64,000 nucleotides of DNA from a virus. Lineage: Duplodnaviria; Heunggongvirae; Uroviricota; Caudoviricetes. How positions within the stretch are numbered: position 1 is the first letter of the stretch; every line of letters begins with the position of its first letter. This document shows, in pieces, positions 1 through 64,000 of the stretch. The notes below the pieces were generated by a model. That model was not told where the DNA came from. It made no database searches and saw only the letters and a program-made list of their open reading frames with translations. Both the position numbers and the translations under genes were made by a program. Where the stretch lies: positions 1-64,000 of IMG/VR virus record IMGVR_UViG_3300039155_000018; one strand, written 5' to 3'.

Positions 1-748
1 TTGCCGCTGCTTGGCTATTCGTCACGAAGACCATGTAGAGCTGCGATCCCGTGGAGGCAAGGAGTATACAGTTGCACATATTCAAGACGAACTTATGTGT
101 GTGATGAAAGTTGGTGAAGTGTGGGATGGTGAAATTTATAAACACGGCTTACCGCTAGAACACATCATGTCCGCAGCCAAGAAGCCTAATGAAAATACAC
201 CATCCTTGGAGTATGTTCTGTTCGATGTTGTTACAGAAGGTGTGTATGAAGACCGCCTAATAGAATTACAACGAATCCGCCGACATGTTCTCGACAGCGA
301 TAGTTGTGTTAAGGTATTGAAGTGGGCTATAGCAGAGAACGAAGAGCAGATGAAAGAGCTGCATGACCAGTATGTCTCTGATGGGTATGAAGGCATAATG
401 GTCAAGAACTTCAAGGGTTTGTACGAAAGTGGTAAGCGCAGTGCAGACTTACAAAAAATGAAATTATTCTTCGATGAAGAATTTGAGATTGTAGCGATCC
501 ACGGAGACCGTAACGGTAATGCTGTGTTTGAGGTGTTTGATCCTCTGGCCGATGCGACCTTTACTGTTTGCTATGGGAGCTTTGAAGAACGGAAGTACCA
601 ACTGGCACACCCTGAAGAGTTTATTGGGAAGTGGTTGACTGTGCAGTATCAAACCCGCTATGCTGACAGCCGTCTACTACAATTCCCTGTAGGTAAACTC
701 ATCCGGGAAGGTAAGGTAGTAGGTGGAGAATTCAAACCTGAAATCTGA
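1..748 (+). CDS. ATP-dependent DNA ligase, C-terminal part (5'-truncated by window edge)
   Basis: The reading frame is open from the window edge (the track 'M' at 11 is a TTG). It carries ligase motif IV-like EGIMVK and motif V-like GKRSADLQKMK, followed by an OB-fold-like C-terminus. Size and order resemble T7/T4-type ATP ligases. Confidence 0.65.
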   Translation, partial: CRCLAIRHEDHVELRSRGGKEYTVAHIQDELMCVMKVGEVWDGEIYKHGLPLEHIMSAAKKPNENTPSLEYVLFDVVTEGVYEDRLIELQRIRRHVLDSDSCVKVLKWAIAENEEQMKELHDQYVSDGYEGIMVKNFKGLYESGKRSADLQKMKLFFDEEFEIVAIHGDRNGNAVFEVFDPLADATFTVCYGSFEERKYQLAHPEEFIGKWLTVQYQTRYADSRLLQFPVGKLIREGKVVGGEFKPEI

Positions 749-757
749 GGAGAAATA

Positions 758-952
758 ATGCAACAAATTGAAACCAGTACTGAGCAGAATGTACCACCCA
801 TCGAGGGCATGTTACAAACTCCTAATGTGCGTCAACGGATGTTCCGTACACATGACGCGCTTTGTAATTATGTAAAGTCTTTCCGCATCTACGAGTACAA
901 TGTTCGTCTGAAACAAGATAACACTTTTGAAATGACATATCAGGAGGGTTGA
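758..952 (+). CDS. hypothetical protein
   Basis: A 64-aa ORF that starts 7 nt after the ligase stop, with GAGGAG upstream. Confidence 0.35.
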   Translation: MQQIETSTEQNVPPIEGMLQTPNVRQRMFRTHDALCNYVKSFRIYEYNVRLKQDNTFEMTYQEG

Positions 953-1179
953 TGGAACACACCCATGACAAGGTATCAATTCCTGCATCCTCCTACAAAT
1001 CACTGGTACAGGATGCCAAGCGCCTTCAATTTCTGATTGATGAACGGTGCGTAATCACCACAACACAGATTTGGGAGAAAGACCATTATCGCCTGGAATG
1101 GCCCTTTGATGGATATGTTCAACGGAGTTGGTATACTTCTGCCGAAGAAGCTATTGATGCACAAATGGAAGCCTCCTAG
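949..1179 (+). CDS. hypothetical protein
   Basis: A 76-aa ORF whose ATGA start overlaps the previous stop. Confidence 0.4.
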   Translation: MMEHTHDKVSIPASSYKSLVQDAKRLQFLIDERCVITTTQIWEKDHYRLEWPFDGYVQRSWYTSAEEAIDAQMEAS

Positions 1180-1275
1180 AACGCTCTACAAGACGTTTTA
1201 AGGGTGTGGGATATACGAGGGTGGCTCTTACATGAGAAAAGAGCTTATAACGCAATATAGGAGGTTTTAGAAACC

Positions 1276-1557
1276 ATGTTAAAGATTACGCTTGAAGGTG
1301 GTATTGAAGATATTGAAGGTCTTCTTGGGGATCAAGAAGATACTTATCCCGATATTGTTCTTATGGGCAAGCATTTCTCACTGATCTCTTGTGATATTCA
1401 TCGTTGGATTGGGGCAGGCGACATCAAGGTTGTATTTTTTGGTCTGCCAAACCTGAATCTTCAAGAAGAGGCAGTAGCAGAAGATGCTGTTCGTAAAGCA
1501 AAAGAAAGTCTTGAGGCTGCTGAAGCTACTCTGAAGAAGATTAAGGAGAAGAAGTGA
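1276..1557 (+). CDS. hypothetical protein
   Basis: A 93-aa ORF preceded by the translation-initiation region taggaggttttaga. The same string precedes the ORF at 2252. Confidence 0.5.
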   Translation: MLKITLEGGIEDIEGLLGDQEDTYPDIVLMGKHFSLISCDIHRWIGAGDIKVVFFGLPNLNLQEEAVAEDAVRKAKESLEAAEATLKKIKEKK

Positions 1558-2240
1558 GCCACGTAAAAGAGTATGATCTGAGGAATCACGCTGGTCGTAT
1601 TTTCTTCACTTCAGACATTCATGGGGACTTTGATCTACTGCACGAGAAAATGGCTGAGGTTTCATTTGATACACAGAATGACCTGCTCTTTGTGGGTGGG
1701 GATAATACAGATCGTGGTCCAAACTCTGCTTGGGTTCTAGATTATATTAATGAATCATGGTTTATCTCTGTAGCAGGCAACCACGAAGAAATGTTCCTGT
1801 CTGCTTACGAGTCGGGACTACAACTAGAAGGATATCCTTCTAGGATGTTGAGAGTAAATGGAGGCGAGTGGGTATTCCAAGAAACCAATGGACATCTTCT
1901 GGATGCTGTATATGAGAGTTTCTTGTGTCTCCCGCTAGCCATCGAGCTGATCCTTCCGAACAAACGTGTAGGGATTATTCATGCAGAAGTACCCTATGGG
2001 GATTGGGAGCTATTCAAAAGTTGTACTGGTGTAGAGCTTGAGATGAACGCGCAAGCTATTGTACAATGGGCTAGAACCAAGTATGATAGGAAGATTCAAA
2101 CAGCAGTGAAGAACATCGACGAAGTATATGTTGGGCACACACCGACAGATTCTCTCACTGTAGAAACTCTTGGTAATGTACATTACTGTGACTTGGGTTG
2201 TTTCTTTAGTGGTAATCTAGCATTTGTGGAAATAAAATAG
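1554..2240 (+). CDS. Ser/Thr protein phosphatase, PPP family (lambda phosphatase/ApaH-like metallophosphoesterase)
   Basis: It carries the motifs DIHGD, GDNTDRGPNS and GNHEEMF. These are the GDxHG / GDxxDRG / GNHE signature of PPP phosphatases. Its start overlaps the upstream ORF stop. Confidence 0.75.
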   Translation: MSHVKEYDLRNHAGRIFFTSDIHGDFDLLHEKMAEVSFDTQNDLLFVGGDNTDRGPNSAWVLDYINESWFISVAGNHEEMFLSAYESGLQLEGYPSRMLRVNGGEWVFQETNGHLLDAVYESFLCLPLAIELILPNKRVGIIHAEVPYGDWELFKSCTGVELEMNAQAIVQWARTKYDRKIQTAVKNIDEVYVGHTPTDSLTVETLGNVHYCDLGCFFSGNLAFVEIK

Positions 2241-2251
2241 GAGGTTTTAGA

Positions 2252-2554
2252 GTGACTATTAAAAAGTTCAAAGCTGTTGTGGCGGTAGAAAAAGAAATTG
2301 AGATTGAAATCAATACCGATGTAATCAATGAAAATTTCTTGAAAGAGTTCTCTGAAGGTATGTGGGAAGTCGATAATATTTCAGATATCGTAGAGCACAT
2401 TGCCTACTCCGTAGCAGTCGCAGATGGGTGTTTTATTGAAGGTGTGGGTAAGTATCCCAGTTATACAAAACGGGATGAAAATCTCTCTACTGTCGGAGTA
2501 CATGTTAAGTACAACGATTTTAACGACGGTATTGATGTTGTGGTGATTTATTAA
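2252..2554 (+). CDS. hypothetical protein
   Basis: A 100-aa ORF with a GTG start preceded by taggaggttttaga. Confidence 0.45.
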   Translation: MTIKKFKAVVAVEKEIEIEINTDVINENFLKEFSEGMWEVDNISDIVEHIAYSVAVADGCFIEGVGKYPSYTKRDENLSTVGVHVKYNDFNDGIDVVVIY

Positions 2555-2769
2555 TGAGCATTCTAATTTCAGTTTTTTGCATCTATCTTGCGATTGGTCT
2601 TGGTGTTGGTATTACATACCACACGCTGATGAACCATGTTGCTGAAACGTTTGAAGAAGACATTCCAGAGTTTAATATCAATCACGTCAAGTTTATTATT
2701 CACGTAATGGTTGCTTGGCCTTGGTTCATTCGAGACATTTCGGGAGATGAAGATGAGGAAGAGTGTTGA
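2554..2769 (+). CDS. small membrane protein
   Basis: A 71-aa ORF with an N-terminal hydrophobic helix (ILISVFCIYLAIGLGVGI) and an acidic tail. Confidence 0.4.
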   Translation: MSILISVFCIYLAIGLGVGITYHTLMNHVAETFEEDIPEFNINHVKFIIHVMVAWPWFIRDISGDEDEEEC

Positions 2770-2971
2770 GATTGATGTTGATCTCTTAGAGGATATCTTG
2801 AGTATTGCACGTCATGGAGCGTATGGGTCAGAATGGGATTGCATCCGACAGGCGGACACCTTACTTGAGGAGTTTGAAGAAAAGTCTCATCCAAGTAACC
2901 TTGACAACTTGTTTAACGGTCCCGGATATTTCTCTGGTAAGCCTGTTGACACAGAAGAAAATCTGGAGTAA
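2747..2971 (+). CDS. hypothetical protein
   Basis: An ORF in the 2711 frame. The likely start is the internal ATG preceded by GGAGATGAAG. Confidence 0.35.
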   Translation: MKMRKSVEIDVDLLEDILSIARHGAYGSEWDCIRQADTLLEEFEEKSHPSNLDNLFNGPGYFSGKPVDTEENLE

Positions 2972-3000
2972 TCTTTGAGCCACTAGAGCATTCAGTTCTG

Positions 3001-3669
3001 GTGGCTTTTGTTTATGGAGGAGAAAATGGAATGAACATGAATATCTTGATGATTGGGATGGGTTTTACCCTCACTGGATTGTCTTATCTACTTGCCACCG
3101 CGTTTGGGGTTCCTGTGGATTTGAATTGGTTGGAAATTATTGCTGTGGCAACTAGCTACTCTTGCACCATTCTGTTCATGCTACAGAAACGTGCTGCCTA
3201 TTTTTATGGCATTGTAAGCACTTTCTTCCTGTGCCTACTGTTCTTCACTCAAGGAATGATGGCACTATCTTTGTTTAATGGCATTTTGGTACTGTCTCTG
3301 GTTTACGGTTGGTTCCGGTGGGGGCCTGATGGTAAACCTCTCGCTGTGTCTTGGGTTAAAACTGAATGGAAAGCGTATGCCGGATACGTGCTCTTCTTTC
3401 TTGCTGTATGTGGACTATTCCGAATGATTGTAGGAGAGGGGTCAACACTCGATCTAACTTTAGCAGCAGGTAGTGCTACTGCTCAGCTAATGCTGGACAA
3501 CAAGCGTATTGAAAATTGGCTTGTATGGATTGTCATTAACGTGTTCTCGATTGGGTTTTTCTTGCAAGAAGGTTTGATTCTTCTGGCAATCCAGTTTATG
3601 ATGTTCCTTGTTAATGCAGTGGTGGCTCTCTACCGCTGGCACAAAGATTTGAAAAAGGAGGTTGTATGA
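3001..3669 (+). CDS. pnuC: polytopic membrane protein, PnuC-like nicotinamide riboside transporter candidate
   Basis: It is about 220 aa with several predicted TM helices and is W/N-rich near the C-terminus (NWLVWIVINVF). It is translationally coupled to the downstream NadR-like gene, the classic pnuC-nadR arrangement. Confidence 0.5.
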   Translation: MAFVYGGENGMNMNILMIGMGFTLTGLSYLLATAFGVPVDLNWLEIIAVATSYSCTILFMLQKRAAYFYGIVSTFFLCLLFFTQGMMALSLFNGILVLSLVYGWFRWGPDGKPLAVSWVKTEWKAYAGYVLFFLAVCGLFRMIVGEGSTLDLTLAAGSATAQLMLDNKRIENWLVWIVINVFSIGFFLQEGLILLAIQFMMFLVNAVVALYRWHKDLKKEVV

Positions 3670-4706
3670 GTGTAGGTATTGTTTTGGGAACCTTCCTACC
3701 TTTCCATAAAGGGCATGAGATGCTGATTAACTTCGCTAAGAACTACCCCGGCTGTGACAATTTGGTTGTCATCCTATCTTCTCGTTCGTTTGAGCCTATC
3801 ACTGGCCTTATGCGTTGGCTTGCTCTAAAATCCACATTTGAGGATGTATACATCTACCATCACGAAGACGACAATGCTCCTCAGAACCCTAAATCAGAAA
3901 ATGATGTGGAATTTTGGGACTACTGGAAGAAGGTAATTCGTCGTTCTATGTGGAGCTTTGAAGAGACTGATCCATGCTTTGTGTTTTCTTCGGAGTCTTA
4001 TGGTAGCAAGGTAGCTTCTTTGTTTGAAAACTGTCGTCATATTATGTTTGATTTCAATCGAGAGCATCAACAAGTCTCCGGCACTGTAATTCGAAACAAT
4101 CCGTTGGTGTTCCATGACAGCTTGAATATTCACATGGCGCGTTATTTGAAGAAACAGTTTGTTTTCTTTGGTGCAGAGAGTGTAGGTAAGACTACGTTCA
4201 CAAACGATGTGGCTGAATACTTCAATGCTAACATAACTGTGGAATATGCTCGGCCTTATTTGATGAGTCTTGAAGATAAAACTGTCACTGAAGAGAAGAT
4301 GGTTGATATCTTCAATGGACAGCATGCTCTTGAGGATATGGATCGTAACACTCTGTCTGGGAAGATTCTCAGTTTTATGGATACAGATATCCTCTCCACT
4401 TTCGGTTATGCTGAAATGATGGGGATGGATAGTTCTAATTTTGAGAATTTCAAGCTAAACACCGCAGATCGTGTTTATTTCGTACTCGGACAAGAGGAAG
4501 TATCTTTCGAAGAAGACATACTTCGTTACGGTGGAGATAGACGAGAGAGTAGTGATGAGTTCTGGCTTGATCTTCTGAAACGATACGGTGTGAAGGAAGA
4601 GAATATCCATTACGTGACAGGAGAATTCTTCCAGCGTCAACACTATGTGAAGAGTGTGGTACTAGAACATCTAGACAAACAATTTTATTTTGAGAGGGAA
4701 GTATGA
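3666..4706 (+). CDS. nadR: NadR-like bifunctional NMN adenylyltransferase / ribosylnicotinamide kinase
   Basis: The N-terminus has GTFLPFHKGH, the (H/T)xGH nucleotidyltransferase motif. A central FFGAESVGKTT Walker A fits the RNK domain. The 346-aa size fits NadR without the HTH domain. Confidence 0.65.
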   Translation: MSVGIVLGTFLPFHKGHEMLINFAKNYPGCDNLVVILSSRSFEPITGLMRWLALKSTFEDVYIYHHEDDNAPQNPKSENDVEFWDYWKKVIRRSMWSFEETDPCFVFSSESYGSKVASLFENCRHIMFDFNREHQQVSGTVIRNNPLVFHDSLNIHMARYLKKQFVFFGAESVGKTTFTNDVAEYFNANITVEYARPYLMSLEDKTVTEEKMVDIFNGQHALEDMDRNTLSGKILSFMDTDILSTFGYAEMMGMDSSNFENFKLNTADRVYFVLGQEEVSFEEDILRYGGDRRESSDEFWLDLLKRYGVKEENIHYVTGEFFQRQHYVKSVVLEHLDKQFYFEREV

Positions 4707-4939
4707 AAAGTGGTGAAGAATTGTTTGAGATGGATGAGGAGGAGATGGTTCAGGCGCTCAATAGTGCGATGCAGAAAGCTCTAAAAACTTACTTTGAGCA
4801 AAATGGTCCAATTGTAATTCCCGAAGAAGGGGCGACACTAGGCGAACTCTCAACCATCTTGAACCCTCTAGACAAGGTGTTACAAGATGTTCTAGAGCAA
4901 TCCCCAATCGTTAAATACATTAGCTCTAGTGTCCACTGA
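4703..4939 (+). CDS. hypothetical protein
   Basis: A 78-aa ORF. Its stop codon lies inside the first copy of the 13-bp tandem repeat. Confidence 0.4.
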   Translation: MKSGEELFEMDEEEMVQALNSAMQKALKTYFEQNGPIVIPEEGATLGELSTILNPLDKVLQDVLEQSPIVKYISSSVH

Positions 4940-5004
4940 TAGTGTCCACTGATAGTGTCCACTGATAGTGTCCACTGATAGTGTCCACTGATAGTGTACA
5001 CAGC
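4927..5004. repeat. five perfect tandem copies of the 13-mer TAGTGTCCACTGA plus one degenerate copy (TAGTGTACACAGC)
   Basis: Read directly in the sequence at 4927-4991, with a degenerate copy at 4992-5004. The 13-nt period is not a multiple of 3 and the repeat is intergenic. Confidence 0.9.
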
Positions 5005-5038
5005 TTAGCTGTAGAAAAGATGAAAAGAGGAGGAAATA

Positions 5039-5340
5039 TGAAAAAGTGGTTATTGAATAAACTAGGGCTTGTAGAGAAACGGCAACTAGACGAGTGGAAA
5101 GCCTATGCCTCTACAATCGAGAAGTGGATTTATGAAGGACGAGATATTACCTGTAGCGGACAATCTAGGGAACTAGCTAGAATGGTTACAGTCGATCTAA
5201 GCCTCTCGCAAGAGACAAGGGTCATCCTATTCAATGCAGGGCATGTAATCAACGCTGAGAACAGTTCGGTGCTAATTCATCCAGACGCTAAGGTTGTATA
5301 TTTTGACGATGACAACGGAATGAACACGGTGTGGCGATAA
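5039..5340 (+). CDS. hypothetical protein
   Basis: The ORF is in the track frame starting at 4981. The likely start is ATG 5039, preceded by AGAGGAGGAAAT. Confidence 0.45.
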
Positions 5341-5594
5341 GCATGGAAAGATTCCAAAGCACTTGGGGAGAATTGTACAACCCTTGGAAACATTGTAACA
5401 CCATCAAAGAGCGCTTAGGTTTCTTGGAAGAGTTAGAGCGTAAATTACATAGTGGAGATTATGAAATCGTGGAGGTGTGGACCCCTGTTGGTTATCATGA
5501 ACCTTCTTGCCCACGTATTTGTGAGATCAATGAGCTTGGGAAGCATAGGTTTGTACCTAATCCGAATTGTAAGGAGAAATTTGGTGAGCATTAA
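5331..5594 (+). CDS. hypothetical protein
   Basis: An 87-aa ORF with conserved-looking Cys/His content. Confidence 0.4.
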   Translation: MAISMERFQSTWGELYNPWKHCNTIKERLGFLEELERKLHSGDYEIVEVWTPVGYHEPSCPRICEINELGKHRFVPNPNCKEKFGEH

Positions 5595-6303
5595 AGAAGA
5601 ACTGAAGTCAGAAAACCAAGTAAAGCACTGCCGTGTATGCAAAGATGAAATCAACTGGACCAACACTGCCTCTGAAGATGGTTGGAGGGAGGTAGGGATC
5701 ACCTGCACTTGTGAGAAGTGCTTTGACAATCTCACTTTTGACATGGAAGAAAATATCGAAGAACTCTCTTACAATGTTAAGAAGCTGGTCCGAGAGTCAC
5801 CGAGTGTAGTTCTTGCAGGAGGGGCGCTGCGGATGCTTGTTGATCCTTGTAACGAAGAAATCTGCGACTATGACCTATTTGTGACAGATCAATCTGTACT
5901 TGAAAAACTGCTAACTGACATTCACGCTCTTGGTTACGTAAAAGTATTTGAATGTCCAAAACGAGAGCTATTCACGTTTGTAACGGAAGATGAGCCTAAA
6001 ATTCAAGTGATTAATAAGCGTCCTTACAAAGATTGTGAGGATATCATCTCATCTTTTGACATTACCGCTTGCTGTGCAGCTTGGGACGGAGAAAATTTCT
6101 ACAAGCATGAGCGCTTCGTCTTTGATGTACTGAACAAGCGCGTCAACTTAAATGTCGTGGAGTATCCAAACGCGACGCTGAAGCGTATTGTAAAGTACGT
6201 GCTGAAAGGGTACACTCTTACGCCCCAAGCCAATGACTTCTTCATCTCATCTGTTAATCAGATGGAGCTGACAGAAGAAAATCGTGTAATGTATGTAGAT
6301 TAG
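5583..6303 (+). CDS. Pol-beta-superfamily nucleotidyltransferase (CCA-adding / poly(A) polymerase head-domain-like)
   Basis: It carries LAGGALRMLVD followed by DYDLFV. This is the GGxxRD...DxD catalytic signature of class-II CCA/poly(A) polymerase head domains. The start was moved to GTG 5583, which has an AAGGAG RBS, because the upstream part of the track ORF overlaps the previous gene. Confidence 0.45.
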
Positions 6304-6315
6304 GAGGTGATTTGA

Positions 6316-6504
6316 ATGTCGCATTGGACCGCTTCAGATTTGAAACCGAAAGAGTATAAAATGTCAGAACACGTTAGTTTTGTGTATCAGAGTATCTTCT
6401 ATCACGATATGAAATGGCCTGGTGATGGTCCCGTGATCTTCTTCATGGGAGAACGCGTCCATTATGCAGAGTTCATGCAAGCTGTTAAAGGAGAATTGAA
6501 ATAA
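6316..6504 (+). CDS. hypothetical protein
   Basis: A 62-aa ORF with GGAGGTGA upstream. Confidence 0.4.
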   Translation: MSHWTASDLKPKEYKMSEHVSFVYQSIFYHDMKWPGDGPVIFFMGERVHYAEFMQAVKGELK

Positions 6505-6707
6505 TGTTTAAATTCAATATGCTTGTTGTAGAAAAAGATTCTCAGGGGTATTACCATACCCGGTGGGACTGTGCTTTACCTGTATCCGTCTATGCGGCAA
6601 CACTTGACGAAGCTGCGGAGAAAGTTAAAAATGCACTTGGTAAACCACTAAGTGACAAATACGATAAGTGGATTGTAAAGTTACAGAGCGTGGAGGAAGT
6701 GTTGTGA
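6504..6707 (+). CDS. hypothetical protein
   Basis: A 67-aa ORF with an ATGA start/stop overlap. Confidence 0.4.
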   Translation: MFKFNMLVVEKDSQGYYHTRWDCALPVSVYAATLDEAAEKVKNALGKPLSDKYDKWIVKLQSVEEVL

Positions 6708-7087
6708 AATCTAAAGCTTACGCAGTAATTGGCCACAGTTGGGACGACGACACTTACGATGCTGGCTACGAGTGGGTAGCGGGGGTGTTTGAATCAAAGA
6801 AGGATGCTGAAGCTTTTAAGGTGGAAGCAGAAAAGAATATTCCCCGTTACGATGAGTATGTTAAAAAGCTAACTAACAAAATCCTGGATTCCGTCTACAA
6901 TCACGTTTGTAGGAACTATGTGTTGGAATACGATTCTGACGCTTTCTGGGACGAGGTTCAAAGGATTCAAGACGCCCTACTACTTAAAGTGTACGAGAAG
7001 TATCCTAACCTGACTGGAGATGAATACGAAACAAACGTAAGGTTTGAGGTAAAGGAAGTGGATTATTACAAAGGAGTCCATCAGTGA
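6705..7087 (+). CDS. hypothetical protein
   Basis: The likely GTG start follows GGAGGAAGTG. The 127-aa product is acidic. Confidence 0.4.
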
Positions 7088-7098
7088 ACACTGAGCAC

Positions 7099-7242
7099 AT
7101 GACAACAGAAGAAATCATCAAGTACCTTGAGAATGGTACTATTGAGAGCCTGGATGCTAAGATTGTGCTAGCTCTTTTGGAAGAAGTGGCTGAGAAGGAG
7201 TATAATCGAGGTGTAAGTGACGGTTTGAGTGATTACTATTAA
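7099..7242 (+). CDS. small hypothetical protein (47 aa, below the ORF-track cut-off)
   Basis: ATG at 7099 and stop at 7240-7242. The product is MTTEEIIKYLENGTIESLDAKIVLALLEEVAEKEYNRGVSDGLSDYY. It fills an otherwise empty gap. Confidence 0.3.
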   Translation: MTTEEIIKYLENGTIESLDAKIVLALLEEVAEKEYNRGVSDGLSDYY

Positions 7243-7323
7243 TATGACTAGCTATATTGAAGACTTTGTAGGGGATGAGAATCCTGGAGATATTGAAGTT
7301 GCTATCATGCAGAGATTGTAGAG

Positions 7324-7554
7324 ATGCTAAATAAAATTCTTGAAGAAGGAGAGAGAGAGATGAGTTATAAAGGCTCAAACGGAAATTTCGATGCAGCTCT
7401 TATTCAATTAATTAGTAAATTAAATGACGCGAGTAACTACTTTTCAGGAGAAAATCCTGAGGTTAGTAAATTTGCATACAGTCTGCTCCGAGACTGGGAC
7501 CGCACCCGTGGAACGGATTGGTACACTAGCACGAAGAAGGAGGGTGAACAATGA
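7324..7554 (+). CDS. hypothetical protein
   Basis: A 76-aa ORF with an AAGGAG RBS. Confidence 0.4.
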   Translation: MLNKILEEGEREMSYKGSNGNFDAALIQLISKLNDASNYFSGENPEVSKFAYSLLRDWDRTRGTDWYTSTKKEGEQ

Positions 7555-8114
7555 AATTAGCTGAATTTCTTTTAAGTTGTCCAGATGGATTTAATGGGCA
7601 CAAACAAACCGATCTCGGTAAGATTTCAATGACGGACGCTGTGATTCTCCTAGGAGAGCTAGAAGACGCCTGTGTGGACATGGACATTTTCTCCTTAGAA
7701 CTTTACAGGGATGGTAGCTTTTCCATCATACAGAAAGGTTATTGGGACAGGGGAGAGCATCCAATCGGACACACTGATAGGCTTATCTGTTCGGGAATGA
7801 TTGATTTGAAAAGGGAGGAACCTGTAGTCAGGACTTGTGTGGAAGGACCGTCGGTTCAAGTGGAGGCAGATACGATGCCTCATGCTATACCACTCCATAC
7901 AGCAGACCATGATGGGACACTATCTGAGGCGCTGGCCACCATCCTACCGGCAGACCCGCTTACCGAACGTAAGCTGTTCGAGGCTCGCATGCGCCGTGTC
8001 GCACCGGGCGTAAATCTGGAGATGATCGGCGACAGGTACAACGATTTGGACACCCAATGGAAGTTTGAGCTGTGGCTGGACCGCGCTGCCTTGGCCGACA
8101 AAGGAGTAAAATGA
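7551..8114 (+). CDS. hypothetical protein
   Basis: A 187-aa ORF with an ATGA overlap to the upstream gene. Confidence 0.45.
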   Translation: MKLAEFLLSCPDGFNGHKQTDLGKISMTDAVILLGELEDACVDMDIFSLELYRDGSFSIIQKGYWDRGEHPIGHTDRLICSGMIDLKREEPVVRTCVEGPSVQVEADTMPHAIPLHTADHDGTLSEALATILPADPLTERKLFEARMRRVAPGVNLEMIGDRYNDLDTQWKFELWLDRAALADKGVK

Positions 8115-8374
8115 TGAACGAAATCCAAAAGCAATATTTAGAAATCAAGAGGAAGTTCTCTGAAGAGATGAAACCTGTACAGGAAAAGTATGCTGATTCC
8201 TTGAAAGTCCTACAAGATTCTTGTCCGCATACGAACAAAACTGTAGAATTTGACTACGATTATTCTTATGGGTCTAAGGTAGAGGTGGATTGCCCTGATT
8301 GTCGTTGGGGTTTTACGTGTTACTCAGAAGATGAACCAGCGAAGTATCAGGAATTGATGGAGGGTATGAAATGA
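8111..8374 (+). CDS. small zinc-ribbon protein
   Basis: It has a CPHTN...CPDC pair. The start was taken at ATGATG 8111 after GGAG. Confidence 0.4.
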   Translation: MMNEIQKQYLEIKRKFSEEMKPVQEKYADSLKVLQDSCPHTNKTVEFDYDYSYGSKVEVDCPDCRWGFTCYSEDEPAKYQELMEGMK

Positions 8375-8754
8375 CACCAGAACAAGCAGTTAAGTACATC
8401 GTCCTAGAAACACAGTACCGTTGGGATGATAAGGAAATCCCTGATAATCTTACGGGTGAAGAAGTGGACGAGCTGTACGATAAGGAATCTAGCCTGTGGG
8501 ACGCCAAGAGTGAAACACGAGAAGGAGAGGTAGAGACAAACATTGCTTCGGAATATTCTCGCAACTACGAAAGCAAGTCAGTAGCAGCTAAAGCCCCTAA
8601 CGGGCAATGGGTGGGATGGACCTACTGGTACGGTGGAGGTAAGCATGGATGCCCAGAAGAAATTGATTGGATAGAATATGCGTACTTCCTAGATTGTGTA
8701 GAAGAACAGAAGCTGGTTACTGTTCGGACATTTAGTAAGGTGGAGGAAGATTAA
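8371..8754 (+). CDS. hypothetical protein
   Basis: A 127-aa ORF with an ATGA overlap to the upstream gene. Confidence 0.45.
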   Translation: MTPEQAVKYIVLETQYRWDDKEIPDNLTGEEVDELYDKESSLWDAKSETREGEVETNIASEYSRNYESKSVAAKAPNGQWVGWTYWYGGGKHGCPEEIDWIEYAYFLDCVEEQKLVTVRTFSKVEED

Positions 8755-8756
8755 AA

Positions 8757-9284
8757 ATGGAAGAGAGTTATAAGAAAGTAGAGCTGTGGCTTCTAGATCA
8801 GCAAACTAAAATTGATATTGAAGAAGACTTGCAAGAAAAGAATGAACTGCGTAAAAGGTTCGACCACATACAGCGGAATTTGTCCCACTATATCCACAGA
8901 AAACTGAATGAAGGTGCTGAGCATTTCTTCTGCAAGGAGTGTGGAGAGATTGAGTTCACATCTTGGGCAAACGGGAAGACCCTAGTTGAGCACCAACTCT
9001 GCCATTATTGTAACTTCTGGCGAGAGAAAGAAGATCAGTATCTCTCCGAAGGGTTTTTGATTATTAATGGGTGTACATACTCTGACGCAGGTGCAACCAG
9101 AGGGAAGGACTCACATTACAATGGCTTCGCTGGCCATACTTTCAATATCCGTATGCTAGATGGTAGTAGGGAGTGGAGTACAAACAATCTCTGGTGTGGC
9201 GGGGACATCCCTAAGAAGTATCGTCTAACTACTATGAAGGATAATGCGGAGTTTGTAAAAACAAACAATAACCCTCTTAATTGA
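8757..9284 (+). CDS. zinc-finger protein
   Basis: It has FFCKECG...LCHYCNFW and is followed by a terminator. Confidence 0.45.
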   Translation: MEESYKKVELWLLDQQTKIDIEEDLQEKNELRKRFDHIQRNLSHYIHRKLNEGAEHFFCKECGEIEFTSWANGKTLVEHQLCHYCNFWREKEDQYLSEGFLIINGCTYSDAGATRGKDSHYNGFAGHTFNIRMLDGSREWSTNNLWCGGDIPKKYRLTTMKDNAEFVKTNNNPLN

Positions 9285-9297
9285 GGGTTTTCTTATT
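9269..9297 (+). terminator. rho-independent terminator
   Basis: The stem AACCCTC/GAGGGTT with loop TTAATT is followed by TTTCTTATT. Confidence 0.5.
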
Positions 9298-9361
9298 ATA
9301 GGAGAAAAGATTGAGTGACAAAGAGAATTGAAGTATTAGATGCAATCATGGGGAGTGTTAC

Positions 9362-9895
9362 ATGACAGAAGAGATGAAGTGCAAAAGTATTATTGAGAAG
9401 CATGAACGGGATATATCCAAATGGCAGCGCATGATTGAAAATGCCCGAGGTGCGATTGAATATCAGAAGAAAAAGATACTCAGACTGCAAGGATGTAATT
9501 ACTATGTTTATGTGGTATTTGTTGATGCTGAAGTGAAGTATGTTGGGAAAGGTAAGGGTGATAGATATAAACACCCCATCTCAGGCTCATCTTCTTGTGT
9601 GGAACTTAACAGGGACTTCTTCAACGGCAGGTGTATTGAGGTCAGATTTGCTGGGGAGAATTTGACTGAAGATAAAGCATTAAACATGGAACGCGATCTG
9701 CTGTATTCACTGGGATACAATGAAGTGGGTTTGTATAACAAAGATATACCTAGAACACTGAATAGGGACGGTATTTTCTGGGACTGCGGCGATGATGGGA
9801 TATACAAACTAACATCTCACGCTTGTTCGAATAGACCGTGTTGTGAAGTTGTAAAACCTATAGACAGGACACCAACGCCTGAATGCTATGACTGA
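9362..9895 (+). CDS. GIY-YIG homing endonuclease
   Basis: It carries YVYVVF followed 10 aa later by KYVGKGKGDRYKH, the GIY-(10-11)-YIG pattern with a conserved Arg/His. It is a free-standing gene behind a terminator. Confidence 0.6.
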   Translation: MTEEMKCKSIIEKHERDISKWQRMIENARGAIEYQKKKILRLQGCNYYVYVVFVDAEVKYVGKGKGDRYKHPISGSSSCVELNRDFFNGRCIEVRFAGENLTEDKALNMERDLLYSLGYNEVGLYNKDIPRTLNRDGIFWDCGDDGIYKLTSHACSNRPCCEVVKPIDRTPTPECYD

Positions 9896-10529
9896 ACAAT
9901 ACAAATATATCAAAGAATTCAGAGTGGACGACATTCCCAAATATGACAACCTGTTTATCAGAGATGGTGAACAGGTATTTGTCGTCAATAAACATACAGG
10001 AGAAATATCGTCAACTCTGTCCATTGCAGAATATGTCAAAACATGGAGAACAGAATGGGAGAATAACCCTACATTCAGGGCTTACTACCAAGACAAACTG
10101 ACATTTCCAACAGACCCAGACAAGGCAGAGACACTTGAAGAGCTAAGGCGATTATGTTCAGACAAGACAAGGCTCAGACGAGGGGATGAGAGATTTCTTC
10201 TAGACTTCATGCTGAGAGACTTACTGAGCACAACAGAGATGAAGCTATTCACCCACCTAACCAAGTGCGTAGAAGTGTGGAACTACGCTGTTGTGGACTA
10301 TTCCAATATCCCCTCAGTGCTAGACGTATCAGAACGCCAAGTACGCAATCTGTGGAGAGGCCTACAAGAGAAGGGGATGATAGCTATATTGAATACACAA
10401 TTCCATACTCCTCAAGGATGGAGGTACTTGGTGAAGGTACACCCTATGATCTTTTGGGAAGGAAGGTACTCTGCATGGGCTGCTAAGTGCAAAGCCGAGT
10501 ACGAATATGAAGACGCAATTACCCTCTGA
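9888..10529 (+). CDS. hypothetical protein
   Basis: A 213-aa ORF with an ATGA overlap to the endonuclease gene. Confidence 0.45.
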   Translation: MTEQYKYIKEFRVDDIPKYDNLFIRDGEQVFVVNKHTGEISSTLSIAEYVKTWRTEWENNPTFRAYYQDKLTFPTDPDKAETLEELRRLCSDKTRLRRGDERFLLDFMLRDLLSTTEMKLFTHLTKCVEVWNYAVVDYSNIPSVLDVSERQVRNLWRGLQEKGMIAILNTQFHTPQGWRYLVKVHPMIFWEGRYSAWAAKCKAEYEYEDAITL

Positions 10530-10704
10530 AATGCTCCAGCCATATTCGCGGAAATTCAATTTCCTCAAATTTCTCTCCAGCCTTAGTGCCGTAGGGGGCA
10601 AGTGATTACCATACAGTATATAAGAGTTATCTCAGAAGGAAATGATATAGAATAGGTAGTATAAAGCCTAATACTCCGTATTAGAGGTACATCCTAAGCA
10701 TTAT

Positions 10705-10741
10705 AAAGCCTCCTTGCTTATGTAGGGAGGCTTTCTTTTGT
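10705..10741 (+). terminator. rho-independent terminator closing the + strand block
   Basis: The stem AAAGCCTCC ... GGGAGGCTTT is followed by CTTTTG. Confidence 0.6.
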
Positions 10742-10746
10742 GTTTA

Positions 10747-11016
10747 AAATATCCTAGTGCGATGCACCAATAGGACATCCCTCCCCATCATTCTAAACCC
10801 CCTCTAAATATCCTCTCGTAGTATTCAGTGTCTTAGGAAATATCCTTATGGGAATATCTAGTGTCCTAGAAGGGTACGTTTCTGGGAACCAGATATCTAT
10901 CAGCTAACAGCTCTAACAGCTGCGACTATCCTTAAAATCTCGGATATCTATCTGAGGTGCTTAGCACTACCCACAAATGAGAACCACCCTCATCTGATGA
11001 TCTAGAAATATCTAAG
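10747..11016. repeat. array of about 8 (A)ATATC(C/T) motifs in an ORF-free region
   Basis: The motif occurs at approximately 10747, 10807, 10839, 10852, 10892, 10943 and 11007, with a related ACTATCC at 10924. Confidence 0.6.
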
Positions 11017-11663
11017 ACTTATTCCTATTCTCACCTTGTACGTATTCAGTACACTTCAAGGGTATTCCACCTTCAGTCATACCCTGAAGTCTCACATGTG
11101 ATAATTAAGGGTTATCTTATGTGAGAGGGTATATGACAGGGATAGTGACCTTTTGAGCGTTCCACTCGATTCAGTAGTACGTAATGGCACGAATGATCCT
11201 AGAGTGTGGTTTGAAGGGTAGTGATGGGATTAGGAGGGGTTATAGCTATCTGCATTGCAGATGAGAGGGGGGTGAGAGTGACACTAGAGTGGCATATTGG
11301 GATGCTAGAGCGCAGAATGCGCGAGCTTGGGACGGTTAGGCTTAACAACCAACTGTCGTTGTTGTACGCCTTCCCGATAGCCTAATGGGAGAAATAGACA
11401 TCCCTAAAGGCACGCCTTTAAACATACCCGCCTAAGCGTAGAACGCTTGCAGGAAGGCTTAGAGACGTTTAGAGGGTGTGGCTGTAGGGAGCTATAGACT
11501 AAGCGTTATACGCTTGAATGAGGGGCTTGTAGGAGGATAGTTAGAGTGCTACGAAAGGAGGGTAAAGAGAGGCTATAAGAGGAAGGGTGGATAGATGTTT
11601 GATTAGTTAAACACAAAGTAAATAATTATGGACAGAGGGACAGGGAGTATTTAGCAGACAAAG

Positions 11664-11692
11664 AAAAGCCCCCTAACAGGGGCTTTGTTTAG
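11664..11692. terminator. bidirectional rho-independent terminator
   Basis: The stem AAAGCCCC / GGGGCTTT has T-runs on both sides. It sits at the stop of the - strand gene 11689..12012. Confidence 0.6.
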
Positions 11693-12012
11693 ACTAGATC
11701 AGAAACTTTGAAGTTAAATACCTTATTCATCTTGTACACTCTCACGCTAAAGCTCCCGTTATTAAAAACCTTGGTTACTTCACCCTCTAGGGTCTCGGGG
11801 TAAGACTTGGTAAACCAATGCCAATCTTTAGGAAAACTATTGTTAACCACTACTTTATAACCCACTCCTACAGCCATGCTTTCTTCTTTAGCTTGATACT
11901 GGACAACCCACCCTCCTACAAGCCTGCTACTCCCGATACTCTTTTCGCCTTTCTGAGCATCGTAGAATGCCTTAGCTTCCTTGTAGTTGGTGAAGGTCTT
12001 GAGTGTGTTCAT
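11689..12012 (-). CDS. hypothetical protein
   Basis: A 107-aa ORF and the last gene of the - strand block. Confidence 0.45.
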   Translation of the reverse strand: MNTLKTFTNYKEAKAFYDAQKGEKSIGSSRLVGGWVVQYQAKEESMAVGVGYKVVVNNSFPKDWHWFTKSYPETLEGEVTKVFNNGSFSVRVYKMNKVFNFKVSDLV

Positions 12013-12164
12013 GGTGTCTTTCCTTTAGGTTGTTTGCTTCGTTGGAGCTATATTCTCAAAAGCTGACCCCACTCGTCAACACATTTTTGAAAGATTTTCA
12101 GAGAGACGCCAGAAAGCCCCAGAAAGGGGCTTTGTTATTAGGTTTGATTGTTAACAGTGTCAAG

Positions 12165-12362
12165 CTATTTGTTTAAGGAATGTTGAGAAATAATCTTAGA
12201 TACGTCAGAGGCATACCAATAGCCTTTAGTCGGTTGGTACATAGACTCTAGCTTGTCACTAGCTACCTTAAGCATTTCTTCCGTGTTGTGCCCTGCATTC
12301 CAGAACATAATTAGGGCCGTGCGCTTGTTGATTCCCATCTCTTGAACATTCATCTTCACCAC
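12165..12362 (-). CDS. hypothetical protein
   Basis: A 65-aa ORF. Confidence 0.35.
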   Translation of the reverse strand: MVKMNVQEMGINKRTALIMFWNAGHNTEEMLKVASDKLESMYQPTKGYWYASDVSKIISQHSLNK

Positions 12363-12601
12363 CCCTCACATTACAAGCTGAATAAAAGACATTACAGAGC
12401 TAATGAACAGCATACCAGCAAGATTTAGGAAGCCAGTCAGTAGGCGGGTTTCTTGGACCATTGCAATTTGGCGGGAGGACATTGGCTTGGTTCCGTTGTT
12501 TGTTTCGATAGGAGAGATTCTAGAGACTTCACCCTGAGCTGTCAAGCTATTTTTGTAAGATTTTTACAGATGAAAGAAAGCCCGCTTTATGCGGGCTTGT
12601 C

Positions 12602-12820
12602 TCACTCCTTAAACGGATTATAAAGAAACTTCAAAGCCTTACCATTGCGAGTGATAGAACCGTCGCTAGCAGTGTAGTACGTACCGGAGTTGAAAGCCAG
12701 AGAATCAAGGCGCTTATATTCCGATTTGCTGATGCGCTGCAAACCTTCCTTTGTTCCTTTATAATAAGTGGTTTTACCATTGTCCCGATTAAACACACGC
12801 ACCACTTCAACGGAATACAT
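12602..12820 (-). CDS. hypothetical protein
   Basis: A 72-aa ORF followed by the hairpin AAAGCCCGC/GCGGGCTT at 12578-12600 and a T-rich tract on the - strand. Confidence 0.4.
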   Translation of the reverse strand: MYSVEVVRVFNRDNGKTTYYKGTKEGLQRISKSEYKRLDSLAFNSGTYYTASDGSITRNGKALKFLYNPFKE

Positions 12821-12896
12821 AGTCCAGCCCTTTGGTTGTTTAGTGTTTCCAGCGAAGCGGACCGCATTTGATCCGCTTGACTTGAGACACTGTAGG

Positions 12897-13268
12897 TTAT
12901 TCGTCGTGCTCTTCCTCGCTTTCCAGCTCTTCTAGTTCATCCTCAAGGTCGGCCAGTTCGCTTACCAGTTCGTCCAGACGTTCGGTCATATCGTTATACT
13001 CTTCAAAATCTTCATTGTCACGGCTGCTAGCCCAATCAGAGAAACCCACACGGAAAGCTACAGGGTCAACCATTTCTAGTGCATAGCTGGCCCTGTAAGA
13101 CATTCCGCAAATTTCAACCTCGCCATAAACATCATCTATCATGTCAACATAGTCGGATTCGTCACAGTGGTCACAAGGGTCGAAGTTGTCAATCTCGATT
13201 TTCAGGGCGGTAATTTCGGATTCGATGGATTCGATACGGGCTTTGATAGTGTCAACGATGTTGGTCAT
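12897..13268 (-). CDS. highly acidic coiled-coil protein
   Basis: The start was taken at the internal ATG after AAGGAAGAAAG. The C-terminal third is almost all D/E (DLEDELEELESEEEHDE). Confidence 0.4.
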   Translation of the reverse strand: MTNIVDTIKARIESIESEITALKIEIDNFDPCDHCDESDYVDMIDDVYGEVEICGMSYRASYALEMVDPVAFRVGFSDWASSRDNEDFEEYNDMTERLDELVSELADLEDELEELESEEEHDE

Positions 13269-13349
13269 TTTCTTTCTTCCTTTAGGCTGGGAGACCGTTT
13301 GCCTCCCTTGTGGCTGCCATTCTACAGCGTTCCGCCAGCGTGTCAACCC

Positions 13350-13985
13350 CTAAACTGAGAAAATTTTCAGAGCTAGAACGATGACCAACAGCCACCCGCC
13401 GACAGTCTTTACAATCTCCCACCAATCGACGTTGGATAACCTTCCAGAAGGCGCCAGAAGCCCTTCCCGCTCTAGCTGTCGGATGGCCTGTAGGCTAGGC
13501 TGAATACCTAGCGAAAGCGCCAGCATGGGGAATTTATCAGCGTTAGCTTTGACGTATCCCAGATGTTCTTCCTTTTCGACTTCATCCCTCTCATCTGGGG
13601 AGAGGCTAGCCATAAAGGAGGCATGACGCTTCGACTCTAATTGATAGTGCAGATGAGCATAATCGTCAGCACTAACGTCTAAGGAATGTTTGTGCAATAG
13701 CTCGCACAATTCATCCAATTCATCAATGTCGATACGCTTTTGTTTTGAAGCTTTCCAGAGTCTGGCTAGTGCGGCTTTTGTTTCGTCAATCTGACCGAAC
13801 AAAGCGACGTTTGCAGCGCCGTTGGGTGTGTACAGGTCCGTCTCACTATAAATTTCTCCTGTGGATTTGTCATAAGACAGACCTACAGACCCACCGCCGT
13901 CCCGTCTACGAATCCCAGCGCCGCCATGGTATTGATCGGAGGCAGCACCCACCCAAGTCGGTACAATATAAAGACGTTCGCCCAT
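13350..13985 (-). CDS. tail-anchored membrane protein
   Basis: A 211-aa ORF with a single C-terminal TM helix (WLLVIVLALKIF) and a Gly-rich N-terminus. Confidence 0.4.
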   Translation of the reverse strand: MGERLYIVPTWVGAASDQYHGGAGIRRRDGGGSVGLSYDKSTGEIYSETDLYTPNGAANVALFGQIDETKAALARLWKASKQKRIDIDELDELCELLHKHSLDVSADDYAHLHYQLESKRHASFMASLSPDERDEVEKEEHLGYVKANADKFPMLALSLGIQPSLQAIRQLEREGLLAPSGRLSNVDWWEIVKTVGGWLLVIVLALKIFSV

Positions 13986-14222
13986 ATCCCAGCCTTATAT
14001 TTCAGACAAAAGAAAGCCCGACACAAAGCCGGGCCTTACATTTTACAGCTTAGCTTATTCAGCCGTTTGCCACACGTTACGCTTACTTTGCCGCATCTTG
14101 CGAAACTCAGTGTGCCGCTTTTTCTCTTGGCGGCGCTCTTGTTCATAGCTCCAATCACTGGAAAATTGTTTGGCGTTGGCTTGTTTCATTTTGTCTACTC
14201 CATAATTCAGACAGTTTTGGTT

Positions 14223-14630
14223 TTATTTTTGCAGCACATAAATCAGGCAATCGTCACCCAAATAAAGGTCAAAGCCTTTATAGATTGCTACGAGCATCCC
14301 GTGTCGGTCACACATGCTGGACAGCTTTTCAGCGGCAGGGGAGTCGGTAAAGTCGAAGAATCCTACCCCATGCCCATTGGTGGAAAGCCAGAAAGTATGC
14401 CCTGCCTGCTCGAAATCTCTATTCGTGTCATCCACAAACTGATAAAACAGTCGTTCTTGTTCGTCAAAGGCTTTAGCGGCGTACGCTTCTAACTTTTCTC
14501 GCTCATCCGCTGCAAACTCGAATCCGTCGTCTAGGTTCACATCATCGCCTGTTTCGGGATGAGTGTCAACGGACGACCACAATGCGGTGGAAATGTAACC
14601 TTGGATGAATGCTTGTTTATCGTTGTTCAT
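14223..14630 (-). CDS. hypothetical protein
   Basis: A 135-aa ORF followed at about 14015-14040 by a GCCCGGC/GCCGGGC hairpin and a T-tract. Confidence 0.45.
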   Translation of the reverse strand: MNNDKQAFIQGYISTALWSSVDTHPETGDDVNLDDGFEFAADEREKLEAYAAKAFDEQERLFYQFVDDTNRDFEQAGHTFWLSTNGHGVGFFDFTDSPAAEKLSSMCDRHGMLVAIYKGFDLYLGDDCLIYVLQK

Positions 14631-14760
14631 AAATGCCGCCTATTAAACCAATTTAAACGGATTAGGCTTTTCCAGCCTTTCGTGTGACCTATTCTACAGC
14701 CTGTTTTGCTTCCGTCTAATGAAGGTTTTCTATAGCTCTTCACTTAGGCGATAGACTGTC

Positions 14761-14979
14761 TTAATAGCTGGCGCACAAATCTACAGGTGTAAACTTTTTA
14801 CAGCTAGTGGTAGCTGTCGTCACCTCATAGCGGGACGGGCACTTAACAAGCATCTGCCTATGAGGCATAGGGCAGGCAGCGGGAGAAACTGACCACTGAT
14901 AGGAATACTGTGCTTCCGGTGTTGCATTTGCAATCGAAAAGCCTACAGACAAAGCCAGAAACGCGAGCATCTTTTTCAT
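14761..14979 (-). CDS. small secreted Cys-rich protein
   Basis: Taking the start at MKKMLAFLALSVGFSIANA gives a signal peptide. The mature part of about 50 aa has 6 Cys. Confidence 0.35.
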   Translation of the reverse strand: MKKMLAFLALSVGFSIANATPEAQYSYQWSVSPAACPMPHRQMLVKCPSRYEVTTATTSCKKFTPVDLCASY

Positions 14980-15494
14980 ACAGCCACCACCTGCCACTCG
15001 CCATTAATGCGGGAAAGTTTACACTTGATGCCTTCACGCACGGCTTTGACATAGTGCATTTGAAAAGCCAGACGATGATCGGTAGTCGAGAAAATCAGCA
15101 TTGGCGGAGCCTCGATTTTTGTTCCTTGTTGGCGCTCATTCTACCGCCTGTGTTTTCTTTGTCAACACCAGAGAAAAGAAAATTTTCTTTTGCTTCCCTG
15201 TTCTTTCGACCATAAGAAGGACCGCGCGCGAATAACACAACGCCCGGGAGGCTGTCAACCAGAAATTGCAAATTCTTTCATTGGCAAGCGTCGGGCTATA
15301 CAGGAACAGCGGACAAAAGAAAGCCAGCCAACAAGCATGAAGCTCGGAGGCTGGCCGCCTGGCGGCGCTAAAATTTCTTCGGAAAATAAATCGCACCCGG
15401 TTCTTTTAAAAATGTCCCGAGTCCTAGATAGTTTCGATCAAGTCCTCGCAAATCCGTCGAGTCCCCGGTTCTTTTCTATCAATTCCTAGACTTT

Positions 15495-15537
15495 GAACGA
15501 GTCCTTGGGATTTTGAAAACCAATCAAGGACTCGTTC
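15495..15537. promoter_or_regulatory. perfect 13-bp inverted repeat GAACGAGTCCTTG ... CAAGGACTCGTTC (17-bp spacer) in an ORF-free region
   Basis: Read directly in the sequence. The half-site GAGTCCT recurs 3 more times upstream (15417-15475). Confidence 0.5.
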
Positions 15538-15630
15538 AGTGGGGCGAAAGCGCCAGCGTAAATATTCTACTCCGCACCATACTGTCTTATCCCTTCCACC
15601 CGCCAACAAAGGCATCAACTCCTAAACGTC

Positions 15631-15987
15631 TCAGGTCCAGTAGATTTGCTTAATGTTCTTCTTTGACTTAATCAACGAGTAGCAAACCAAGCATGGACTA
15701 GACGGCATTGGTCTACCATTAGCTCCAACTCTAGCCACATACAAAGAATGTCCTCGATTCCTCTTGTCTTTTAGGACAGCGTGGAATTCTGCATGTCTGT
15801 ACTCTTTCCCGTCAACTCCTAACTTTTGGCTCAGGTTCTTCATAGTCGGATGAGTACAAGAATACGAGTTAAACCCCTCAGATACAATCTTCCCACGCTT
15901 ATCCACCACAATGGCGTAGTGTCGTTGTTGATGTCTAACGTATGGGATTTCTTTGGCTTTCTGCAAGCAATAATCAAGATGTTTCAC
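15631..15987 (-). CDS. CDA-fold zinc deaminase (dCMP/cytidine/TadA-like)
   Basis: It carries HAEFHAV and PCLVCY, the H(A/C)E ... PCxxC zinc-binding signature of the cytidine/deoxycytidylate deaminase superfamily. At 118 aa it is much shorter than T4 dCMP deaminase. Confidence 0.55.
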   Translation of the reverse strand: MKHLDYCLQKAKEIPYVRHQQRHYAIVVDKRGKIVSEGFNSYSCTHPTMKNLSQKLGVDGKEYRHAEFHAVLKDKRNRGHSLYVARVGANGRPMPSSPCLVCYSLIKSKKNIKQIYWT

Positions 15988-16212
15988 TTAATACTTTCCA
16001 CTCAACTCAAGTTGGAACATTCTCTTATCCGCCAAGGCGGTCATTAGCTGCCTTACACGGAGTTCTTCTGAGAAGGGCACACCCTTCCCTATAAGATACC
16101 CTTGCAGCGCCCCTTGATACCACGTTAAGGAATGTTGTGTTGGTGCCCTTATAATGGAGTCAAGGCAATAGTGGATGTTTTTGTAATGGGGGTCTTTGTT
16201 CCAGCCTAACAC
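15988..16212 (-). CDS. hypothetical protein
   Basis: A 74-aa ORF. Confidence 0.35.
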   Translation of the reverse strand: MLGWNKDPHYKNIHYCLDSIIRAPTQHSLTWYQGALQGYLIGKGVPFSEELRVRQLMTALADKRMFQLELSGKY

Positions 16213-16490
16213 TCGTCATAAACCTTTAGTTCGAGTTCGGAGACAGGGATTACTTCCAAGACCAAAACCTTTAAAACGTGGCGGATGTCCTCTAAGTCTA
16301 GCGCATCTTGATTGAGGATTTCCATAAGTTCTTTGTGTTTTCTGATTACATTGAGGCGGTTGTAAACCATTCCTTTTTCTTTCCAATTCTGAAACTTTTC
16401 TGACATACCAAGCCCTCCACTGTTTGTTTTGATGGACATAAGATAGGACAAAGCCCCGAAGCATGTCAAGAAGAATTTTCGTCTCTTCAC
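16206..16490 (-). CDS. hypothetical protein
   Basis: A 94-aa ORF. The real start may be the internal MSEKF. Confidence 0.35.
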   Translation of the reverse strand: MKRRKFFLTCFGALSYLMSIKTNSGGLGMSEKFQNWKEKGMVYNRLNVIRKHKELMEILNQDALDLEDIRHVLKVLVLEVIPVSELELKVYDEC

Positions 16491-16507
16491 ACATTCAGGG
16501 CTTTGTT

Positions 16508-16804
16508 TTAACGTTCTAGGAAGATGAGTCCTTCCTTGATTTTCTGTTTCATCTCAGAATCTCGTTCTTCCCCGCTCTTGGGAGAAAGTTGTCGATTCTG
16601 AATCTCCTCTTTACTCTGTTCAAAGCTTGGTAGACGACTGCGCTCGATTTGGTTCCGAGGTCCATACCCCGGTTGTACCCACAGAGAGTAGGCAACACCC
16701 ATCACAGTTACAATTACCACAGGTTTCCAATTCTTTTTCTTCCAAGACACCCAAGCTGCTAGAAGAATCAGAACGGGAACCATGATATTCAAAAGGAGTG
16801 CCAT
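16508..16804 (-). CDS. small integral membrane protein (NfeD-like partner candidate)
   Basis: It has two N-terminal TM helices (IMVPVLILLAAWV and PVVIVTVMGVAYSLWV) and lies immediately downstream of the SPFH-like gene. Confidence 0.4.
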   Translation of the reverse strand: MALLLNIMVPVLILLAAWVSWKKKNWKPVVIVTVMGVAYSLWVQPGYGPRNQIERSRLPSFEQSKEEIQNRQLSPKSGEERDSEMKQKIKEGLIFLER

Positions 16805-16816
16805 AGTCCCAACCTC

Positions 16817-17707
16817 TTACTTGTTCATGTGGAAGACAGGAAGAGGCTTACCTTCACCACCCATGATCGTGGTAGGCAGACGACCATCCCACTTCTCAGC
16901 TTCGATCTTACGAATCTCTAGTTCGCGCAGCTTCAGGACACGCGGGTCAACAGATTCTGCAAGGGTACGTTGTGCCATTGCTTCAGTTTCAGCACGTTCC
17001 TTCTCAATGGCACGTTGCAGACGAGCCTCTTGTAGCTCGCGTTCCAGCTTCACCTTAGAGATTTGCAGTTGAGCCTCTTCCTGTTGGATGGCTTCACGAC
17101 GCTCTGCTGCTGCTTCTTGTGCATTAGTAATGATTTTCGGATAGCGGATATCAGTCACACCCACGAATCGAACAGAGAATGGGGTACGCTCTTCAATCAC
17201 CTTGCTAATGTTGTTTCGCAGATCAGCATTAATCTTTTCATTGCTAGAAGCAATCTCCCCGATACTAAACTTGCTCAGGTATTCGCGCACCTGCGCTTGA
17301 ACAATCTGTGCAGCGTAAGTTTTGTAAACAGTGGCACTATCAATTACAGAGACATAATTGCTTTGTTGTTGCGGAGAAAGAGACGCAAACAGTTCCTCAG
17401 TCTTACGCGGGTTGATTGACAGCGTGGTACGAACCACAACATCCAGATTCAGCTTATCTTCAGGAATGAAGATAGTTAGGTTTTCAGTGTAAGTTTTGTC
17501 AGAAGCATCGAGCAGGACCAGCCGATCACAGTAGGCCACACAAGGTTCCAGTCGAAACTTGGAAGTGGGGATCAGGGTTTCCTGATAACCACTCTTGGTC
17601 ATGATCTTACCTACGTGAGCAGGCGGCACCTCTACAGCCTCGCCACAGCCTACCAGAATGCTTGCTGCAAGAGCCAGAGCACCAAATTTAACCATTTTCA
17701 TATTCAC
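16817..17707 (-). CDS. SPFH/band-7 (stomatin/prohibitin)-like lipoprotein
   Basis: The signal peptide has a lipobox (LVGC). The C-terminal region is an Ala/Glu/Arg/Gln-rich coiled coil of the kind found in band-7 proteins. Confidence 0.4.
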   Translation of the reverse strand: MNMKMVKFGALALAASILVGCGEAVEVPPAHVGKIMTKSGYQETLIPTSKFRLEPCVAYCDRLVLLDASDKTYTENLTIFIPEDKLNLDVVVRTTLSINPRKTEELFASLSPQQQSNYVSVIDSATVYKTYAAQIVQAQVREYLSKFSIGEIASSNEKINADLRNNISKVIEERTPFSVRFVGVTDIRYPKIITNAQEAAAERREAIQQEEAQLQISKVKLERELQEARLQRAIEKERAETEAMAQRTLAESVDPRVLKLRELEIRKIEAEKWDGRLPTTIMGGEGKPLPVFHMNK

Positions 17708-17744
17708 TTCTCCTCTTTAGTTAATAATTTGTTTGTTAAGTTTA

Positions 17745-17972
17745 TTACTCAAACCAACCAAGCTCAATCGCCTTGTTCAGAGCATTGATTAGGTTTTGGG
17801 CATCCTCTTCTGAACAGATTCGGAGATCACTCTCCGTTCCGATATCAATCACCGAAACACCCCCATCGGCGCTGTGCAAAATACCACTCGCTGTACGGTA
17901 ATAATCATTATCGTCTGCAAAACGAAGAACACTGATTTCTCCTGCTTGATTGGTGCGAATATCAAATTCCAT
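17745..17972 (-). CDS. hypothetical protein
   Basis: A 75-aa ORF. Confidence 0.4.
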   Translation of the reverse strand: MEFDIRTNQAGEISVLRFADDNDYYRTASGILHSADGGVSVIDIGTESDLRICSEEDAQNLINALNKAIELGWFE

Positions 17973-18007
17973 GTTGTTTCTCCTATCTTATTAATGTTGC
18001 TATAAGT

Positions 18008-18388
18008 TTACACGCTTTCAGGGCGTTGTACAAGCGACTCTTTCCAATCGCAATCTCCGGGGATGAAAGATTTGAAGCTGCAAGCCTCTACCCAATGATG
18101 ACCCTCTTCCCACCTATGATAGCCAGCAGTCGGCTCTTTTTTGTACAAGAAAGCCTCACCATCCGCATCGGTGGCCATCAAGTTATAATCGGGATGTACA
18201 TGGTCCCAATTGATAGAAGGCTTGGTAGGCTCCTTGATGCGGTACTCTATTGCATCCCAATTCCATGAAGCGAGCCGCCCTTCAAGTACCCTCCAGATGT
18301 GCTCGCCCTTCCGCCGAAATTCAACACTCTTCCCCTCCGCAAAAGCTTGCATCACCTCGATAGCTTTCAGGGTTTGTTCTTCGTTCAT
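18008..18388 (-). CDS. hypothetical Trp-rich protein
   Basis: A 126-aa ORF. Confidence 0.45.
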   Translation of the reverse strand: MNEEQTLKAIEVMQAFAEGKSVEFRRKGEHIWRVLEGRLASWNWDAIEYRIKEPTKPSINWDHVHPDYNLMATDADGEAFLYKKEPTAGYHRWEEGHHWVEACSFKSFIPGDCDWKESLVQRPESV

Positions 18389-18400
18389 CTCAGTTCCTCC

Positions 18401-18499
18401 TTAAATGTTGTTGTGAAGCATTGTAGCAGCTTGTTGAGCTACAAGCAATAGTCCTATGAACAAGATAAAACAGATGATCTTTTGAGCTTTAAGAGACAT
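18401..18499 (-). CDS. 32-aa hydrophobic peptide (below the ORF-track cut-off)
   Basis: The product is MSLKAQKIICFILFIGLLLVAQQAATMLHNNI, with GAGGA 8 nt upstream. Confidence 0.25.
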   Translation of the reverse strand: MSLKAQKIICFILFIGLLLVAQQAATMLHNNI

Positions 18500-18561
18500 T
18501 GCCGAGTCCTCTGTGTTTGTATGGGGAGATGATATCAAGTCCTCTACCTCTGGTCAACAAC

Positions 18562-18789
18562 TCATTTCACCTGCACACACGTATAGATGACGTTGGCTCG
18601 CTGGTGTCCTCGTGACAAACCAAGTATGCGCTTACCAGCAACTTCACACTCTTGTTGAGATGAGAAGCCTTGAATGGTTTGCGAGGATACTGCCGCAGCC
18701 TCTCCTGAGACATTAGGATCATTACTCACATAGATTGCTAGAATCAGTGCCCACATATTTATTCTCCTCTTAACTCCAGAGTGAATCAC
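18562..18789 (-). CDS. small secreted protein
   Basis: A 75-aa ORF with a signal-like N-terminus. Confidence 0.35.
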   Translation of the reverse strand: MIHSGVKRRINMWALILAIYVSNDPNVSGEAAAVSSQTIQGFSSQQECEVAGKRILGLSRGHQRANVIYTCVQVK

Positions 18790-19465
18790 GAATTTTAATG
18801 AGACGGATCAGCATATCTTCCTCTTCGGCTTTGAACTGCTGCTCCATTTGAGTATGTTTCTCGTTGAGTTCTTCCCACTCGCTGTCATGTGTACTACTGA
18901 ACAGGTTCTCACCCCTCTCTCGCTTACGATCATAGTAGGCCATCAGACCACTGTCAACGAAAGTGTCTCGATCTTTATTAGCCTTCCACCAATCGTAGAT
19001 CGCCTTCTGTTCCAGAGCAGCCTCATGTTGCCAGAGACAGTCTTCCTTCAGATCATCACTGAGTTCCCAAGCGAATGTATCGAGTCCCTTCTCATCCTCA
19101 ATGAAGCGCTCCAGAGAAGTGAACAGACACACAGGGATGCGGTGGCTAAGGTCGCACCACTCCCCAACAGGCAGGTTACCACCGAGTACGTGGGAATTAG
19201 ACTTCCAGTTCTTATAGAACACGCCTACAGAGTAGAACAGGTTGGGGATAAAGTACACAGCATCCTGCATTTTGTCAAGGGCGGTGTCAGTGAGCCAATA
19301 GGTGAAAGGTGCCCTCTGTTTGCAATCCTTCTCATACTCGTCCCAACCTTCAAAGCTAAGAGCTTGAGGGTTATGGAGTCCCGCTTTGGTGCGGAGCCAC
19401 TTGGAGAAACGAGAGTTGGACCAGTAATTCCACGCAGCCTGTTTACGGTAATATTTCAGTGCCAT
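18770..19465 (-). CDS. hypothetical protein
   Basis: A 231-aa ORF. Confidence 0.45.
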   Translation of the reverse strand: MALKYYRKQAAWNYWSNSRFSKWLRTKAGLHNPQALSFEGWDEYEKDCKQRAPFTYWLTDTALDKMQDAVYFIPNLFYSVGVFYKNWKSNSHVLGGNLPVGEWCDLSHRIPVCLFTSLERFIEDEKGLDTFAWELSDDLKEDCLWQHEAALEQKAIYDWWKANKDRDTFVDSGLMAYYDRKRERGENLFSSTHDSEWEELNEKHTQMEQQFKAEEEDMLIRLIKIRDSLWS

Positions 19466-19534
19466 TTATAAGTTCCTCCTATTAAAATAAAAGCCCACAC
19501 CTCCGAAGAAGTATGGGCGTAGTGTCTCAAGATT

Positions 19535-19777
19535 TTATTTAGCTGTCAAGCAGTTTTTGCAAAGACAAGTAGAATCTTCTACAGGCTCTGGGAGCGGGAG
19601 GAAAGTAGCTGTTGAAGTTACCTCTCCCATGCACCAGCAAGCACTACCACTTTTCCCGTCAAGCATTGCGCAGTATGTACCTTTGTTGCATTCAGGGCAG
19701 GAGTGGGTTGTAGTGCGTTGCTGAATCTCCTTCAATAGCTGCATTCGAGCGTCACCAGTTGAGTTCACATGCACCAC
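19535..19777 (-). CDS. Cys-rich zinc-ribbon protein
   Basis: It carries CPECN...CWC...CLCKNC. It lies directly upstream of the RNR N-terminal ORF. Confidence 0.4.
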   Translation of the reverse strand: MVHVNSTGDARMQLLKEIQQRTTTHSCPECNKGTYCAMLDGKSGSACWCMGEVTSTATFLPLPEPVEDSTCLCKNCLTAK

Positions 19778-20993
19778 CTGAACAAGCTTGAGCGCCCATA
19801 CTATCGACTTCTACAAACTTCTTCTCTTGTAGCTCTACAGAAAAATCTACATTCTGCACAGTCCGTTCGATTGTCTTCCACTTGTGAAGGTTGAAGCAAT
19901 CCTTTAGGCAGTTTGTCATTTCAAGAACATCATTGTTAAAGTAATTGTTAGCGAACTTTTTAGCGCGTCGCACCCAATCACGTTTCAACAGGTCTTCCTT
20001 TGCTTCAGGATCAAGCTTCAAGCCCCAGCCGTTGACTGTATCACAAGCCACCCACAGATTGTTGTTAAAGGCGTGCAGGCCATCTACAATCAAACCAGAC
20101 GCAAACATGCTAGCTTCGCCGTATTTATCCATAATCTGTTGTGCCGTGAACACTTCAGTGAACGGGGCTTGTGGGTATGCCTTATCACCCATCGCACTTA
20201 GCAAAGAGATACCAGCAAACCACTTACGGTTGTCGTAGATGTATTGCTCCACCTCGTTCCAGTCATCAACTGTAATGGTATTGGATACATTGTGCCGAAG
20301 ATTCGGATCAACACACAGCTCCACGTTAGTGCCATGCTCCACCCAATACTGCTGAGCCAGCTTCACATACTCTAGTTGTTTAACCCCCATCAAATCCTTC
20401 TTATAGATGCTACCTTCCTTACTGACAATCGGGAAGCTAACAACTTTGTCGGTTCCGGTATTAGACCACACACTGTTTTCCACCATCTTAGGGTTCTTTT
20501 CTATCATAAGGTGGAGCACGTCGTCTTGGTCATTCATCTGCACGTTACGGAAGTACATCGGAGAATGTTCCCCATGAATACCAGATGCAGTTCCAAGCAG
20601 GGTTGATGCGTTGCCCGACGGCTTTACACAAGTTGTACGAGCTGCCTGATTAATACCAATCATCTTTGCAACAACCTTGTTCCACTCTTTAACTACTTCG
20701 GCGCCGTCAACCATATTCTGCTTATCGAACAACACTTCAGGGTTATTCATCCAGCCGGTAATGCTTACGCCAATTAGTGCTTCCCGTTCAATAATCTCCT
20801 TAGATGCAGCAGAAAGATATTTAAAGTCAGTGTATCCTGCTTGTAGAGTACCAATAATCGAAGCAGCTTTGCAATTCGCAAGAAACTCTTCTCGGCTGTT
20901 GCAAGCAGAGCCACTAATTTCGCACAGGTTACATGCTTGGAAACCACTTCGCCCATCTGCCGTTTTCGGCAGTTTGCCAATCTCTACACCCAT
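19752..20993 (-). CDS. ribonucleotide reductase catalytic subunit, C-terminal ORF (NrdA/NrdJ-like part b)
   Basis: It has ACNLCEI, the NxCxE active-site motif, and the C-terminal redox pair CSGGAC, which resembles the CxSGAC tail of NrdA. It has its own AGGAG RBS and ATG. Confidence 0.75.
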   Translation of the reverse strand: MGVEIGKLPKTADGRSGFQACNLCEISGSACNSREEFLANCKAASIIGTLQAGYTDFKYLSAASKEIIEREALIGVSITGWMNNPEVLFDKQNMVDGAEVVKEWNKVVAKMIGINQAARTTCVKPSGNASTLLGTASGIHGEHSPMYFRNVQMNDQDDVLHLMIEKNPKMVENSVWSNTGTDKVVSFPIVSKEGSIYKKDLMGVKQLEYVKLAQQYWVEHGTNVELCVDPNLRHNVSNTITVDDWNEVEQYIYDNRKWFAGISLLSAMGDKAYPQAPFTEVFTAQQIMDKYGEASMFASGLIVDGLHAFNNNLWVACDTVNGWGLKLDPEAKEDLLKRDWVRRAKKFANNYFNNDVLEMTNCLKDCFNLHKWKTIERTVQNVDFSVELQEKKFVEVDSMGAQACSGGACELNW

Positions 20994-21084
20994 CTTGTTA
21001 CTCCTAATCTCTTAGGGGCTTAATCATTTCTGTTAAGCTCACATATTTTCACATGTGTGCGGACTATATCACCACCCTAGTCTC

Positions 21085-21765
21085 TTAGGGGCTAACCGTA
21101 CGGAAACTCTCATGGATTTTATATTGGAAGCTAGGTAACACATGCGGAGCAACCATTTCCATAAACTTGTAAAAATCCTTCATTCGAAGGCGCAGATAGT
21201 AATACTGATTCTGCCTATTAATGTTGAACTCAAGGTCAAGCTTTTCTTTCAAAGCTTTCTTCAGGATAAACAAATCCCCATAAGAAAGTCGTTTCATATT
21301 CAAGGTAACATTGTAGCTCCCGTTAACCAACCCCCTTTTAGGGTCAGGTTTAGTTGTCACAAAAGAGCCGTCGCACATGTAGAGGATTGCCAACGCCTCT
21401 GCGTCCAGCATCTTCAAAGCGTGCGGGTCAATCCCTTTATACTTTTCCGTATAAATTCGCCCATGAAGCGTAGTCAAAAGCGGGTGACGCTTACTCTCCA
21501 GCCGCAATTGAGGCTTACGGTCACACCCGTCAACATTGTAATCCTTCCTTTCAGAAACCCTACACCCAGTGATTTGCTCAAGAACATTTTTGCAGAAGAG
21601 AATATAATCCTCGTTATCTCTTTTCATGTTCATGGCAAAGAAGGCATTAGTCCCCTCTGTACGGTTCGGTGGAAAGTACAACCCACCGTCACCCATAACA
21701 ATGTAGCTGAGCAGTTTTACAAGTTCTTTCTTATTCACAGTTTCCATAGTCTCTACACTTCCCAT
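21085..21765 (-). CDS. LAGLIDADG-family homing endonuclease inserted in the RNR gene
   Basis: A single LLSYIVMGDGGLYF LAGLIDADG-type motif lies near the N-terminus. The 226-aa gene sits between the two RNR ORFs on the same strand. Confidence 0.55.
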   Translation of the reverse strand: MGSVETMETVNKKELVKLLSYIVMGDGGLYFPPNRTEGTNAFFAMNMKRDNEDYILFCKNVLEQITGCRVSERKDYNVDGCDRKPQLRLESKRHPLLTTLHGRIYTEKYKGIDPHALKMLDAEALAILYMCDGSFVTTKPDPKRGLVNGSYNVTLNMKRLSYGDLFILKKALKEKLDLEFNINRQNQYYYLRLRMKDFYKFMEMVAPHVLPSFQYKIHESFRTVSP

Positions 21766-21868
21766 ATCGGGTTAGCACGGGATTGTCTTCGCCTTTGAGC
21801 GGTCAGAGTTTCCCCGTTTTTAGGTTAGTTATTCAAAGCAGATCACTCTGCTAGGCCGCTAGTAGTTC

Positions 21869-22870
21869 TTAGTGAACAGTCAACGGATTGTAGGTAAATT
21901 CAAGATTCTCAGTAAAGATAAAAGCAGGCTCCCCGTAGTCACGTACAGACTTCATAATGTTTGCCCACTCTTCACGAGTAATTTCGTCGCGCAATAGCAT
22001 TACACTATTGTTACTTCGGCCTCTGGAGGGGTTGGTGATAAACCAATCTCCAGTTTTAGCCTTCAGCATCTCGTCGTCATCTTTAGAGAAGAGACAAATT
22101 GTTGCGCTCCTGCGAACACCGCCCGAAAGAACAGCGTCTGCCATAAACATTACAAAGTCATAAGCTGTAATCGGCTTCATTGCTACGGACTCTTTACTCT
22201 CTGCAATCTGCGCATCCAACAACTGCTCACACTTCTGTAAAGCAATCCGCAGACCGTCTGGACCCGGAGCTTTAAATCCTCCGCTAATCTCTGCACCTTT
22301 GGGGCGAATCTTGCTGAAGTCGAAGTGAACCTTACAACCCTTGTACTCTGGGAATGTACCACCATCCTCAAAGTAGCTACTGAGCAGCACACCAAAAGAA
22401 TCAGCCCAGCCTTCAATACTGTCTGGGATGGTGTAGACCTTGCTCTTTTTATCGAAACGTTTCTGAATTTTAGGAAGCTTTGCTACGTGGTGCTTTTGCA
22501 CGCTGAAGCCGACTCCACATCCACACAACAGCAAATACATCGACTCCTGAAACGCTGCTGCTCGGTCAATGTGAGTTGACACGCAGTTGTAGAGCCGGGC
22601 GTTGTGCTTGAAGAGTTGTTCACCGCCAAACTGCAAAGCTCGTTGAGCGCCTAGAACACTTTTCTTCTTATAAGCATTTTCTGCAAACTGAATAAGTTCT
22701 CCTAGTTCTGTAGTCATTACATCTTTATATTTGATGCGGTGCATATTCATTACACGTTCTACAGATTCTTCCCAAGTCTCGTAACGACCCTCGCCATCCA
22801 GCCACCGGGAGTAACCCATGTAGAATTTGGATTGGGCCATCATTTCTTTACCAACACCGCTGTTAATCAA
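21869..22870 (-). CDS. ribonucleotide reductase catalytic subunit, N-terminal ORF (part a)
   Basis: It carries LSGGVRRSATICLF, resembling the GGVRGGAATLFYP region of class I/II RNR alpha, and an upstream LLCGCGVGFSV candidate for the first active-site Cys. It ends at an in-frame stop about 100 nt before the endonuclease gene. Confidence 0.65.
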   Translation of the reverse strand: MINSGVGKEMMAQSKFYMGYSRWLDGEGRYETWEESVERVMNMHRIKYKDVMTTELGELIQFAENAYKKKSVLGAQRALQFGGEQLFKHNARLYNCVSTHIDRAAAFQESMYLLLCGCGVGFSVQKHHVAKLPKIQKRFDKKSKVYTIPDSIEGWADSFGVLLSSYFEDGGTFPEYKGCKVHFDFSKIRPKGAEISGGFKAPGPDGLRIALQKCEQLLDAQIAESKESVAMKPITAYDFVMFMADAVLSGGVRRSATICLFSKDDDEMLKAKTGDWFITNPSRGRSNNSVMLLRDEITREEWANIMKSVRDYGEPAFIFTENLEFTYNPLTVH

Positions 22871-22891
22871 TTAAAACTCCTTACGTCAATT

Positions 22892-23287
22892 TTACTTAGA
22901 GTAATTTTCAGAATCATACTTATCAAATGCCTTATCAGCACCTGACTGACGCCCCATAACCTTAAGGTCTGACCTTAGACCAGCATCACAGCTCTCTACA
23001 ATAGCGTTCCAGCTAGCGACACCACACCGTAGCCACTCCTTATCCCCACGCTCTGTAGCGAAAATACATGGACCATTAAATCGTAGAGGATTATCACTAT
23101 CCGGGTAAACTCGATGCTCACAACTGATAACTTCGTAAGGAAGCTCAATATCTACACCAGCTTGCCAAAGAATATTTTTAAACTCTTGCTGGTTGTCTTC
23201 TTCTACAGCTTTCTTAAATGGTTCGTATCGCATCAGGACATGAAAACTACGTTGAATTGGCACCATCTTAATTACTCCAACCTTCAT
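22892..23287 (-). CDS. hypothetical protein
   Basis: A 131-aa ORF. Confidence 0.4.
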   Translation of the reverse strand: MKVGVIKMVPIQRSFHVLMRYEPFKKAVEEDNQQEFKNILWQAGVDIELPYEVISCEHRVYPDSDNPLRFNGPCIFATERGDKEWLRCGVASWNAIVESCDAGLRSDLKVMGRQSGADKAFDKYDSENYSK

Positions 23288-23513
23288 ATTCTTTTAGAGC
23301 ACAGTTACCAACAAGGCTCTTCACTAGCTCATCATTCTCAAAGAACAGTGCAGTAGGGAGTCCACGTACACGATAGTTTCGGCAATACTCCATATTCTCA
23401 TCTAGTTCAGCATCCACTTCTCGGTACTTAATGCCGTTGTCATCTAGCTTACGCTTTAGTGGACCACAGTTACTGCAATTCTTAGATGAAACAATTACCA
23501 ATTCTTTACTCAT
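23268..23513 (-). CDS. nrdH: glutaredoxin/NrdH-like redoxin
   Basis: An 81-aa protein with the CSNC (CxxC) motif near the N-terminus. It sits in the RNR neighbourhood. Confidence 0.6.
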   Translation of the reverse strand: MSKELVIVSSKNCSNCGPLKRKLDDNGIKYREVDAELDENMEYCRNYRVRGLPTALFFENDELVKSLVGNCALKEYEGWSN

Positions 23514-23525
23514 ATCTTCTTCTCC

Positions 23526-23807
23526 TTACTTCTTAAAATAAAAATCTACAAGGGTGTTGAATGCCTTCCACACCTCTTTCTCTTGCTCTGTGGCTTCTCG
23601 TAGAACATAAGAGTGCTCTGTGTAATCAGGGAATACATCAGCACACCACACACTTCCTTGAAGCTCTACAAAATCTCCATCGTGGGGAAAGAGAGATTCT
23701 AGCCACTCCATCTTCATCTTCACAATCTGATATTTATTAGGTTCTGCCATTAGTATTCTCCGATTACTTAGGAATGTATTCACTAAGATCGACCGAAGGA
23801 TGTCCAA
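23526..23807 (-). CDS. hypothetical protein
   Basis: A 93-aa ORF. Confidence 0.4.
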   Translation of the reverse strand: MDILRSILVNTFLSNRRILMAEPNKYQIVKMKMEWLESLFPHDGDFVELQGSVWCADVFPDYTEHSYVLREATEQEKEVWKAFNTLVDFYFKK

Positions 23808-24249
23808 TCCGCTTCATGATCTTACCGGCAGAGTTTACCACAACGTAGAAAGGAACTCCATGATGGTAGTTGGTATTGATGAAATATTCCTTATCGTCTC
23901 GTTCTTCCAATGCTTCCTTCACTTCTACAGCTTCTGCATGACTGCTGTAAATCTTGAGGAAATTGTTGTCGTTCACTGCTTGCATAGCACCTTCAAAATC
24001 GAAGCCTGCAACTTCAAGGCGATGAATCCCCTCCATCAGAACAACGAACACATCACAGAATTCTTTAAGCAGGTGGTTATAATCTCCCTCATGTGATGCT
24101 TCTTCCACTTCAAGACCTTCTTCTTTAATGAGAGCAGCCTGAGAGATGATGCTCCGATCAAAGTCTAGGGTGTAGGCAGGGTGTAGGACGTTCCCTGCTT
24201 TACGATTGAACTCAATTACTTGCTTTGCTTGTTGAATCAGGTGTTTCAT
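23764..24249 (-). CDS. MazG-like nucleotide pyrophosphohydrolase candidate
   Basis: It is all-helical and acidic. An EEGLEVEEASHEGD ... KEFCD pattern resembles the EExxE...ExxD metal site of MazG/HisE. Confidence 0.3.
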   Translation of the reverse strand: MKHLIQQAKQVIEFNRKAGNVLHPAYTLDFDRSIISQAALIKEEGLEVEEASHEGDYNHLLKEFCDVFVVLMEGIHRLEVAGFDFEGAMQAVNDNNFLKIYSSHAEAVEVKEALEERDDKEYFINTNYHHGVPFYVVVNSAGKIMKRIGHPSVDLSEYIPK

Positions 24250-24257
24250 GTTTCTCC

Positions 24258-25181
24258 TTAGTCTAGATGCTTTACAAATTCTTCACGTACAGTTTTGGTT
24301 ACTTCATTCTGTAATGATTTACTCCACAGCTTGTAGTTTTCTTCTACAACCTTCTTTACATCTGTACTTGTCTCTTTCTGGAAATCCTCAAGAATATCTT
24401 GAATTGTTAGACCAAGAACCTTCGGGAAATCTTTATTGGTGATTTGACCAATCTTACTAATCACATTACTTACTCGTTGGGGAGAATTATACTCCAGAAT
24501 ATTATCAAGTAAAGCTTGTTCTACTTCACTCAGACCAACGGCAGGTTTATGTTCTTTCTTGTTCTTCTTTTCCGTAAATGCTTCCGTTTTGTTCTTGAAG
24601 TATACGCGACTACCATTCTTAAACCAAGCAGGAATTACTGGTTCAATCACCACACCTTCTGCGAAGTTTTCACCTTCAAAACCCTTTTGGGTCAGGAGCG
24701 ATTGGAATTTGTTCTCTGCATCCATACATCCCTTGAAGAAACCTATGTAGAGAATGGGAGTGAAAGGAATGCCTATTTCGTAGGCAAGCCGAGCAGAATC
24801 AACTTTATTTAGGATAACACCATCAACTACGAATTCAAAAGCTGCGAAGTCTTTCTCGCCGTATACAACCTCTTTCTGAATACCTTGCCCATGCAGCTCA
24901 CCGTAAATCACAATCATGAAACAAGGGTTATTATTGTACCAATCCTTAATCTTCTGCTCATACTTGTTAATCACAGATTGACAATTGTAGAAAGTCCCCT
25001 CTACGAATTGACTACGAGATGCAACCTTAAAATCTTTCCCATCGTACCAAAAGCTGAAGTTTGCACCATGAATCTTCTCGGTGACGATCCACAACTGCTC
25101 ATCTAGACCTTCCAGCAACACCTTATCAATCAGGTTTTGACGGTAAGTGTTTTCAAGGCTTGTGAATTTCTTAAATTCCAT
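24258..25181 (-). CDS. rnl2: RNA ligase 2 (T4 Rnl2-like)
   Basis: It carries FKKFTSLEN, VTEKIHGANFSF (nucleotidyltransferase motif I KxHG), GELHGQGIQK and YGEKDF. These are near-colinear with T4 Rnl2. The start was taken at the second ATG (MEFKKF). Confidence 0.8.
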   Translation of the reverse strand: MEFKKFTSLENTYRQNLIDKVLLEGLDEQLWIVTEKIHGANFSFWYDGKDFKVASRSQFVEGTFYNCQSVINKYEQKIKDWYNNNPCFMIVIYGELHGQGIQKEVVYGEKDFAAFEFVVDGVILNKVDSARLAYEIGIPFTPILYIGFFKGCMDAENKFQSLLTQKGFEGENFAEGVVIEPVIPAWFKNGSRVYFKNKTEAFTEKKNKKEHKPAVGLSEVEQALLDNILEYNSPQRVSNVISKIGQITNKDFPKVLGLTIQDILEDFQKETSTDVKKVVEENYKLWSKSLQNEVTKTVREEFVKHLD

Positions 25182-25638
25182 CTTTGTTCCTCCTATACAA
25201 TACAATTTCAAATTCTTTATTGCTCACAATCTTAACCCCGTTCTCAGGAACAATCCATGGGTAATCTTCGATTGGGAAGAACACATCTGCTTTCCGCTCG
25301 GGAAGATTGAAGAAGTGTGTGACGTAGATCAAATCCACATGCTCCGCAAGTAGTTTATACGTCTTAGCCCCGCCAATCACCACCTTATCATCCATCCATC
25401 CCCAGCAGACACCTGCTTGGGAGTATGTTTCAAGAGTATCAATATCTTCTCGGTGCAAGACAATCAGTTCGCGGTTGGTCATCTTAGGCAGTGTCTGTGC
25501 TGTACGATACCCAACGATTAACTCCTTCTCTTGGGTAAATCCAGAGAAGAACCAAAGGTCCCGCATGTCCTTGTACAGCAACTCGTCCCCACAACCAATT
25601 CCCCAATCAGGACTCACTGCTACGATTGCTGTTAACAT
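25171..25638 (-). CDS. frd: dihydrofolate reductase
   Basis: It has AIVAVSPDWGIG and VIGGAKTY. The 155-aa size and its position next to thymidylate synthase fit, as in T4 frd-td. Confidence 0.7.
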   Translation of the reverse strand: MLTAIVAVSPDWGIGCGDELLYKDMRDLWFFSGFTQEKELIVGYRTAQTLPKMTNRELIVLHREDIDTLETYSQAGVCWGWMDDKVVIGGAKTYKLLAEHVDLIYVTHFFNLPERKADVFFPIEDYPWIVPENGVKIVSNKEFEIVLYRRNKDGI

Positions 25639-25795
25639 TCAACTCCTCCCGAAGATTTACAAGTTGTGAAATGATATTCTCCAGCTCGGTGACTGGGAAG
25701 GTTATGTAAGCAGTGCCAAAATCCTTCCCATCCTTGATGCACACGTCCTTGAAGGTATTGACAAATACTTCAATCAAAGAACCCCCTGTATTTTA

Positions 25796-26704
25796 TCAAA
25801 TAGCCATACTAGGCTTAGGTGTTCTAAACGGAGTCTTATTGATCTCCAAATCTGTGACAAGGATATCCTCCCACTGAAGTGAAAGCAAGTCCCCCAGAGA
25901 AGAAATTTCCTTGTTAATCAGCACCTTACCATGCTCACCAAATTCGCGTTGTACAGTTTCTTGAGCATATTCTAGCTGGTTATTATACAAGTGAACGTGG
26001 GAGAGGTCTGCACTGAGCGTGCCCATTTCAAACCCGAACATCTTACACAACGCAAGCTGGAACAAACGGTATTGTTGCACAGCAAACGGGAAACCAAAGA
26101 GAACATCCAAAGAACGATTAATCAGCTTCACGTGAAGAACATCTTTCCCCTCTTTATTCGGGAGGACGACATATTCACTTGCCCACCAGCATGGAGTTAG
26201 AGGCATCAAGTCTTCCTCTGATGGGTTCCACAGGCTCACCACCATTCGACGAGAATAGCGGTCAGAACCCAAGGTATCAATCAGTTTTAGAAGTTGATCC
26301 ACGCCTTGGCGAGCGTAGGTGTAGTAGCCACCAAAATCTCGCCACTGTTCACTGTATGCTCTACCAAGATCACCCTCCGGTAGATGGCAAAGGTCCCGGC
26401 TATCCAGAAACTCACGGCTCGTATTACCAGCCCAGAAGTAAATCCCCTTATCTTCCAGAGTCTTAGTATCAGTCTCTCCTTTCAGGAACATCCACATTTC
26501 TTCGAAGCTGAAGCGTGGAGGACAAGAACGAAGAGATGAGAGGGCAAAATCGGTTTCTCCGTCTCCCAGCTTATCATACACCACTTTAGCATCGAAGATA
26601 GCTCGACAACCAATACCTGTACGGTCTGGGATTTCAACTCCATTCTCTAGAACATCCTTGAGAAGCTGGACATAGCCAGATTCCCCATAGTAAACCTTAC
26701 TCAC
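25796..26704 (-). CDS. td: thymidylate synthase
   Basis: It carries DRTGIG, FEEMWMFLKGETDTKTLE and LTPCW, and the C-terminus KPSMAI resembles ThyA KAPVAI. The start was set at GTG 26704 with GGGAGGG upstream, because the N-terminal extension in the track looks like junk. Confidence 0.8.
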   Translation of the reverse strand: MSKVYYGESGYVQLLKDVLENGVEIPDRTGIGCRAIFDAKVVYDKLGDGETDFALSSLRSCPPRFSFEEMWMFLKGETDTKTLEDKGIYFWAGNTSREFLDSRDLCHLPEGDLGRAYSEQWRDFGGYYTYARQGVDQLLKLIDTLGSDRYSRRMVVSLWNPSEEDLMPLTPCWWASEYVVLPNKEGKDVLHVKLINRSLDVLFGFPFAVQQYRLFQLALCKMFGFEMGTLSADLSHVHLYNNQLEYAQETVQREFGEHGKVLINKEISSLGDLLSLQWEDILVTDLEINKTPFRTPKPSMAI

Positions 26705-27008
26705 CGGAGATACCCTCCCGTTCAAAGAACTCGTCAAGAGAGATAAAATCCACCACAGAACTAACAGTAGGATCAACTAGCACCTCGATTGAGTGGTATC
26801 CGTCACCATCATCCGACAGGTGAACTTCCCAGCCAGCAGTACCTATCATCCACCGATCCTTCTTAATCACTTTCTTAATGACTCGGTAGATATCAGCTTC
26901 ACATTCAGCAACAGAGCCGTAAGGTTTATACTTGTTATTCGCAAGAATGAACTTAGCTGCTGCTCGTACACTACCTGTCTGAATCGAAACCTTGGAAAGA
27001 TCAATCAC
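26697..27008 (-). CDS. hypothetical protein
   Basis: A 103-aa ORF. Confidence 0.4.
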   Translation of the reverse strand: MIDLSKVSIQTGSVRAAAKFILANNKYKPYGSVAECEADIYRVIKKVIKKDRWMIGTAGWEVHLSDDGDGYHSIEVLVDPTVSSVVDFISLDEFFEREGISGE

Positions 27009-27301
27009 TTCAATACCCCCTTCAACTCCTTATTCTTCAGTAGACTGACCATTTGCTGAACAGCTTCTTCGGTTCCATGTACTCCCACAACTTGCAAATC
27101 AAAATACAAATTACCTTGCTCATCACGATCACTCGGGAGTACAATTGCGTTTCGTTCACCACTAGCTATTTGTTTAAGTAGAGACAGATAGTGGTCAGCA
27201 ACCTTCTTCTCATCCTCCGATGCGTCTACTGAGAGATATTTGCTCGGAATAAACAGTTTGTATACCAGATTTCCACTATTCACTTCAATAACGTCACTCA
27301 T
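27005..27301 (-). CDS. hypothetical protein
   Basis: A 98-aa ORF. Confidence 0.4.
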   Translation of the reverse strand: MSDVIEVNSGNLVYKLFIPSKYLSVDASEDEKKVADHYLSLLKQIASGERNAIVLPSDRDEQGNLYFDLQVVGVHGTEEAVQQMVSLLKNKELKGVLK

Positions 27302-27335
27302 CCCATTCCTCCAAAATAGCGTTTAGATAATATAC

Positions 27336-27875
27336 TCAGTCTCCGATCTCCACATTATAAATCCGTGCAAGAGCCTTCGCTTGATGGTACAAAGCTTTGA
27401 CCTCGCGCTCAGTAGAGTTCTTTTCACCAAAACGAGCAATGGTTTTAAGAGAGTGCCACAGTGCTCCACTATCATCCCTGCTGCCTGTCTTCCACACCTT
27501 AGCCACAAAGTAAGCATCCATCTTAATCTTACCTGCTATGATGTCTTTTTCCGTCAATGTGTAATAGCTGTCATAATGTGAGTCTGAGTAATGGTTTGGG
27601 GAATTAACAACGTCGTTGTGTACCGTAGTCCGAGCGTCTTCTTCTTCATGGTAGGGGTGTACAGTTACTTTCCCAGATTCTAGCTCATTGTGCCCAACCG
27701 TCCCTGTGTCATCATAAGCTCGGCCTGAGATTTGATTATTATCTAATCCGTAATCGTCACCCGGCAGGTACAGGCGCGCAACCACTACTACAGCCTCACA
27801 GTGAATCCCCTCCCAGTCAATGCCGTAAATCTTTACCATCTGTCCCACTTCAATTGTCTTGTAAAACTCTTCCAT
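27336..27875 (-). CDS. hypothetical protein
   Basis: A 179-aa His-rich ORF. Confidence 0.45.
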   Translation of the reverse strand: MEEFYKTIEVGQMVKIYGIDWEGIHCEAVVVVARLYLPGDDYGLDNNQISGRAYDDTGTVGHNELESGKVTVHPYHEEEDARTTVHNDVVNSPNHYSDSHYDSYYTLTEKDIIAGKIKMDAYFVAKVWKTGSRDDSGALWHSLKTIARFGEKNSTEREVKALYHQAKALARIYNVEIGD

Positions 27876-27932
27876 ATTTCCTCCTGTTTATTTATGTGTT
27901 GGTGAGAAGATTAGCACGTTCCGTGTGCTGTG

Positions 27933-28157
27933 TCAACCTTTTGTATCTTCTAGGTATGCTTCTGAAGCCACCTTCAGATTACGAATCCAAGTAGGGTCGC
28001 TGGAGTCAGCCGCTGAGTTCGTTACAACCCTCCCTGTTTGCAGATAGTCCTCTGCCCACTGGACATGCTGCCCAAAAGGCATTGGCGGGAATATCCCTTC
28101 GGCATAACATTCCATAAACTCTCTAGTGGGAATAACAGGATTAAAATACTTTTCCAT
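27933..28157 (-). CDS. hypothetical protein
   Basis: A 74-aa ORF. Confidence 0.35.
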   Translation of the reverse strand: MEKYFNPVIPTREFMECYAEGIFPPMPFGQHVQWAEDYLQTGRVVTNSAADSSDPTWIRNLKVASEAYLEDTKG

Positions 28158-28920
28158 ACTTCTCCATCAAAAACTCTAGGGAAACAAACATAGGGCAACC
28201 AAACCCATCTTTCACATCGTGGAGCATAGTGACACCCCTGAAATGATTATTACCTTGAAACCCTTTGTAGTCCTCATCAAAAGGATAACAAGCCCCATTG
28301 ATAATACCAATCTGCATTTTACCGTCAATACTTGGGCGAATAGCCACGTCAAGAGTTTGTTTATGCCCGCATACAAAGCTCCGACCTACAGTTTTGAGTT
28401 GATTCATTGCAGTACCACCATAAGGTTTACCTGTGAATGGGTTAGCCAGATAGTGTACAAAGAAAATACCCTCGATTTCAACAGGTTGCAGGAATGGAAT
28501 GACTTCCCAACCTTGATTTTCAAGACCGAGAGTTTCCATTCCTACAAAGCCTTGGAGTTCTGGCATATTACTTGCCAGCCGGTCGAAGCGCTCCTCGTGG
28601 TTTCCCGTACAAAATACTAGGCGAGGATTATACACTTTCTTCTTCGACTGGCGCTGACGTTCTTGCAACTCGCGCAGGGGCGCCAACAGAAGGTCAAGAC
28701 CCTTATTACCAGCAGCAATGTCTGCCTTCAGGCGACGACCTTCAAAGGAAGCTTTACCTTTGTCATAAATACTCAGTGACGGGAAGTCAAAATTGTCTCC
28801 TATATGCACGACAACGTTCGGGCGTTTGTTAACAATGTAGTTCCCTATAGCTGACATGTAGGACAAATCTTCACCGGGCTTACATTGTGTATCTGCCACA
28901 ACTAGAATCTTTTTACTCAA
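28141..28920 (-). CDS. calcineurin-like metallophosphoesterase
   Basis: It has VVADTQ, HIGDNFD and GNHEERF. The start was set at TTG 28920 after AAGGAG. Confidence 0.55.
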   Translation of the reverse strand: MSKKILVVADTQCKPGEDLSYMSAIGNYIVNKRPNVVVHIGDNFDFPSLSIYDKGKASFEGRRLKADIAAGNKGLDLLLAPLRELQERQRQSKKKVYNPRLVFCTGNHEERFDRLASNMPELQGFVGMETLGLENQGWEVIPFLQPVEIEGIFFVHYLANPFTGKPYGGTAMNQLKTVGRSFVCGHKQTLDVAIRPSIDGKMQIGIINGACYPFDEDYKGFQGNNHFRGVTMLHDVKDGFGCPMFVSLEFLMEKYGKVF

Positions 28921-29125
28921 AACCACTCTCCTTAAATATAGGCATCTCAGATGCCGATTTGATTCCATAGAACACAAAGATAGCAGAACAACTCTACACT
29001 CTTACTTGCTCCGTACCAAAAGAAGAAATTATCTTCAAAATTAATCATTACTCATCCCTTAACTCATATAAGATTTACAGATGGGTGGGATATCCAGCTC
29101 GGTTGTGCTGAACTGATGGGTGGTT

Positions 29126-29674
29126 TCAGTCATTTTCTCTCCTCAATATCTCTAGAGCTTTCTCTCTACGTTGTGTAGCTTTACACGTAACCCCATGATC
29201 GTCAAGGAATTTCTTTAGGGTCTTGTCTTTTTCCATTTGGATTATTTCCTTGGTAAGCTTAGCGTCTTCAATAGAGATTCCTTGAGCCTCCGCATAGCTC
29301 TTATTTTTGTGGCAAGGCTTGCAGAGCAGGGCGTAGTCTTCCAAAGAGCACTCCCATAGCAAGGCTTGAATGAACGTCCCTATCTCTTCTGGGGTTCTGA
29401 GGCTGTTGTGGCCTGCAATATGGTCCACTTCCAAATCTTTCTGACTAAACCACGATTTACATTCTTCACACTGCCCCATCTTGACTTCAGGAAATCTCTT
29501 TTGCGAACGAGGGTTGGGGTTGTCTTTAAGCTGAAGTCGCGACTTCAGGAATTCCAGCTTAGGACCATACCTATTCCAAAGTCCCTTTCGTACACCCCCC
29601 CGTACATAACTAAGCCAAGCTGATTCAGTCTTCCACAAATGAGGCCACTGTTCCCAAGGAGTTTTCACTCCCAT
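29126..29674 (-). CDS. HNH endonuclease
   Basis: It carries CEECKSW ... DHIAGHN ... CKPCH, the canonical CxxC-DH-HN-CxxCH HNH core. Confidence 0.7.
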   Translation of the reverse strand: MGVKTPWEQWPHLWKTESAWLSYVRGGVRKGLWNRYGPKLEFLKSRLQLKDNPNPRSQKRFPEVKMGQCEECKSWFSQKDLEVDHIAGHNSLRTPEEIGTFIQALLWECSLEDYALLCKPCHKNKSYAEAQGISIEDAKLTKEIIQMEKDKTLKKFLDDHGVTCKATQRREKALEILRREND

Positions 29675-30003
29675 GCCGGATCAAACTCTTCAGTCTTTGT
29701 CTTAGTGATGTAGTGAGCAGGAATTACTTGCTCAGGGACAAGCTCTTGATATTCTTCAACCTTGCAGTAATCAACACTATCCCAGTCAGTACCCCAACTG
29801 TCATCCCACGTACCATTCATAGTGACACAGACATTTAGGAAATCAGAAGCATCAATACCATCTTCCTTAAGTTCATCAATATCAGCTTGTGTAAAGGTAT
29901 GTGTTGTCCAACAATAGAACGATGAGTATTTACGATGCTCTTTCTCAAACTGGCCTACATCTGCCACGTAGTCTTTCAGTTGCGGTTCAGTAATCTTTTC
30001 CAT
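29665..30003 (-). CDS. small acidic protein
   Basis: A 112-aa protein that is D/E/W-rich. Confidence 0.4.
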   Translation of the reverse strand: MEKITEPQLKDYVADVGQFEKEHRKYSSFYCWTTHTFTQADIDELKEDGIDASDFLNVCVTMNGTWDDSWGTDWDSVDYCKVEEYQELVPEQVIPAHYITKTKTEEFDPAWE

Positions 30004-30227
30004 TATTTCTTCTCCTTAATCCAATTAATCAAAGTCTCCGGTGTAGGACACTGAAGTGTGACATCCCCAAAGTCTTCACCTTTACGCACAAGTTCATCAT
30101 ATTGCCATTGGATATAAAGTTGTAGAAACTTCTCCGTCAGCTCCGGACGGAAGCCTAGAGTTTCTTTCAGAGTTTTAATCAGGATTTGGTAATCTAGCTC
30201 TGCAATTTGAATCTTAGCTTTAGGCAT
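30003..30227 (-). CDS. hypothetical protein
   Basis: A 74-aa ORF. Confidence 0.4.
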   Translation of the reverse strand: MPKAKIQIAELDYQILIKTLKETLGFRPELTEKFLQLYIQWQYDELVRKGEDFGDVTLQCPTPETLINWIKEKK

Positions 30228-30230
30228 AAT

Positions 30231-30530
30231 TCACTCCTCTCCTTCAAACACTTTCTTCAAGCGTTCGTACTCCTGACGATCCTTCTCCATCTTCTTACGT
30301 TCCTTTTTCACTCGATGATTGTATTCTTCGTCTGTTTCTTCTCTTTCCTTGAAGGTAATAATCGTCTCGCAAATATTGTTATAACCAGAGTCAAACTCAA
30401 CCTCAGCGTCAGGCCCATATTCCCCAATAAGACGGGTCACACAGTCATAAACATCCCCGAGTGTGGATTCACCTGTAATGGAATCAATGTCAGTGATTTT
30501 CACTTGTTCTTTGATTTTCTTTTTAGTCAT
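30231..30530 (-). CDS. small acidic protein
   Basis: A 99-aa ORF. Confidence 0.4.
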   Translation of the reverse strand: MTKKKIKEQVKITDIDSITGESTLGDVYDCVTRLIGEYGPDAEVEFDSGYNNICETIITFKEREETDEEYNHRVKKERKKMEKDRQEYERLKKVFEGEE

Positions 30531-30675
30531 AATCTACTCCTAGATTTTCAAGTATGTTTCGTACATTCAGTTCTGTTTGATTGGGTTGCGTGACCAAGCA
30601 GACCTTAGACAGCCTCTCAGGTATGTATAGAATGCAACAGAGTTCTTCCAAGGCGTGTCTGGTCCCCAAGGTGTC

Positions 30676-31695
30676 TTATTCATAGGTAATCTTCAACTTA
30701 TCAAATACATTGGGTAGATGTACTTCGTCCCCTTCCCAGCGTAGCATGTGACACAGAGTAAAGCACTCTTGCATAACATACTTCCAGTCAATGAGAATTT
30801 CATCTCCTCGCCAACCAGTTACAACTTTTGGTTCAGGGTAGAGATTCTTAAATACTCCAATGGCAGCCTCAAATAGCTCCTTGTCATTCTTACATTCTGC
30901 AAGCGCTTTGTAGGCAGACATATCCCCCCAAGCAGTATCGGATTTGCAGTTTGCATAGTAGTTATCAGAATCATCTCCGCTGCAACATTGCCACAGCTTA
31001 AACATCCTCCCGTATCCGCGAACTTTAGGACTCTTTCCACTTGTATCAATGAAGAGTTTACCGAAGCAGTCAGTCTTCACAATACCTTCTTCTGGTTTTT
31101 GGAAGTTAAACATATCAGCCCCAGCCCCATATCCATCCTTATCTATGATAAGCTGGAAATGGCCTTTCTTTCGGTAAGCATTCATGTTCACAACATCGTC
31201 AACTTCAAGCCCTGTGATTACTTCTGCACCAAACTTGCGTGTTAGATATTCACTAACTTCGTCCAATAAGAGAGGTTTCATCATTGCTGTACGATTGCCC
31301 TTATACTCAAGCAAGGTACTCTTACCTACCCGGAAACTTTCACCTTTACCAATGTAATACACTGACTTATCCGCACCGGAAGCTTTTACAGCAGACTCCA
31401 CAGATAGTTTACATGTGTGTAGAATGTTGACCAGAGGTTCCTTTACCTCTTGCTTATCTTGAATTTCAAAATCATCTGGTAGGAAAGGTTCTTGTCCTTT
31501 CTCAAGGCGTTGTTTGTTTACTTCTGCAAGCCAACCACCAGCTTTCTTTTTGTGATGCCCCCAGAACTCTGTACGAGTTTTGAAGGTCTTCTCTCGACCA
31601 CTCTGTTTGTGTATGACCAGAATAGTACGTTCTTCGCCTACAGATGCACAACTGTACTTATGGGCGTCTAAATCGGTATGTGCTACTGAAGTCAT
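30676..31695 (-). CDS. FEN-family 5'-3' exonuclease (T7 gp6-like)
   Basis: LEYKGNRT matches T7 gp6 YKANRK, LEVDDVVNM matches EGDDVMG, IIDKDGY matches ISCDKDF, and SGDDSDNYY matches KGDITDGYSG. These are colinear with T7 exonuclease metal-site motifs. Confidence 0.55.
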   Translation of the reverse strand: MTSVAHTDLDAHKYSCASVGEERTILVIHKQSGREKTFKTRTEFWGHHKKKAGGWLAEVNKQRLEKGQEPFLPDDFEIQDKQEVKEPLVNILHTCKLSVESAVKASGADKSVYYIGKGESFRVGKSTLLEYKGNRTAMMKPLLLDEVSEYLTRKFGAEVITGLEVDDVVNMNAYRKKGHFQLIIDKDGYGAGADMFNFQKPEEGIVKTDCFGKLFIDTSGKSPKVRGYGRMFKLWQCCSGDDSDNYYANCKSDTAWGDMSAYKALAECKNDKELFEAAIGVFKNLYPEPKVVTGWRGDEILIDWKYVMQECFTLCHMLRWEGDEVHLPNVFDKLKITYE

Positions 31696-31877
31696 TGTCC
31701 CTCCTTAGTAGGCACAAGTTCATACTCCACAACATGATACCTCTCCACTCGCCCGTTCAACTTCTCACAGGCGTTCTCAGCATTATGCTTACGCGTGTAT
31801 ACACGCGTCCCTGTTGACCAATTGGCACGAACTTGTCCAGTTTCCTCATCTTCCACGACCCATACAAGTTTCCTCAT
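31692..31877 (-). CDS. hypothetical protein
   Basis: A 61-aa ORF. Confidence 0.35.
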   Translation of the reverse strand: MRKLVWVVEDEETGQVRANWSTGTRVYTRKHNAENACEKLNGRVERYHVVEYELVPTKEGQ

Positions 31878-31943
31878 TCTCCCTCCTTAAAGAAAGAGGA
31901 GCTTTTGCTCCTCTATTTAAATCGTTCCAAGAACATTATTCCG

Positions 31944-32192
31944 TTAAGAATACTTCTCTTGAATCTCTGCGATTTCGTTCAGCTCGTCAGCCTTTTCACG
32001 AAGATTATCCATCTTCACTTTGCTCTTCGCCGCTTTCATAATCTTCTTCACTTCGTCCTTGTGGAGACCAGAAGTGTTCATGTCCTTATCATAGCTAAAC
32101 TCGGACTTCACTTCCTTCAGGTCTTCCATCAACATGTTGATTTCAGATTCAAGGTTGTAGGTGCGTTGAAACAGTTCTTGTTGCTTACTCAT
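31944..32192 (-). CDS. coiled-coil protein
   Basis: An 82-aa ORF. Confidence 0.4.
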   Translation of the reverse strand: MSKQQELFQRTYNLESEINMLMEDLKEVKSEFSYDKDMNTSGLHKDEVKKIMKAAKSKVKMDNLREKADELNEIAEIQEKYS

Positions 32193-32401
32193 TAAATTTC
32201 TCCTTCTTCAAATTCTTCTGGGTGTTCTTCTTCGTAATTGTAGTCTTCAGTAGAAACAGATACTCCAACTTTCTCTAGAATATTCTCCAGATCATCCGGG
32301 AAGTTAAAATCCCAGAAATTTCCACCGTCTACTACTTTGTCATCTACGATGATCTCATACATCTCATAATCACCGTCTGTGCGAATTACCACTTTAGGCA
32401 T
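32192..32401 (-). CDS. very acidic small protein (DNA-mimic candidate)
   Basis: A 69-aa protein with more than 30% D/E. Confidence 0.4.
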   Translation of the reverse strand: MPKVVIRTDGDYEMYEIIVDDKVVDGGNFWDFNFPDDLENILEKVGVSVSTEDYNYEEEHPEEFEEGEI

Positions 32402-32502
32402 TATTCACTCCTTTAAAGAAGGAGGACCGAAGCCCTCCTAAAGTCTACGTCAGATCATGTGTAGAAAGAACTTACCTTCTTGCAGACCAACCGGGGCAAA
32501 GA

Positions 32503-32910
32503 CTAAATAGCATTCTTAACCTCTCCATTTCCTATGTGCCAGTTTACATGACAGGCTTGACACATCCAGCGTACATCTAGCGGTTTCAGATAGTCGTCGT
32601 GGTGCGCCACAAGACCACCAACTGTTCCACAATACTCGCAATGTGTGCCTCGTTCTAGTTTCCCATCCCTAACAGCATTATTTACTCTACAATGAGCCCT
32701 GTATTTATTAGGGAATTTTGCACGATAATTTTGTAAGTCGTCTAAGGTTCTTCTGGAACCTCTGACTCTATCGTACTCTCTATAGTATGCCAACTTCTCT
32801 TTCCTATTCTGCCTGACTCTTGCCTTAACACACTCTTTACATGAAGCTCTATCAGACTTGTAGAAAAGAGAAGGGTCTTTTTCAAGACCACATCTCCTAC
32901 ACTTAAACAT
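32503..32910 (-). CDS. HNH endonuclease with N-terminal zinc ribbon
   Basis: It has CRRCG ... CKEC and then HCEYCG ... VAHHDDY ... CQACH. Confidence 0.55.
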   Translation of the reverse strand: MFKCRRCGLEKDPSLFYKSDRASCKECVKARVRQNRKEKLAYYREYDRVRGSRRTLDDLQNYRAKFPNKYRAHCRVNNAVRDGKLERGTHCEYCGTVGGLVAHHDDYLKPLDVRWMCQACHVNWHIGNGEVKNAI

Positions 32911-32915
32911 GATGA

Positions 32916-33920
32916 CTAGAAGGGGAGCGTGTCATCATCTAGGGGGTCAAAAGAAGGTTGCTCATTCTTTACAGGAGGGCTCTGCTGAGGTAGCTTATCT
33001 TCCTGTTGCTCTGCATTTGCTTGAGCATTCACAGGACCATTAGCCAGAGAATCCAGAGCCTTCTGAATATCACTGCCCTGGTAATTCTGAGCCAGCTTCA
33101 TGGTGTTAATCACACTCTGACGCAGGTTTTTCAGAATCTTTGGGTCTTGGACACCCTTGAAGTTCACACCGTAAATATACTTCTTATCTAGTTCAGGAAT
33201 CATCGGCACCATTACGTCGGGAACTTGACCAGAGAGCTTAATCTTTTCGTTCAGGTATTGCTTACCGTTAGATTCCGTCAGACTAATTTGAATCTCAAAC
33301 AGTGCGGCCTTACCCAGCAGATTGCCAATCATTGCTGGCTTGAATCGTCCTTGGTCATTGAGAACATCAGTTGCCACTGCAAGCTTATGTAGCTGGGTGT
33401 TGTTCTTGAATGCCCAACCACCATCCTCGTGGCGCACTTCCTTCACGTTATACGGCTTACCGACAACCTTACCAACATCCTTAATGTAAAACTCACCATT
33501 TAGGATCATTCGCAGAGGATGTTCTTCAGCATTCTCATCACCGAAGAATTGACCTTTATTAATCATGATGGTCGGAAAGTCCACAGTAAGAGCAACTTGC
33601 TGACACGGCTTTACCTTCCAGCGTTTGTAGCGAGTTGGTACACCCTTGTCATCCGGCACAGTTTCAAAATACTGCTCAGCATTCTTTTCCAGTTCAGCGG
33701 CCTCGTCTTCAGCAGTGCCAGTAAAGACCATTTTAGCGTCCTCCTGTACTTGCAGACCAAGATCAATTACCCCGCTAATAATGCCAATCACGGACTTGGC
33801 ACGCTTCTGAGTTCCAACAGTATCTACCAGATACTTATTCAGGGCATCCCAATCTACTTGCTTACCTGAGCCAGAATTGCTGGAGGTTTGAGTTTGTTCT
33901 ACGTTAAATTGAAAAGACAT
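32916..33920 (-). CDS. single-stranded DNA-binding protein candidate
   Basis: The acidic C-terminal tail DPLDDDTLPF resembles the SSB DDDIPF tail. It lies in the replisome module next to the polymerase. Confidence 0.4.
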   Translation of the reverse strand: MSFQFNVEQTQTSSNSGSGKQVDWDALNKYLVDTVGTQKRAKSVIGIISGVIDLGLQVQEDAKMVFTGTAEDEAAELEKNAEQYFETVPDDKGVPTRYKRWKVKPCQQVALTVDFPTIMINKGQFFGDENAEEHPLRMILNGEFYIKDVGKVVGKPYNVKEVRHEDGGWAFKNNTQLHKLAVATDVLNDQGRFKPAMIGNLLGKAALFEIQISLTESNGKQYLNEKIKLSGQVPDVMVPMIPELDKKYIYGVNFKGVQDPKILKNLRQSVINTMKLAQNYQGSDIQKALDSLANGPVNAQANAEQQEDKLPQQSPPVKNEQPSFDPLDDDTLPF

Positions 33921-34031
33921 TTAATTACCTCGTTTTGCAGATTAAAGTTTTGTTATACAACAGATTTGAGTTTTTGCAGAGTTTACACCGTCACAGGCAT
34001 AATAATTTCCTCCATTTCTCTCCTCTTTATT

Positions 34032-34232
34032 TCAAGAAGCCTTCTTCAGCTTCTTATACAGAGCACGCTGGGAATCTTCCTTCAGCGTAGCAGTGTATAC
34101 TTTCATTGGCAGGGACACACCAAAGCCGACTTGGACATTCTTCGTGTATTCAGTAGTGTCATAAGTTACTTCGCTATTCGCAATAGCGCCCCGAGCAATG
34201 TTACGCAGTTTCTTAGCTTTACGTTGATTCAT
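34032..34232 (-). CDS. small basic protein
   Basis: A 66-aa K/R-rich ORF. Confidence 0.35.
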   Translation of the reverse strand: MNQRKAKKLRNIARGAIANSEVTYDTTEYTKNVQVGFGVSLPMKVYTATLKEDSQRALYKKLKKAS

Positions 34233-34301
34233 GTTTCCTCCTTTGTTTAGATAAGAGATTGGAATATACAGTAAAATTACGCTCTTGTCAATAGAAGATT
34301 C

Positions 34302-34769
34302 CTAGCTCTTTTCTGGTTTCTCTACAAGAGATTCGTACCAAAGGACAGTACCTTCTTGGAGGATGTATTCACCACCAATCACCACCTTATCATCAACGTC
34401 ATGATAGAAATAGCCTTCTCCTTCGTCGCAATCAAGCTTGGGGCGACCAGTATACACCCACTTTTCACCATCCTCGTCTACCGCAAACCACTTGTACTCA
34501 GGTCCAAACTCATCTTCAACTTTGCCCCAATCAATGATCCATGGACGAGACTTTACCTCACAAGAGACAATCTCGCCATAGCCCAAAGACTTCTTAATCA
34601 CTGCTTCAGTCACATCAAAAGCAATCTCCTGATCTTTGTGGTACTTCTCAAAAGTGCTCTCTTGCAGGAATCGTTCAAACTCAATCATCTCTTGAATAGT
34701 GTCAAAGTGATAGGAGACGTGTTGTTCTGTGTCCCCCCCAGAGATGGAAGAGATATGTTTACTTGGCAT
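34302..34769 (-). CDS. hypothetical protein
   Basis: The start was set at ATG 34769 (MPSKH), which overlaps the stop of the small upstream ORF. Confidence 0.4.
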   Translation of the reverse strand: MPSKHISSISGGDTEQHVSYHFDTIQEMIEFERFLQESTFEKYHKDQEIAFDVTEAVIKKSLGYGEIVSCEVKSRPWIIDWGKVEDEFGPEYKWFAVDEDGEKWVYTGRPKLDCDEGEGYFYHDVDDKVVIGGEYILQEGTVLWYESLVEKPEKS

Positions 34770-34911
34770 CAGCATTCTCCTCAAGACTATCAATCTGGAA
34801 ATAAACATCTTCTAGTTCGCCACTAATGATACGAATATCATCTTCCATTTCTGATAACTCTGTCTCTAGAAGTTTAGCTCGTTCTTTCAGGGTTTGCAAT
34901 TCTTCACTCAT
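34759..34911 (-). CDS. 50-aa acidic coiled-coil peptide (below the track cut-off)
   Basis: The product is MSEELQTLKERAKLLETELSEMEDDIRIISGELEDVYFQIDSLEENADAK. Its TAA stop overlaps the ATG of the next gene. Confidence 0.3.
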   Translation of the reverse strand: MSEELQTLKERAKLLETELSEMEDDIRIISGELEDVYFQIDSLEENADAK

Positions 34912-34992
34912 CTCTTTTCTCCTCCGTTAACTTCTAATGTGTGTCTATTGTTTCATGGTGTTGAAGGGATGTCAAGGGATTCCCTAAATTGT

Positions 34993-37107
34993 TCAGTGAG
35001 TCTCTTTCCAATTCTTCCCAACCTTAGCCTCCCCTGCCAATGGTACAGAGAGTTTCAAATACTGTCCAGCTTTTTCAATAGATTTCTCAATCAGCCGTCC
35101 AACTTCCTCAGCAATTGGAGACTCGCACTCAAATTCCACCTCATCGTGTACATATCCAATACGCCGAACAATGTAGCCTTTGTAAAGGTAGTATGGCCGG
35201 CGCTTCTCATCCCAGTGGATCTCCCCTAGCCAAGCATCTAGGAAGCAGCAGGCATAGTCCATCGCAATCCCCCCGCAACTTTGGAAAATCGTATTTAACA
35301 AGGCACTCTTCTTGCGAGTCCAGAGAATACGCCCGTCAATTGCAGGGAGGTATTTACCCTCTCCACGAGTTTCCCAATACTTTTCCAGCTTGTCCTTCAA
35401 TGCCTTTGTTCCGGGGTTAGCATCCCAAAACTTCTCCATTAGGGACTGTCCCATCTTCTCAGGAAGGCCAAGAGTTGACGCAACCTTCGGGCCAGCAGCC
35501 CCGTATAGGATAGCGTAAAATCCGTTTTTACTGCGGTCACGGTATGGCTTAAATACACGATCCTCTTTGTCAAAATCAGGGCTAGAGATATCAAAACTCT
35601 TCAACTCACTCAAGTGTCCAAAGAAGGCCATTGCGTTCTTAGAGTGTGGATCGCCTTTCAATAGTTCCTCAGCAGTTGCCCCATTATCATACTTGAACGT
35701 GTACGATCCTTGAACTCTCCCCTCCAGCGCCGCAGCATCCCCTGCTGCAATATCAAACCCATCTTCACAGCAAAACAGTTCTCGGAACTCTTTACCAAGC
35801 AATACTTTCTCACTGGCTTTAGGCACGTTCACAACGTTTTTGTGTTTCTGCCTGTGCGTAGCAGCAATGCCTGTACGACCTGCGCCAAGGCGACCATCGT
35901 ACTCCAGCCGATCATTCGACAACCAGCCCTCCAGTACAGAGAGTCGATTACGAAGACTCAACCACTTCACAACAAGCTTTACAATATCGCCTTCCATTTT
36001 CAAGAGATTCTGGCAAATCTTGCCGGCTTCCTGAATCTTAGGGCTTGTTGGAATCAGCTTGCGAGTTGTTGGATCTCGCATTGGTTTCCCATCTGGGCCT
36101 CGCTGATAATTCCAGAGGGTGGGCGACCAACCATTCTCCAAGAACCAATCCTTCATCTGATCTTGGTTCGCCATCTCCATCGGCATCTCAACATCAAGCA
36201 TACTTCCTGCAACAACTGGATAACTCTTGCCGTAGAAACTCCAAAGTCCCGTTTGCTCGTCAAGGACACCACTGTGCTTTGCCACGAAGTTTTCCCAAGA
36301 AGCTGAGAAATCCCCTGACTTCTTGAAGGGCTTGGCTGGCATGGTGTAGTTCTTCTCCTCGGACTTCTTCAACTTTCGAGGTGGGAGCTTCGGCTCTACT
36401 TCTGCACGAATCTCCTCCATCATCCCCTCAATGCGTACCTTGAGAGCCTTGGCCTTCGGAATGTCAAACTTCCACCCGGCATATTCTTGGCACGACATCA
36501 AGAAGAAACTCTTCTGCCCACACTTAAAGTGGTCAGGCATACTTTTGTCATTCCACTTGTAGAACTTAAGATGCTCTTCTAGCAATGCAAAGAACACACG
36601 CTTGTTAACATCAACGTCCCGTTCGCAATAGACGCCCATTTGTGGATGCCACTGCATAAACTCCGCGCCTTTCGGAGAGTCTTTAGAGATCAAACCAAGC
36701 TCAATAGCTTCTGAGCGCCAATCAATCTTTGCAAGACCCAGACGCTCACCCCAAGCCTCAATGCCATGACCAACCCTATCAGGCATGAGGAACATGCTCC
36801 AGTAGTATGTGTCCACATATCGGCATGGCTTGCCTAGGATGGTGTCAGGCCCGACAGTGAAGCCAATATCTAAGAGAGCGCGCATTACAAACGCATCGAA
36901 GCCTAGTCCGTTGTGGAATGCAACAACTGGATTCTCATAGCGATTCACCCAAGCATTGAATTTCTCAAATGCCTTGTCATCCTCAAAAGGATTTACAGAC
37001 ATCTTCTCTCCAGTATCCAAATCTTCAAAGTGGATACACCAGATTTTGGTAGCTTCAAAGTAAAACCCATCACTCTCGATATCCAGTACGAAGCCATTGA
37101 TTTTCAA
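34993..37107 (-). CDS. family A DNA polymerase with 3'-5' exonuclease (T7 gp5-like)
   Basis: It has LDIESDG (Exo I), VAFHNGLGFDAFV and GHGIEAWGERLG, which resemble T7 gp5 VFHNGHKYDVPAL and SHALEAWGYRLG, and a C-terminal YVHDEVEFEC motif C. It is 704 aa, the same length as T7 gp5. Confidence 0.85.
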   Translation of the reverse strand: MKINGFVLDIESDGFYFEATKIWCIHFEDLDTGEKMSVNPFEDDKAFEKFNAWVNRYENPVVAFHNGLGFDAFVMRALLDIGFTVGPDTILGKPCRYVDTYYWSMFLMPDRVGHGIEAWGERLGLAKIDWRSEAIELGLISKDSPKGAEFMQWHPQMGVYCERDVDVNKRVFFALLEEHLKFYKWNDKSMPDHFKCGQKSFFLMSCQEYAGWKFDIPKAKALKVRIEGMMEEIRAEVEPKLPPRKLKKSEEKNYTMPAKPFKKSGDFSASWENFVAKHSGVLDEQTGLWSFYGKSYPVVAGSMLDVEMPMEMANQDQMKDWFLENGWSPTLWNYQRGPDGKPMRDPTTRKLIPTSPKIQEAGKICQNLLKMEGDIVKLVVKWLSLRNRLSVLEGWLSNDRLEYDGRLGAGRTGIAATHRQKHKNVVNVPKASEKVLLGKEFRELFCCEDGFDIAAGDAAALEGRVQGSYTFKYDNGATAEELLKGDPHSKNAMAFFGHLSELKSFDISSPDFDKEDRVFKPYRDRSKNGFYAILYGAAGPKVASTLGLPEKMGQSLMEKFWDANPGTKALKDKLEKYWETRGEGKYLPAIDGRILWTRKKSALLNTIFQSCGGIAMDYACCFLDAWLGEIHWDEKRRPYYLYKGYIVRRIGYVHDEVEFECESPIAEEVGRLIEKSIEKAGQYLKLSVPLAGEAKVGKNWKETH

Positions 37108-37167
37108 AATTACCTCCCATTTCTGAATATTAGATTGTTACACAGAAGGAGGGAGGCGTCAATCTCC

Positions 37168-37746
37168 CTAGTTCCACACAACTTCATAAGCCTTAAGACT
37201 ATCGTAGGCTTGCTGAGAAACACTGTCCTTCCACTTATCAGCAAGCTTCGAAATGTGCTCTTCCTTTGCAACTTTGTACGCTTCAGCAGCGAATTGGACA
37301 CTATCGGTTGATAGTAAATGCTTACTCACTCTTCGACCATCCGTGTTCATTGAAAGCTGGGCGATATACTTACCGCTTTCAGCCTTAATGCTAACACTCG
37401 GAGGGAGTCCGTTCCTACCTCTGTTGTTTTGAAGGGCACAGTTTACTTCGTTCGGTAGAAAACAGCAGAACTCGGGACAGTAAATCCTATTGCCGGGTTT
37501 TATTAAATCCTTGTCAAGTTGGAATCCCTCAACATAGTTTTCCAAGAACCAACCAGCATAGTTTGAGAGGATTTGCCACTCGCTACATACCTCCACATCC
37601 TCATAGGTTGGCTTACTGGCGTGGTAAACCTCGCTATATGATCGGCGGTGAATACTGTGCCAAGTCGGGTATGCCGGGTGTTTACTATCGAGGTCGTTTA
37701 TGCCAACTCCAAATACCTTGTGGTTCTTCCACTTAACTAGTCCCAT
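37168..37746 (-). CDS. AP2-domain homing endonuclease-like protein
   Basis: The C-terminal half has SGKYIAQLSMN.GRRVSKHLLSTDSVQFAAEAYKVAKEEH, an AP2 DNA-binding fold. The N-terminal half is a nuclease-like region. It is inserted between the polymerase and the primase-helicase. Confidence 0.5.
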   Translation of the reverse strand: MGLVKWKNHKVFGVGINDLDSKHPAYPTWHSIHRRSYSEVYHASKPTYEDVEVCSEWQILSNYAGWFLENYVEGFQLDKDLIKPGNRIYCPEFCCFLPNEVNCALQNNRGRNGLPPSVSIKAESGKYIAQLSMNTDGRRVSKHLLSTDSVQFAAEAYKVAKEEHISKLADKWKDSVSQQAYDSLKAYEVVWN

Positions 37747-37757
37747 TATTTCTCCAT

Positions 37758-39551
37758 TTAAAAATCAACTTCTTGAGGATTGTCCTTCAGCCAATCGTCA
37801 AAATCATACAATGTGTGCGTCTCGTTACTGTAGAAGAACTGTCCAGCTACCGGAGAAGTACGACCAGTCCAGCGGCACTTAGTCATCTTCATGGTTGTTA
37901 CGTTGCGAAGAGTCTCGTTCTCGTGTTCCTTGTTCCGAGTAAATAGCAAGTTACAAGCACTACTCTTAAAGATTGACGAAGAACCCATAAAATCCTCCTC
38001 ATGCAAGTCTGCCCCAGTCGAGTTTGCCTTGGCACCGCTGCTACTTTTGCGTACATGACTAATAAGAATGAAAGAGACTTGGTGACTTTTCACCATACCC
38101 TTCAACCACTTCATGAACACGGACTGTTCTTCATTACTCAAACCATCCAGAACGTCAGTCAGCGGATCAAGGATAATTACTCGGCAATCACAAGCAACAA
38201 TAAGTTGCATAATCTGCTCCTTGAGACTATCCAAACCGCCGTCACGTTCGTCGATCAAGTGGAATCGGTGCGTTCCATCTGAGTTCTTAAATAGCTCGAT
38301 AGACTTCTTATCAACTTCTTCAGAATTAAGGAAGTTAACCTTGTATTCCGCGTCATCAATCAAGTCAATCTTCTTGCTAATATGCCGAGAAAGAAGCTTC
38401 GTACCGTATTGGGCACAGTCACTCTCCAAACTCACAATACCAATCTTGTGTGGGCTATTGAAAGCCCAGTAATACACCATCTCTTCAGATATCGTGGATT
38501 TGCCCGCACCTGACATTGACCCCATGACAAGGATAGTACCAAGTGGAATCCCCCCGGCCATAAGTCCCTGAAGCTTGTGCATGAATGGTGGAAGAGGGAT
38601 CTTAGGCACAACAGCAGCCTGCTTGATCTTCTCCATCAAATCACCACTACCTACGATACCGTCTGGTGTGTAAGAAGATGCACGGAAGAACGCATTAATA
38701 AACTCTTTGTTCTTCCCAGCTTGCAGCATTTCATTCACATCTTTCATCGGCAAAGTCATAACAAAAACCTTACCCTTTGGAAGAACTTTTGCGAGCTTAT
38801 CCAAGGCATCCTTACCCGGAGCATCTTGGTCTGGGATCACAATGATCCGCTCAAACCGACTAAACCACTCGTAGTGATTCTGGACTTGTTTGAAACCAGC
38901 CAGCTCGCCAACAGTGGAACTAACAACTGGGATTGGCTCGTACTCACTACCACGACTTTCATTGTAATCTTTCAGCATCTGAAAAGCGCTGAGCTGGTCA
39001 ATCTCACCAGCAGCAATAACGCAATACTTTCCAGAAGACTTTGCAAAGCGAAAGTAGCCGAACATATCGGCAGACCGGGTGCAGTCACCAATTGCTGTAA
39101 ATTGCTTCGGCATACCCCTCCGCTTATAACCTACTAGCGTGCCGTCCTTGGTAATTGGATAATACTGTGCTTCTAGCTCCCCGTTAGTTGTGCTGTACTC
39201 TTGGCGTACACCGAAGAATGCACAAGTCTCCCGCTTAAGGCCACGATAGCCTTTCGGGTCTACAGATGTAATTTCTTTCAGCTTATTGTGAATATCTTCA
39301 TTGAACTCCGCGCCCACTAGATCAAACTCCTCTTCTTCAACTTCGCCATTAATTTCCAACCACTCTTGACTTGGAATTGTGTAATTACAAGAAAAGCAGT
39401 AGCCTCCCTTGTGCCGCCCATCTGAATCAAGGCCGTAGCGCATGAAGTTATCAGAAGACGCATCCCTCCCAAGCTTCACCTTACATCTCGGGCAGCCACA
39501 CTTCCCCTCCACTGAAAGGTCAATGTCGATCCCATATCGTGTAACGATCAC
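37758..39551 (-). CDS. bifunctional primase-helicase (T7 gp4-like)
   Basis: It has an N-terminal zinc ribbon (CGCPRC ... CFSCNY) and a TOPRIM region (IVIPDQDAPG). The DnaB-type helicase region has Walker A GSMSGAGKST. Confidence 0.8.
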   Translation of the reverse strand: MIVTRYGIDIDLSVEGKCGCPRCKVKLGRDASSDNFMRYGLDSDGRHKGGYCFSCNYTIPSQEWLEINGEVEEEEFDLVGAEFNEDIHNKLKEITSVDPKGYRGLKRETCAFFGVRQEYSTTNGELEAQYYPITKDGTLVGYKRRGMPKQFTAIGDCTRSADMFGYFRFAKSSGKYCVIAAGEIDQLSAFQMLKDYNESRGSEYEPIPVVSSTVGELAGFKQVQNHYEWFSRFERIIVIPDQDAPGKDALDKLAKVLPKGKVFVMTLPMKDVNEMLQAGKNKEFINAFFRASSYTPDGIVGSGDLMEKIKQAAVVPKIPLPPFMHKLQGLMAGGIPLGTILVMGSMSGAGKSTISEEMVYYWAFNSPHKIGIVSLESDCAQYGTKLLSRHISKKIDLIDDAEYKVNFLNSEEVDKKSIELFKNSDGTHRFHLIDERDGGLDSLKEQIMQLIVACDCRVIILDPLTDVLDGLSNEEQSVFMKWLKGMVKSHQVSFILISHVRKSSSGAKANSTGADLHEEDFMGSSSIFKSSACNLLFTRNKEHENETLRNVTTMKMTKCRWTGRTSPVAGQFFYSNETHTLYDFDDWLKDNPQEVDF

Positions 39552-39554
39552 TAC

Positions 39555-39818
39555 CTACTCCTTAATAACAAACCCAATAGAGTTTAGATGCCCTACAATT
39601 GTCTCAGCAAGGGCGTAGCTCTGGCAGTCCTCCACATGATCGTGCCCATCTTCAGGCACCCAGCCTTTTGCAATCTCACGTTCAGACGCAAATGGACTTG
39701 CGAAGTGGTCTGGTTGCCAGATCTTAAACATCACCTCCCCATCATATTCCACACCAGTTCCATAATACTTGCCTGTCAATGGTGCGACTGTCCACGCTTT
39801 CTTACTCAATTTACCCAC
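39555..39818 (-). CDS. small conserved protein, paralogue of 41067..41312
   Basis: The two share TGKYYGT, KIW.P.HFA.PFASEREIA.GW.P.DGH.HVED.QSY and LNSI. Confidence 0.45.
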   Translation of the reverse strand: MGKLSKKAWTVAPLTGKYYGTGVEYDGEVMFKIWQPDHFASPFASEREIAKGWVPEDGHDHVEDCQSYALAETIVGHLNSIGFVIKE

Positions 39819-39867
39819 TCCTTATTCAAAAGCTAGCTTTTGTTATTCCCGCTCATCCAAGAAATCC

Positions 39868-40434
39868 TCAGCTTTCCAGTTTAGCTAATTCCTTAATAAG
39901 CTCCTGCTTTCGACGTTCCTTAAGTTCTTCAGCCGCCTGAGACTTATACTTGTCAAAGATCTGATAGAAATTATCATAAACAAGCTTAGCATTTTCAGAT
40001 GTGAAGTACAAAGCGTGATTATTGGTATCAGAGTAGGCCGGCGAATAAGACTTCAACTCCTCAAAGAACTTATTAAAAGTATCTTTTGGATAGTACTCCC
40101 CAAAGATGTAAGCCCCTGTGGGGAACCCGATCTTGAACAACCACTCGTTCTCTGGTTGACGACCATCGTCTGACCAAGAAATAGTGCGGTTATGTTCTTC
40201 ACCGAACAGGCCGATAATCATAAAGTCATCGTAACGACTACTCCCAACTTGCATCCACTCACTGTTGGATTCCATGTACCGCAACGGGATTCCAAACTTA
40301 TCTGAGATCTTTAGATTAGCAATCACTCGTCGAAGTGAATCTGTATCTAGGTGGATGTTCTCGCCAATAGTGGCAGAATAGGTTTGGACTACTTCCAGAA
40401 TAGCCTCACACGCCTTAATTTTCTCTTGCATCAC
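39868..40434 (-). CDS. hypothetical protein
   Basis: A 188-aa ORF. Confidence 0.45.
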   Translation of the reverse strand: MMQEKIKACEAILEVVQTYSATIGENIHLDTDSLRRVIANLKISDKFGIPLRYMESNSEWMQVGSSRYDDFMIIGLFGEEHNRTISWSDDGRQPENEWLFKIGFPTGAYIFGEYYPKDTFNKFFEELKSYSPAYSDTNNHALYFTSENAKLVYDNFYQIFDKYKSQAAEELKERRKQELIKELAKLES

Positions 40435-40697
40435 TCTTCTCCCTTATCAATGATTTCCCAAATTTCTTGTTCAACCAACCCCTCAACATCCCCACTATAC
40501 TCTTTAAAACCAACGCTCTCCACCTTCTTTACAAATTCAATAGTATCCCCGCCATGAGCACAGGCCCCGTGGCAATACCAGCTATTTGTATCCTCATAGA
40601 CGTGGAGAGATGGAGTCTTTTCCCCATGCAAAGGGCAGCAAACTTTACTACCACTAAACGAGCCCGTATAGTGCTCAATTACATCTCTAATCACCAC
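40431..40697 (-). CDS. stand-alone CHC2 (DnaG-type) zinc-finger protein
   Basis: CPLHGEKTPSLHVYEDTNSWYCHGACAHGGDTIEFV matches the primase zinc-binding domain CPFHxEKTPS...CFGCGxxGD. Confidence 0.6.
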   Translation of the reverse strand: MVIRDVIEHYTGSFSGSKVCCPLHGEKTPSLHVYEDTNSWYCHGACAHGGDTIEFVKKVESVGFKEYSGDVEGLVEQEIWEIIDKGEE

Positions 40698-40709
40698 GCA
40701 TCCACTACT

Positions 40710-40937
40710 CTATTCCACAATCTCATAGTCCCTAGGACTGACATACCAGAAATCACTACCGTCCAGATAATCGAAACGACCCTCGTTATATTCACCTGTA
40801 CGGACGACAATCTCTCCGATAGAGAATTCATGTCTTGAATGATTGGCAATCACTCGAACACGAGTACCTACAGGAACATCACTCTCCATAGACCTCCTCC
40901 TCAATCTCAAACGCAAACTCTCCAGAGATAGCTTCAA
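40710..40937 (-). CDS. hypothetical protein
   Basis: A 75-aa ORF. Confidence 0.35.
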   Translation of the reverse strand: MKLSLESLRLRLRRRSMESDVPVGTRVRVIANHSRHEFSIGEIVVRTGEYNEGRFDYLDGSDFWYVSPRDYEIVE

Positions 40938-41066
40938 GCTCTTCCTCGTCTACACAATGTTCCCCAATGCAAGCAGACAGAAGCTTCCAGCCAATTTCGC
41001 TGACAGCTACTTCCATCTCATATCCAAATACATTAATGTTCTTGATAGTCATTATTAGTCTCCTTT

Positions 41067-41312
41067 CTAGAATTCCACTTTATAAGTGATCGAATTCAGG
41101 TAATCCACGATTAGCTTGGCAGTGTCGTAGCTCTGTTGATCTTCAACATGAACGTGTCCATCATCAGGAGTCCACCCCTCAGCAATTTCTCGCTCTGATG
41201 CGAAAGGTTCTGCAAAGTGGTTAGGACTCCAAATCTTAAAGACCGTAACACCGTTAAACTGCACTTTAGTACCGTAATACTTACCCTTCAACTCACCAAC
41301 AGTCCAAGTCAT
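41067..41312 (-). CDS. small conserved protein, paralogue of 39555..39818
   Basis: See the paralogue at 39555..39818. Confidence 0.45.
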   Translation of the reverse strand: MTWTVGELKGKYYGTKVQFNGVTVFKIWSPNHFAEPFASEREIAEGWTPDDGHVHVEDQQSYDTAKLIVDYLNSITYKVEF

Positions 41313-41752
41313 TTCACATCTCCTACAAGTCTATAACCAGCGTCGTATAGGTCTGCACAAATCTCCCACGAACCATAACCCTTGACGGCAGATTCCATCT
41401 CAGTGATTGCTTTCTTTCGTGCCTTCTCTACATCTTCTTTGTAGTATTGCTTCCCACCAATTTCAATCTTCTCTCGTATTTCTGGGAGGATCACTTCTTC
41501 CACCTTATAGTGTGCGAAGAGTTCATATCCCAGTGGTTGTCCGGTAGATAGTGATTTGTAACACATTTTACCCGACAAAATCCCGTCTTCGGATAACACA
41601 TTAGTAATGTAACCCACTACACCAAATACGGTGTATGGTCGGGTATGGAACCATCCAATTCCCTGTTCAAATAGCCAGTTCTGCACGCTAATACTCTCTT
41701 CAAAAGAGTTCACACGAATATACCACGGGTCTTTCTTCAGATCAAACGTCAT
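41309..41752 (-). CDS. hypothetical protein
   Basis: The start was moved to ATG 41752 (GGAGGAAGAGG upstream). The longer track ORF overlaps 41742..42023 out of frame. Confidence 0.4.
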   Translation of the reverse strand: MTFDLKKDPWYIRVNSFEESISVQNWLFEQGIGWFHTRPYTVFGVVGYITNVLSEDGILSGKMCYKSLSTGQPLGYELFAHYKVEEVILPEIREKIEIGGKQYYKEDVEKARKKAITEMESAVKGYGSWEICADLYDAGYRLVGDVK

Positions 41753-42023
41753 AAACCTCTTCCTCCACTGTAGATAAGTTTTCCAGAATCTTTTCTTCCA
41801 CGAGCACTTCGTAATTACTGAAAACGATAATAGCATCTTTCTCTGGAATGTCAACTCCCTCGTCAGATACAGCATAGCACTCAAAATCCACTTCAGCCGG
41901 ATAGCCTTGATAATCCCAATCAGAGGCTTCATCCCATCTGAATGTTCCGGGAATCTCTGGGCAATAATGGGAGATGTGGCACTTGAATGTGTACCCATCA
42001 AGATTGATGTACATCACTGTCAT
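41742..42023 (-). CDS. acidic hypothetical protein
   Basis: A 93-aa ORF. Confidence 0.4.
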   Translation of the reverse strand: MTVMYINLDGYTFKCHISHYCPEIPGTFRWDEASDWDYQGYPAEVDFECYAVSDEGVDIPEKDAIIVFSNYEVLVEEKILENLSTVEEEVYDV

Positions 42024-42523
42024 TTACGCATCCACTTCTTGTAATTTCCCCGAGGGTCAAACCCATCGTACTCTACAAATGTAACGTCTTCACCTCCCAT
42101 TTCTTCATCGATGATTGCGGAGATAATACTCCAGTCACCACCCGCGCGTGCAGCACCAATAGCAGGGATACCGAATCGCAACGACTTTTCACCGAAACGT
42201 TTCTTGATATCCTTGAAACAACTCCGTAGAGCATCATACTCACAAAGTGGTCCACCATTCAATCCTACACCATACCATCGGTACTGGGTGTAAGCATTGA
42301 CAACAACCCCGCCACTGTCAAGACCTGCACAAGAGATTGTTCCCAGCTTGCTGATATCCCAAGCCTTTGTTTCAAGGTCAGCAGCATAAGCTTCTGGGAA
42401 CTCGTCACGGATTGTCTTAGCAATACCGTCTCCCATGTTGTTACCGCAATTGCAACCATGGACAATCACGTCAAATTCACCTTCTTTAAACAACTTAATC
42501 AGGTCCCCTGTAATCTTCTTCAC
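42020..42523 (-). CDS. macro-domain protein (ADP-ribose binding / ADP-ribosyl hydrolase-like)
   Basis: DVIVHGCNCGNNMGDGIAKTI corresponds to the macro-domain VNAANxxLxxGGGVxxAI region. A second Gly-rich stretch GIPAIGAARAGGD follows. The protein is 167 aa. Confidence 0.55.
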   Translation of the reverse strand: MKKITGDLIKLFKEGEFDVIVHGCNCGNNMGDGIAKTIRDEFPEAYAADLETKAWDISKLGTISCAGLDSGGVVVNAYTQYRWYGVGLNGGPLCEYDALRSCFKDIKKRFGEKSLRFGIPAIGAARAGGDWSIISAIIDEEMGGEDVTFVEYDGFDPRGNYKKWMRK

Positions 42524-42777
42524 TCTGTAATCTCCTCAAAACTTCCGTTGGTACGAGTGTAATAGCCATCACCAAGGTCGATGGAACACTCTCCAAAGCT
42601 CAAGAAAGCCTTGGGGCGTACATTGTCCTTATTAAGCTCCAACACCTCTCCAGTGAGCTTACAACGAAACTTACGTCCAATCCATGCTTCTGGACGGAAT
42701 ACGTTGTCTCCTTGTCGTACAACCTCACTCGCTTCTGCATAGTCCATGTCAATCCTCCTCTTCTTGAATAAGTCCAT
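42520..42777 (-). CDS. hypothetical protein
   Basis: An 85-aa ORF. Confidence 0.4.
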   Translation of the reverse strand: MDLFKKRRIDMDYAEASEVVRQGDNVFRPEAWIGRKFRCKLTGEVLELNKDNVRPKAFLSFGECSIDLGDGYYTRTNGSFEEITE

Positions 42778-43345
42778 CTTCCATCATTCGCTTGATAGTG
42801 TCAAGACTCACGTTGTATTTCTCTGACAGCTTCTCTTCACGAGTCTTCTCAGGGATGTTTCGGAAATGAAAAATGTCCTTGATGAAGGCATGACAATATG
42901 TGTGGTTCAGCAGGTCGGTAATAAAAATCACTTCCTGATTCTTGCTCCAATAGGTAATGCGCACCTCATCATTTACACCAATACACATGATGTATTCCTT
43001 ACCTACTTCAAGATCGCCTACAGAGAGGATTTCTTTCGACTCTTTTTCCCCGTAGAATGGAATCAGGCACTCAGGAATTTCTACGCCTTCTTCTTTGACA
43101 GTGAAGTACCAGTATTCTTCTGAGTCACTCCATACCCAAGAGATATCCGCGAGCTGCTCGGTGACTTCCGTACTCCCATTCTCCTTGTAACGCACTCTAC
43201 CGAGGGGCACATATTGCGAGAGCCTAACAGTCCCGAGAAACGGACCCTCTTCCCAAGAATTTAAACTGTCAGCTTTGTTGACAGTTTCCCAAGTTTCCTT
43301 GGTCCACTCATATTCCTTACCCGGAATGTAATATTGCTTAGCCAT
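42749..43345 (-). CDS. hypothetical protein
   Basis: A 198-aa ORF. Confidence 0.45.
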   Translation of the reverse strand: MAKQYYIPGKEYEWTKETWETVNKADSLNSWEEGPFLGTVRLSQYVPLGRVRYKENGSTEVTEQLADISWVWSDSEEYWYFTVKEEGVEIPECLIPFYGEKESKEILSVGDLEVGKEYIMCIGVNDEVRITYWSKNQEVIFITDLLNHTYCHAFIKDIFHFRNIPEKTREEKLSEKYNVSLDTIKRMMEDGLIQEEED

Positions 43346-43989
43346 TACTGCTCCTCCTTTGGAGCGATTGGTTCTCCCCCTATAGCATTTAAAGCTTTTC
43401 TAAGGATGATCGAGTTTACTTGGTCCTCACTACTAGCGCAGCCAAATTTACCCTCAAACCGTTGTTTCATTTTCTGAGGGTGAGGATCACCCCATTCATA
43501 ACCTTCACTTAGAAACATACTTTTAGAGGCAAGAGTCTTCTTGAATGCATTGGTGAGTCGAATATTCATATTAACATCTGCCCAAATCTTGCAGATGGAG
43601 ACATCCATATACTCGATCACTTTAAATTGGCTACCTAGAGTTACAAGCTGGATAAACTGAACCTCCATGCCGGCAATTTTACATTGCCATACACGAATCA
43701 GGGAAGGCATTTTATGATAGAGATTACTCATCTCTCGCACACCACTCGAACTACTTCCATGAATTTCTGAGAGAGTTTTGATTTCCACATCTTTAAAGAC
43801 CTTCTGTAGTTGATTCCTGCAAGCACTCACTGTTGTGGCTGTAGAAACGTAGTAGAAGTCTAGGTCATTACACTCATTTCCAAAATACCAATCACGAGGG
43901 GCACCACCAGCCAGTACGCAATAAGGGTCAATAACCTTCAACTTCTCGTATACACCCTGAGCTGTAGCTTTTTGCTGTTCGATTGTCAT
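43345..43989 (-). CDS. Pol-beta-superfamily nucleotidyltransferase (CCA/poly(A) polymerase head-like), second copy
   Basis: It has VLAGGAPRDWYFG ... NDLDFYY, the GGxxRD / DxD signature. The start was set at ATG 43989 (GGAGGTAAGCGA upstream), which overlaps the stop of 43986..44195. Confidence 0.45.
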   Translation of the reverse strand: MTIEQQKATAQGVYEKLKVIDPYCVLAGGAPRDWYFGNECNDLDFYYVSTATTVSACRNQLQKVFKDVEIKTLSEIHGSSSSGVREMSNLYHKMPSLIRVWQCKIAGMEVQFIQLVTLGSQFKVIEYMDVSICKIWADVNMNIRLTNAFKKTLASKSMFLSEGYEWGDPHPQKMKQRFEGKFGCASSEDQVNSIILRKALNAIGGEPIAPKEEQ

Positions 43990-44195
43990 TCGCTTACCTC
44001 CTTCACTTGTAGAGAAATTACAACTTCGCATGTTTGATTGCGAGGAATCGTTGCTTCACATTTTTCTTTCAGGGTGTGCACACCACTGTAGCTAAAACCA
44101 AGAACCTTTTCATTAGCGTAAGTATGCACAATAAGGATAAAGAACGTAAAAATACCCCACCCTACGCACCTCAACAGCCATTCTTTCATTTTCAC
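43986..44195 (-). CDS. small membrane protein, first gene of the long - strand block
   Basis: A 69-aa ORF with one TM helix (GWGIFTFFILIV). Confidence 0.35.
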   Translation of the reverse strand: MKMKEWLLRCVGWGIFTFFILIVHTYANEKVLGFSYSGVHTLKEKCEATIPRNQTCEVVISLQVKEVSE

Positions 44196-44782
44196 CTCCT
44201 TTATTCGAGTGGACGCTCTTCTAGCGAATGAGCCTATCTTACCATCAATCTACTCTGCTGCGTCAACTGAAATTTTCTATAGCTTTACACCTCGCTGATA
44301 AATTTCTCCTATCCTCTTGACTTTCACGCTTTAAGTGTGTTAAGGTGGTTTTTGAAATTAACAAAAGGCGTTTCGGCAAGGTTTCCCTTGGCTTCAGCAG
44401 CTAAAAGCAAAACCAGACAAATCCCAAAGAAGGGCAATAGTGCCAGCACTGACTACCTCTGTCAACTGGCGACCTGCAAACGTCGAAAGACGGAGACCTA
44501 TAAGAACAGAAATGTTCTGCCTGCTTGATGAGAATATCCAAGACAGTCGTATCATCTTGTAGTGGTGAAGGTTAAGTCACCAAGGGAGTGCTACCTACGG
44601 ACAAGGTAGTTAAGGCATATGCTGTACGCCTTGAGAGATTGAATCTTATTCCTCTTCCACTTTACTGAGTGGTTGTAATTATCCTTAGACCGATATAAAG
44701 TCAGGTTGCTGCACGAGGCAGTGGCTGGGTAATTGCAGGGAGTGAGAGAGGGTTGGTTTATCTAAAATTTAATGGGGTTTAT

Positions 44783-45019
44783 ATGCGTAAGTGGTCTATC
44801 AATCCTTTGGTGCAAGAGCTTAGCTTCGATGAGAGAATTTCTGTTGTCAAGGAAGCTTTGGTAATGTATCATCAGGAGTATATTTTAGAGTCTTCCCGCC
44901 AAGAAGAATGGTTGTGGGGATTAGAAGAAGCTTTAGAAAAGCAACACTATAACAAAATTACAGACAATGCTGTTGATATGTGTTGGAAGATAATTCGAGG
45001 AGATTATAACGATAACTGA
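44783..45019 (+). CDS. hypothetical protein (+ strand island)
   Basis: The ORF is in the 44753 frame. The likely start is the internal ATG (MRKWS). Confidence 0.35.
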   Translation: MRKWSINPLVQELSFDERISVVKEALVMYHQEYILESSRQEEWLWGLEEALEKQHYNKITDNAVDMCWKIIRGDYNDN

Positions 45020-45156
45020 CAAAGCACGAGAACCTGCAATCATAAAAGTTGTAAAGATTGCAGACACAAAAGCAAATCTCAAGCAAAGTATTCTTGACAA
45101 CGACGAAAAGCGTATCGTAAAGTATGCAAAACAACTAATGCTTTTGGAGGAATAAA

Positions 45157-45396
45157 ATGCAAATCACACGTAATGAAAAACAATTTGAACCAATCACTAT
45201 CGCTCTTGAGAGTCAAATGGAGGTGGACGCTCTTGTGGATGTGTTGTGCCTCACCAATATCAACACTACGGGTTCGAACGAGGCTACACAGTTTATTTCA
45301 GTCCTGAGTGGTCTACTAAATGAATACGCTAGTAATAAACAAGGACTAGTTTATTACAATGAACCTGACGGTACTGTGGAAGTAGAAGCAAAGTAA
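45157..45396 (+). CDS. hypothetical protein (+ strand island)
   Basis: A 79-aa ORF with GGAGGAATAAA upstream. Confidence 0.4.
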   Translation: MQITRNEKQFEPITIALESQMEVDALVDVLCLTNINTTGSNEATQFISVLSGLLNEYASNKQGLVYYNEPDGTVEVEAK

Positions 45397-45410
45397 ATTA
45401 AAGACAAAGA

Positions 45411-45452
45411 AAAGCCCCTGACACCTCGAAAGAAGTGCAGGGGCTTTATTGT
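45411..45452. terminator. bidirectional terminator
   Basis: The 10-bp stem AAAGCCCCTG / CAGGGGCTTT is followed by TATTGTT on the + strand and by T-runs on the - strand. Confidence 0.5.
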
Positions 45453-45824
45453 TCAATTCTTATTATTTTCAATCTTTAATTCGGGACTAAAAGTATTAGT
45501 GACATTGACAGACGCTCTGCTTGTTATTGTGTTTGTTATAGCTCTGTCATACTTATTCACAACAACATCTAAACGCCTATTTATAGTGTTGTAGTAAGTA
45601 TCTTGTCTAGCCTCTGCCTTGGCCACTCTATCTTCTATATATTCAAGATTTTGCCTTAGTTGTTTTTGTGTTTGTTCTACATGCAAATCTATACGGTCTT
45701 GAATATATACAGTATCCCTAGAGCTTCCAGCTCCTTTGAGGAGAATAGTATTTAGTGTTACGCCAGTTACGATGATGACTGCTATCAGAATATGTCTGAT
45801 TGTTTTTGATGTAGATTCATCCAC
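45453..45824 (-). CDS. membrane-anchored coiled-coil protein
   Basis: It has an N-terminal TM helix (ILIAVIIVTGV) followed by coiled coil. Confidence 0.4.
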   Translation of the reverse strand: MDESTSKTIRHILIAVIIVTGVTLNTILLKGAGSSRDTVYIQDRIDLHVEQTQKQLRQNLEYIEDRVAKAEARQDTYYNTINRRLDVVVNKYDRAITNTITSRASVNVTNTFSPELKIENNKN

Positions 45825-45834
45825 TACTTCCTCC

Positions 45835-46170
45835 TTATTTTTTAGGAGATAGGATGTGTGCCTCTAGTCTGGAGAGTGAAGCTTGTTGACTCTCAATTTT
45901 GTTCAGGAGATTAGTGGAGTGCAGTTGTTGTACAGTGTTAAGTGTGTTAATCATAGCATCCATTCTGGAGTTGATACTATTAACTGCCTCTGTAAGCTCC
46001 TGCTTTCCAATCTTTTCTTTATCCAGAGCAATTGAATGTCTTTCTAGGTTTGATATCCTTACTTCTTGTTGCTTAAAAGTCCAGACACTCATTGCGATCA
46101 GCATCGACAGTAAGAGAGCGATGATGGACTTAGATACACTCCAAGCCTCTGCTTTAATTTCCAATGCCAT
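45835..46170 (-). CDS. membrane-anchored coiled-coil protein
   Basis: It has an N-terminal TM helix (IIALLLSMLIAMSVW) followed by coiled coil. Confidence 0.4.
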   Translation of the reverse strand: MALEIKAEAWSVSKSIIALLLSMLIAMSVWTFKQQEVRISNLERHSIALDKEKIGKQELTEAVNSINSRMDAMINTLNTVQQLHSTNLLNKIESQQASLSRLEAHILSPKK

Positions 46171-46438
46171 ATATCTTCCTCACTTCATTAGTCCACTCTC
46201 GTTGTTTTTCAATCAGAAGGTAGTAGTCGCCAACACAAGCTGTGTTTTGTAAATATCCCTTAGTCAAACTACCCAAAGAAACCCCCGCCCCAATTACAGT
46301 GCAGGGATGTTCCATCAATGTATCAGGGAGAAGGACAGGGATTTCCTTGGTTACTTCTTTTACAACTATCTGTGAGCAACTTGATAATGTTGTCAGGGAG
46401 AATACTATCAGCATCTTGAACAACGGGCTTCTGTTCAT
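46154..46438 (-). CDS. o-spanin (Rz1-like outer-membrane lipoprotein)
   Basis: The signal peptide has a lipobox (LSSC). The protein is short. Its gene begins inside the 3' end of the i-spanin gene in another frame. Confidence 0.55.
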   Translation of the reverse strand: MNRSPLFKMLIVFSLTTLSSCSQIVVKEVTKEIPVLLPDTLMEHPCTVIGAGVSLGSLTKGYLQNTACVGDYYLLIEKQREWTNEVRKIYGIGN

Positions 46439-46730
46439 TTAGGATTTCCTCTGCTTGTTTCAATTCATCTTGAAGGGAGGTTTTCCTACTCTCAAGCTCT
46501 TGTTTAATGTCTAATAGAGACTTCTCTGTCTGCTTACATACAAGGTCTGCTGCTTCTTTAGATTGCCTGCACTCGGAGAGTTTTTGTCTCTCGTCATCTA
46601 GACGTTTCTCTAGGGAAGTCACAACTAAATTAAGGCGATCTACTTCACCCGATAGCTGTACAGTTTTCACAATAAAGAATGAAAACAGAGTGAGAATTAC
46701 AAGGAAGATAGATACTTTGAGTTTTGACAT
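46323..46730 (-). CDS. i-spanin (Rz-like)
   Basis: It has an N-terminal TM helix, a long coiled coil, and a C-terminus with a Cys pair and prolines. Confidence 0.55.
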   Translation of the reverse strand: MSKLKVSIFLVILTLFSFFIVKTVQLSGEVDRLNLVVTSLEKRLDDERQKLSECRQSKEAADLVCKQTEKSLLDIKQELESRKTSLQDELKQAEEILNEQKPVVQDADSILPDNIIKLLTDSCKRSNQGNPCPSP

Positions 46731-46963
46731 TTTAGGGCTTCTTCTCTTTCAATGTCTTGCTCCGTCTGGTCGATAAACCTCCCGACTAGACCAGAGATAG
46801 CTACAATCGTCACCAAAGCCCCTAGGAGGGGCATACTGATGTGGGAGGAAAGGATTCCTACTACAGTGCCTAGTGTTAGTGAAATGGCAATCAGAAGATT
46901 ACCTAGTAGGCCCATGAAGGAGTAACTTTTGATAATTCTTTTCCAATCTTTATGCCATTTCAT
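46697..46963 (-). CDS. holin candidate
   Basis: An 88-aa ORF with two TM helices and a charged C-terminus. Confidence 0.5.
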   Translation of the reverse strand: MKWHKDWKRIIKSYSFMGLLGNLLIAISLTLGTVVGILSSHISMPLLGALVTIVAISGLVGRFIDQTEQDIEREEALKCQNSKYLSSL

Positions 46964-47409
46964 TTAATTTCCAACCATGCAAAATTTAGTTGATAAATAT
47001 CTTGGGGTGTGATTTTATGTAGGGAGTCATCTTCAAACCAAGAACTCCCACACTGTAGAGCGCAATGTGCTAGAAACTCAGAACAAAACCACCTGTGCTT
47101 CTTTTCAGATTTAATTCTGAACGCAATTCCAATGGCCCCCAAGTAATCATATTTCTTACCTAGTTGACTCTTGGCATAGCTAACAAAGACCTTAGAATCT
47201 TTCACAGGGTATGTCTTAATTTCCCAAGTAGAACTACTTGCTTTCAACACAGATAAAGAAGAAACTCTGACGCCGCCTGCCATAACGGACTCGACAACAT
47301 TATCTCCATCAATTACAGCGCAATGAGACCAATCCGACCAAGTGAAAAGGCGAATTATCAAGGAGCCTATCTTATTCGACCTAGTGAAGATAATATCAAC
47401 TGAGTCCAT
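46960..47409 (-). CDS. permuted papain-fold (PPPDE/YiiX-like) cysteine peptidase, endolysin/endopeptidase candidate
   Basis: WSHCAV (His) precedes FCSEF (Cys), the permuted papain-fold order. It lies at the head of the holin-spanin cassette. Confidence 0.35.
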   Translation of the reverse strand: MDSVDIIFTRSNKIGSLIIRLFTWSDWSHCAVIDGDNVVESVMAGGVRVSSLSVLKASSSTWEIKTYPVKDSKVFVSYAKSQLGKKYDYLGAIGIAFRIKSEKKHRWFCSEFLAHCALQCGSSWFEDDSLHKITPQDIYQLNFAWLEIK

Positions 47410-47413
47410 GTAA

Positions 47414-47980
47414 TCACCTGTTATTCCCTACACCAACCACAATGTTTAGGATAGAATCTCTGACATTTTGAGTGAATTGTACAGCAGGTTCCCTGTCACC
47501 GGCAGCAACAGATGCCCTGATTTGCTCTTTCGCTAAGAGTCTGGTCTCTCTAATAGCATAAAGAGCAGATGAATAGGCAGTGGCTTCAGCTAGGATATCA
47601 TCGGCAGCCTCCTGCGGACCTCTGTCACCAACAGCCCATGCAGAAACAGCCCTGGGAACATCTCCTAGGGGGTAACCCGCATCTTTAAACTTCTGGGCCT
47701 CTTCGGCAGCCCACTGGTACTCTACAACTCTGAGAGGATCACCAGCAACGGCGAGCCTGGCTGTATCTGCTGTAACATCTACAACACCACACAGGTATAT
47801 CGTTAAATCCTCATCCGATAGTCCCTTTTCAAGACTCCAAACGTCTCCCACGTTTACAGGGTTTGCAGACTCTGTAAAAGTATCGTAGTGTTCCATGAAA
47901 ATCATTTGACTATTTTCAAAATCTTCTTTTGTTGCAAAAATAGCTACTACAATATTATTTTTAAGACAAACGCATGTCAT
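47414..47980 (-). CDS. hypothetical protein (fibre-associated)
   Basis: A 188-aa ORF. Confidence 0.4.
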   Translation of the reverse strand: MTCVCLKNNIVVAIFATKEDFENSQMIFMEHYDTFTESANPVNVGDVWSLEKGLSDEDLTIYLCGVVDVTADTARLAVAGDPLRVVEYQWAAEEAQKFKDAGYPLGDVPRAVSAWAVGDRGPQEAADDILAEATAYSSALYAIRETRLLAKEQIRASVAAGDREPAVQFTQNVRDSILNIVVGVGNNR

Positions 47981-47992
47981 TTTTGAGGTTCC

Positions 47993-48952
47993 TTATAAAG
48001 AGGCTTCAGCCCCAGAGAGAGTACTTCGTCCTGTACCAACAGTAGTTTCTACCCCTACTAGGGCACCTGCTGCATCAATCCTAGTAGCACGATTACTCGT
48101 TGCCCCAGAATAGAAGAGGCCAATTGATCCCATACCTGCACCCGCTGGGAGGAGTCCTGCACTGCCAACCAGAGTTTCACTACCGATTAGAGCACCATCC
48201 GCGTCAATTCTGGTAGCAATATTATTACTAGGTGACCCGCCGTAGAAGATACCGATACCCCCTGTTGAGATCGTCGCACCTCCCAAACTATACCGCACTG
48301 TCCCAACCGATGTCTCACTACCAAACAATGTTCCATCTTCGCTTATGCGAGTTACCGTATTAACGTTTGTACTTGATTTAGTACCTGCGTAGAACATGGC
48401 ATTACCTCCCACAGAGGCTCCTGCGTGCCGCCATCTACGTCCTGCCGGTCCCACAGTCACCTGACTCCCTACGAGAGTGCCCGTGGCGTCTATTCTCGTA
48501 AGTAATGGCGTTGTTATATCTCCCCCATAAAACAGCCCAAGCGAAGTTGTGGAGGCTCCTGCAACATAATTTCTTCCGGTCCCAGCAGCAGTTTCCATCC
48601 CAACTAGAGTACCGACTGCCGAGATTCGTGTGACTGTTGTAGAAACACCACCAGAAGTACCACTCCCAGAGTAGAACATGGCATTACCTCCCACAGAGGC
48701 TCCGCCATGCAGTCTTTTCGGACTTCCTACATTACTTTCACTCCCAACTAAGGCACCGTCTACATCTATTCTAGTTAGCAAGTTTGTTGCAGGGACAGCT
48801 CCACCGAAGAACATTCCCACATAAATCGGAGTAGGACTTCCGTCTGGCCATACCTGAACAGTGTTGAAATATATTTCCGAAACGTTAATCCCGTTGAAGT
48901 ATATTTCTGTCAGTGGTATTGTATTAAACTGAAAAGCCATAACTTTCCCCAA
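47993..48952 (-). CDS. receptor-binding/tail-fibre protein with six ~47-aa Gly-rich repeats (Kelch/beta-propeller-like)
   Basis: The repeat unit is TRID.DGALVGSET.VG...R...GGA.......FY.GG, six times. The DNA shows near-identical internal duplications, for example CATGGCATTACCTCCCACAGAGGCTCC at about 48401 and 48670. Confidence 0.5.
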   Translation of the reverse strand: MGKVMAFQFNTIPLTEIYFNGINVSEIYFNTVQVWPDGSPTPIYVGMFFGGAVPATNLLTRIDVDGALVGSESNVGSPKRLHGGASVGGNAMFYSGSGTSGGVSTTVTRISAVGTLVGMETAAGTGRNYVAGASTTSLGLFYGGDITTPLLTRIDATGTLVGSQVTVGPAGRRWRHAGASVGGNAMFYAGTKSSTNVNTVTRISEDGTLFGSETSVGTVRYSLGGATISTGGIGIFYGGSPSNNIATRIDADGALIGSETLVGSAGLLPAGAGMGSIGLFYSGATSNRATRIDAAGALVGVETTVGTGRSTLSGAEASL

Positions 48953-49496
48953 TCTTCAAACCGTCTGCCAGAGACAGCATCTCCGGTTGATTATAAGAGA
49001 GTGTTTGAATTATCTCTGGTTTTAAAATATTCTCATCAACTAGACGACTAAGAACGTTCCTGTCTTTTACGACTGACTCCATTGTCAATGGAGAGATATG
49101 CCCAATTGAGTAGACCTCACTCTTGACTTTCAATACAAGTCTTTCTTGTGCTTCTCTAGCAAAATTGAGTTCGTACATTTCTCTATCAGATTTTCCAGGA
49201 ACCCTCTCTTTCTCTGCCTCTTCGATAAGTCTGGTCTCAAATAATTCAAGGAATCTGATCTCGTCTCGACAGTCTTGGATAAGGTCTTCCCTGTTTGACT
49301 GAACAATCTCCTCTTCTTCTCTCTCCCAGATATCCAAAGAGTCTTTCGTTGCCTCCCACTTACGCTTGTGAAGTTCCGCAATAGCAAGTGCCTGTCTACG
49401 ATCTGTCAGGAAATTTCTGATAACCCGAAGACGTTCCCATACTGTCAGACCATCCACTTTGATTAGATAGTCATAGTTCCTGTTCACTTGAGACAT
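48924..49496 (-). CDS. hypothetical protein (fibre chaperone candidate)
   Basis: A 190-aa ORF. Confidence 0.35.
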   Translation of the reverse strand: MSQVNRNYDYLIKVDGLTVWERLRVIRNFLTDRRQALAIAELHKRKWEATKDSLDIWEREEEEIVQSNREDLIQDCRDEIRFLELFETRLIEEAEKERVPGKSDREMYELNFAREAQERLVLKVKSEVYSIGHISPLTMESVVKDRNVLSRLVDENILKPEIIQTLSYNQPEMLSLADGLKIGESYGFSV

Positions 49497-50242
49497 CAGG
49501 CATCACTCCCATCGTTCGTAATATACAACGTTGTTCCATCCAGTCTTACTTTGATGCCACCAACAACAGTAGAGGACGCATTAGGGATAGAACCTCCACC
49601 ACCTCCAGTATTTTCAATAGTAATAGTGTCAGTACCTTGGGTTACAGAAATTCCAGCGCCTGCTACAATACTCCGTAGCTTTAAGTCAACTCCAGATTTC
49701 TCTTTAAATACCCCAGAACCAGCCCCTACGTTAGAGGCTGTGTTTACTTCACCTGTAGCAATTACTACATCGCCGGAACCAAGTAGAGAGTTACCATTGA
49801 CCGTCTTGATATTATTACCAGAAACAAGTGTATCTTGCTTTGCATCCAGCGCGGCCTGTAGACCAATAATATTGGCAATTTGGTGGGTGTGTACGTAAGG
49901 AGAAAACGCCAGTACCCAATAAGTACCCGCAATGTCTATGGTGGGGTCTTGAACTACTGTAGTAGGTCCTGTATTTTGTACAGACTTATAGAGATTCCCA
50001 TTACTGCCCTGTACATAGGATTTATTCGCAATGTAATCAGTTGTAGCATCCCACTCAGCAATCCCTCGCTCGTTGACGTGGGCATTGAAGGCATCCTGTC
50101 TATTCTGTACCCAGTTTTCTACTTGAGCTTTGGGCACCTCTGCTACCCAACCTGTCTCCATTTTAGCATCTGTCGGAGTTTCTACGTCCCCAAGAGCTGC
50201 CCAAATCTTTGAAGATATGTTAGCGGGTTTATTTGTAGTCAT
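49496..50242 (-). CDS. tail fibre protein (paralogue B)
   Basis: Its N-terminal about 80 aa (QVENWVQNRQDAFNAHVNERGIAEWDATTDY) is shared with 50820..51845. The rest is Gly/Ser/Thr-rich with beta-like repeats. Confidence 0.55.
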   Translation of the reverse strand: MTTNKPANISSKIWAALGDVETPTDAKMETGWVAEVPKAQVENWVQNRQDAFNAHVNERGIAEWDATTDYIANKSYVQGSNGNLYKSVQNTGPTTVVQDPTIDIAGTYWVLAFSPYVHTHQIANIIGLQAALDAKQDTLVSGNNIKTVNGNSLLGSGDVVIATGEVNTASNVGAGSGVFKEKSGVDLKLRSIVAGAGISVTQGTDTITIENTGGGGGSIPNASSTVVGGIKVRLDGTTLYITNDGSDA

Positions 50243-50805
50243 TACTCACCTCTCTTGATTTCATTACTGAGAGAGTTCCAAAACTTCTCAAATTCTTTAT
50301 ATTCTCTAGACTCTGCATCCACTTCACCGAGACAATAAGGGATTGTATTTTCTCTGCGAGTAACCAAACCTCTAAGCTTATTCCCACCGGCATAAACCCA
50401 TCGAGTGAGTTGCTGGCAAGCTGCCTCGTACTTCCCTTCACGGATCAAAGAAACCAGTGTACTAGAACGAACATTACCGACACCAACATTGAAAGTAAAA
50501 TCAGTAAGCGCTGCTCTCTGCCAGTTACTTGAGTAGGGAATCTTTAAAGAATCCAACTCTTTCTCGTGCTTTACCCAATCTATCACAAATATATCTACGC
50601 ACTCATCTTCTGTGTAAGAGGCTTTAGCCTGACTTTCGAAACTAGCATGCCCAATACAATAGGTTTGGATTCCTACAGGATCGAAGTAAGTCTCTAAAGA
50701 AACCCCTTCGCTTGGGACAGTGAGATTAACTGCAACATAAGCCCCACTCATAGAGAGACCTGCTGCAAAGAAAGCCGCTATGATTTTTTGCTTTAAACTT
50801 TTCAA
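50242..50805 (-). CDS. SAR-type GH24 lysozyme (T4 e / P21 R-like)
   Basis: It has a weakly hydrophobic Gly/Ala-rich SAR N-terminus (IIAAFFAAGLSMSGAYVAV). It has the catalytic E-8aa-D-5aa-T pattern (SEGVSLETYFDPVGIQTYCIGH) and the C-terminal WVYAGG...RRENT. Confidence 0.65.
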   Translation of the reverse strand: MKSLKQKIIAAFFAAGLSMSGAYVAVNLTVPSEGVSLETYFDPVGIQTYCIGHASFESQAKASYTEDECVDIFVIDWVKHEKELDSLKIPYSSNWQRAALTDFTFNVGVGNVRSSTLVSLIREGKYEAACQQLTRWVYAGGNKLRGLVTRRENTIPYCLGEVDAESREYKEFEKFWNSLSNEIKRGE

Positions 50806-50819
50806 GGTCTCTCCTTATA

Positions 50820-51845
50820 TTAGAATTTAATAATCCCCAGCATGGCGATATTCTTCATGCGAGTCTCTGTTCCGCCTGTTGAGGCGTTATTCATCGTAAT
50901 TGTGTGACTGTGTTGACCCGCTTGTGCTGCTGAACTAGTAATAGTATGTGTGTGTTGTCCTGAAGACTGAACAGTTGCGGTGTGACTATGCAACCCGCTC
51001 GAAGATGATGCCATAGAATGCGTGGTCCATGTTGGGTCGTTTGACGGACCGGATGTAGTCCTAGTATTTCCCGCAAAGATTTCTCCGTTCCCAGAAATTC
51101 TCCTTATATATGTCTCCGTGTGGGTGTGGTCACCTGCATCTGCAATGCTGGCTGTGTGAGTATGTTGACCACTCCCTGCTGAGGTGCTCGTAATAGTATG
51201 TAAATGTTGACCCGCTTGTGCTGCTGACGCAGTGTTGTTATGGGTGTGACTGGTAAACAAATCGCCCTGATAAGACCCTTGAACTCGTGAAGGGTCTAGG
51301 TTCCTACCTCGGTCAACACCGCGAACAACGACACCTCTCATATCCGGTAGGTTGAATGTTGTACTCCCGTTCCCGTTACCGTATGTAGTGCCAATGACTG
51401 CGAACAGGGCTGCGTAAGTTGTACGACTAACAGCACTACCATCTGCAATCAACCACCCTCTTGGGGCAGAGGTGCCAGCAAACATCTGAGTAGAACCCGT
51501 AGGGACCATTGCCTCATATGGAGAGAATGCAATGTCCCAATACACTGGATTATTTACCGGCTGGTTTGTATTTGTAACTAGACAACGATAAACAATCCCA
51601 GAAATGGGATCAACAACATAGCTCTTACTAGCTTGATATTCAGTCTCACCATCCCAGTAAGGGATACCGTGTTGGTTAACATGAGCATTGAAATTATCTT
51701 GCTTGTTGTCTAGCCAGTTCTGTACTTGGTAAGGGGGCTTTTCAACTTCCCAACCAAGGTCGATCTTGCTTACATCTGGAGCGGATTTTAGTCCACCCTC
51801 TGCCCATCTGTTATTAATTCCAGAAGGCTTAGAAATATCAGGCAT
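50820..51845 (-). CDS. tail fibre protein (paralogue A) with His-box (HxH) repeats
   Basis: It shares its N-terminal domain with 49496..50242. The C-terminal part has repeated HTHxxT / QHxHTIT motifs resembling the HxH metal-binding boxes of T4 gp12/gp37. Confidence 0.55.
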   Translation of the reverse strand: MPDISKPSGINNRWAEGGLKSAPDVSKIDLGWEVEKPPYQVQNWLDNKQDNFNAHVNQHGIPYWDGETEYQASKSYVVDPISGIVYRCLVTNTNQPVNNPVYWDIAFSPYEAMVPTGSTQMFAGTSAPRGWLIADGSAVSRTTYAALFAVIGTTYGNGNGSTTFNLPDMRGVVVRGVDRGRNLDPSRVQGSYQGDLFTSHTHNNTASAAQAGQHLHTITSTSAGSGQHTHTASIADAGDHTHTETYIRRISGNGEIFAGNTRTTSGPSNDPTWTTHSMASSSSGLHSHTATVQSSGQHTHTITSSAAQAGQHSHTITMNNASTGGTETRMKNIAMLGIIKF

Positions 51846-51861
51846 TTATATTCTCTCTTAA

Positions 51862-52653
51862 TTAAACGGGGTTGATCTGGTTGTTGTCTTTATCAAAGAA
51901 CAGAAGTTGAATACCAAGCGGCTTCAGCATGAAAGGGGTTAGATTCCCGTCTTTGTCTGGAATCTGAGCGTGAAGCATCCAGATTTCGAGGAGTGTTAGA
52001 GGACGAGTGAACCTGACCGAGACTGTAGGGCGTCCGGTGGCCGTAAGGTCTGTTATGCCGTCCCAGTAGATACCACCAGGGGTGTTTCCATCCGTATATC
52101 CAGAGACATCTGTAGCCCCCTCATAACCGAACCATTGTACATCCTGGGTTTCAACGTAAGTCCCACTACTCCCTAAACTTCCGTCCCCAAACACATAGTC
52201 CAAGAAGGTTAGGAAGTCGTCCGTTGTGCCTCTAGAACTGTTCTTAATGATCCTAGCTCTAATCATTCTCCGGTAAGAGTCATCGTCAAGTGTAACGTTC
52301 CCCCCCAAGGGGGCACCCTGTGAGTACCAGAAGCCACCAACAGAGGCATCGTTTAAGTCACCGAAGGTGTCGGCAGTAATGTCCTCAAGGAAGCCGAAGA
52401 ACGTGTACAAAGCCGCTTGAGCCTGGACTCTTGGTTGCCCTACCAAGTCTCCGATGATATCTAGTTGTTTCCCTTGAGCTGTGTCCAAGGAGCGATACTG
52501 GAGAAGGTTATTAATCTCTTGGAATAGGGCACTGTGTTGTAGAAACATTATTTGAAGATGCTTTTGGAATACAGGCTTATCTTTATAATGCTCTGTAATC
52601 CAAGAAAGAGCTTCTTGGTAGTAATCTTTTGAAGGTAATGCTGGATTAATCAC
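51862..52653 (-). CDS. baseplate wedge protein (P2 gpI / Mu gp48-like candidate)
   Basis: It sits between the fibre and the J-like gene. The size is 263 aa. Confidence 0.4.
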   Translation of the reverse strand: MINPALPSKDYYQEALSWITEHYKDKPVFQKHLQIMFLQHSALFQEINNLLQYRSLDTAQGKQLDIIGDLVGQPRVQAQAALYTFFGFLEDITADTFGDLNDASVGGFWYSQGAPLGGNVTLDDDSYRRMIRARIIKNSSRGTTDDFLTFLDYVFGDGSLGSSGTYVETQDVQWFGYEGATDVSGYTDGNTPGGIYWDGITDLTATGRPTVSVRFTRPLTLLEIWMLHAQIPDKDGNLTPFMLKPLGIQLLFFDKDNNQINPV

Positions 52654-52662
52654 ACTACCTCC

Positions 52663-54117
52663 TTACGTTGTAGTGATAGTGATGTTGTCTGCGCTAAAAG
52701 AAGCGATCTCGTCGTATGCAATCGCAATATTTGACGTACCAATAGGGGAAGCTGTTGTCCCAATAGTCATAGAGCTGACATAGTGTCCTCTGACTTGGTT
52801 GATTGGAGTGAACAGGCGCGTATAAATAACATCGTCCCCAATCTGATATGTCCCTACTGTAAAGTCAATAACCGCTTGCTTGATCTGGTCAATACCGTCT
52901 CCGGGGAATACGTCAGGGTCAAGTACAATAGTAAGATCAATATAGATAGGCACTTCAGTAGGTCTTGAGAATTTTACGGTACGGTTGCTCCCACGAACAT
53001 CCTTTGCAATGGCACTTGTATTCCCTTGAGGAGCAATACCTAGAGGTTTATTTCTCCAAACTTCTTGAGCAATTTCAGCATCATTTCCACCGGACACCAC
53101 AGCAACATAAGAATAAGGGGGAACGCCGTTTACTGTGACACCACTATCATTCTCTTCAATATTGACGCTGTAAACGCCCTCAAGATTACGCAATGCAGAA
53201 TAGAGGGAGTCCCACAGGTTGCTTGCTCGTGTACTTCTTGAAGTTAACAGGCGATCTCTGAGTTCTTCGTCTGTTTCAGGATTTCTGCCCGGAATGGCAG
53301 GATTTGGGTTAGTTACAGAACGCCAACCAAGAATGGGAGTAGAGATAGATACAATTGTATTAGAATCTTGTTGCAGCGGACCAACTTCTGTTGCTGTGGC
53401 AGTCACAACCATCTTCATTTGAGATAGTTGAATATTACTCGTGATCGTAAATACTGCCGGGGATGTTGGTTGCAACCTATCAATCGAGAGTGTGTTACCA
53501 ACAAGAGATGCTGAAAGCTGTGTATTATGAACAGAGTCAATTACGAATTTAATTCCCTCAGCAACTTCACGCTGGGTCTGGTTGCCGGGAGAAGTGAATG
53601 TAATTGTAGACGTGCTTGTTCCAACACGATACGTAATGATGTAATCTTGAGGGGTAGCTGCTGGTGCTGGGATAACAATGATAGATGCAGCATAGTTTGT
53701 AATGTTTGCACTTACATTGTTATTAATTTGCCATTCAGTTCCAGTGTCTGTAGCTCTAACAATAGAACCTTGAGGGACTGTTGTAGCCGCATCCATCAGG
53801 AGAACTAACTGCACAGAAGAAGCAGTGGCTGGTTGAGCCTCTAGGCCCACTAGCTGGGCTAAATTCTTTAGTGGAATACCTTCGGCTGAGTTAGGATCAA
53901 AAGCGCTGTAAACGCCTTGTAGGGCCTCCCAGAGATCAGCTAGGGAAGGACTGACAAGGTTTACAAGTCTTCCGATGTTACTGCTGTCACTTGTATCTAC
54001 AACGTCATTTGGGTTAGTCAACAAATCCTGGAATACTGGGACGGATTGTTCCTTCAACCCGCTGATAATTTGTGGCAGGCGTTTGAGTTCAAAACCTGCC
54101 GGTGTTAGTCCTGCCAT
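52663..54117 (-). CDS. baseplate J-like protein
   Basis: A 484-aa protein immediately downstream of the gp25/W-like gene, as in P2/Mu-type tails. Confidence 0.45.
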   Translation of the reverse strand: MAGLTPAGFELKRLPQIISGLKEQSVPVFQDLLTNPNDVVDTSDSSNIGRLVNLVSPSLADLWEALQGVYSAFDPNSAEGIPLKNLAQLVGLEAQPATASSVQLVLLMDAATTVPQGSIVRATDTGTEWQINNNVSANITNYAASIIVIPAPAATPQDYIITYRVGTSTSTITFTSPGNQTQREVAEGIKFVIDSVHNTQLSASLVGNTLSIDRLQPTSPAVFTITSNIQLSQMKMVVTATATEVGPLQQDSNTIVSISTPILGWRSVTNPNPAIPGRNPETDEELRDRLLTSRSTRASNLWDSLYSALRNLEGVYSVNIEENDSGVTVNGVPPYSYVAVVSGGNDAEIAQEVWRNKPLGIAPQGNTSAIAKDVRGSNRTVKFSRPTEVPIYIDLTIVLDPDVFPGDGIDQIKQAVIDFTVGTYQIGDDVIYTRLFTPINQVRGHYVSSMTIGTTASPIGTSNIAIAYDEIASFSADNITITTT

Positions 54118-54129
54118 GCTTTCCCCTGA

Positions 54130-54507
54130 TTAGAAAATATTACTAATAGTGACAAGTTCTGAAACAGCTTGCCTTTGAGTGTCCCTAATTTTAAAGCGAC
54201 ACTGATATGATCTTGTGAGTCCATCTAGAGAAGATTCCCAATACGAGATTTCTGAAACACCATCTTCATCTAAAATTGCTTCTTGAATAATTCCGTCAAT
54301 GAACTCTTTAGTGATTAACTTCTTGCCGAGGATTTGTCCTAGATAGTCAACACCGTAAGTTTCATTGAACAGCCACTCACCAGTAAAGGTGCGTAGTTTA
54401 ATGTAAACTCGTTGAATAACTACGTCAGGAAAATCTGATTTAACCTGAGAGGGTCCGTTATTCCAAACAAGGTCCCCTGTCTGCTTAACATCCATAAATA
54501 AGTCCAC
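54130..54507 (-). CDS. baseplate wedge protein gp25/gpW-like
   Basis: The 125-aa size and position fit. It resembles the GPW/gp25 lysozyme-like family. Confidence 0.5.
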   Translation of the reverse strand: MDLFMDVKQTGDLVWNNGPSQVKSDFPDVVIQRVYIKLRTFTGEWLFNETYGVDYLGQILGKKLITKEFIDGIIQEAILDEDGVSEISYWESSLDGLTRSYQCRFKIRDTQRQAVSELVTISNIF

Positions 54508-54516
54508 GATTGCTCC

Positions 54517-55275
54517 TTATACTGCCGGCTGGGTAAATGCTGTACCGGGGGTAGTAGTCCAAGAGTAGCTATGAACGTGAGAAGCCATTTCAACACCATT
54601 GACTTTAACGGACGGCGCTGCAACATAACCGGATGCTGTGAGATTACCCGTTAAATTAATGTTCCCATTCCAATTTGTTTCCGGCACATTAACTTCCATA
54701 GTCTCGCTATTAATGGTCACTTCTCCAGCATTAACTGTTACGGACTGGTTTGTATTCACTGTAACGCCACCAGAGACATGTAATCTAATCTCTGTTTCTT
54801 CCGGAGTGCCCATGTTGTGATATAGCACCACATCATTGACATCATGAGTCCACGAACGCTTGGCCTGATCTTGTAAAGACATCTGCATTGGGACAACGCC
54901 TACTGTTGCGTAGCAGTCGTTTAGGTTGAAGCGCCTATCGTCTGTCGGGGTAGATGTTCTACCGTTACCACGCTTCCATACGTCCAAGCTGCGCATCGAG
55001 AAGTGCAACCAACAAGGGTCTCCAACTCTGACAGGAACTACAACTCCACCAATCATGCTTGCAAACTGCTGTAGAGGGACGTTCAATACAGTAGCGTGCT
55101 CCATAACCCTACCCTGCTCATCCACAATATTTAGGGAAGGTAGTACGTCCAAGTATTGTTGTTTCCCATCATCCCTGACTGTTACAATAACTCCCGGCAT
55201 CGACGTGTAAACATCTTTAAGACCCTGTTCTGTCGCAGCTTTTAAGACTTTAGACAATGTTACCTGTTGAGACAT
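54517..55275 (-). CDS. baseplate spike/hub protein (gpV/Mu gp45-like candidate)
   Basis: The C-terminus is beta-rich with repeated VTVN/VNV segments, and HVHSY lies near the tip. Confidence 0.4.
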   Translation of the reverse strand: MSQQVTLSKVLKAATEQGLKDVYTSMPGVIVTVRDDGKQQYLDVLPSLNIVDEQGRVMEHATVLNVPLQQFASMIGGVVVPVRVGDPCWLHFSMRSLDVWKRGNGRTSTPTDDRRFNLNDCYATVGVVPMQMSLQDQAKRSWTHDVNDVVLYHNMGTPEETEIRLHVSGGVTVNTNQSVTVNAGEVTINSETMEVNVPETNWNGNINLTGNLTASGYVAAPSVKVNGVEMASHVHSYSWTTTPGTAFTQPAV

Positions 55276-56194
55276 TAACAGCTCCTGTTTTATCTGGTCT
55301 TAGAAGGAGTGCCCACCTATGGTTTCCATCTTGTCTGTACCTAGAACAATTAACATCGCAAAGCCAAGTGCTAGGAGAGTGGGATGTTCCGCTGAATCTC
55401 ACAGTATCTACTTTGTAATAATCAGTGAACCCCTCGTACTCAAGACGAATAATCCCACCAGCTTGAATTCTTGGATTAAGCAAACACTGGAATGTGATGC
55501 CAGCACTATTTGAATTCTGTTCTGTGGAATCTTCTGATCTGTAGGGTCTCCCAACTAAACCAGATAGCTGATTGATTCTATAAGCCTTCTCAACATTCAG
55601 TTCCCAGCTCATTCCAGCATCAGCAACAAACAGCGTGTCGTTATCAATGTTCCAATCGAGCTTATAAGCTTTAGCGAGCTGTTTGAGAAGGGAGTAAGGA
55701 TTCCCCATTAAACTATAACCGTCTGGCAAAGTCTTGGATAGGAAGTCACCTTGAGCAGTTACTTTCTTAATGGAAGGGACTTTAGAAACGATGTGATTGA
55801 TAACATCTCGCACAGTCTTACCAGCAGGAATAGTGTGGCTTATATGAATATCGGAGAGTTCTGTAAAGATCGGAGTTACGCGGATTTCTGTAATGACCTC
55901 CGCCTGTTCGGGACTGGTCTTTACAGAAACAGCTTCTCCAGAAAAGAGATAAGTTAGGTTCCCTTCTTGTTGATAACCAACTTTTAAGATCACCTGCACC
56001 TCACCTCTTTCTAGGAGGGTTTGTTTTTCTCTGGCTAAGTTCCAGATACGGATTGTGGCATGATTGGATTGGGATGTTGCGGAGCTGGAATCTTTCGTTA
56101 CTTCAAAAGACATATTCAGATCATTGATTTCCCAACCCCTTCCTGACAATCTATCACTCACTGTCAAGGAGTAAATAATCCCAACTTGCATCAT
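55250..56194 (-). CDS. tail/baseplate hub protein (P2 gpD / Mu gpP-like candidate)
   Basis: The 314-aa size and position fit. Confidence 0.35.
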   Translation of the reverse strand: MMQVGIIYSLTVSDRLSGRGWEINDLNMSFEVTKDSSSATSQSNHATIRIWNLAREKQTLLERGEVQVILKVGYQQEGNLTYLFSGEAVSVKTSPEQAEVITEIRVTPIFTELSDIHISHTIPAGKTVRDVINHIVSKVPSIKKVTAQGDFLSKTLPDGYSLMGNPYSLLKQLAKAYKLDWNIDNDTLFVADAGMSWELNVEKAYRINQLSGLVGRPYRSEDSTEQNSNSAGITFQCLLNPRIQAGGIIRLEYEGFTDYYKVDTVRFSGTSHSPSTWLCDVNCSRYRQDGNHRWALLLRPDKTGAVNVSTGNIV

Positions 56195-56526
56195 TCCTCC
56201 GTTTCATATACATAGAAAAAATTAAACCATGTTGACAGGTTTTGAGGCTCTGTCTTATACTTCTCAATACTGTTACCAATAGGTACTAGAAGGAAGTAGC
56301 CCGTCAGGCCCTCTAGAAGATACCCTTCAGCAATCTCATGCTCTGGGGTAATCTTGATGCCTTGTAGGAGATAATTTTCAGCACCAGTTTGGCGAATGTC
56401 TAGATACCAAGATTGCATTCTAACGTTATAATTGAATGTCAGATCAAAGGATGTGCCTTGAAGGTCTGTTGAGTAAAGGTAAGAGGGGTCAGAGTAGAGT
56501 GGCAGCGGCACAGCTTCAAAAATCAT
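56191..56526 (-). CDS. tail protein
   Basis: A 111-aa ORF overlapping both neighbouring genes. Confidence 0.35.
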   Translation of the reverse strand: MIFEAVPLPLYSDPSYLYSTDLQGTSFDLTFNYNVRMQSWYLDIRQTGAENYLLQGIKITPEHEIAEGYLLEGLTGYFLLVPIGNSIEKYKTEPQNLSTWFNFFYVYETEE

Positions 56527-57347
56527 AAAGGTAGTACCCCTACTGTCTGTTGTGCTAGATTAGCTAATAGCCCTTTCTTCTCGTCCTCTTCAGGCTCTAG
56601 TAATTGCTTCAACGGAGACCTGTCCGATACACCTTTATCTTGGGTTTCCTTTGCCATTATTGCAGTTTCCATACTAATAGACTGCGATACATACGCCGGA
56701 ACTGTCGTTTGTTGGAGATTAACAAACCTAACTTGCTCAAAAGTCATATCGACAATAAGAGCATCACCATGATCCGGCTCGTACCTACCTGTAAATTCTG
56801 TCAATACAAGGTTCTTTACATCCTTCCTCAAGCCTGTATTTGAAAGCTCAAATAGGGTACAAAGAACTACAGAGTTGTTGTAGGATTGATTGCGTCTGTT
56901 ATATGTCAGACGAGTAAACAAATCCCTAACTTTATCCAGAATGTCGGAAGTTCTATCGTCTGGCTCCTGACCACCTTGTAAAGTTGGAGTTGTTGAAGAT
57001 AGGAACTGAGTTGCAACATCAGGAAGATACTTCTTCAATCCTGATAGAAGAGCTTCAATTTGAGTGTTGGCATTTTCACTGAAGAACCTATTATTGTTCA
57101 TGGGAGTCTCACCTCCAGGGACAATAAGGTTGCTTGTACGGATACTAATGTCTGCTGGACTGATAATGCCACTTACTTGAATAACAGGATTTTCATTAAC
57201 AACGTGGTCAGTAATTGATACGCCAGCGTCTAGAGGGTACTTACTCGTCTGACTCCTGTAGTTTGTTTGGTAACGTGTTGTAGTGTTTAGGTAAAAAAGG
57301 GCAGAAGATTTCTGCCCAGATTGACCAATACGAATTGCTATGGACAA
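56523..57347 (-). CDS. tail protein (distal tail / DNA-circulation-like candidate)
   Basis: A 274-aa ORF just downstream of the tape measure gene. Confidence 0.35.
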   Translation of the reverse strand: MSIAIRIGQSGQKSSALFYLNTTTRYQTNYRSQTSKYPLDAGVSITDHVVNENPVIQVSGIISPADISIRTSNLIVPGGETPMNNNRFFSENANTQIEALLSGLKKYLPDVATQFLSSTTPTLQGGQEPDDRTSDILDKVRDLFTRLTYNRRNQSYNNSVVLCTLFELSNTGLRKDVKNLVLTEFTGRYEPDHGDALIVDMTFEQVRFVNLQQTTVPAYVSQSISMETAIMAKETQDKGVSDRSPLKQLLEPEEDEKKGLLANLAQQTVGVLPL

Positions 57348-57348
57348 A

Positions 57349-59913
57349 TTACCCTCCGCTACCGATAGTCATAAAGTCTGTATACTCTGCTTCTAGAATT
57401 CTCTTAACATCCCTTGAGAATTGTTCAGGGTTATTAGTCGTTACATTTATCTGAACTGCACCCGGTTGGAGAGTGTTCGTGCTATTGTTTTGAGCACTCC
57501 CAGTTGCTTTTGCAATATGACTGGACACGATATCTTGAACGCTCGGAGACCATTGTTCCGCAGGATGAGACGAGAAACTTAAATCTTTGTTACGCTCTTG
57601 GATTCGTTGTAAATGCGCCGCCCTGCCTCCAGTCAGGAGGTTGGTTGTCAACCCCGCCCCGTAGGCTGTAGCGCCACTAAGGAATAAAGGAAGAGACGCC
57701 GGGGAAGGAACAATTCCTGCAAGCATCAAACCCGCTCCAAATTCCTGTGCCCTATTGCCAGCGTAGCTTGGACCATCTCCAACAAGAGTTTTCTGGATTG
57801 CTACACCACCCGTTGCCATCACAAGCGGGACGGCAGCTTTGCCGAGTGTGCCTGCTACTTTCTTTGCTGCTACAGTAGTCGCTACTTTCTTTGCTGGTTT
57901 AATAGAGTCTGGGAGTATATCATAAGCTGCTTTTACCATTGACATCGTTTTATACACAGCGTAGAACGCCGTACCTAATGCAGTTGCCCACCCAAGCACG
58001 CCAGCAGTCTCGTCATATTTCCAACCCATCATCTGCTCTAACCACAACATCAAGTCTCTGGTGTATGAGTCTTTCCCCTGTACACCATAAGATATATCAG
58101 ATATTGCAAGCATCAACAGTGTAAACTTAGCAGCGAGGCGACCCACTTTGGTCCCCAACATACCCATGAGTGCAGCAAATGCCACTATATTCTTCTCTGA
58201 CCATCCGAATTGTTGATTAAGGTAGCCCACTATGGTGCCTAGTGTCCCAATCAATTCAATCGGTGCTCTAAGAACAACACTCAGTCGCTCAAACAGTCCT
58301 GCCATCCCTTTAACAAGAGGCTCAAGCTCTTTCATTGCCCAAGCAATTGTTTTCCAGAAGCGCGCAAAACCCTCCTCACCACCATTCTTGGAGAATGTAT
58401 CCAGCGAGGCAGTCTGAGCGTTTTCTGCGCGCGCTTGTTCTGCGATAGAGGATGTGCGAGCGGCATCAATGCCCGTGGAAGCTCTTCCCTTCATCAACTT
58501 ACCGACAATCGGGAGGAGTTTATCAGAGTAAACATCTCCCTTTTCCATTGCTTTAAACAGAGCAGCGGTGGCGTCACTACCCTTCAACTCTCCACCGTTA
58601 AGGATTTGCCATGCTTCTGCGAAGATTGGTACAGCCTCACCAAAACCTGTTGCTTCTGATAGCTGCAAGCGAAGTTCTTCGCTTGTAATCTTACCTTTGC
58701 TCTGCATTTGACTAATTGCGCGTAGACCTCTTTGCATACCGAGCTTATCAGCTCCGCGAGTTCTACCGAATTCAGAGAAACCTTCAAACACTCCGAGACT
58801 TTTCTCATAGCCCATAGTGTTCATACCAGAAGCCATGAACTGACTAAAGATAGGCATGGTTTCTAGGTAATTGTAGCCAACATAATTGGAGTGCTGTTTG
58901 AGCCAATTCTTAGCTTCATCGGCACGATTGCCAAAAATAGCCCCAGAGGAAATCTCTGTACTCATCAGCGTTTGGTTGGCTCTATTCAGAGAGGCCAGAC
59001 CATACATGCCACCAACGAACGGGAGAGAAGCTAGACCGTATCGGGCAAGAGCACCACCAGCACCACCCATTGCAAGGTAGTTTCCGCGTTTGATCCGTGC
59101 TTCACTTACCTTAGCTTTAGCGGCCTCCCTGCGTAGTTGAGATTCCTGTCTGCGTGCCCATTTCTCATTCTCAAGTAACCTTCTCTCTTTGATCCTATCT
59201 AGATTCAGTTTTGCGATATTCTCTCGCGTCTGAATCTGCTGGGTGCGCTGTGCAAGGTTAGCGGCTTGCAACTGAAGCTTCGCTGCTTGAAGTTGGGCAT
59301 TTGCGGCGGTGGCTTCGGTTTTATTCGCCTTCGCATAAGCTCCAGATTTAATCTGAGACTCAAGCTTAGATAATCCCGCGAGATTGTTTGTACTACCCTT
59401 GCTGGATACTCTACGAAGATTGGAGTTTAACCCAAAGACAGCTTCATACTGTTTCTGCCTGTCATTGCGGGACATTCCACCACGAGCACTGGAGATGCCT
59501 AATGTTCTGTTGATATAATCTGCTGTAGGAACAGACTGCATCAGAGACTTACGCTGCTGAGGAGCAGATTGTCTAGGGGTTGACCTATTTCCTGCGACTC
59601 TCTGTGCTACTACAACAGGACCAGTCTCAGCCAATCTCTTACGAGAGCGGGTGAGTCGGTTGTTCTCAGCAATCTCTTTATTTACAGCGATTGATCTAGC
59701 TTTGCTTCTATTGTTTTCGGCGCGAGTAAGGGCTTGTGTTTCTTTGGTGAGTTGCTTGAATCCAGAAACAACTCCGCCTTTAGTCGTCAATGGTTTACCA
59801 ACACCACCTAAACGCTTCTCAAGATCGGAAAAGAACTTATCCACACCCTTGAGAGATTTCTTATCTACATCAATCCCTATCTTTGCGTAAAATTCACTTA
59901 CAGGGGTTGTCAT
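57349..59913 (-). CDS. tail tape measure protein
   Basis: An 854-aa protein with a long helical/coiled N-terminal part and central hydrophobic segments. It is preceded by a frameshifting chaperone. Confidence 0.65.
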   Translation of the reverse strand: MTTPVSEFYAKIGIDVDKKSLKGVDKFFSDLEKRLGGVGKPLTTKGGVVSGFKQLTKETQALTRAENNRSKARSIAVNKEIAENNRLTRSRKRLAETGPVVVAQRVAGNRSTPRQSAPQQRKSLMQSVPTADYINRTLGISSARGGMSRNDRQKQYEAVFGLNSNLRRVSSKGSTNNLAGLSKLESQIKSGAYAKANKTEATAANAQLQAAKLQLQAANLAQRTQQIQTRENIAKLNLDRIKERRLLENEKWARRQESQLRREAAKAKVSEARIKRGNYLAMGGAGGALARYGLASLPFVGGMYGLASLNRANQTLMSTEISSGAIFGNRADEAKNWLKQHSNYVGYNYLETMPIFSQFMASGMNTMGYEKSLGVFEGFSEFGRTRGADKLGMQRGLRAISQMQSKGKITSEELRLQLSEATGFGEAVPIFAEAWQILNGGELKGSDATAALFKAMEKGDVYSDKLLPIVGKLMKGRASTGIDAARTSSIAEQARAENAQTASLDTFSKNGGEEGFARFWKTIAWAMKELEPLVKGMAGLFERLSVVLRAPIELIGTLGTIVGYLNQQFGWSEKNIVAFAALMGMLGTKVGRLAAKFTLLMLAISDISYGVQGKDSYTRDLMLWLEQMMGWKYDETAGVLGWATALGTAFYAVYKTMSMVKAAYDILPDSIKPAKKVATTVAAKKVAGTLGKAAVPLVMATGGVAIQKTLVGDGPSYAGNRAQEFGAGLMLAGIVPSPASLPLFLSGATAYGAGLTTNLLTGGRAAHLQRIQERNKDLSFSSHPAEQWSPSVQDIVSSHIAKATGSAQNNSTNTLQPGAVQINVTTNNPEQFSRDVKRILEAEYTDFMTIGSGG

Positions 59914-59920
59914 TCCATCT

Positions 59921-60526
59921 ACCTCTTAGTGGCTTTCTTCCGATCTTGTTCAGCCTTTTGTTCTGCTTTAGCCTCTGCTTCAGCAATCTCTTTGAACGCA
60001 TCTCTTACTTCAAGATATTCAATGTATTCTGTAGCAACTTTGAGAGGATATTTATATCTAAGATTGTAGAGAGTTTCTATTGGATTTTCTGTACTGAAGA
60101 TGATTCGGTATACTCTCCAATCTCCAGAAAAGTTTTCTTCAATAGCTTTTACTTTCTCTTTGGAAGCTCTTAGTTTGTATTCCTTCTCTTTAGGCTCGCT
60201 TCCACTGGAAATTATTCCTCGGTGGAAGCGTCTTCCCCGTTTGGGCCTTCTTCACCCTCAAAGTTGTAGGCACAAATCTCTTGGAAGAGCTGGTTCATCT
60301 CTTGTAGCTTGCCACGGAAGTGGTTGTTGAGCTTCTTCTCATCAAAAGATGTACTACCGATACCACTACCCTTAGAAATGACATCAAACATCAGTGTAGA
60401 AGTAGGAAGGCGTTCTTGTTGCCAGCATTCCAAAACACGAGTTTGAATATCCCAGCCTTCCATTGCAGGAAACAGTTTTAGGGTGTAGGTAGTTGCGCCA
60501 ACAGTAGTAGTTTTAACGTCACTCAT
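59921..60526 (-). CDS. tail assembly chaperone with -1 programmed frameshift extension (gpG/gpGT-like)
   Basis: The 104-aa ORF is 60212..60526. The slippery heptamer C_CCA_AAC lies on the coding strand at 60239-60245. The -1 frame is then open for about 95 codons and ends 8 nt before the tape-measure ATG. Confidence 0.55.
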
Positions 60527-60539
60527 ATAAAACCTCCAA

Positions 60540-61007
60540 TCATCCGAATAGGGTTAGGAATTGCTCCACAAGAGAATCACTAGATGTATCCTCGGAAGTC
60601 AAATCCCATTTTGATGTATCACACAAGAATGTCCAAGTCTTAGAGCCGGCGCTTCCGGTCCAACTTTCCTCAGCCATTCCTTCCAAATATGCTTCTGAAC
60701 TTTCAAAGACAACACCGTCTCCGGTCATATCTCTAAGGAACAGGTTAAACTTAACCCCTCCTTTCATTTGTCTATCCAGCTCAACAAGCATTGCTAGAAT
60801 CTTGTTTGTTTCGCTACCATAAGAGACAGTGATTCTTACTGTTGCACTCGTGTTAGCGTAGTTTGAAATCTTTGTAGGCTTCCCCCAAATACCCTGGATT
60901 TGCCTAGCTTGTTCCATGTTTCGACTTACTGTAATATCTTCCCAGCCTTCAAGGGTTGCACCGGCGTAATTGAAGACTACTTCTTTAGGTCTGTATGTTC
61001 TTTGCAT
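60540..61007 (-). CDS. tail tube-like protein, paralogue 3
   Basis: It shares a pattern with the two upstream paralogues: N-terminal ...Y.Y.PE.V, ...S..N.IL..L...D and a C-terminal S/T/W region. The size is 155 aa. Confidence 0.4.
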   Translation of the reverse strand: MQRTYRPKEVVFNYAGATLEGWEDITVSRNMEQARQIQGIWGKPTKISNYANTSATVRITVSYGSETNKILAMLVELDRQMKGGVKFNLFLRDMTGDGVVFESSEAYLEGMAEESWTGSAGSKTWTFLCDTSKWDLTSEDTSSDSLVEQFLTLFG

Positions 61008-61010
61008 TAT

Positions 61011-61505
61011 TTACACCAGAGCCGCTAGAGCGGTAACAATTGCTGCCACGTTAGAGGAAAGATATTCTTCAGCAGAGTTGCTACCAACATAGATAATTGC
61101 GTCTGTTGCTCTCAATCTCCAAACTCTGGAAGTCTGTCCTGTGCCGGAGAAAGAAAGAGAAGGTACTTCTTGTACCCAAGCACTTGCTGCATAGAAGCTT
61201 GAGTTTCCACTATTATCTTTGACAGTAAGAGGGAATCTGCCTCTACCGCTTGCTTGGTCAATGTTGTACAGAAGTGTAAGAATCTCGTTTGTACGACTAC
61301 CTTGTTGTAAGGTGATTTCGATGTCGTAAGTTAGATCGTTGCGCATTGTCCTGTATACTTGACCATCGGCAGTGGATTTTGCTTCTGTGACAGGAAGAAC
61401 TTTTGTAATGTTTACGAAGGTTTCTGCTTCAACACCTTCAACAGAGAAAATCCCTGCGATGTTGATACTTACATCTTCAGGGGCATAGCTGTAGAAATCT
61501 GACAT
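61011..61505 (-). CDS. tail tube-like protein, paralogue 2
   Basis: Its N-terminus MSDFYSYAPEDV resembles paralogue 1 MANAQFYSYAPEDT. Confidence 0.45.
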   Translation of the reverse strand: MSDFYSYAPEDVSINIAGIFSVEGVEAETFVNITKVLPVTEAKSTADGQVYRTMRNDLTYDIEITLQQGSRTNEILTLLYNIDQASGRGRFPLTVKDNSGNSSFYAASAWVQEVPSLSFSGTGQTSRVWRLRATDAIIYVGSNSAEEYLSSNVAAIVTALAALV

Positions 61506-61562
61506 TGCATCCCCTCAAAGCCTTAGAGATGAGGGAGAGTATTAGTCTCCCTCTTGTATTGC

Positions 61563-62090
61563 TTATTGTACGTAATACGGATCGACTGTGTAGCCAAGAT
61601 CAGCCAGAGTGGATTCAGTATCAGTATCAACAAAGCCTGCGCCACCGATGTGCTGTTGAAGATCGTTACACACAATGTTCCAAGTTACCGTGGAAGCCTC
61701 GGTGCTATAACTCTTGGCAGGGTAGTCTTCAATGTAAGCAAATGGAGCAGTGAAGAAAGTACGTTCACCACTCTTTAGAGTCACTTGGAAAACCCAGTCA
61801 AGGTTTCGAGAAGTGCGGTCGTTCTTGTGCAGAGCAGAAAGAATGTCATTTGAAGCACTACCATCTTGCAGAGTAACCGCAATAGATGCGTTACTGCGAC
61901 CAAGTACAGTACGTGCCATGCTACCGTAAGCACCGATGGACATGGTGATAGGGGCGCCCTCGGGCGTAACTTCAAAGAAAGTGCCATCTGCAACACCCTC
62001 CACGACGTGAGTACCACCGCCATTACCAGTCCACGTAATAACCATTACGGTATCTTCTGGTGCATAGCTATAAAATTGAGCATTAGCCAT
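61563..62090 (-). CDS. tail tube-like protein, paralogue 1
   Basis: It lies immediately downstream of the sheath gene. The size is 175 aa. Confidence 0.45.
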   Translation of the reverse strand: MANAQFYSYAPEDTVMVITWTGNGGGTHVVEGVADGTFFEVTPEGAPITMSIGAYGSMARTVLGRSNASIAVTLQDGSASNDILSALHKNDRTSRNLDWVFQVTLKSGERTFFTAPFAYIEDYPAKSYSTEASTVTWNIVCNDLQQHIGGAGFVDTDTESTLADLGYTVDPYYVQ

Positions 62091-62102
62091 TTATTTTATT
62101 CC

Positions 62103-63398
62103 TTAGTATTCCAGAGAACCGAAGATAGTGACCTTGTGAACAGCACCTGCAAGGATTGCCACAAAGCGGAAGTCCCCGAGAATACGGTTAGCCTTATCGT
62201 TAGTGGAAACAGTGAGGATGTTCGGGGAAGTCACCGTGTATGCCGGGGCAGGGGCGATAGCACCATTAGTCACTGCTTGGTTCAGTACAGAACGAATGGC
62301 AGCCTCAATCATGGCGACGCCAGCAGCAGTCATCGGAACCTTTTTATTACGAACCAGAAGACCAAACACCGCTTCTTGAATTCGAGCAGTTAACCAGCGT
62401 TGCGATAAAATAATATCCGTCCACTCACCACCAACTTGTTTACCCGGATCGGTGATATTCACGCCAGCAACAGTTCGGTAGAAGTTCACATGCTTGGCAT
62501 CCATTATAGAGATCTCTTGCTCTGTGTAGTTAACAGCAGGAACACCAATCAGTTGCTTGAATGCCCAAGTCGTAGAACCAACAACTTCATTCAGAAGCCA
62601 CATGTTGGCAACGTCGGGCCACTGTACAATGCTGTTGTCCTTAATATAAGAAAGGTGAGTACCCTCATAGCTGAGCACCATTAGACGAGAAGCAATGTCA
62701 GTGTCAAGTACGCCATTCAGGACATCGGTGCTTGCAGTGGCAGCGAAGAACATCTTTTTCAGACCTTCAATCGTTGCAGCAGCAGATTCGATATCTGCAT
62801 CAGCACGACTATCAATAGCAGCTCCAAACCATTGACTGTTTTCGTCGTTTACAGCCAGAATGGCATCCGCATAAGTTTCACCGCTCACTACCGGAGTTAG
62901 AGTGATATTTGCAGTGGCAGTCAGAACCCCGCCAGCCACAACAGGAGTTACATTGAAAGTGCCAGCACTTGCATCAATCACTTCAAAGATGATGCTGTCT
63001 TCAGCAGAAAGAGCTAGACCGTTGATTACGTCTGCAAGTGGCACTTGGTCATCGGCAGCTTCGTAGGTAGCAACGGGGATGCCGTCTAGAAGCACTTCAT
63101 AGGTTTCAGCAGTCCCTGTAGGAGCTACAGCAAGAGCAGACGAATAACCGGCTTCTTTACGACCAACAACGACAGTACCGCTCACCAGAGGTTGAGAGTA
63201 AAGCGTTTGAGCCATTTGGTAAATCTTGGATGCTGTGGGGAAATCCGCAGCAATTGCCTCTAGGCTACTATAAACACGAGAGCGCTCAGTAAAGGCAGCG
63301 TGCTCACCCAGCAGCAGAGGGATAGAAAAACTAGCTACCGAGATAGCTTGCGTGTTTCTAGTAATATTTACTGAAACATAACGATCAAGTTGAGCCAT
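62103..63398 (-). CDS. tail sheath protein candidate
   Basis: A 431-aa protein in the first position of the sheath-tube-chaperone-tape measure gene order. Confidence 0.5.
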   Translation of the reverse strand: MAQLDRYVSVNITRNTQAISVASFSIPLLLGEHAAFTERSRVYSSLEAIAADFPTASKIYQMAQTLYSQPLVSGTVVVGRKEAGYSSALAVAPTGTAETYEVLLDGIPVATYEAADDQVPLADVINGLALSAEDSIIFEVIDASAGTFNVTPVVAGGVLTATANITLTPVVSGETYADAILAVNDENSQWFGAAIDSRADADIESAAATIEGLKKMFFAATASTDVLNGVLDTDIASRLMVLSYEGTHLSYIKDNSIVQWPDVANMWLLNEVVGSTTWAFKQLIGVPAVNYTEQEISIMDAKHVNFYRTVAGVNITDPGKQVGGEWTDIILSQRWLTARIQEAVFGLLVRNKKVPMTAAGVAMIEAAIRSVLNQAVTNGAIAPAPAYTVTSPNILTVSTNDKANRILGDFRFVAILAGAVHKVTIFGSLEY

Positions 63399-63413
63399 TT
63401 AAATTCCTCGAAA

Positions 63414-63983
63414 TCAAGGGAGGGGAGGGATTGTTGTAATGTCGTTCTTCTCATCCTTAATACGGACATGTTCCACCCAGTTAACAAGTTGGGTAGTTTT
63501 ATGATTAAAGGAGAAGACAACATCTACGTTAAAACTGTCGATCCAAGTAACAGTGCGGAGCTGTGGAACTCTTCGGACAGGGGTCTTTCTTGTTGGGGAG
63601 ATTCCCTTTACTTGGAATATCTCTCTGACAAGCCTGTTTTTGTTGATGTTTTCAAAAAATACGTGAGACAACTCCCCTGACTGAGAGCCGATGAACTGAA
63701 ACCTTACAGTTAGTCCATATTGTTGCGTGTAAACTAATCCAGTCTGCGTAGCAATAGCTGTAGATTCAAATGCTCTGCCAACTGCAAGGGTGCTAAGGAC
63801 ATTAATTACACAGTAAGATTCACAAGGTTCCGCACCATTTGAGTGAGAGAAGATAATCCACTCATCCCCATCTGTGTTTTGGGTAGGGTATCCGAGAAGT
63901 GCAAATGCCTCCTGAGTCCCTTCTAAGAGGAAGTCTTCTAGGTCTGAATACAAACTCATTTCTTCCTCTCTGCAATTCTCCAA
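63414..63983 (-). CDS. hypothetical protein (tail completion/neck candidate)
   Basis: A 189-aa ORF with GAGAGGAAGAA upstream. Confidence 0.35.
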   Translation of the reverse strand: MENCREEEMSLYSDLEDFLLEGTQEAFALLGYPTQNTDGDEWIIFSHSNGAEPCESYCVINVLSTLAVGRAFESTAIATQTGLVYTQQYGLTVRFQFIGSQSGELSHVFFENINKNRLVREIFQVKGISPTRKTPVRRVPQLRTVTWIDSFNVDVVFSFNHKTTQLVNWVEHVRIKDEKNDITTIPPLP

Positions 63984-64000
63984 TCAACCTTACTGAGAAG

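Follow-up and report, generated by a model that had tools for sequence, protein, structure and literature searches.

Two adjacent genes, one pnuC-like and one nadR-like, were found on the + strand of the 64,000-nucleotide stretch of DNA analysed here (the window). Their open reading frames span positions 3001-3669 and 3666-4706, as the initial annotation had reported, and the pnuC start was then corrected. The start codon of the mechanical ORF list, GTG 3001, falls within a terminator-like hairpin that closes off the upstream gene, whose stop codon lies at 2971. Because of this location, and because a Shine-Dalgarno-like sequence lies 8 nt before ATG 3031, the latter is the likelier start of pnuC. 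Genes called independently on two further assemblies have this same start, which gives a protein of 212 aa. The two genes had been described as a translationally coupled pair, which is plausible in view of the ATGA overlap and the GGAGG that precedes it. All coordinates are collected in Table 1.

Table 1. Features of the pnuC-nadR locus. Nucleotide positions are those of the window; residue numbers are those of the NadR-like protein.
Feature	Position	Strand	Details
Terminator-like hairpin and T-run	2977-3014	+	13-bp stem, 5-nt loop (2977-3007), then TTTTGTTT; sequence scan
Shine-Dalgarno-like GGAGGAG	3016-3022	+	8 nt 5' of ATG 3031
pnuC-like gene	3031-3669	+	212 aa; 222 aa if started at GTG 3001
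Coupling junction	3657-3669	+	GGAGG 3657-3661, then ATGA 3666-3669; nadR start codon overlaps pnuC stop codon
nadR-like gene	3666-4706	+	346 aa; HTH domain absent
H14-K-G-H17 (HxGH)	nt 3705-3716	+	NMNAT domain
W84/W87 and S109-E110			NMNAT domain
S138-G-T-V-I-R143 (SGTxIR)	nt 4077-4094	+	NMNAT domain
Walker A G169AESVGKTT177	nt 4170-4196	+	RNK domain
E193-Y-A-R196			RNK domain
Walker B D239-T-D241	nt 4380-4388	+	RNK domain
Lid L286-RYGGDRRE-S295			RNK domain

Both genes are under purifying selection, with dN/dS ratios against one related phage contig of 0.11 for pnuC and 0.13 for nadR. Together with HMM E-values between 1e-25 and 1e-57, these ratios indicate that the pair is not a chance finding.

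The product of the first gene had been taken for a polytopic membrane protein, and its hydropathy profile agrees with this, showing at least seven hydrophobic segments and a 7-TM core. The Pfam model PF04973 matched the protein from end to end (E 4.8e-31), scoring 108.5 bits where the cut-off is 27.3. The NCBIfam equivalog model for PnuC, TIGR01528, gave 63.2 bits against 42.45, so that both models exceeded their curated cut-offs in the HMM check proposed in the initial annotation. In PHROGs the protein was assigned to phrog_1880 (E 1e-25), and the PnuC of N. mucosa (PDB 4QTN) was matched by sequence with an E-value of 0.0036. The internal 3-TM repeat was also picked up by BLASTP. Pnu transporters carry the motif WxxW(x)3[D/N] in TM6, with N in PnuC and D in the thiamine transporter PnuT, and gate tryptophans after TM3 and TM7 (PMC5749112). 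In the alignment, W163, W166 and N170 of the phage protein correspond to W182, W185 and N189 of the N. mucosa protein, and W97 and W203 correspond to the gate residues W106 and W228. From its sequence, the pnuC product is classified as a Pnu-family facilitator of the PnuC subfamily. Members of this family work by facilitated diffusion and metabolic trapping by a kinase whose gene adjoins that of the transporter (PMC5749112). Specificity for nicotinamide riboside (NR) finds indirect support in the TIGR01528 score above cut-off and in the strict linkage to nadR.

The second protein is predicted to combine an NMN adenylyltransferase (NMNAT) domain (about residues 1-160) with a ribosylnicotinamide-kinase (RNK) domain (about residues 161-346), as had been proposed from the motifs GTFLPFHKGH and GAESVGKTT, which were located at residues 8-17 and 169-177, respectively. 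Motif positions in the L. lactis NadR were taken from PMC7221760. The NMNAT and RNK motifs of the phage protein were kept in alignments of 10 and of 81 sequences. In the latter, which covers the clade, the invariant positions were G16, H17, W84, W87, S109, E110, R132, R143, G169, E171, S172, K175, E193, R196, D239, D241, R287 and the lid residue R293.

The NadR models of NCBIfam recognised the protein at scores far below their equivalog cut-offs: TIGR01526 gave 125.2 bits (E 3.1e-36) against 341.15, and NF005988 gave 72.7 bits (E 3.1e-20) against 201. The NMNAT and RNK parts of these models cover residues 1-337. No N-terminal HTH was found in the protein, the NF005988 alignment running from position 65 to position 407 of the 411 in the model, and residue 3 is already part of the first Rossmann strand of the NMNAT domain. 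The PHROGs assignment was phrog_3462 (E 1.2e-57), and the sequence matches in the PDB were 6GYE, 9X6F, 8X7F and 1LW7. The AlphaFold model had a pLDDT of 95 and a pTM of 0.91, with the kinase domain above a pLDDT of 90 except in the lid. When this model was searched with Foldseek, the top eight matches were all NadR chains (E 1e-16 to 1e-18) and the next match followed at E 5e-6. The only full-length structural matches were NadR structures, with TM-scores of 0.69 for 1LW7 (E 1.8e-18), 0.71 for 8X7F and 0.64-0.66 for 6GZO, 6GYF and 6GYE. Profile, PDB sequence and structure searches thus agree on NadR, and assignment to an unrelated family, which the initial annotation had named as a possible refutation, was not observed.

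Identity to characterised NadRs is just 20-26%, and two structural differences were noted. The nicotinamide-recognition loop contains a 6-residue insertion relative to Bas30_86 and to the H. influenzae and E. coli enzymes; the insertion is conserved in the clade and accompanied by a clade-specific motif, DDxAPQNPxxxxDxxFWxYW, in this nicotinamide/NMN-recognition loop. The long insertion that follows strand 2 in proteobacterial-type NadR was absent from the aligned phage protein.

The phage origin of the DNA, also claimed initially, is borne out by PHROG matches within the window, both to tail genes (sheath, baseplate wedge, tape measure and fibre) and to genes for a DNA polymerase and a primase-helicase. 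The sheath protein shares 36-38% identity with its counterparts in Pseudomonas myoviruses, and the source is a myovirus-like phage of ~86 kb. Ribonucleotide reductase and thymidylate synthase are also encoded in the window. The pnuC-nadR pair lies within a block of small + strand genes, which are probably early genes. A scan for sigma-70 promoters around the operon returned six sites, against 6.4 expected in shuffled sequence, and therefore no promoter is claimed. Across the window, no Rfam element or riboswitch reached the gathering threshold and no tRNA was found. The PHROGs/Pfam scan took in 28 of the ORFs with 200 aa or more, the other five being part of the tail module, and the window itself spans all but ~22 kb of the 86.3-kb contig. 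No NAD+-dependent phage enzyme was detected among these 28 ORFs. By its match to PF01068 the DNA ligase falls into the ATP-dependent ligase family, and neither it nor the RNA ligase gave any sign of NAD+ dependence; therefore, no phage enzyme with a special demand for NAD+ was seen.

A 78-aa gene at 4703-4939, whose ATGA (4703-4706) overlaps the nadR stop codon, was considered as a third component of the module and rejected. It had no Pfam or PHROG match, and jackhmmer found it solely in two assemblies of the same phage; it is absent from a 73%-identical relative (L004) and from 49 related IMG/VR loci. About 0.9 kb downstream of the module, the gene at 5584-6303 carries a precomputed Pfam match to Gad2 (PF26128, anti-Gabija). 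This match was not reproduced with the local Pfam copy, and its support is a hit to phrog_1614 'nucleotidyltransferase' (E 3.5e-9) alone, so the candidate Gad2 identity is treated as a lead.

The arrangement of the two genes is strongly conserved. In all 49 IMG/VR loci of the NadR clade pnuC was located upstream of nadR on the same strand, abutting or overlapping it in 29 of them, and pnuC was likewise upstream in 68 of 80 cellular loci. Several of the 49 viral contigs exceed 200 kb. The cellular carriers of the operon include Saccharibacteria, Actinomycetes, Hyphomonadaceae and cyanobacteria, and overlapping pnuC-nadR operons occur in cellular genomes of this same HTH-less clade. Because viral and cellular loci share this order, phages probably acquired the two genes together, as a complete operon of cellular origin. 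The genome-contig scan yielded no cellular homologue with more than 38% identity and pointed to no host. NadR homologues are encoded in 704 GenBank phage records, and PHROGs already holds phage families for both proteins. A megablast search of positions 2500-5500 against 50,697 phage records gave no match; the phage therefore has no close sequenced relative and the locus no annotated twin.

A phage module of this kind was predicted in 2022-2024 and experimentally shown in 2026 as NARP3. The NadR-PnuC operon was proposed as a further NAD+ reconstitution pathway by Osterman et al. 2024 (bioRxiv 10.1101/2024.02.11.579819) and validated in a T5-like phage by Yan et al. (Sci Adv, Aug 2026; PMC13464706). 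The prototype, from Escherichia phage TrudiRoth, consists of the NadR-like Bas30_86 (PDB 9X6H/9X6F) and the PnuC-like Bas30_87, with homologues in T5-like (Epseptimavirus) phages. Bas30_87 binds NR and Bas30_86 turns NR into NAD+, W90 and Y93 of the latter being the aromatic pair that stabilises the NMN moiety. With the pair present, NAD+ is restored and phages plate again on cells defended by Sir2-HerA or DSR1. A BLAST search with the operon recovered 124 modules, described as largely limited to phages of Enterobacteriaceae (all PMC13464706). The initial annotation had regarded an NR-based route as a distinct solution to NAD+ depletion, which holds in substance; the novelty does not, as the route had already been both proposed and demonstrated in these two studies.

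The present locus shares with NARP3 the adjacent same-strand genes, carried by a virulent phage, for a PnuC-family transporter and an HTH-less NMNAT and RNK enzyme, the (H/T)xGH, SxTxxR, Walker A/B and WxxW(x)3N motifs, and presumably the chemistry NR to NMN to NAD+. The two differ in gene order, with nadR preceding pnuC in T5-like phages and pnuC preceding nadR here, and in the NadR protein, which at this locus has the 6-residue nicotinamide-loop insertion and lacks the long one after strand 2. They differ also in their carriers, a ~86-kb myovirus-like phage whose host is probably not an enterobacterium as opposed to a siphovirus. Identity is ~25% for both proteins, and the NadR-like protein is no nearer to Bas30_86 than to cellular NadRs. 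BLASTP aligned residues 1-198 alone with Bas30_86 (25% identity, E 9e-18); phmmer against the NARP3 enzyme gave E 2.9e-13, and the clade HMM found a protein identical to Bas30_86 with E 2e-42. The pnuC product matched Bas30_87 at 25% identity (E 1e-6). A nucleotide or high-stringency BLAST search with the NARP3 operon would have missed this locus.

Among the residues that mutagenesis showed to be needed in Bas30_86 and Bas30_87, F11 (F10 here), S37 (S38), P84 (P72), F110 (F107), S112 (S109), E230 (E223) and PnuC N180 (N170) are retained. In Bas30_86, K10, E80, G89, D115 and D275 are replaced by T9, D68, S77, S111 and V270, respectively; in Bas30_87, N45 is replaced by S42 and Q94 falls in a gap. 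Most of the altered positions vary too among the NadRs of H. influenzae, E. coli and L. lactis or in the N. mucosa PnuC. A strict reading of these residues as markers of catalysis was avoided, since even those three NadRs do not conserve several of them.

On these comparisons the locus is best placed as a distant new member of the known NARP3-type system, belonging to a separate lineage. The occurrence of such a lineage, with opposite gene order, in viral contigs and in cells suggests that phages have captured pnuC/nadR modules at least twice independently, and that NR-based NAD+ reconstitution is distributed much more widely than the published count. The rebuilding of NAD+ from NR as a means of escape from NAD+-depleting immunity is real and already published as NARP3; the modest point added here is that the same two-gene logic appears in a deeply diverged lineage. 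The generality of NARP3 could usefully be examined in members of this clade.

Among deposited phage genomes the closest homologue of the NadR-like protein is that of the Sinorhizobium phages phiM12/phiM19 (Emdodecavirus), with 36.9% identity over 99% of the protein. There, gp316 is annotated as 'nicotinamide mononucleotide transporter PnuC' and the NadR-like gp319 as 'transcriptional regulator protein'; the host is an alphaproteobacterium. The same NadR clade, the upstream pnuC and the missing HTH are common to these phages and to our locus. In phiM19 the genes are not translationally coupled because two small ORFs lie in between, whereas the locus genes overlap, and TxGH replaces the HxGH of the locus protein. 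The cellular NR salvage systems (NadR of H. influenzae, 1LW7, L. lactis, 6GYE, and E. coli, 8X7F; PnuC of N. mucosa, 4QTN) belong to the same two families and folds. Enterobacterial NadR differs in having an N-terminal HTH and repressing NAD genes, while the enzyme described here is HTH-less and encoded by a phage; in E. coli, moreover, pnuC and nadR are unlinked (PMC13464706). NARP2, or NadV and NatV (Nampt and NMNAT-Nudix) of Vibrio phage KVP40, is likewise a two-step phage route ending in an HxGH NMN adenylyltransferase that forms NAD+. It differs in starting from nicotinamide and PRPP via a phosphoribosyltransferase, in the fusion of NMNAT to Nudix and in having no transporter. NARP1 consists of Adps and Namat; neither a PRPS-like nor a Nampt-like gene was found among the 28 ORFs of the window scanned with PHROGs and Pfam.

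The explanation preferred here, with a probability of roughly 0.72, is a phage-borne NR salvage operon of the NARP3 type whose main benefit would be against NAD+-destroying defences. The analysis shows homologous proteins with the motifs and fold of their families, encoded in an operon whose two genes are under purifying selection and stay linked across loci; the substrate, both catalytic activities, the timing of expression and the anti-defence benefit at this locus are what we infer. The PnuC-like protein would give NR from outside the cell a passive, facilitated route across the inner membrane. The C-terminal P-loop kinase domain of the NadR-like enzyme would then convert NR to NMN at the expense of ATP, thereby trapping it, and the N-terminal HxGH domain would transfer the adenylyl group of a second ATP to NMN, forming NAD+. 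Because the DNA-binding domain of bacterial NadR is absent, the protein would be a pure enzyme and no repressor. Expressed from the probable early block of small genes, the pair would increase the NAD+ of the infected cell, or bring it back, without depending on host regulation. The likeliest selective benefit would be that replication is maintained once SIR2-, TIR- or DSR-type NAD+-destroying defences fire, as for the prototype NARP3.

The same chemistry from NR through NMN to NAD+ might instead give general metabolic support: in nutrient-poor hosts it would supply the NAD(P)+ that the phage needs to make nucleotides and DNA, the two genes being a classical auxiliary metabolic pair with no specific role against immunity. 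The ribonucleotide reductase and thymidylate synthase of the window do speak for a phage that invests in nucleotide metabolism, many cellular genomes, among them those of the vitamin-dependent Saccharibacteria, carry pnuC-nadR as an ordinary housekeeping operon for salvage, and surveys of jumbo phages call such genes NAD+ synthesis clusters, defence not being invoked (PMC11662467). Against this, rescue of phages from Sir2-HerA and DSR1 is a specific effect of the prototype module (PMC13464706), the 28 scanned ORFs included no NAD+-dependent phage enzyme, and the Gad2-family match nearby is a lead in the other direction. A purely metabolic role is considered unlikely, although both benefits can coexist and are not mutually exclusive.

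The salvage reading also supposes that both halves of the enzyme are active. In some bacterial NadRs, such as those of H. influenzae and E. coli, RNK activity is weak or tightly feedback-inhibited, and the lid at this locus reads EEDILRYGGDRRE where Bas30_86 and the H. influenzae NadR have DDGLR. One half could accordingly be catalytically dead or purely regulatory, for instance with the kinase-like domain as an NAD+/ATP sensor, and host enzymes would be needed to make NAD+ from NR. This is the least probable of the readings considered, with the invariance of K175, D239, D241 and the lid residues R287 and R293 in 81 homologues, the purifying selection on both genes and the confidently modelled kinase domain (pLDDT >90 except in the lid) all arguing against it.

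A different substrate or product, such as nicotinic acid riboside or another pyridine or vitamin nucleoside, or an NAD+ analogue or nicotinate adenine dinucleotide, is very unlikely. It would fit with the presence of thiamine and riboflavin transporters in the Pnu family (PMC5749112), with the conserved insertion and motif of the nicotinamide/NMN-recognition loop, with the fact that, of the three residues by which Bas30_87 binds NR, the pnuC product keeps one, and with NadR-like scores under the equivalog cut-offs. The transporter, however, scored above the TIGR01528 cut-off and has N, not D, in its motif; the invariant W84 and W87 align with the NMN-stabilising W90 and Y93 of Bas30_86; and the fusion with an NMNAT-type HxGH domain and the strict pnuC linkage are hallmarks of NR salvage. 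In a related and equally long-shot proposal, the pnuC-then-nadR lineage would have come from cells in a capture separate from that of the T5-like NARP3, and its loop insertion and motif might confer a different chemistry, using another pyridine nucleoside or yielding an NAD+ analogue that host NADases process poorly. If this were true, the module would be more than a plain refill pathway.

The first protein of the pair was assigned to the PnuC family. The Pfam search proposed in the initial annotation was positive, PF04973 (NMN_transporter) aligning over the full length with E 4.8e-31 and 108.5 bits (gathering score 27.3), and the NCBIfam PnuC equivalog TIGR01528 reached 63.2 bits, exceeding its cut-off of 42.45. 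Seven or more hydrophobic segments were counted, as expected for the polytopic membrane protein described. Alignment with Neisseria mucosa PnuC (4QTN) placed W163, W166 and N170 at W182, W185 and N189, the Pnu-family signature WxxW(x)3N, and both gate tryptophans (W97 and W203) were present. The WxxW(x)3 motif and its role have been described for the family, the thiamine transporter PnuT having D where PnuC has N (PMC5749112).

The second protein matched the NadR NMNAT-kinase models TIGR01526 (E 3.1e-36) and NF005988 (E 3.1e-20), with scores far under the curated equivalog cut-offs in both cases. Of the 411 positions in the full-length NadR model, only 65-407 aligned; the HTH is thus absent from this 346-aa protein, which leaves it unable to serve as a NadR repressor. 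PDB sequence matches were NadR proteins only: L. lactis 6GYE (E 1e-15), 9X6F/9X6H (E 2.9e-13), E. coli 8X7F (E 9e-13) and H. influenzae 1LW7 (E 1.4e-12, residues 2-339). Alignment with these and with metagenomic relatives showed the catalytic motifs in place, in the NMNAT part (H14xGH17; W84, W87; S109-E110; S138GTxIR143) as well as in the kinase part (Walker A G169-T177; E193xxR196; Walker B D239-T-D241; lid L286RYGG...R293). The two motifs quoted initially, GTFLPFHKGH and GAESVGKTT, were found at residues 8-17 and 169-177. The catalytic positions listed were invariant or nearly so among 81 sequences of the clade, the HTH-less NadR lineage with the order pnuC then nadR. An AlphaFold2 model built from this alignment (pLDDT 95, pTM 0.91) was compared with the PDB by Foldseek. 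Eight NadR chains were the sole full-length matches (E 1e-16 to 2e-18, TM 0.64-0.71); the next stood at E 5e-6, followed by single-domain archaeal NMNAT and P-loop nucleoside/nucleotide kinase matches. Since profile, PDB-sequence and fold results all pointed to NadR, the proposed architecture held, and the assignment to an unrelated family that would have refuted it did not occur. Metagenomic contigs in ENA, Logan and JGI (longest 86.3 kb) encode the identical protein, named 'NadR type nicotinamide-nucleotide adenylyltransferase' by JGI.

The two ORFs originally reported agreed exactly in coordinates with the mechanical ORF list. The nadR ATG overlaps the pnuC TGA and a GGAGG lies shortly upstream, which makes translational coupling plausible. 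The start of pnuC is most likely ATG 3031, not GTG 3001, because the GTG lies inside a terminator-like hairpin that closes the upstream gene, GGAGGAG precedes the ATG at proper spacing, and the product has 212 aa in gene calls from two independent assemblies of the same phage.

Features of the window discussed in the text
Feature	Position	Strand	Details
Terminator-like hairpin	2977-3007		13-bp stem, then T-run
First ORF	3001-3669	+	222 aa from GTG
pnuC, most likely extent	3031-3669	+	
GGAGG	3657-3661		
ATGA overlap	3666-3669		
nadR	3666-4706	+	346 aa from ATG
Tandem repeat TAGTGTCCACTGA	4927-5001		13 bp, 5.8 copies, 98% match
Candidate Gad2-family gene	5584-6303	+	239 aa, ~0.9 kb downstream of nadR
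Region without ORF of at least 60 aa	10530-11689		1.16 kb
Terminator-like hairpins	near 10700-10740 and 11665-11695		
Ribonucleotide reductase large subunit, apparently split	19752-22870	-	
ORF of the split gene	19752-20993	-	phrog_367 positions 397-665
LAGLIDADG homing-endonuclease ORF	21085-21765		between the halves
ORF of the split gene	21869-22870	-	phrog_367 positions 42-370
RNA ligase; metallophosphoesterase	24258-25211; 28141-28977	-; -	phrog_548, E 8.5e-74; phrog_221, E 2.9e-68
Second nucleotidyltransferase	43345-44031	-	phrog_1614/phrog_10174

A phage route from nicotinamide riboside (NR) to NAD+ had been put forward as a distinct solution. Such a route is real but no longer novel. 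NadR was listed among phage NAD+-synthesis enzymes countering NADase effectors in a 2022 survey (PMC9503650), and phage nadR, usually in an operon with pnuC, was suggested as possibly another NAD+ reconstitution pathway (Osterman et al. 2024, bioRxiv 10.1101/2024.02.11.579819). The pathway was named NARP3 by Yan et al. (Sci Adv, 12 Aug 2026, PMC13464706). In its prototype, from the T5-like Escherichia phage TrudiRoth, Bas30_87 binds NR and Bas30_86 (structures 9X6H, 9X6F) converts NR to NAD+; together they restore both NAD+ and phage plating in the face of Sir2-HerA and DSR1, and 124 modules were counted, largely in Enterobacteriaceae phages (PMC13464706). Thus, the idea of phage NR salvage is correct and already in print. 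PHROGs families exist for both proteins (phrog_1880, phrog_3462). By tblastn, 704 out of 50,697 deposited phage records contained NadR homologues, the closest being that of Sinorhizobium phage phiM19 (36.9% identity). There gp319 is the NadR-like protein, and gp316, annotated as PnuC, is encoded upstream of it with two small genes in between.

Judged by sequence, the pair is a rather distant relative within the known NARP3-type system. Identity to Bas30_86 and Bas30_87 was about 25%, no nearer than that of this NadR to the H. influenzae, E. coli and L. lactis enzymes (23-26%). T5-like NARP3 phages have nadR then pnuC, whereas the clade has the reverse order, and it lacks the long insertion that follows strand 2 in proteobacterial NadR. 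The lineage falls outside the 124 modules, and what is chiefly gained is evidence that a second lineage exists, one that is widespread, has the gene order inverted and derives from a cellular operon.

Pnu transporters are facilitators, and substrate accumulation needs phosphorylation by a kinase usually encoded next door (PMC5749112). Here the trapping kinase would be the C-terminal domain encoded by the coupled nadR. NR would enter via PnuC, the RNK domain would use one ATP to trap it as NMN, and the HxGH domain would use a second ATP to adenylylate NMN to NAD+. Taken together, the analyses suggest a working NR-to-NAD+ module with counter-defence as its main benefit (probability about 0.7). 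There is a slight chance of an altered substrate or of partial inactivity. The nicotinamide-recognition loop of the clade is longer by an insertion of six residues and bears a conserved motif of its own (DDxAPQNP....D..FWxYW). Several positions that Yan et al. mutated are not conserved here. Most of these also vary among bacterial NadRs, so they are no argument against activity.

That the same chemistry brings a purely metabolic benefit appears unlikely. The module lies in a plus-strand block of mostly small genes (1-10.5 kb), where genes for an ATP-dependent-family DNA ligase and a metallophosphatase are also found. The candidate Gad2 gene in the neighbourhood lends weak support to an anti-defence setting. 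It had a precomputed match to PF26128 (Gad2, anti-Gabija), which a separate Pfam search did not reproduce, and a match to phrog_1614 'nucleotidyltransferase' (E 3.5e-9); Gad2 is a predicted nucleotidyltransferase (bioRxiv 10.1101/2023.05.01.538930). Among the 28 ORFs of at least 200 aa scanned in the window, neither Nampt-, PRPS- or Nudix-type NAD+ genes nor an NAD+-dependent enzyme was found.

The window is phage DNA, as initially stated. It encodes tail sheath, baseplate wedge, tape measure and tail fibre, together with family-A DNA polymerase, primase-helicase, exonuclease, ribonucleotide reductase, thymidylate synthase and RNA ligase. Identity of the tail sheath to its counterparts in ~90-100-kb Pseudomonas myoviruses did not exceed 38%, and megablast of 2500-5500 against the 50,697 phage records returned no sequenced relative.

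The linkage of both genes was evaluated by scanning IMG/VR with the clade alignment and searching each locus with PnuC and NadR profiles. In 49/49 viral loci a pnuC homologue preceded nadR on the same strand, no more than 2.2 kb away; the genes abut or overlap in 29 and are at most 400 nt apart in 9 more. Direct overlap was also seen in relatives at 73% and 48% NadR identity. The same clade search over one genome per prokaryotic species recovered members (at most 38% identity) in Saccharibacteria, Actinomycetes, Hyphomonadaceae, cyanobacteria and others, with pnuC upstream in 68 of 80 loci, and the overlapping pair was also present on a JGI contig whose surrounding genes are plainly cellular. 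Because this arrangement is common to viral and cellular loci, the operon is probably a cellular invention taken over whole by phages. Against the 73% relative, dN/dS was 0.11 for pnuC and 0.13 for nadR, so selection maintains both genes.

The HTH-less operon of the clade (L058 7294-9029 and loci L060-L139) was common in Saccharibacteria (TM7) MAGs, with further occurrences in Actinomycetes, Hyphomonadaceae and Anabaena/Dolichospermum. Several of these proteins are labelled 'HTH-type transcriptional repressor of NAD biosynthesis genes' by JGI, which looks like a propagated misannotation. Compared with the nearest related phage contig (window 3031-4706, L004 5372-7032), pnuC (93% aa identity) had a dS of 0.30, nadR (73%) one of 1.57; this five-fold difference suggests a recombination breakpoint near the junction, with allele exchange inside the module.

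The perfect-looking tandem repeat overlaps the end of a 78-aa ORF that follows nadR and extends into the intergenic gap ahead of the following gene. Five exact copies were present, against four in the ENA assembly of the same phage, so copy number is polymorphic; a regulatory or binding-site array is possible. A homologue of the Gad2-like gene lies ~3 kb downstream of nadR in an unrelated IMG/VR locus (L021), and the window holds a second phrog_1614 nucleotidyltransferase. The ORF-free region, flanked by hairpins, separates convergent plus-strand (early-like) and minus-strand blocks and gave no tRNA or Rfam match. The apparently split ribonucleotide reductase points to an intron or another kind of invasive insert, although no group I/II intron of Rfam matched at the gathering threshold. 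In the replication block, the RNA ligase and metallophosphoesterase may act together in counter-defence by tRNA repair, in the manner of T4 Rnl/Pnk.

Follow-up and report, generated by a model that had tools for sequence, protein, structure and literature searches.

We asked what a gene-free stretch of ~0.9 kb may do in an otherwise tightly packed phage genome. The stretch is the sole large gap in the 64,000-nucleotide DNA segment that we analyzed (hereafter the window; positions 1 to 64,000 of IMG/VR virus record IMGVR_UViG_3300039155_000018). Phages bearing this region belong to a poorly known group of tailed phages with genomes of ~85–90 kb. As a preliminary description had stated, the + and − strand gene blocks converge at the region (seen in the ORF layout), and no ORF of 60 aa or more is found across 10530–11688. 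The longest ORFs measure 54 aa (11221–11385, + strand) and 49 aa, and each of the six frames carries 18–26 stops in 10742–11664. The short ORFs are not conserved in relatives, and we could not detect protein-level similarity to relatives' proteins in the region. A protein-coding gene or pseudogene was rejected on these grounds. A decayed gene was rejected as well, because the extra ORFs of relatives encode HNH/NUMOD4 homing endonucleases dissimilar to the window's region. Searches of the region for tRNA and tmRNA genes and for DNA similarity to deposited phages returned no hits.

Comparison with related phages revealed that the gap itself is maintained. At least 17 contigs of related phages contain an ORF-free gap of 0.75–0.92 kb, which invariably follows directly on a gene encoding a conserved 213-aa protein (9888–10529, + strand, in the window), and the syntenic gap is found in Pseudomonas phage M1 (213-aa protein UZS00858.1) and in metagenomic relatives whose 213-aa proteins are 45–65% identical. 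A protein-based IMG/VR search found no relatives, and polymerase A shares at most ~30% identity with anything except M1. The gene for the 213-aa protein and the first 80–560 bp downstream of it form the only block conserved at the DNA level, in a neighborhood that is mosaic. Because position, size, architecture, and motifs are kept in at least 17 relatives, the comparison supports a genuine, conserved DNA control element rather than a spacer. A region that has decayed or is a neutral spacer, its two operon terminators being its only function, would account for the fast divergence of much of the sequence and for the variable motif copy numbers. This reading is strongly disfavored, and we consider it very improbable: position, size, and ordered strand-specific blocks with exact spacing persist even where protein identity falls to 45%, the region resembles no protein of the relatives, and a lone large gap would have to be explained in so compact a genome.

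The preliminary description had named intact genes in homologous regions as a reason to abandon a non-coding element. Such genes do occur at five loci. They encode mobile homing endonucleases of the HNH type, however, and directly behind each insertion the non-coding architecture continues, which leaves the finding standing. The endonucleases have inserted repeatedly, at two points of the region, as would be expected of a conserved, indispensable target.

Several features mark the borders of the region. An inverted repeat (10530–10584, + strand) with the palindrome GGAAATTCAATTTCC (10553–10567) directly follows the stop codon of the 213-aa gene, and a palindrome of this type occupies the same place in M1, L003, L012, and clade B (GGGATTTTGAAAATCCC). 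It is followed by a promoter-like block, the P-box (10613–10626, + strand), which reads TAGACATATATAATATAAGAG in relatives, with a perfect TATAAT, and is degenerate in the window, where only TATATAAGAG is left. The P-box may drive either a short unit ending at the terminator T1 or an inserted HNH gene; in L004, L005, and L006, HNH genes with their own Shine-Dalgarno (SD) sequence begin directly after it. T1 (10705–10744, + strand) comprises a 13-pair hairpin (10705–10734) and a T-tract, and would end the + strand operon or the short unit. Its earlier reading as a strong terminator is borne out by folding (−21.1 kcal/mol, z = −6.1). Relatives carry at least nine different stem sequences plus a T-tract at this position; the stems covary in per-sequence folds, and the large loop TGCTT..AGG is kept.

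On the right, the terminator hairpin T2 (11664–11692, not assigned to a strand) ends the − strand operon and covaries in clade B; in this genome, a T-tract flanks it on each side. Both T1 and T2 qualify as intrinsic terminators by terminator scan and strong folds. T2 had been called bidirectional, and indeed 11665–11686 scores on both strands here, but in relatives (M1, L017) it is called as a terminator on the − strand only. The picture of a region sealed between two terminators is thus in part peculiar to this genome. An AT-rich patch just ahead of T2 (11599–11626, + strand; σ70-like TTGATT-16-AATAAT) is a candidate promoter or easily melted segment. AT-rich promoter-like matches 40–100 nt ahead of T2 also occur in L001, L014, L017, L018, and L024; the number of promoter-like matches in the region does not exceed that in shuffled sequences. 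Further inside, an imperfect palindrome or hairpin (11081–11126, strand-neutral; −20 kcal/mol, z = −3.3) sits at the switch from C-rich to G-rich sequence in this genome. The hairpins at 11434–11448 and 11501–11515 and the palindrome at 11405–11420, all noted before, are present, and perfect 6-bp hairpins number 6 versus 1.6 ± 1.5 in shuffles.

The left part of the region carries an array of A-boxes (10747–11013, + strand), with seven copies of (A)AATATC(C/T) or GATATCT. The array had been reported as about eight copies of ATATC(C/T) in the first 270 bp; it is real, but the count is seven (10749, 10808, 10840, 10854, 10893, 10944, and 11008, all + strand). It is the densest cluster in the 64 kb, ~30-fold above background (0.89 per kb in the window), with a Poisson estimate of ~6e-9 for one 265-bp interval. 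The box is 7–8 bp long, has no extended consensus, and recurs at unphased spacings of 14–64 bp. AAATATC was rejected as a genome-wide promoter element, as 4 of its 15 copies in 64 kb (both strands) are located here and the rest are mostly intragenic. Since relatives contain only 1–5 ATATC copies, the seven-copy array is best read as an expansion in this lineage. Two A-boxes are positionally conserved, A2 at 10747 (directly after T1) and A3 at 11006, and AAAATATC is shared by 11 of 13 clades and is absent from the opposite strand throughout.

A3 forms the end of a core composite element (10946–11012, + strand), in which the extended G-box ATCTATCTGAGGTGCTTAGCA is followed by a 40-nt C-rich spacer, GATGAT, and A3. 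The G-box proper (GCTTAAC, 10959–10965) is separated by exactly 40 nt from A3 (AAATATC, 11006–11012); in the M1 record, A3 lies at about 17070. The −10-like hexamer GATGAT (10996–11001), whose AT is invariant in the family, lies 4 nt ahead of A3. Start to start, the distance from G-box to A3 is 47 nt in 14 loci and 48 nt in one (46–47 nt by eye in M1, L003, L013, and L014). The element is single-copy per locus and restricted to the + strand (17 strict matches in 414 kb of loci, none elsewhere in them or in the window). Outside the family we found 7 matches in IMG/VR and 70 in GTDB; these were rejected as homologues, as all lack the partner protein and their number is close to the chance expectation that we estimate. 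An alignment of the core from 15 loci is gap-free from G-box to A3, and its consensus contains no RNA pairs, which together point to recognition at the DNA level. A second G-box (GGCTTAACAAC, 11338–11348) is conserved in 7–8 clades.

The 213-aa protein encoded immediately upstream has a C-terminal winged-helix DNA-binding domain, as seen by structure comparison. Most of the named viral proteins that it matches in fold are replication initiators (Replication initiator A, RepL twice, a lambda O-like protein, and a replicon initiation protein), and there is a weak Pfam match to HTH_36. MarR, LexA, and CodY score equally well, and the winged-helix fold is generic, which argues against reading initiator identity from it. 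A linked gene of this kind is what an iteron origin would have, and is consistent with one without being specific for it. No other recognizable initiator is found among the window's genes, which include polymerase A, primase-helicase, exonuclease, and ligase.

The remainder of the region is dominated by composition. The top strand had been described as G+A-rich; this applies to ~11100–11660 (GC skew +0.4 to +0.5), whereas 10700–11100 is C/pyrimidine-rich (−0.1 to −0.33), so that the G-rich part is only the right ~560 bp. The G/purine-rich, C-depleted tract (11130–11660, + strand; G 0.32, C 0.14) holds the second G-box, the palindrome, and the twin hairpins. C is depleted to 0.11–0.18 in all 13 loci tested, and the GC skew over ~500 nt averages +0.13 to +0.39 in the family and reaches about +0.5 in the window. 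The tract evolves fast and can hardly be aligned even between close relatives. Judged from the sequences compared, what is conserved in the G-rich half is its composition, whereas sequence and structure vary.

Such a pattern could reflect a transcriptional insulator, in which a long, untranslated Rho-loading (rut) zone, rich in C and poor in G as read by incoming transcripts, lies behind each intrinsic terminator and prevents collisions and antisense RNA, the core being a separate small regulatory site. The + strand RNA after T1 contains C at 0.21–0.33 versus G at 0.14–0.18 for ~250 nt, and the − strand RNA after T2 contains C at 0.23–0.28 versus G at 0.12–0.18 for ~500 nt. Predicted transcripts thus have rut-like composition (untranslated, C-rich, G-poor, over at least 70–80 nt) in both incoming directions. 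The convergent junction, the symmetry with respect to incoming transcription, the conservation of composition only, as in rut sites behind intrinsic terminators, and the strand preference of the terminators in relatives (T1 + strand only, T2 mainly − strand) would all suit this arrangement. We nevertheless regard an insulator as unlikely. Convergent operons in compact phage genomes normally make do with a bidirectional terminator, and the stretch is unusually long for rut regions, with a gap size kept at 0.75–0.92 kb across the family. An insulator would also leave unexplained the strictly spaced core, its co-inheritance with the winged-helix gene, and the second G-box, since rut function needs neither an embedded spaced core nor a linked protein gene.

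Alternatively, the tract could be read as RNA. A structured non-coding RNA, one of the roles first proposed, is disfavored. The consensus fold of the G-rich half amounts to −8.7 kcal/mol over 739 columns, with covariation in the terminator only. Rfam 15 gives a single sub-threshold, terminator-like match in the window and none at gathering score in 11 relatives. A compactly structured RNA is accordingly disfavored: Rfam offers no match, and both the G-rich half and the core are essentially devoid of conserved structure and of covariation. Long-range pairing of the two halves exceeds a composition-preserving null mildly in the window (z −2.4) and M1 (z −2.9) and is absent in L015 and L005, so that 2 of 4 genomes are weakly positive. 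A giant hairpin between the C-rich and G-rich halves was rejected, as the signal is mostly compositional and lacks family support. The GGAGG and AGGGAG strings that had seemed conspicuous do not survive a composition control, with GGA, GGAG, and GAGG not above dinucleotide expectation in the window (z −0.5 to +0.5). GGA occurs 16 times in 557 nt (1 per 35 nt; z = −0.5), and z ranges from −1.5 to +2.1 in 13 loci. Csr/Rsm sponge RNAs (CsrB, RsmY/Z) are likewise purine-rich, untranslated stretches with many GGA triplets that run into a terminator, but they carry GGA about once per 15–17 nt in hairpin loops, whereas no conserved GGA-loop hairpins are found here. With GGA and GGAG at composition expectation, a CsrA/RsmA sponge or SD decoy is disfavored.

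An unstructured RNA fares somewhat differently. The core would then be a regulated promoter with the winged-helix protein as its transcription factor, producing a largely unstructured, purine-rich, and C-depleted trans-acting RNA of ~0.55–0.7 kb, for example a decoy or sponge for C/U-rich RNA or for an RNA-binding protein. The unit from P-box to T1 may in addition yield a small RNA of ~85–110 nt. The −10-like hexamer with its invariant AT ahead of the A-box is consistent with such a promoter, purine loading and C depletion would suit an untranslated, Rho-resistant RNA, and T1 is a bona fide terminator behind a promoter-like P-box. The mild two-half pairing in the window and M1 fits as well, and in clade B the short unit bears the C-rich CCCAAUUCCCCUC, complementary to the G-rich half. 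We consider this RNA locus doubtful, however. Hypervariability of the tract even between close relatives is unusual for a trans-acting RNA, the RNA belongs to no Rfam family, and conserved structure and covariation are both missing from its G-rich half. GGA and SD-like motifs show no enrichment, the pairing is absent in L015 and L005, relatives lack a + strand terminator at the 3′ end, and the window's own P-box is degenerate.

Contig ends give indirect and ambiguous support to a different possibility, in which the region holds the physical genome ends (a short direct terminal repeat (DTR) collapsed in circularized assemblies) or a pac site, with the array serving terminase recognition. Among the ~17 contigs that reach 10 kb, five stop within the 0.85-kb region (L003, L012, L013 at 84 kb, L021 at 60 kb, and L023), an equivalent upstream stretch contains no contig end, and the ends of three related strains fall in an interval of ~110 bp. 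In Felix O1-like myoviruses, which have the same size, packaging involves short DTRs of ~0.6 kb (PMC6454146, PMC11984208), and an ORF-free stretch of ~1 kb is found at bp 1. Felix O1-like and T7-like DTR regions share with our locus an ORF-free length of ~0.6–1 kb, a myovirus of similar size, same-strand arrays of short repeats, and a tendency of assemblies to break there. They are only remote relatives, however, the contig ends here are imprecise (offsets 0, −44, and −110, at differing bases), and no motifs are shared. The flanking genes of the Felix O1-like phage Fifi106 are co-directional and not convergent. We rejected the Felix O1-like terminus as a homologue for its different motifs and flank orientation. 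A terminus is quite improbable also because 12 contigs read straight through, the breaks fall where conserved sequence gives way to mosaic or hypervariable sequence, and a single sample in which strains co-occur supplied two of the contigs. By our reasoning, a collapsed DTR would give a clean cycle and not broken contigs. In M1, the terminase gene lies 26 kb away and the record ends without a repeat.

The reading that we tentatively prefer, at less than an even chance, is that the region is an insulated cis-site of the 213-aa winged-helix protein. It would most likely be an origin or control region of replication, from which transcription runs into the C-depleted tract. This reading draws on the synteny of the ORF-free gap with the 213-aa gene and on the inheritance of core and gene as one block. 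The fixed 47-nt spacing of a single-copy, one-strand composite element, the partner's initiator-type fold matches in a window with no rival initiator, and the repeated homing-endonuclease insertion at two points speak for it as well. The 213-aa protein would bind the A- and G-boxes, and the core would act as an activator-dependent or −10-only promoter firing rightward. The C-poor, G-rich transcript would resist Rho and form a stable RNA:DNA hybrid on the C-rich template. This hybrid could open the duplex or prime synthesis for the phage polymerase A and primase-helicase, in the style of a transcription-activated or R-loop origin. T1 and T2 shield the core from both converging operons. The composition-only constraint on the tract fits a hybrid-forming or Rho-resistant transcript, and phage origins requiring a non-coding RNA have been described (PMC7157519). 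A related version, to which we give little weight, has the core as an activator-dependent promoter under the winged-helix protein and the product as a ~0.6-kb lncRNA, C-depleted, essentially unstructured, rapidly evolving, and dependent on composition (an R-loop primer for a T7-like replisome or a Rho-resistant decoy).

Several observations weigh against an origin. Its placement at a convergent junction would send forks head-on into both operons (M1 layout), and origins are found more often at divergent junctions. Of the three roles first suggested, a replication origin with iterons is the most plausible in view of the initiator-like neighbor, but the array is not conserved and a clear, conserved AT-rich unwinding element is missing. 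Iteron origins contain several direct repeats, usually of 17–22 bp and often helically phased, and the 7–8-bp box with 1–5 unphased copies in relatives argues against a classical array. No conserved AT-rich unwinding element was found beside the core, where the family-average A+T of 0.60–0.64 is close to that of the flanks; the only AT-rich patch (11599–11640) is ~600 bp from the array. We did not find a σ70 promoter at one fixed position in all loci, although the conserved −10-like hexamer does precede the A-box, and within the core of several loci the strong promoters point leftward instead; both points count against the origin reading. As T2 of relatives lacks + strand terminator function, a discrete rightward RNA is not guaranteed.

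The proposed origin can be compared with two groups of known systems. Short-repeat origins are bound by the winged-helix initiators lambda O, SPP1 G38P, and P4 alpha, which are encoded next to or over ori-lambda, oriL-oriR, and ori-crr, respectively. As in these phages, a winged-helix gene is linked here to a non-coding site with short repeats in the same orientation, in a phage with its own helicase-primase and polymerase, and the 8-bp repeats of P4 are similar in length to the A-box. Neither protein nor site has sequence homology to those of lambda, SPP1, or P4, however, the repeats are few (1–7), unphased, and 7–8 bp long without a conserved AT-rich unwinding element, and the candidate site lies downstream of the gene, at a convergent junction, and not inside it. 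ColE1 RNA II, T4 oriF/oriG, and the RNA-based prophage origins of cluster A mycobacteriophages (PMC7157519) resemble our locus in having an ORF-free stretch of ~0.4–0.6 kb with a promoter and an untranslated transcript needed in cis. Compared with these R-loop origins, the G-rich non-template strand of ~500 nt would favor a stable RNA:DNA hybrid, the transcript and promoter being predicted here. ColE1 RNA II is highly structured and has no linked DNA-binding protein, whereas our region shows no conserved RNA structure and has a dedicated protein linked to the site.

Pseudomonas phage M1 (host Pseudomonas sp. ZM01) is the single cultured member of the phage group in question, which otherwise comprises many metagenomic genomes of ~85–90 kb and has no known origin, initiator, or regulatory RNA. 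Our analysis defines a concrete cis/trans pair, made up of a 67-bp composite element that follows an exact spacing rule of 47 nt and a family of unannotated 213-aa winged-helix proteins, together with an adjoining tract constrained in composition only. Assembly breaks and homing-endonuclease insertions both concentrate at this locus, a practical concern when phage genomes are reconstructed from metagenomes. A composition-dependent lncRNA or origin, if true, would represent a class without a described family, and R-loop formation by the tract, or an RNA defined by its composition, would be mechanistically unusual in a virulent myovirus. If the pair is an origin and its initiator, it would provide an entry point to the replication of this lineage and a usable engineering module.

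The gap between the converging gene blocks (10530–11688) is free of genes, as the preliminary description had claimed: its longest ORFs are 54 and 49 amino acids, each of the six frames contains 18–26 stop codons, and none of its short ORFs is conserved in relatives. The strong plus-strand terminator at its left (T1, 10705–10734 plus T-tract) is borne out (−21.1 kcal/mol, z = −6.1). The right-hand hairpin (T2, 11665–11686) scores as a terminator on both strands in the window, but is two-way in this genome only. The ATATC(C/T) array is indeed clustered and lies entirely on the plus strand (10749–11013), with seven copies rather than about eight; it is the densest such cluster in the 64 kb (background 0.89 per kb). 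The twin hairpins and the palindrome were found as described, and short perfect hairpins are ∼4-fold more frequent in the gap than in shuffled sequences. Paired hairpins within one genome share an identical 6-bp stem and have unlike 3-nt loops (AAGCGT..ACGCTT in the window, 11434–11448 and 11501–11515; CTGTAC..GTACAG in the M1 locus L001, 7085–7099 and 7336–7350). Other clades also carry the CTGTAC stem, with hairpins at 5851 in locus L005 and 4087 in L013.

By gene content, the window is part of a tailed-phage genome (DNA polymerase A, Toprim/DnaB-type primase-helicase, baseplate J, tape-measure protein, DUF3383 sheath-like protein, ATP-dependent ligase, and NAD-salvage genes). The salvage module, on the plus strand, places a PnuC-like nicotinamide mononucleotide transporter (3001–3669) beside a NadR-like NMN adenylyltransferase (3666–4706). 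The minus-strand ribonucleotide reductase (PHROG 367) appears to be divided into N- and C-terminal ORFs with a LAGLIDADG homing-endonuclease ORF between them (19752–20993, 21085–21765, and 21869–22870), which suggests an intron- or intein-type interruption. The sole deposited relative is Pseudomonas phage vB_PsaM_M1 (OP714164.2, 89 kb; L001/L104–L106), whose polymerase A is 68% identical; all other deposited matches reach at most ∼30%. M1 carries the label Ounavirinae, which looks doubtful; the M1 and window polymerases share only ∼28–32% identity with other top-listed phage polymerases. Module order differs between M1 and the window, and the polymerase lies on the opposite relative strand.

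The DNA of the region matched none of 50,697 phage records. M1 contains an unannotated gap of 866 bp at the same convergent junction, directly after its homolog of the 213-aa gene (9888–10529 in the window). Using the 213-aa protein, we gathered further loci from metagenomic and Logan/ENA/JGI data; an ORF-free gap of 0.75–0.92 kb is found at the same place in every contig that extends far enough. Five loci carry an extra gene, a NUMOD4/HNH homing endonuclease (L004, 3069–3635; L005, 4717–5247; L006, 856–1386; L010, 5259–5786; L014, 5036–6205), directly after which the non-coding architecture restarts. These free-standing genes, each with its own Shine-Dalgarno sequence, sit at two points, in the interval between P-box and T1 and ∼390 bp into the gap. 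The window has no such insertion at this locus; it has further HNH genes on the minus strand (37168–37746 and 29126–29674), one of them wedged between the polymerase A and primase-helicase genes, and in M1 an HNH gene likewise adjoins the polymerase. Homing endonucleases have heavily colonised this genome. The only block conserved at the DNA level comprises the 213-aa gene and the first 80–560 bp of the gap; genes on both sides are mosaic.

The gap has a conserved anatomy. A family-wide palindromic hairpin follows the stop codon of the 213-aa gene, and next is the P-box, TAGACATATATAATATAAGAG, which looks like a promoter and includes a perfect TATAAT (the window copy, 10613–10626, is degenerate). 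Between P-box and T1 lie an A-box (AAATATCC) and a C-rich box. The T1 stems vary in at least nine ways, and its large loop TGCTT..AGG is kept. A second A-box follows directly (10747), then the G-box, (TCTATCTGAGGT)GCTTAAC, at 10946–10965, and a third A-box (11006), exactly 47 nt past the G-box, start to start. Next comes the G-rich half, which includes another G-box (11338–11348), and T2 ends the gap. The G-box (TGCTTAACA/GGCTTAACAAC; 10959–10965 and 11338–11348) may resemble the boxA antitermination sequence of bacterial rrn operons, TGCTCTTTAACAA, from which it would lack 3 nt.

The distance of 47 nt is kept in 14 loci and is 48 nt in one; M1, L003, L013, and L014 agree by eye. The 40-nt spacer otherwise varies freely in sequence and is rich in C (0.33, against G 0.14, averaged over the family). 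Fifteen cores (G-box, spacer, and third A-box) align without gaps, and an invariant AT ends a −10-like hexamer (nAnnAT) 4 nt before AAATATC. Each locus has exactly one copy of the composite pattern, confined to one strand, and the window and 414 kb of loci yielded no further copy; we consider it extremely unlikely that the region is a neutral spacer. RNAalifold returned zero pairs on the 15-core alignment. Fixed spacing, conserved sequence, and the lack of RNA pairs thus argue that the core is recognised as DNA; judged by its spacing and sequence, it is a DNA-level signal. A-box flanks revealed no wider consensus across copies. Since A-boxes number 1–7 across the family, the seven-copy array of the window is an expansion in this lineage. 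Elsewhere in the window, two intergenic gaps each contain a lone AAATATCC copy (46251–46257, plus strand; 60047–60053, minus-strand motif), neither preceded by a G-box at the 47-nt distance.

Scanning all loci with a sigma-70 weight matrix showed the core to be dense in promoter candidates on both strands, but none keeps a constant position throughout the genomes; transcription in either direction would fit. Rightward candidates occur in several loci, and leftward ones using the A-box complement as −10 in about 10. Strong leftward TTGACA-17-TAGnGT sites have a predicted start at the G-box in six loci and are absent from the window and M1. They lie within the G-box/A-box spacer (about 4895–4925 in L015; the equivalent place in L016, L024, L018, L023, and L003), and their RNA would be antisense to the 3′ end of the 213-aa gene.

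The G or purine richness ascribed to the whole gap holds for about 11100–11660 only, 10700–11100 being C-rich, and the GGAGG/AGGGAG strings are as frequent as dinucleotide composition predicts. The composition of the G-rich half is kept (C 0.11–0.18 in 13 loci), and its sequence is barely alignable even where the flanking gene is 80–90% identical. Its consensus fold is negligible except for T2. In the window and M1, the C-rich and G-rich halves pair only mildly more than under a composition-preserving null, with no excess in L015 and L005, and Rfam returned no match for the region in the window or relatives. These results disfavour both a compactly structured RNA and a CsrA-type sponge. A trans-acting, unstructured long non-coding RNA, possibly with a small RNA ending at T1, is rather unlikely; we are also doubtful that the region is a two-sided Rho-loading insulator shielding a small regulatory site.

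As to a terminus or pac site, contig ends are concentrated here: of ∼17 contigs with a length of 10 kb or more, 5 stop within the region, compared with none in the matching stretch upstream. Three related strains (L013, L021, and L022; 88–94% identical) stop within about 110 bp of each other at the switch from C-rich to G-rich sequence, near a CTGTACtttGTACAG hairpin; 3′ ends of L003, L012, and L023 also fall in the region. Felix O1-like phages have short terminal repeats of ∼0.6 kb (PMC6454146, PMC11984208), but their terminus has no motifs in common with the region and differs in flank orientation. The contig ends differ in base position, 12 contigs run through, a repeat collapsed in assembly would leave the graph unbroken, and breaks fall at borders of conserved and mosaic or hypervariable DNA. 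In M1, no repeat marks the ends of the record, and the terminase gene lies at a distance of 26 kb. The end preference could reflect hypervariability, co-occurring strains, or true ends; on all these grounds, we regard a terminus or pac site as very unlikely.

An AF2 model of the 213-aa protein (pLDDT 76) comprises an N-terminal β/α domain and a C-terminal winged helix. Structural matches in the PDB are generic winged-helix proteins, among them DnaD-N, staphylococcal plasmid Rep, and T4 MotA; named matches in a viral structure library are mostly replication initiators (Replication initiator A, RepL, lambda O-like, replicon initiation protein) or bare ‘HTH’ proteins. Pfam gave a weak HTH_36 match, PHROGs and NCBIfam none, and the genes of the window include no further recognisable initiator. 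The databases searched hold no annotation of this protein family or of the composite element.

What emerges is a composite site that is conserved, insulated, and defined at the DNA level. It is co-inherited with the gene for the winged-helix protein, and the tract after it is constrained in composition only. Our best explanation, a tentative one, is a cis-acting site of the 213-aa protein, probably a replication origin that fires a rightward transcript. The core would fire a C-poor, Rho-resistant RNA, whose RNA:DNA hybrid may open or prime the origin for the phage polymerase A and primase-helicase. By analogy, such a pairing would resemble the initiator-origin pairs of lambda, SPP1, and P4, and the priming that of ColE1, T4 oriF, and the RNA-based origins of mycobacteriophages (PMC7157519). 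Against an origin stand the convergent location and the lack of clear iterons or a clear unwinding element. A non-coding control or origin region adjoining a DNA-binding protein gene is already familiar in phages; what is unusual here is the exact-spacing rule together with a tract constrained by composition only.

Follow-up and report, generated by a model that had tools for sequence, protein, structure and literature searches.

In the 64,000-nucleotide stretch of phage DNA analysed here (the window), an SPFH/Band 7 lipoprotein gene is directly followed by the gene of a small membrane protein, and in phage and bacterial loci the two genes are co-inherited, with a pairing that goes far beyond chance. 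What is new is this fixed pairing with an undescribed small membrane partner; the SPFH gene itself is known in phages. Considering the pair as a whole, we read it with moderate confidence as a mobile two-gene envelope module, in which a periplasm-facing, lipid-anchored SPFH assembly would work together with a dedicated inner-membrane partner.

The SPFH lipoprotein and its fold

A preliminary description of the region had named two minus-strand ORFs with an LVGC lipobox, a globular region and a long coiled-coil helix, and all of these are present. The SPFH gene and its parts are placed as follows.

16817..17701, minus strand: SPFH/Band 7 lipoprotein gene, 294 aa from the ATG at 17701 (ORF list, Pfam, PHROG, AF2 and Foldseek)
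17710..17715, minus strand: ribosome-binding site GAGGAG of the SPFH gene (direct sequence reading)
17645..17701, minus strand: predicted lipoprotein signal peptide MKMVKFGALALAASILVG and the lipidated Cys, with lipobox LVGC and Gly at +2 (sequence)
17066..17632, minus strand: SPFH (Band 7) domain, residues 26-214 in the numbering from GTG (Pfam envelope)
16892..17137, minus strand: long Ala/Glu/Arg/Gln-rich helix, residues 191-272 (AF2, helices 191-252 and 255-272)
16859..16891, minus strand: C-terminal motif W273-x-G275-x-x-P278...G283 (invariant alignment columns after the long helix)

In the mechanical ORF list, the SPFH ORF spans 16817..17707 and encodes 296 aa from a GTG at 17707. The sequence at the 5' end reads GAGGAG-aa-GTG-aat-ATG, which places the ribosome-binding site 8 nt from the ATG at 17701 and 2 nt from the GTG, and a metagenomic protein (P0005) that is 97% identical to the SPFH protein has a length of 294 aa. 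Based on the 8-nt spacing and the length of P0005, the true start is probably the ATG at 17701 and not the GTG at 17707, giving a product of 294 aa. The N-terminal MKMVKFGALALAASILVG-C is a signal peptide ending in a lipobox of the form [LVI][ASTVI][GAS]C, and by its sequence it is a textbook lipoprotein signal from which lipidation of the SPFH protein is predicted. The lipobox is found in 50 of 52 SPFH homologues, and the Gly at +2 (Cys-Gly) is nearly invariant across them.

The earlier assignment of the product to the SPFH/band-7 proteins stands, both on the profile score and on the folds retrieved. Pfam Band_7 (PF01145) matched the SPFH protein with E=3.9e-13 and 50.3 bits, above the gathering score of 23.6, and the envelope at residues 26-214 covers profile positions 2-172 of 176. 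The match to PHROG 200 ('lipoprotein', phrog_200) has E=1.2e-52, with residues 3-295 covering profile positions 81-360 of 379, and when the PDB was searched by sequence with the SPFH profile, P. horikoshii stomatin was the sole match (E=0.002). At E<=0.1, NCBIfam, which holds the HflK/HflC models TIGR01933/TIGR01932, gave no match to the SPFH protein, and PADLOC-DB v2 gave none to the SPFH protein or the partner. Identity as HflK or HflC was considered and rejected: the protein carries a lipobox and not a TM anchor, there is a single SPFH gene whose neighbour is a 98-aa non-SPFH protein, and NCBIfam gave no match.

The AF2 model of the SPFH protein, a monomer built on 52 homologues with a pLDDT of 75.8 (only 57-65 for residues 21-60), is laid out as a signal helix, a beta-rich SPFH1, an alpha/beta SPFH2, a helix of about 80 residues and a disordered tip. 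With this model, Foldseek retrieved the human prohibitin complex, HflK/C, QmcA-YbbJ, erlin, stomatin and flotillin over 260-300 columns at E=1e-11 to 1e-6, together with SPFH proteins from numerous phages and giant viruses. AF2 and Foldseek both present an alpha/beta domain, then a long coiled-coil helix and lastly a C-terminal segment, the order seen in solved cage-forming members. The alignments to cage-forming SPFH proteins are full-length and include the helix at residues 191-272, which in the model corresponds to the coiled coil that makes up the wall in SPFH cages. The protein belongs to the SPFH/Band 7 superfamily, with a fold like that of the full-length cage formers. To our knowledge, all structurally characterised full-length SPFH proteins form a ring or cage.

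When the homologues were aligned, the Cys56-x3-Cys60 pair inside the SPFH domain was invariant, and the mature protein has exactly two Cys in 51 of 52 sequences; such a pair would fit a disulfide in an oxidising periplasm. The SPFH domain begins 4 residues past the lipidated Cys, and at the other end of the protein the W-x-G-x-x-P segment is, by analogy, a candidate cap or closure of an SPFH cage.

Among solved structures, the best TM-scores and the lowest rmsd were obtained with HflK/HflC-FtsH (PDB 7vhq, 7wi3, 9cz2), a periplasm-facing SPFH cage of the inner membrane (9cz2, TMq 0.61 at 6.6 Å; 7wi3_B, 0.58 at 6.1 Å). These superpositions would fit one function, in which the phage protein would mimic HflK/C, forming a periplasmic SPFH cage that captures or modulates host FtsH or a similar protease and thereby protects phage proteins or, in temperate carriers, biases the choice between lysis and lysogeny. 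The two would lie on the same side of the membrane, and the same idea has been raised for AH14b_p02 (PMC4936722). However, identity to HflK/C is only 15-16%, the absence of an NCBIfam match extends to the HflK/HflC equivalogs, a lipid anchor takes the place of the TM helix, and the window protein has a dedicated partner of its own that is absent from HflK/C. In addition, HflK/HflC is a K/C heterodimer, whereas the window protein looks like a homo-oligomer of one product. A mimic of this kind seems unlikely to us, and the genomic evidence on it is given below.

The membrane partner and its pairing with the SPFH gene

Downstream of the SPFH gene lies the gene of the partner, with the following features.

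16508..16804, minus strand: partner gene, encoding a 98-aa small integral membrane protein (ORF)
16813..16818, minus strand: ribosome-binding site AAGAGG of the partner gene, 8 nt upstream of the ATG at 16804 (sequence)
16679..16801, minus strand: TM hairpin of the partner, helices 2-23 and 27-42, with the basic loop WKKKNWK (AF2)
16622..16675, minus strand: most conserved segment of the partner, directly past TM2, QPGYGPRNQIERSRLPSF (alignment)
16532..16573, minus strand: C-terminal amphipathic helix of the partner, residues 78-91, ending in EGLxF (AF2 and alignment)

The gap between the two genes in the window is 12 nt, and AAGAGG overlaps the TAA stop codon of the SPFH gene (16817-16819); in Comamonas loci, the end of the SPFH gene and the start of the partner gene share 4 bp. 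From this layout, the partner gene is probably co-translated with the SPFH gene.

Members of the partner family share one order of elements, namely M-x-L-L-L-N, TM1, a basic loop, TM2, the segment past TM2 (consensus QPSYLPKGxIxRSxxPxF), a charged stretch and an EGLxF C-terminus. Q44, P45, Y47 and R55 are invariant in the family, and S46, P49, K50, G51 and F61 are nearly so. The AF2 model of the partner (pLDDT 79) consists of a helical hairpin, an extended segment of about 35 residues and one short helix, with zero beta strands. Compared with PDB folds, the model had no match (best E=6.8), and the sequence had none in Pfam (E<=0.1), PHROGs, NCBIfam or PADLOC. A profile search collected 209 partner homologues of 94-126 aa, all of them 'hypothetical' and without Pfam domains, and the family is conserved at a length of about 96-105 aa. 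When 1.84 billion representatives of 50% identity clusters were searched exhaustively with HMMER, 239 partner clusters were found, 157 of them at E<=1e-10; every one of the 239 consists of stand-alone small proteins, and no fusions occur. By these sequence comparisons, the partner defines a new, previously unannotated family.

Over 51 sequences, the loop between the two helices has a net charge of +3.3 and almost no acidic residues, while the long tail is close to 0, and the 15 residues past TM2 are mildly basic (+1.3). Considering the basic loop against the neutral tail, and with the positive-inside rule as the sole basis, the tail of the partner would be periplasmic and thus share a compartment with the SPFH domain.

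The small protein had been compared with NfeD in the preliminary description, and this part had to be given up, since neither PF01957 nor any other Pfam family matches, the model has no beta strands and the PDB holds no matching fold. The likeness lies in the arrangement. In SPFH-NfeD operons (E. coli QmcA-YbbJ, PDB 8z5g; P. horikoshii stomatin PH1511 with PH1510), the SPFH gene is likewise followed by a co-inherited gene for a small protein with N-terminal TM segments, and the SPFH1/2, coiled-coil and C-terminal architecture is common to these SPFH proteins and that of the window. As with NfeD-type proteins, the partner has N-terminal TM helices, here two, and a gene that adjoins and is co-inherited with the SPFH gene. 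In contrast, NfeD ends in a C-terminal OB-fold, and the partner model is without beta structure and therefore without that fold. The anchors also differ, QmcA being held by a TM hairpin and the window protein by the lipobox Cys. Moreover, the QmcA-YbbJ cage, made up of 26 heterodimers, protrudes into the cytoplasm (PMC13086221), whereas the window SPFH protein is predicted to face the periplasm.

To follow the linkage of the two genes, HMMs of the SPFH and partner families were run on the six-frame ORFs of all fetched loci. In the first set of 37 loci, 29 had a partner homologue a short way past the SPFH gene and on its strand, including 22 of 29 viral IMG/VR contigs. In the bacterial loci, all of Comamonadaceae, the partner follows the SPFH gene in 19 of 19 cases (17/17 in a scan of GTDB species genomes, and the loci L005 and L008). 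Pairwise identities of the SPFH proteins and of their partners correlate with r=0.85 over 41 distinct pairs in a mirror-tree comparison, a value reached in 0 of 2000 permutations. The mean identity is 38% for the partner versus 65% for the SPFH protein, and hence the partner evolves faster. The preliminary description had likened the arrangement to stomatin-NfeD operons, and the conserved adjacency and the co-inheritance bear out an operon-like arrangement with a functionally linked small two-TM protein.

The two genes could also be neighbours by chance, with the small ORF unrelated to the SPFH gene and brought next to it by tight gene packing, considering that small hypothetical ORFs are dense in phage genomes and that the partner is missing next to the PAK_P3 and phiKZ-like homologues. 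The adjacency is, however, conserved in 47 phage and bacterial loci, with co-inheritance, and around the module of the window no other neighbour is co-conserved. This refutes chance adjacency, to which we give a negligible probability.

Departures from the standard arrangement are of several kinds. Pseudomonas phage 254 has an extra ORF of 73 aa between its SPFH and partner genes. At six partner-negative loci (ACP17, L026, L028 and L030-L032) and in KVP40, the next gene encodes a protein of 103-134 aa whose two TM helices are followed by a TYGP(K/R)-like motif and a charged tail. Comparing these divergent proteins with the partner family, hhalign gave a probability of 59.5% and E=9e-5 over 34 columns only; they share the architecture of the partner, and we make no claim of homology. 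An old GenBank note of a PF04186 match in KVP40.0338 could not be reproduced with current Pfam. In PAK_P3 and phiKZ-like phages, where the SPFH homologues are distant (about 30% identity), the next genes are soluble and a membrane partner is absent, so the SPFH protein can act alone in some lineages. The distant homologue in PAK_P3 is gp41, which is not among the genes named early in the RNA-seq paper on that phage; being distant and without a partner, gp41 is no guide to the expression timing of the window pair.

Distribution and genomic setting

By tblastn, SPFH relatives were found in 135 phage records, mainly of Vibrio (60), Pseudomonas (58) and Aeromonas (11) phages, with a few from Acidovorax, Alteromonas, Variovorax and Xanthomonas, and most of the carriers are large virulent myoviruses. 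Some of these relatives were already labelled 'SPFH domain / band 7 family protein' or 'Stomatin-like protein'. The SPFH 'lipoproteins' of PHROG 200 (KVP40.0339, PAK_P3 gp41, the 'Stomatin-like protein' of Pseudomonas phage 254, the ORFs of T4-like 44RR/Aeh1/RB43 and Sajous1 gp200) belong to the same family at 29-66% identity, and the reports on them do not mention the conserved partner. Band 7 ORFs have been on record for T4-like phages since 2006 (PMC1524935), and MS of crude preparations of Vi01-like and Erwinia jumbo phages showed SPFH proteins to be expressed. As to function, papers of 2020 and 2026 call it 'poorly understood' or 'unclear', and our search of the literature for the function of phage SPFH proteins, or for a link to defence or superinfection exclusion, found nothing. 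The SPFH gene had been called unusual cargo for a phage, which does not agree with PHROG 200, with the relatives in 135 phage records or with the phage papers from 2006 to 2026. As the gene is widespread in phages and long listed in the literature, the SPFH lipoprotein is known cargo and no oddity.

A further phage-derived SPFH protein is PM0222 (OAZ06802.1), which is HflK/C-like and encoded by a lambda-like prophage of Pasteurella multocida (PMC9872710). It was found in outer-membrane vesicles and signals via TLR1/2, the receptor pair for triacylated lipoproteins, and its deletion alters capsule, adhesion and virulence (PMC9872710). No Pasteurella or Mannheimia phage is among the 135 tblastn records.

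The window itself belongs to a large myovirus, encoding a tail sheath, baseplate wedge, tape measure, DNA polymerase I, primase-helicase, class II RNR and NMNAT. When positions 15000-19500 were compared by megablast with 50,697 phage records, there was no match, and therefore the phage of the window is new at the DNA level. The genes beyond the partner are as follows.

15631..15987: dCMP deaminase gene (PF00383, E=5.5e-7; phrog_174)
15988..16212: small ORF between the deaminase and partner genes
16206..16490: small ORF between the deaminase and partner genes

The deaminase gene that had been reported next to the pair is real, whereas its adjacency is not, since two small ORFs intervene and make it the third gene past the partner. 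In the same way, the region described as free of ORFs exists as an ORF-poor stretch that lies farther downstream, at about 15000-15630 beyond the deaminase gene; no tRNA and no Rfam match were found in it.

Comamonas, Lampropedia and Acidovorax chromosomes carry close SPFH homologues (63-73% identity), as does one Thiopseudomonas MAG. The pair of C. terrigena stands at the end of a prophage in the order RecT, YqaJ, H-NS, SPFH, partner, Xis-like and integrase. The other bacterial flanks vary by species and include FBPase, ketoacyl synthase, GGDEF, TctC, MCP, ion channel, DsbC and Fic genes. By tblastn against 72,556 plasmids, the module was not found. Considering that the module is seen at differing loci among ordinary genes and once beside a prophage integrase, the pattern is that of a mobile, self-sufficient accessory cassette common to cells and viruses.

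The genomic setting bears on the HflK/C mimic in two ways. Lambda carries cIII between its recombination genes and the integrase, and the C. terrigena prophage has the SPFH-partner pair in this very region, in line with a role in FtsH control. On the other hand, most carriers are large virulent myoviruses, which have no lysogeny decision to bias. Because of the virulent carriers and the missing HflK/C signature, we rank FtsH control below envelope protection or superinfection exclusion.

The setting also bears on lysis. A lipoprotein of the outer membrane and a partner of the inner membrane could span the periplasm and fuse the membranes in the manner of a spanin, as the genes are adjacent and coupled, the inner-membrane protein has a predicted periplasmic tail, and by the E. 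coli rule a Gly at +2 would allow sorting to the outer membrane, although lipoprotein sorting rules differ between hosts. Pfam and PHROGs, however, yielded only Band_7 and phrog_200 and no spanin family, so the profile of a spanin or an unrelated coiled-coil protein that the preliminary description had named as its refutation did not appear. In the Rz/Rz1 spanin, a small proline-rich outer-membrane lipoprotein is combined with a type II inner-membrane protein that has a periplasmic coiled coil, within a lysis cassette. The architecture here is inverted, the lipoprotein being large (294 aa) and bearing the coiled coil and the partner being a small two-TM hairpin. Furthermore, no holin or endolysin gene adjoins the pair, and in Comamonadaceae it stands alone among housekeeping genes. 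We therefore rejected a spanin-like role as highly improbable and, given the wrong architecture and neighbourhood and the presence among housekeeping genes, rank it well below envelope protection or exclusion.

Proposed assembly and function of the module

In the module that we propose, the SPFH protein would be exported and anchored via its N-terminal lipidated Cys in place of the usual TM helix or hairpin. Since the SPFH domain starts only four residues past this Cys, it would sit flat on the periplasm-facing leaflet of the membrane. By analogy with known SPFH proteins, the long helix may drive oligomerisation into a ring or cage, which would be closed by the conserved C-terminal W-x-G-x-x-P segment. 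The partner would be an inner-membrane hairpin whose QPSYxPKG... segment and charged tail, exposed in the periplasm, bind the SPFH assembly. Without being NfeD, it may fill the role of NfeD by nucleating, anchoring or being enclosed by the cage, or it may act as a client. We infer the cage, the physical interaction of the SPFH protein with its partner, the periplasmic tail and the membrane in which the lipoprotein resides. For the last of these, the most conserved residues of the partner lie at the inner-membrane surface, and we lean towards a cage apposed to the inner membrane, with the outer membrane as the alternative.

The preliminary description had offered lysis timing, superinfection exclusion and control of proteases such as FtsH as possible functions, all of them conjectural. 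With regard to function, the module may compartmentalise or stabilise a patch of the inner membrane, such that superinfecting phages or envelope damage are excluded from the carrier cell. We favour such envelope protection or superinfection exclusion based on the cassette-like spread, the position as a prophage moron and the carriage by both cells and virulent phages, and this is the weakest step of the proposal.

A narrower version would be a dedicated superinfection exclusion system in the manner of T5 Llp or T4 Imm/Sp, where the lipoprotein and the small inner-membrane protein block the receptor or DNA entry. A lipoprotein together with a small membrane protein is the usual make-up of exclusion genes, and the moron-like site beside the integrase in the C. 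terrigena prophage, the patchy and variable loci in Comamonadaceae and the carriage of the SPFH gene by many unrelated virulent phages all agree with it. However, PADLOC gave no match, the literature searched gave no support, and the exclusion lipoproteins known so far are much simpler than a cage-forming scaffold of about 290 aa. This version also overlaps with the functional half of the envelope module and is inseparable from it here. As a separate explanation it seems rather improbable, though less so than the HflK/C mimic.

Going further, the pair may represent a new class of SPFH system, in which a new hairpin protein replaces NfeD and sets the assembly or the cargo of a lipid-anchored periplasmic cage, and in which a cassette exchanged between phages and Comamonadaceae walls off a patch of the inner membrane, blocking the entry of competitor DNA or sequestering a membrane machine of the host such as FtsH. 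We put this forward tentatively, as a possibility well short of the envelope module in likelihood.

SPFH genes of phages and giant viruses have been listed for about 20 years, and a large subfamily of them is now seen with one dedicated membrane partner. As the same pair occurs in bacterial chromosomes, it provides a concrete two-protein system for study. The pairing widens the theme of an SPFH protein with a partner past NfeD to a form that is lipid-anchored and probably periplasm-facing. Should the module prove to exclude phages or to stabilise the envelope, this would bear on competition among phages and on the choice of phages in therapy cocktails, and if it is indeed a new class of SPFH system, this would be the first function assigned to the widespread SPFH genes of phages.

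The ORF-poor stretch and the neighboring small ORF

Downstream of the dCMP deaminase gene, approximately 630 bp contain few ORFs, and a 78-aa ORF is located beside this stretch.

14761..14997, minus strand: 78-aa ORF with a signal peptide and four Cys
~15000..15630: ORF-poor stretch
15165..15138, minus strand: strong promoter-like site, TTGACA-16-TAGAAT, inside the stretch
15494-15507 / 15525-15538: perfect 14-nt inverted repeat, inside the stretch

Within ~15000..15630, no tRNA was found, and an Rfam search gave no match even at E<=0.1. The signal peptide of the 78-aa ORF looks cleavable (MKKMLAFLALSVGFSIANA), and the four Cys are in the mature part. No family matches were obtained for this ORF. 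Its product could be a small phage protein that is secreted or resides in the periplasm.

Split ribonucleotide reductase and NAD salvage gene

A class II (B12-dependent) ribonucleotide reductase is encoded in two ORFs on the minus strand (19752..22870), with a homing-endonuclease ORF between them.

19752..20993, minus strand: ribonucleotide reductase ORF (phrog_367)
21085..21765: LAGLIDADG_2 homing-endonuclease ORF (PF03161, E=7e-24)
21869..22870, minus strand: ribonucleotide reductase ORF (PF21995, PF17975)
3666..4706, plus strand: nicotinamide-nucleotide adenylyltransferase gene (phrog_3462, E=1e-57)

The split is probably the result of an intron or a homing-endonuclease insertion. The adenylyltransferase gene is an auxiliary gene for NAD salvage.

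SPFH genes and their neighbors in other phages

In Vibrio phage KVP40 (locus L039), the gene downstream of the SPFH gene encodes a two-TM protein.

L039 3413..3772: KVP40.0338, two-TM protein gene

The GenBank record of KVP40.0338 carries the note 'match to PF04186', which current Pfam does not reproduce. In the Comamonas terrigena prophage (PDEA01000001; region L005 7754..10690), an H-NS-like gene (PF00816) directly precedes the pair of SPFH lipoprotein and two-TM partner genes, and Xis-like and integrase genes come after it. Considering these neighbors, the pair belongs to a cluster of likely lysogenic-conversion genes.
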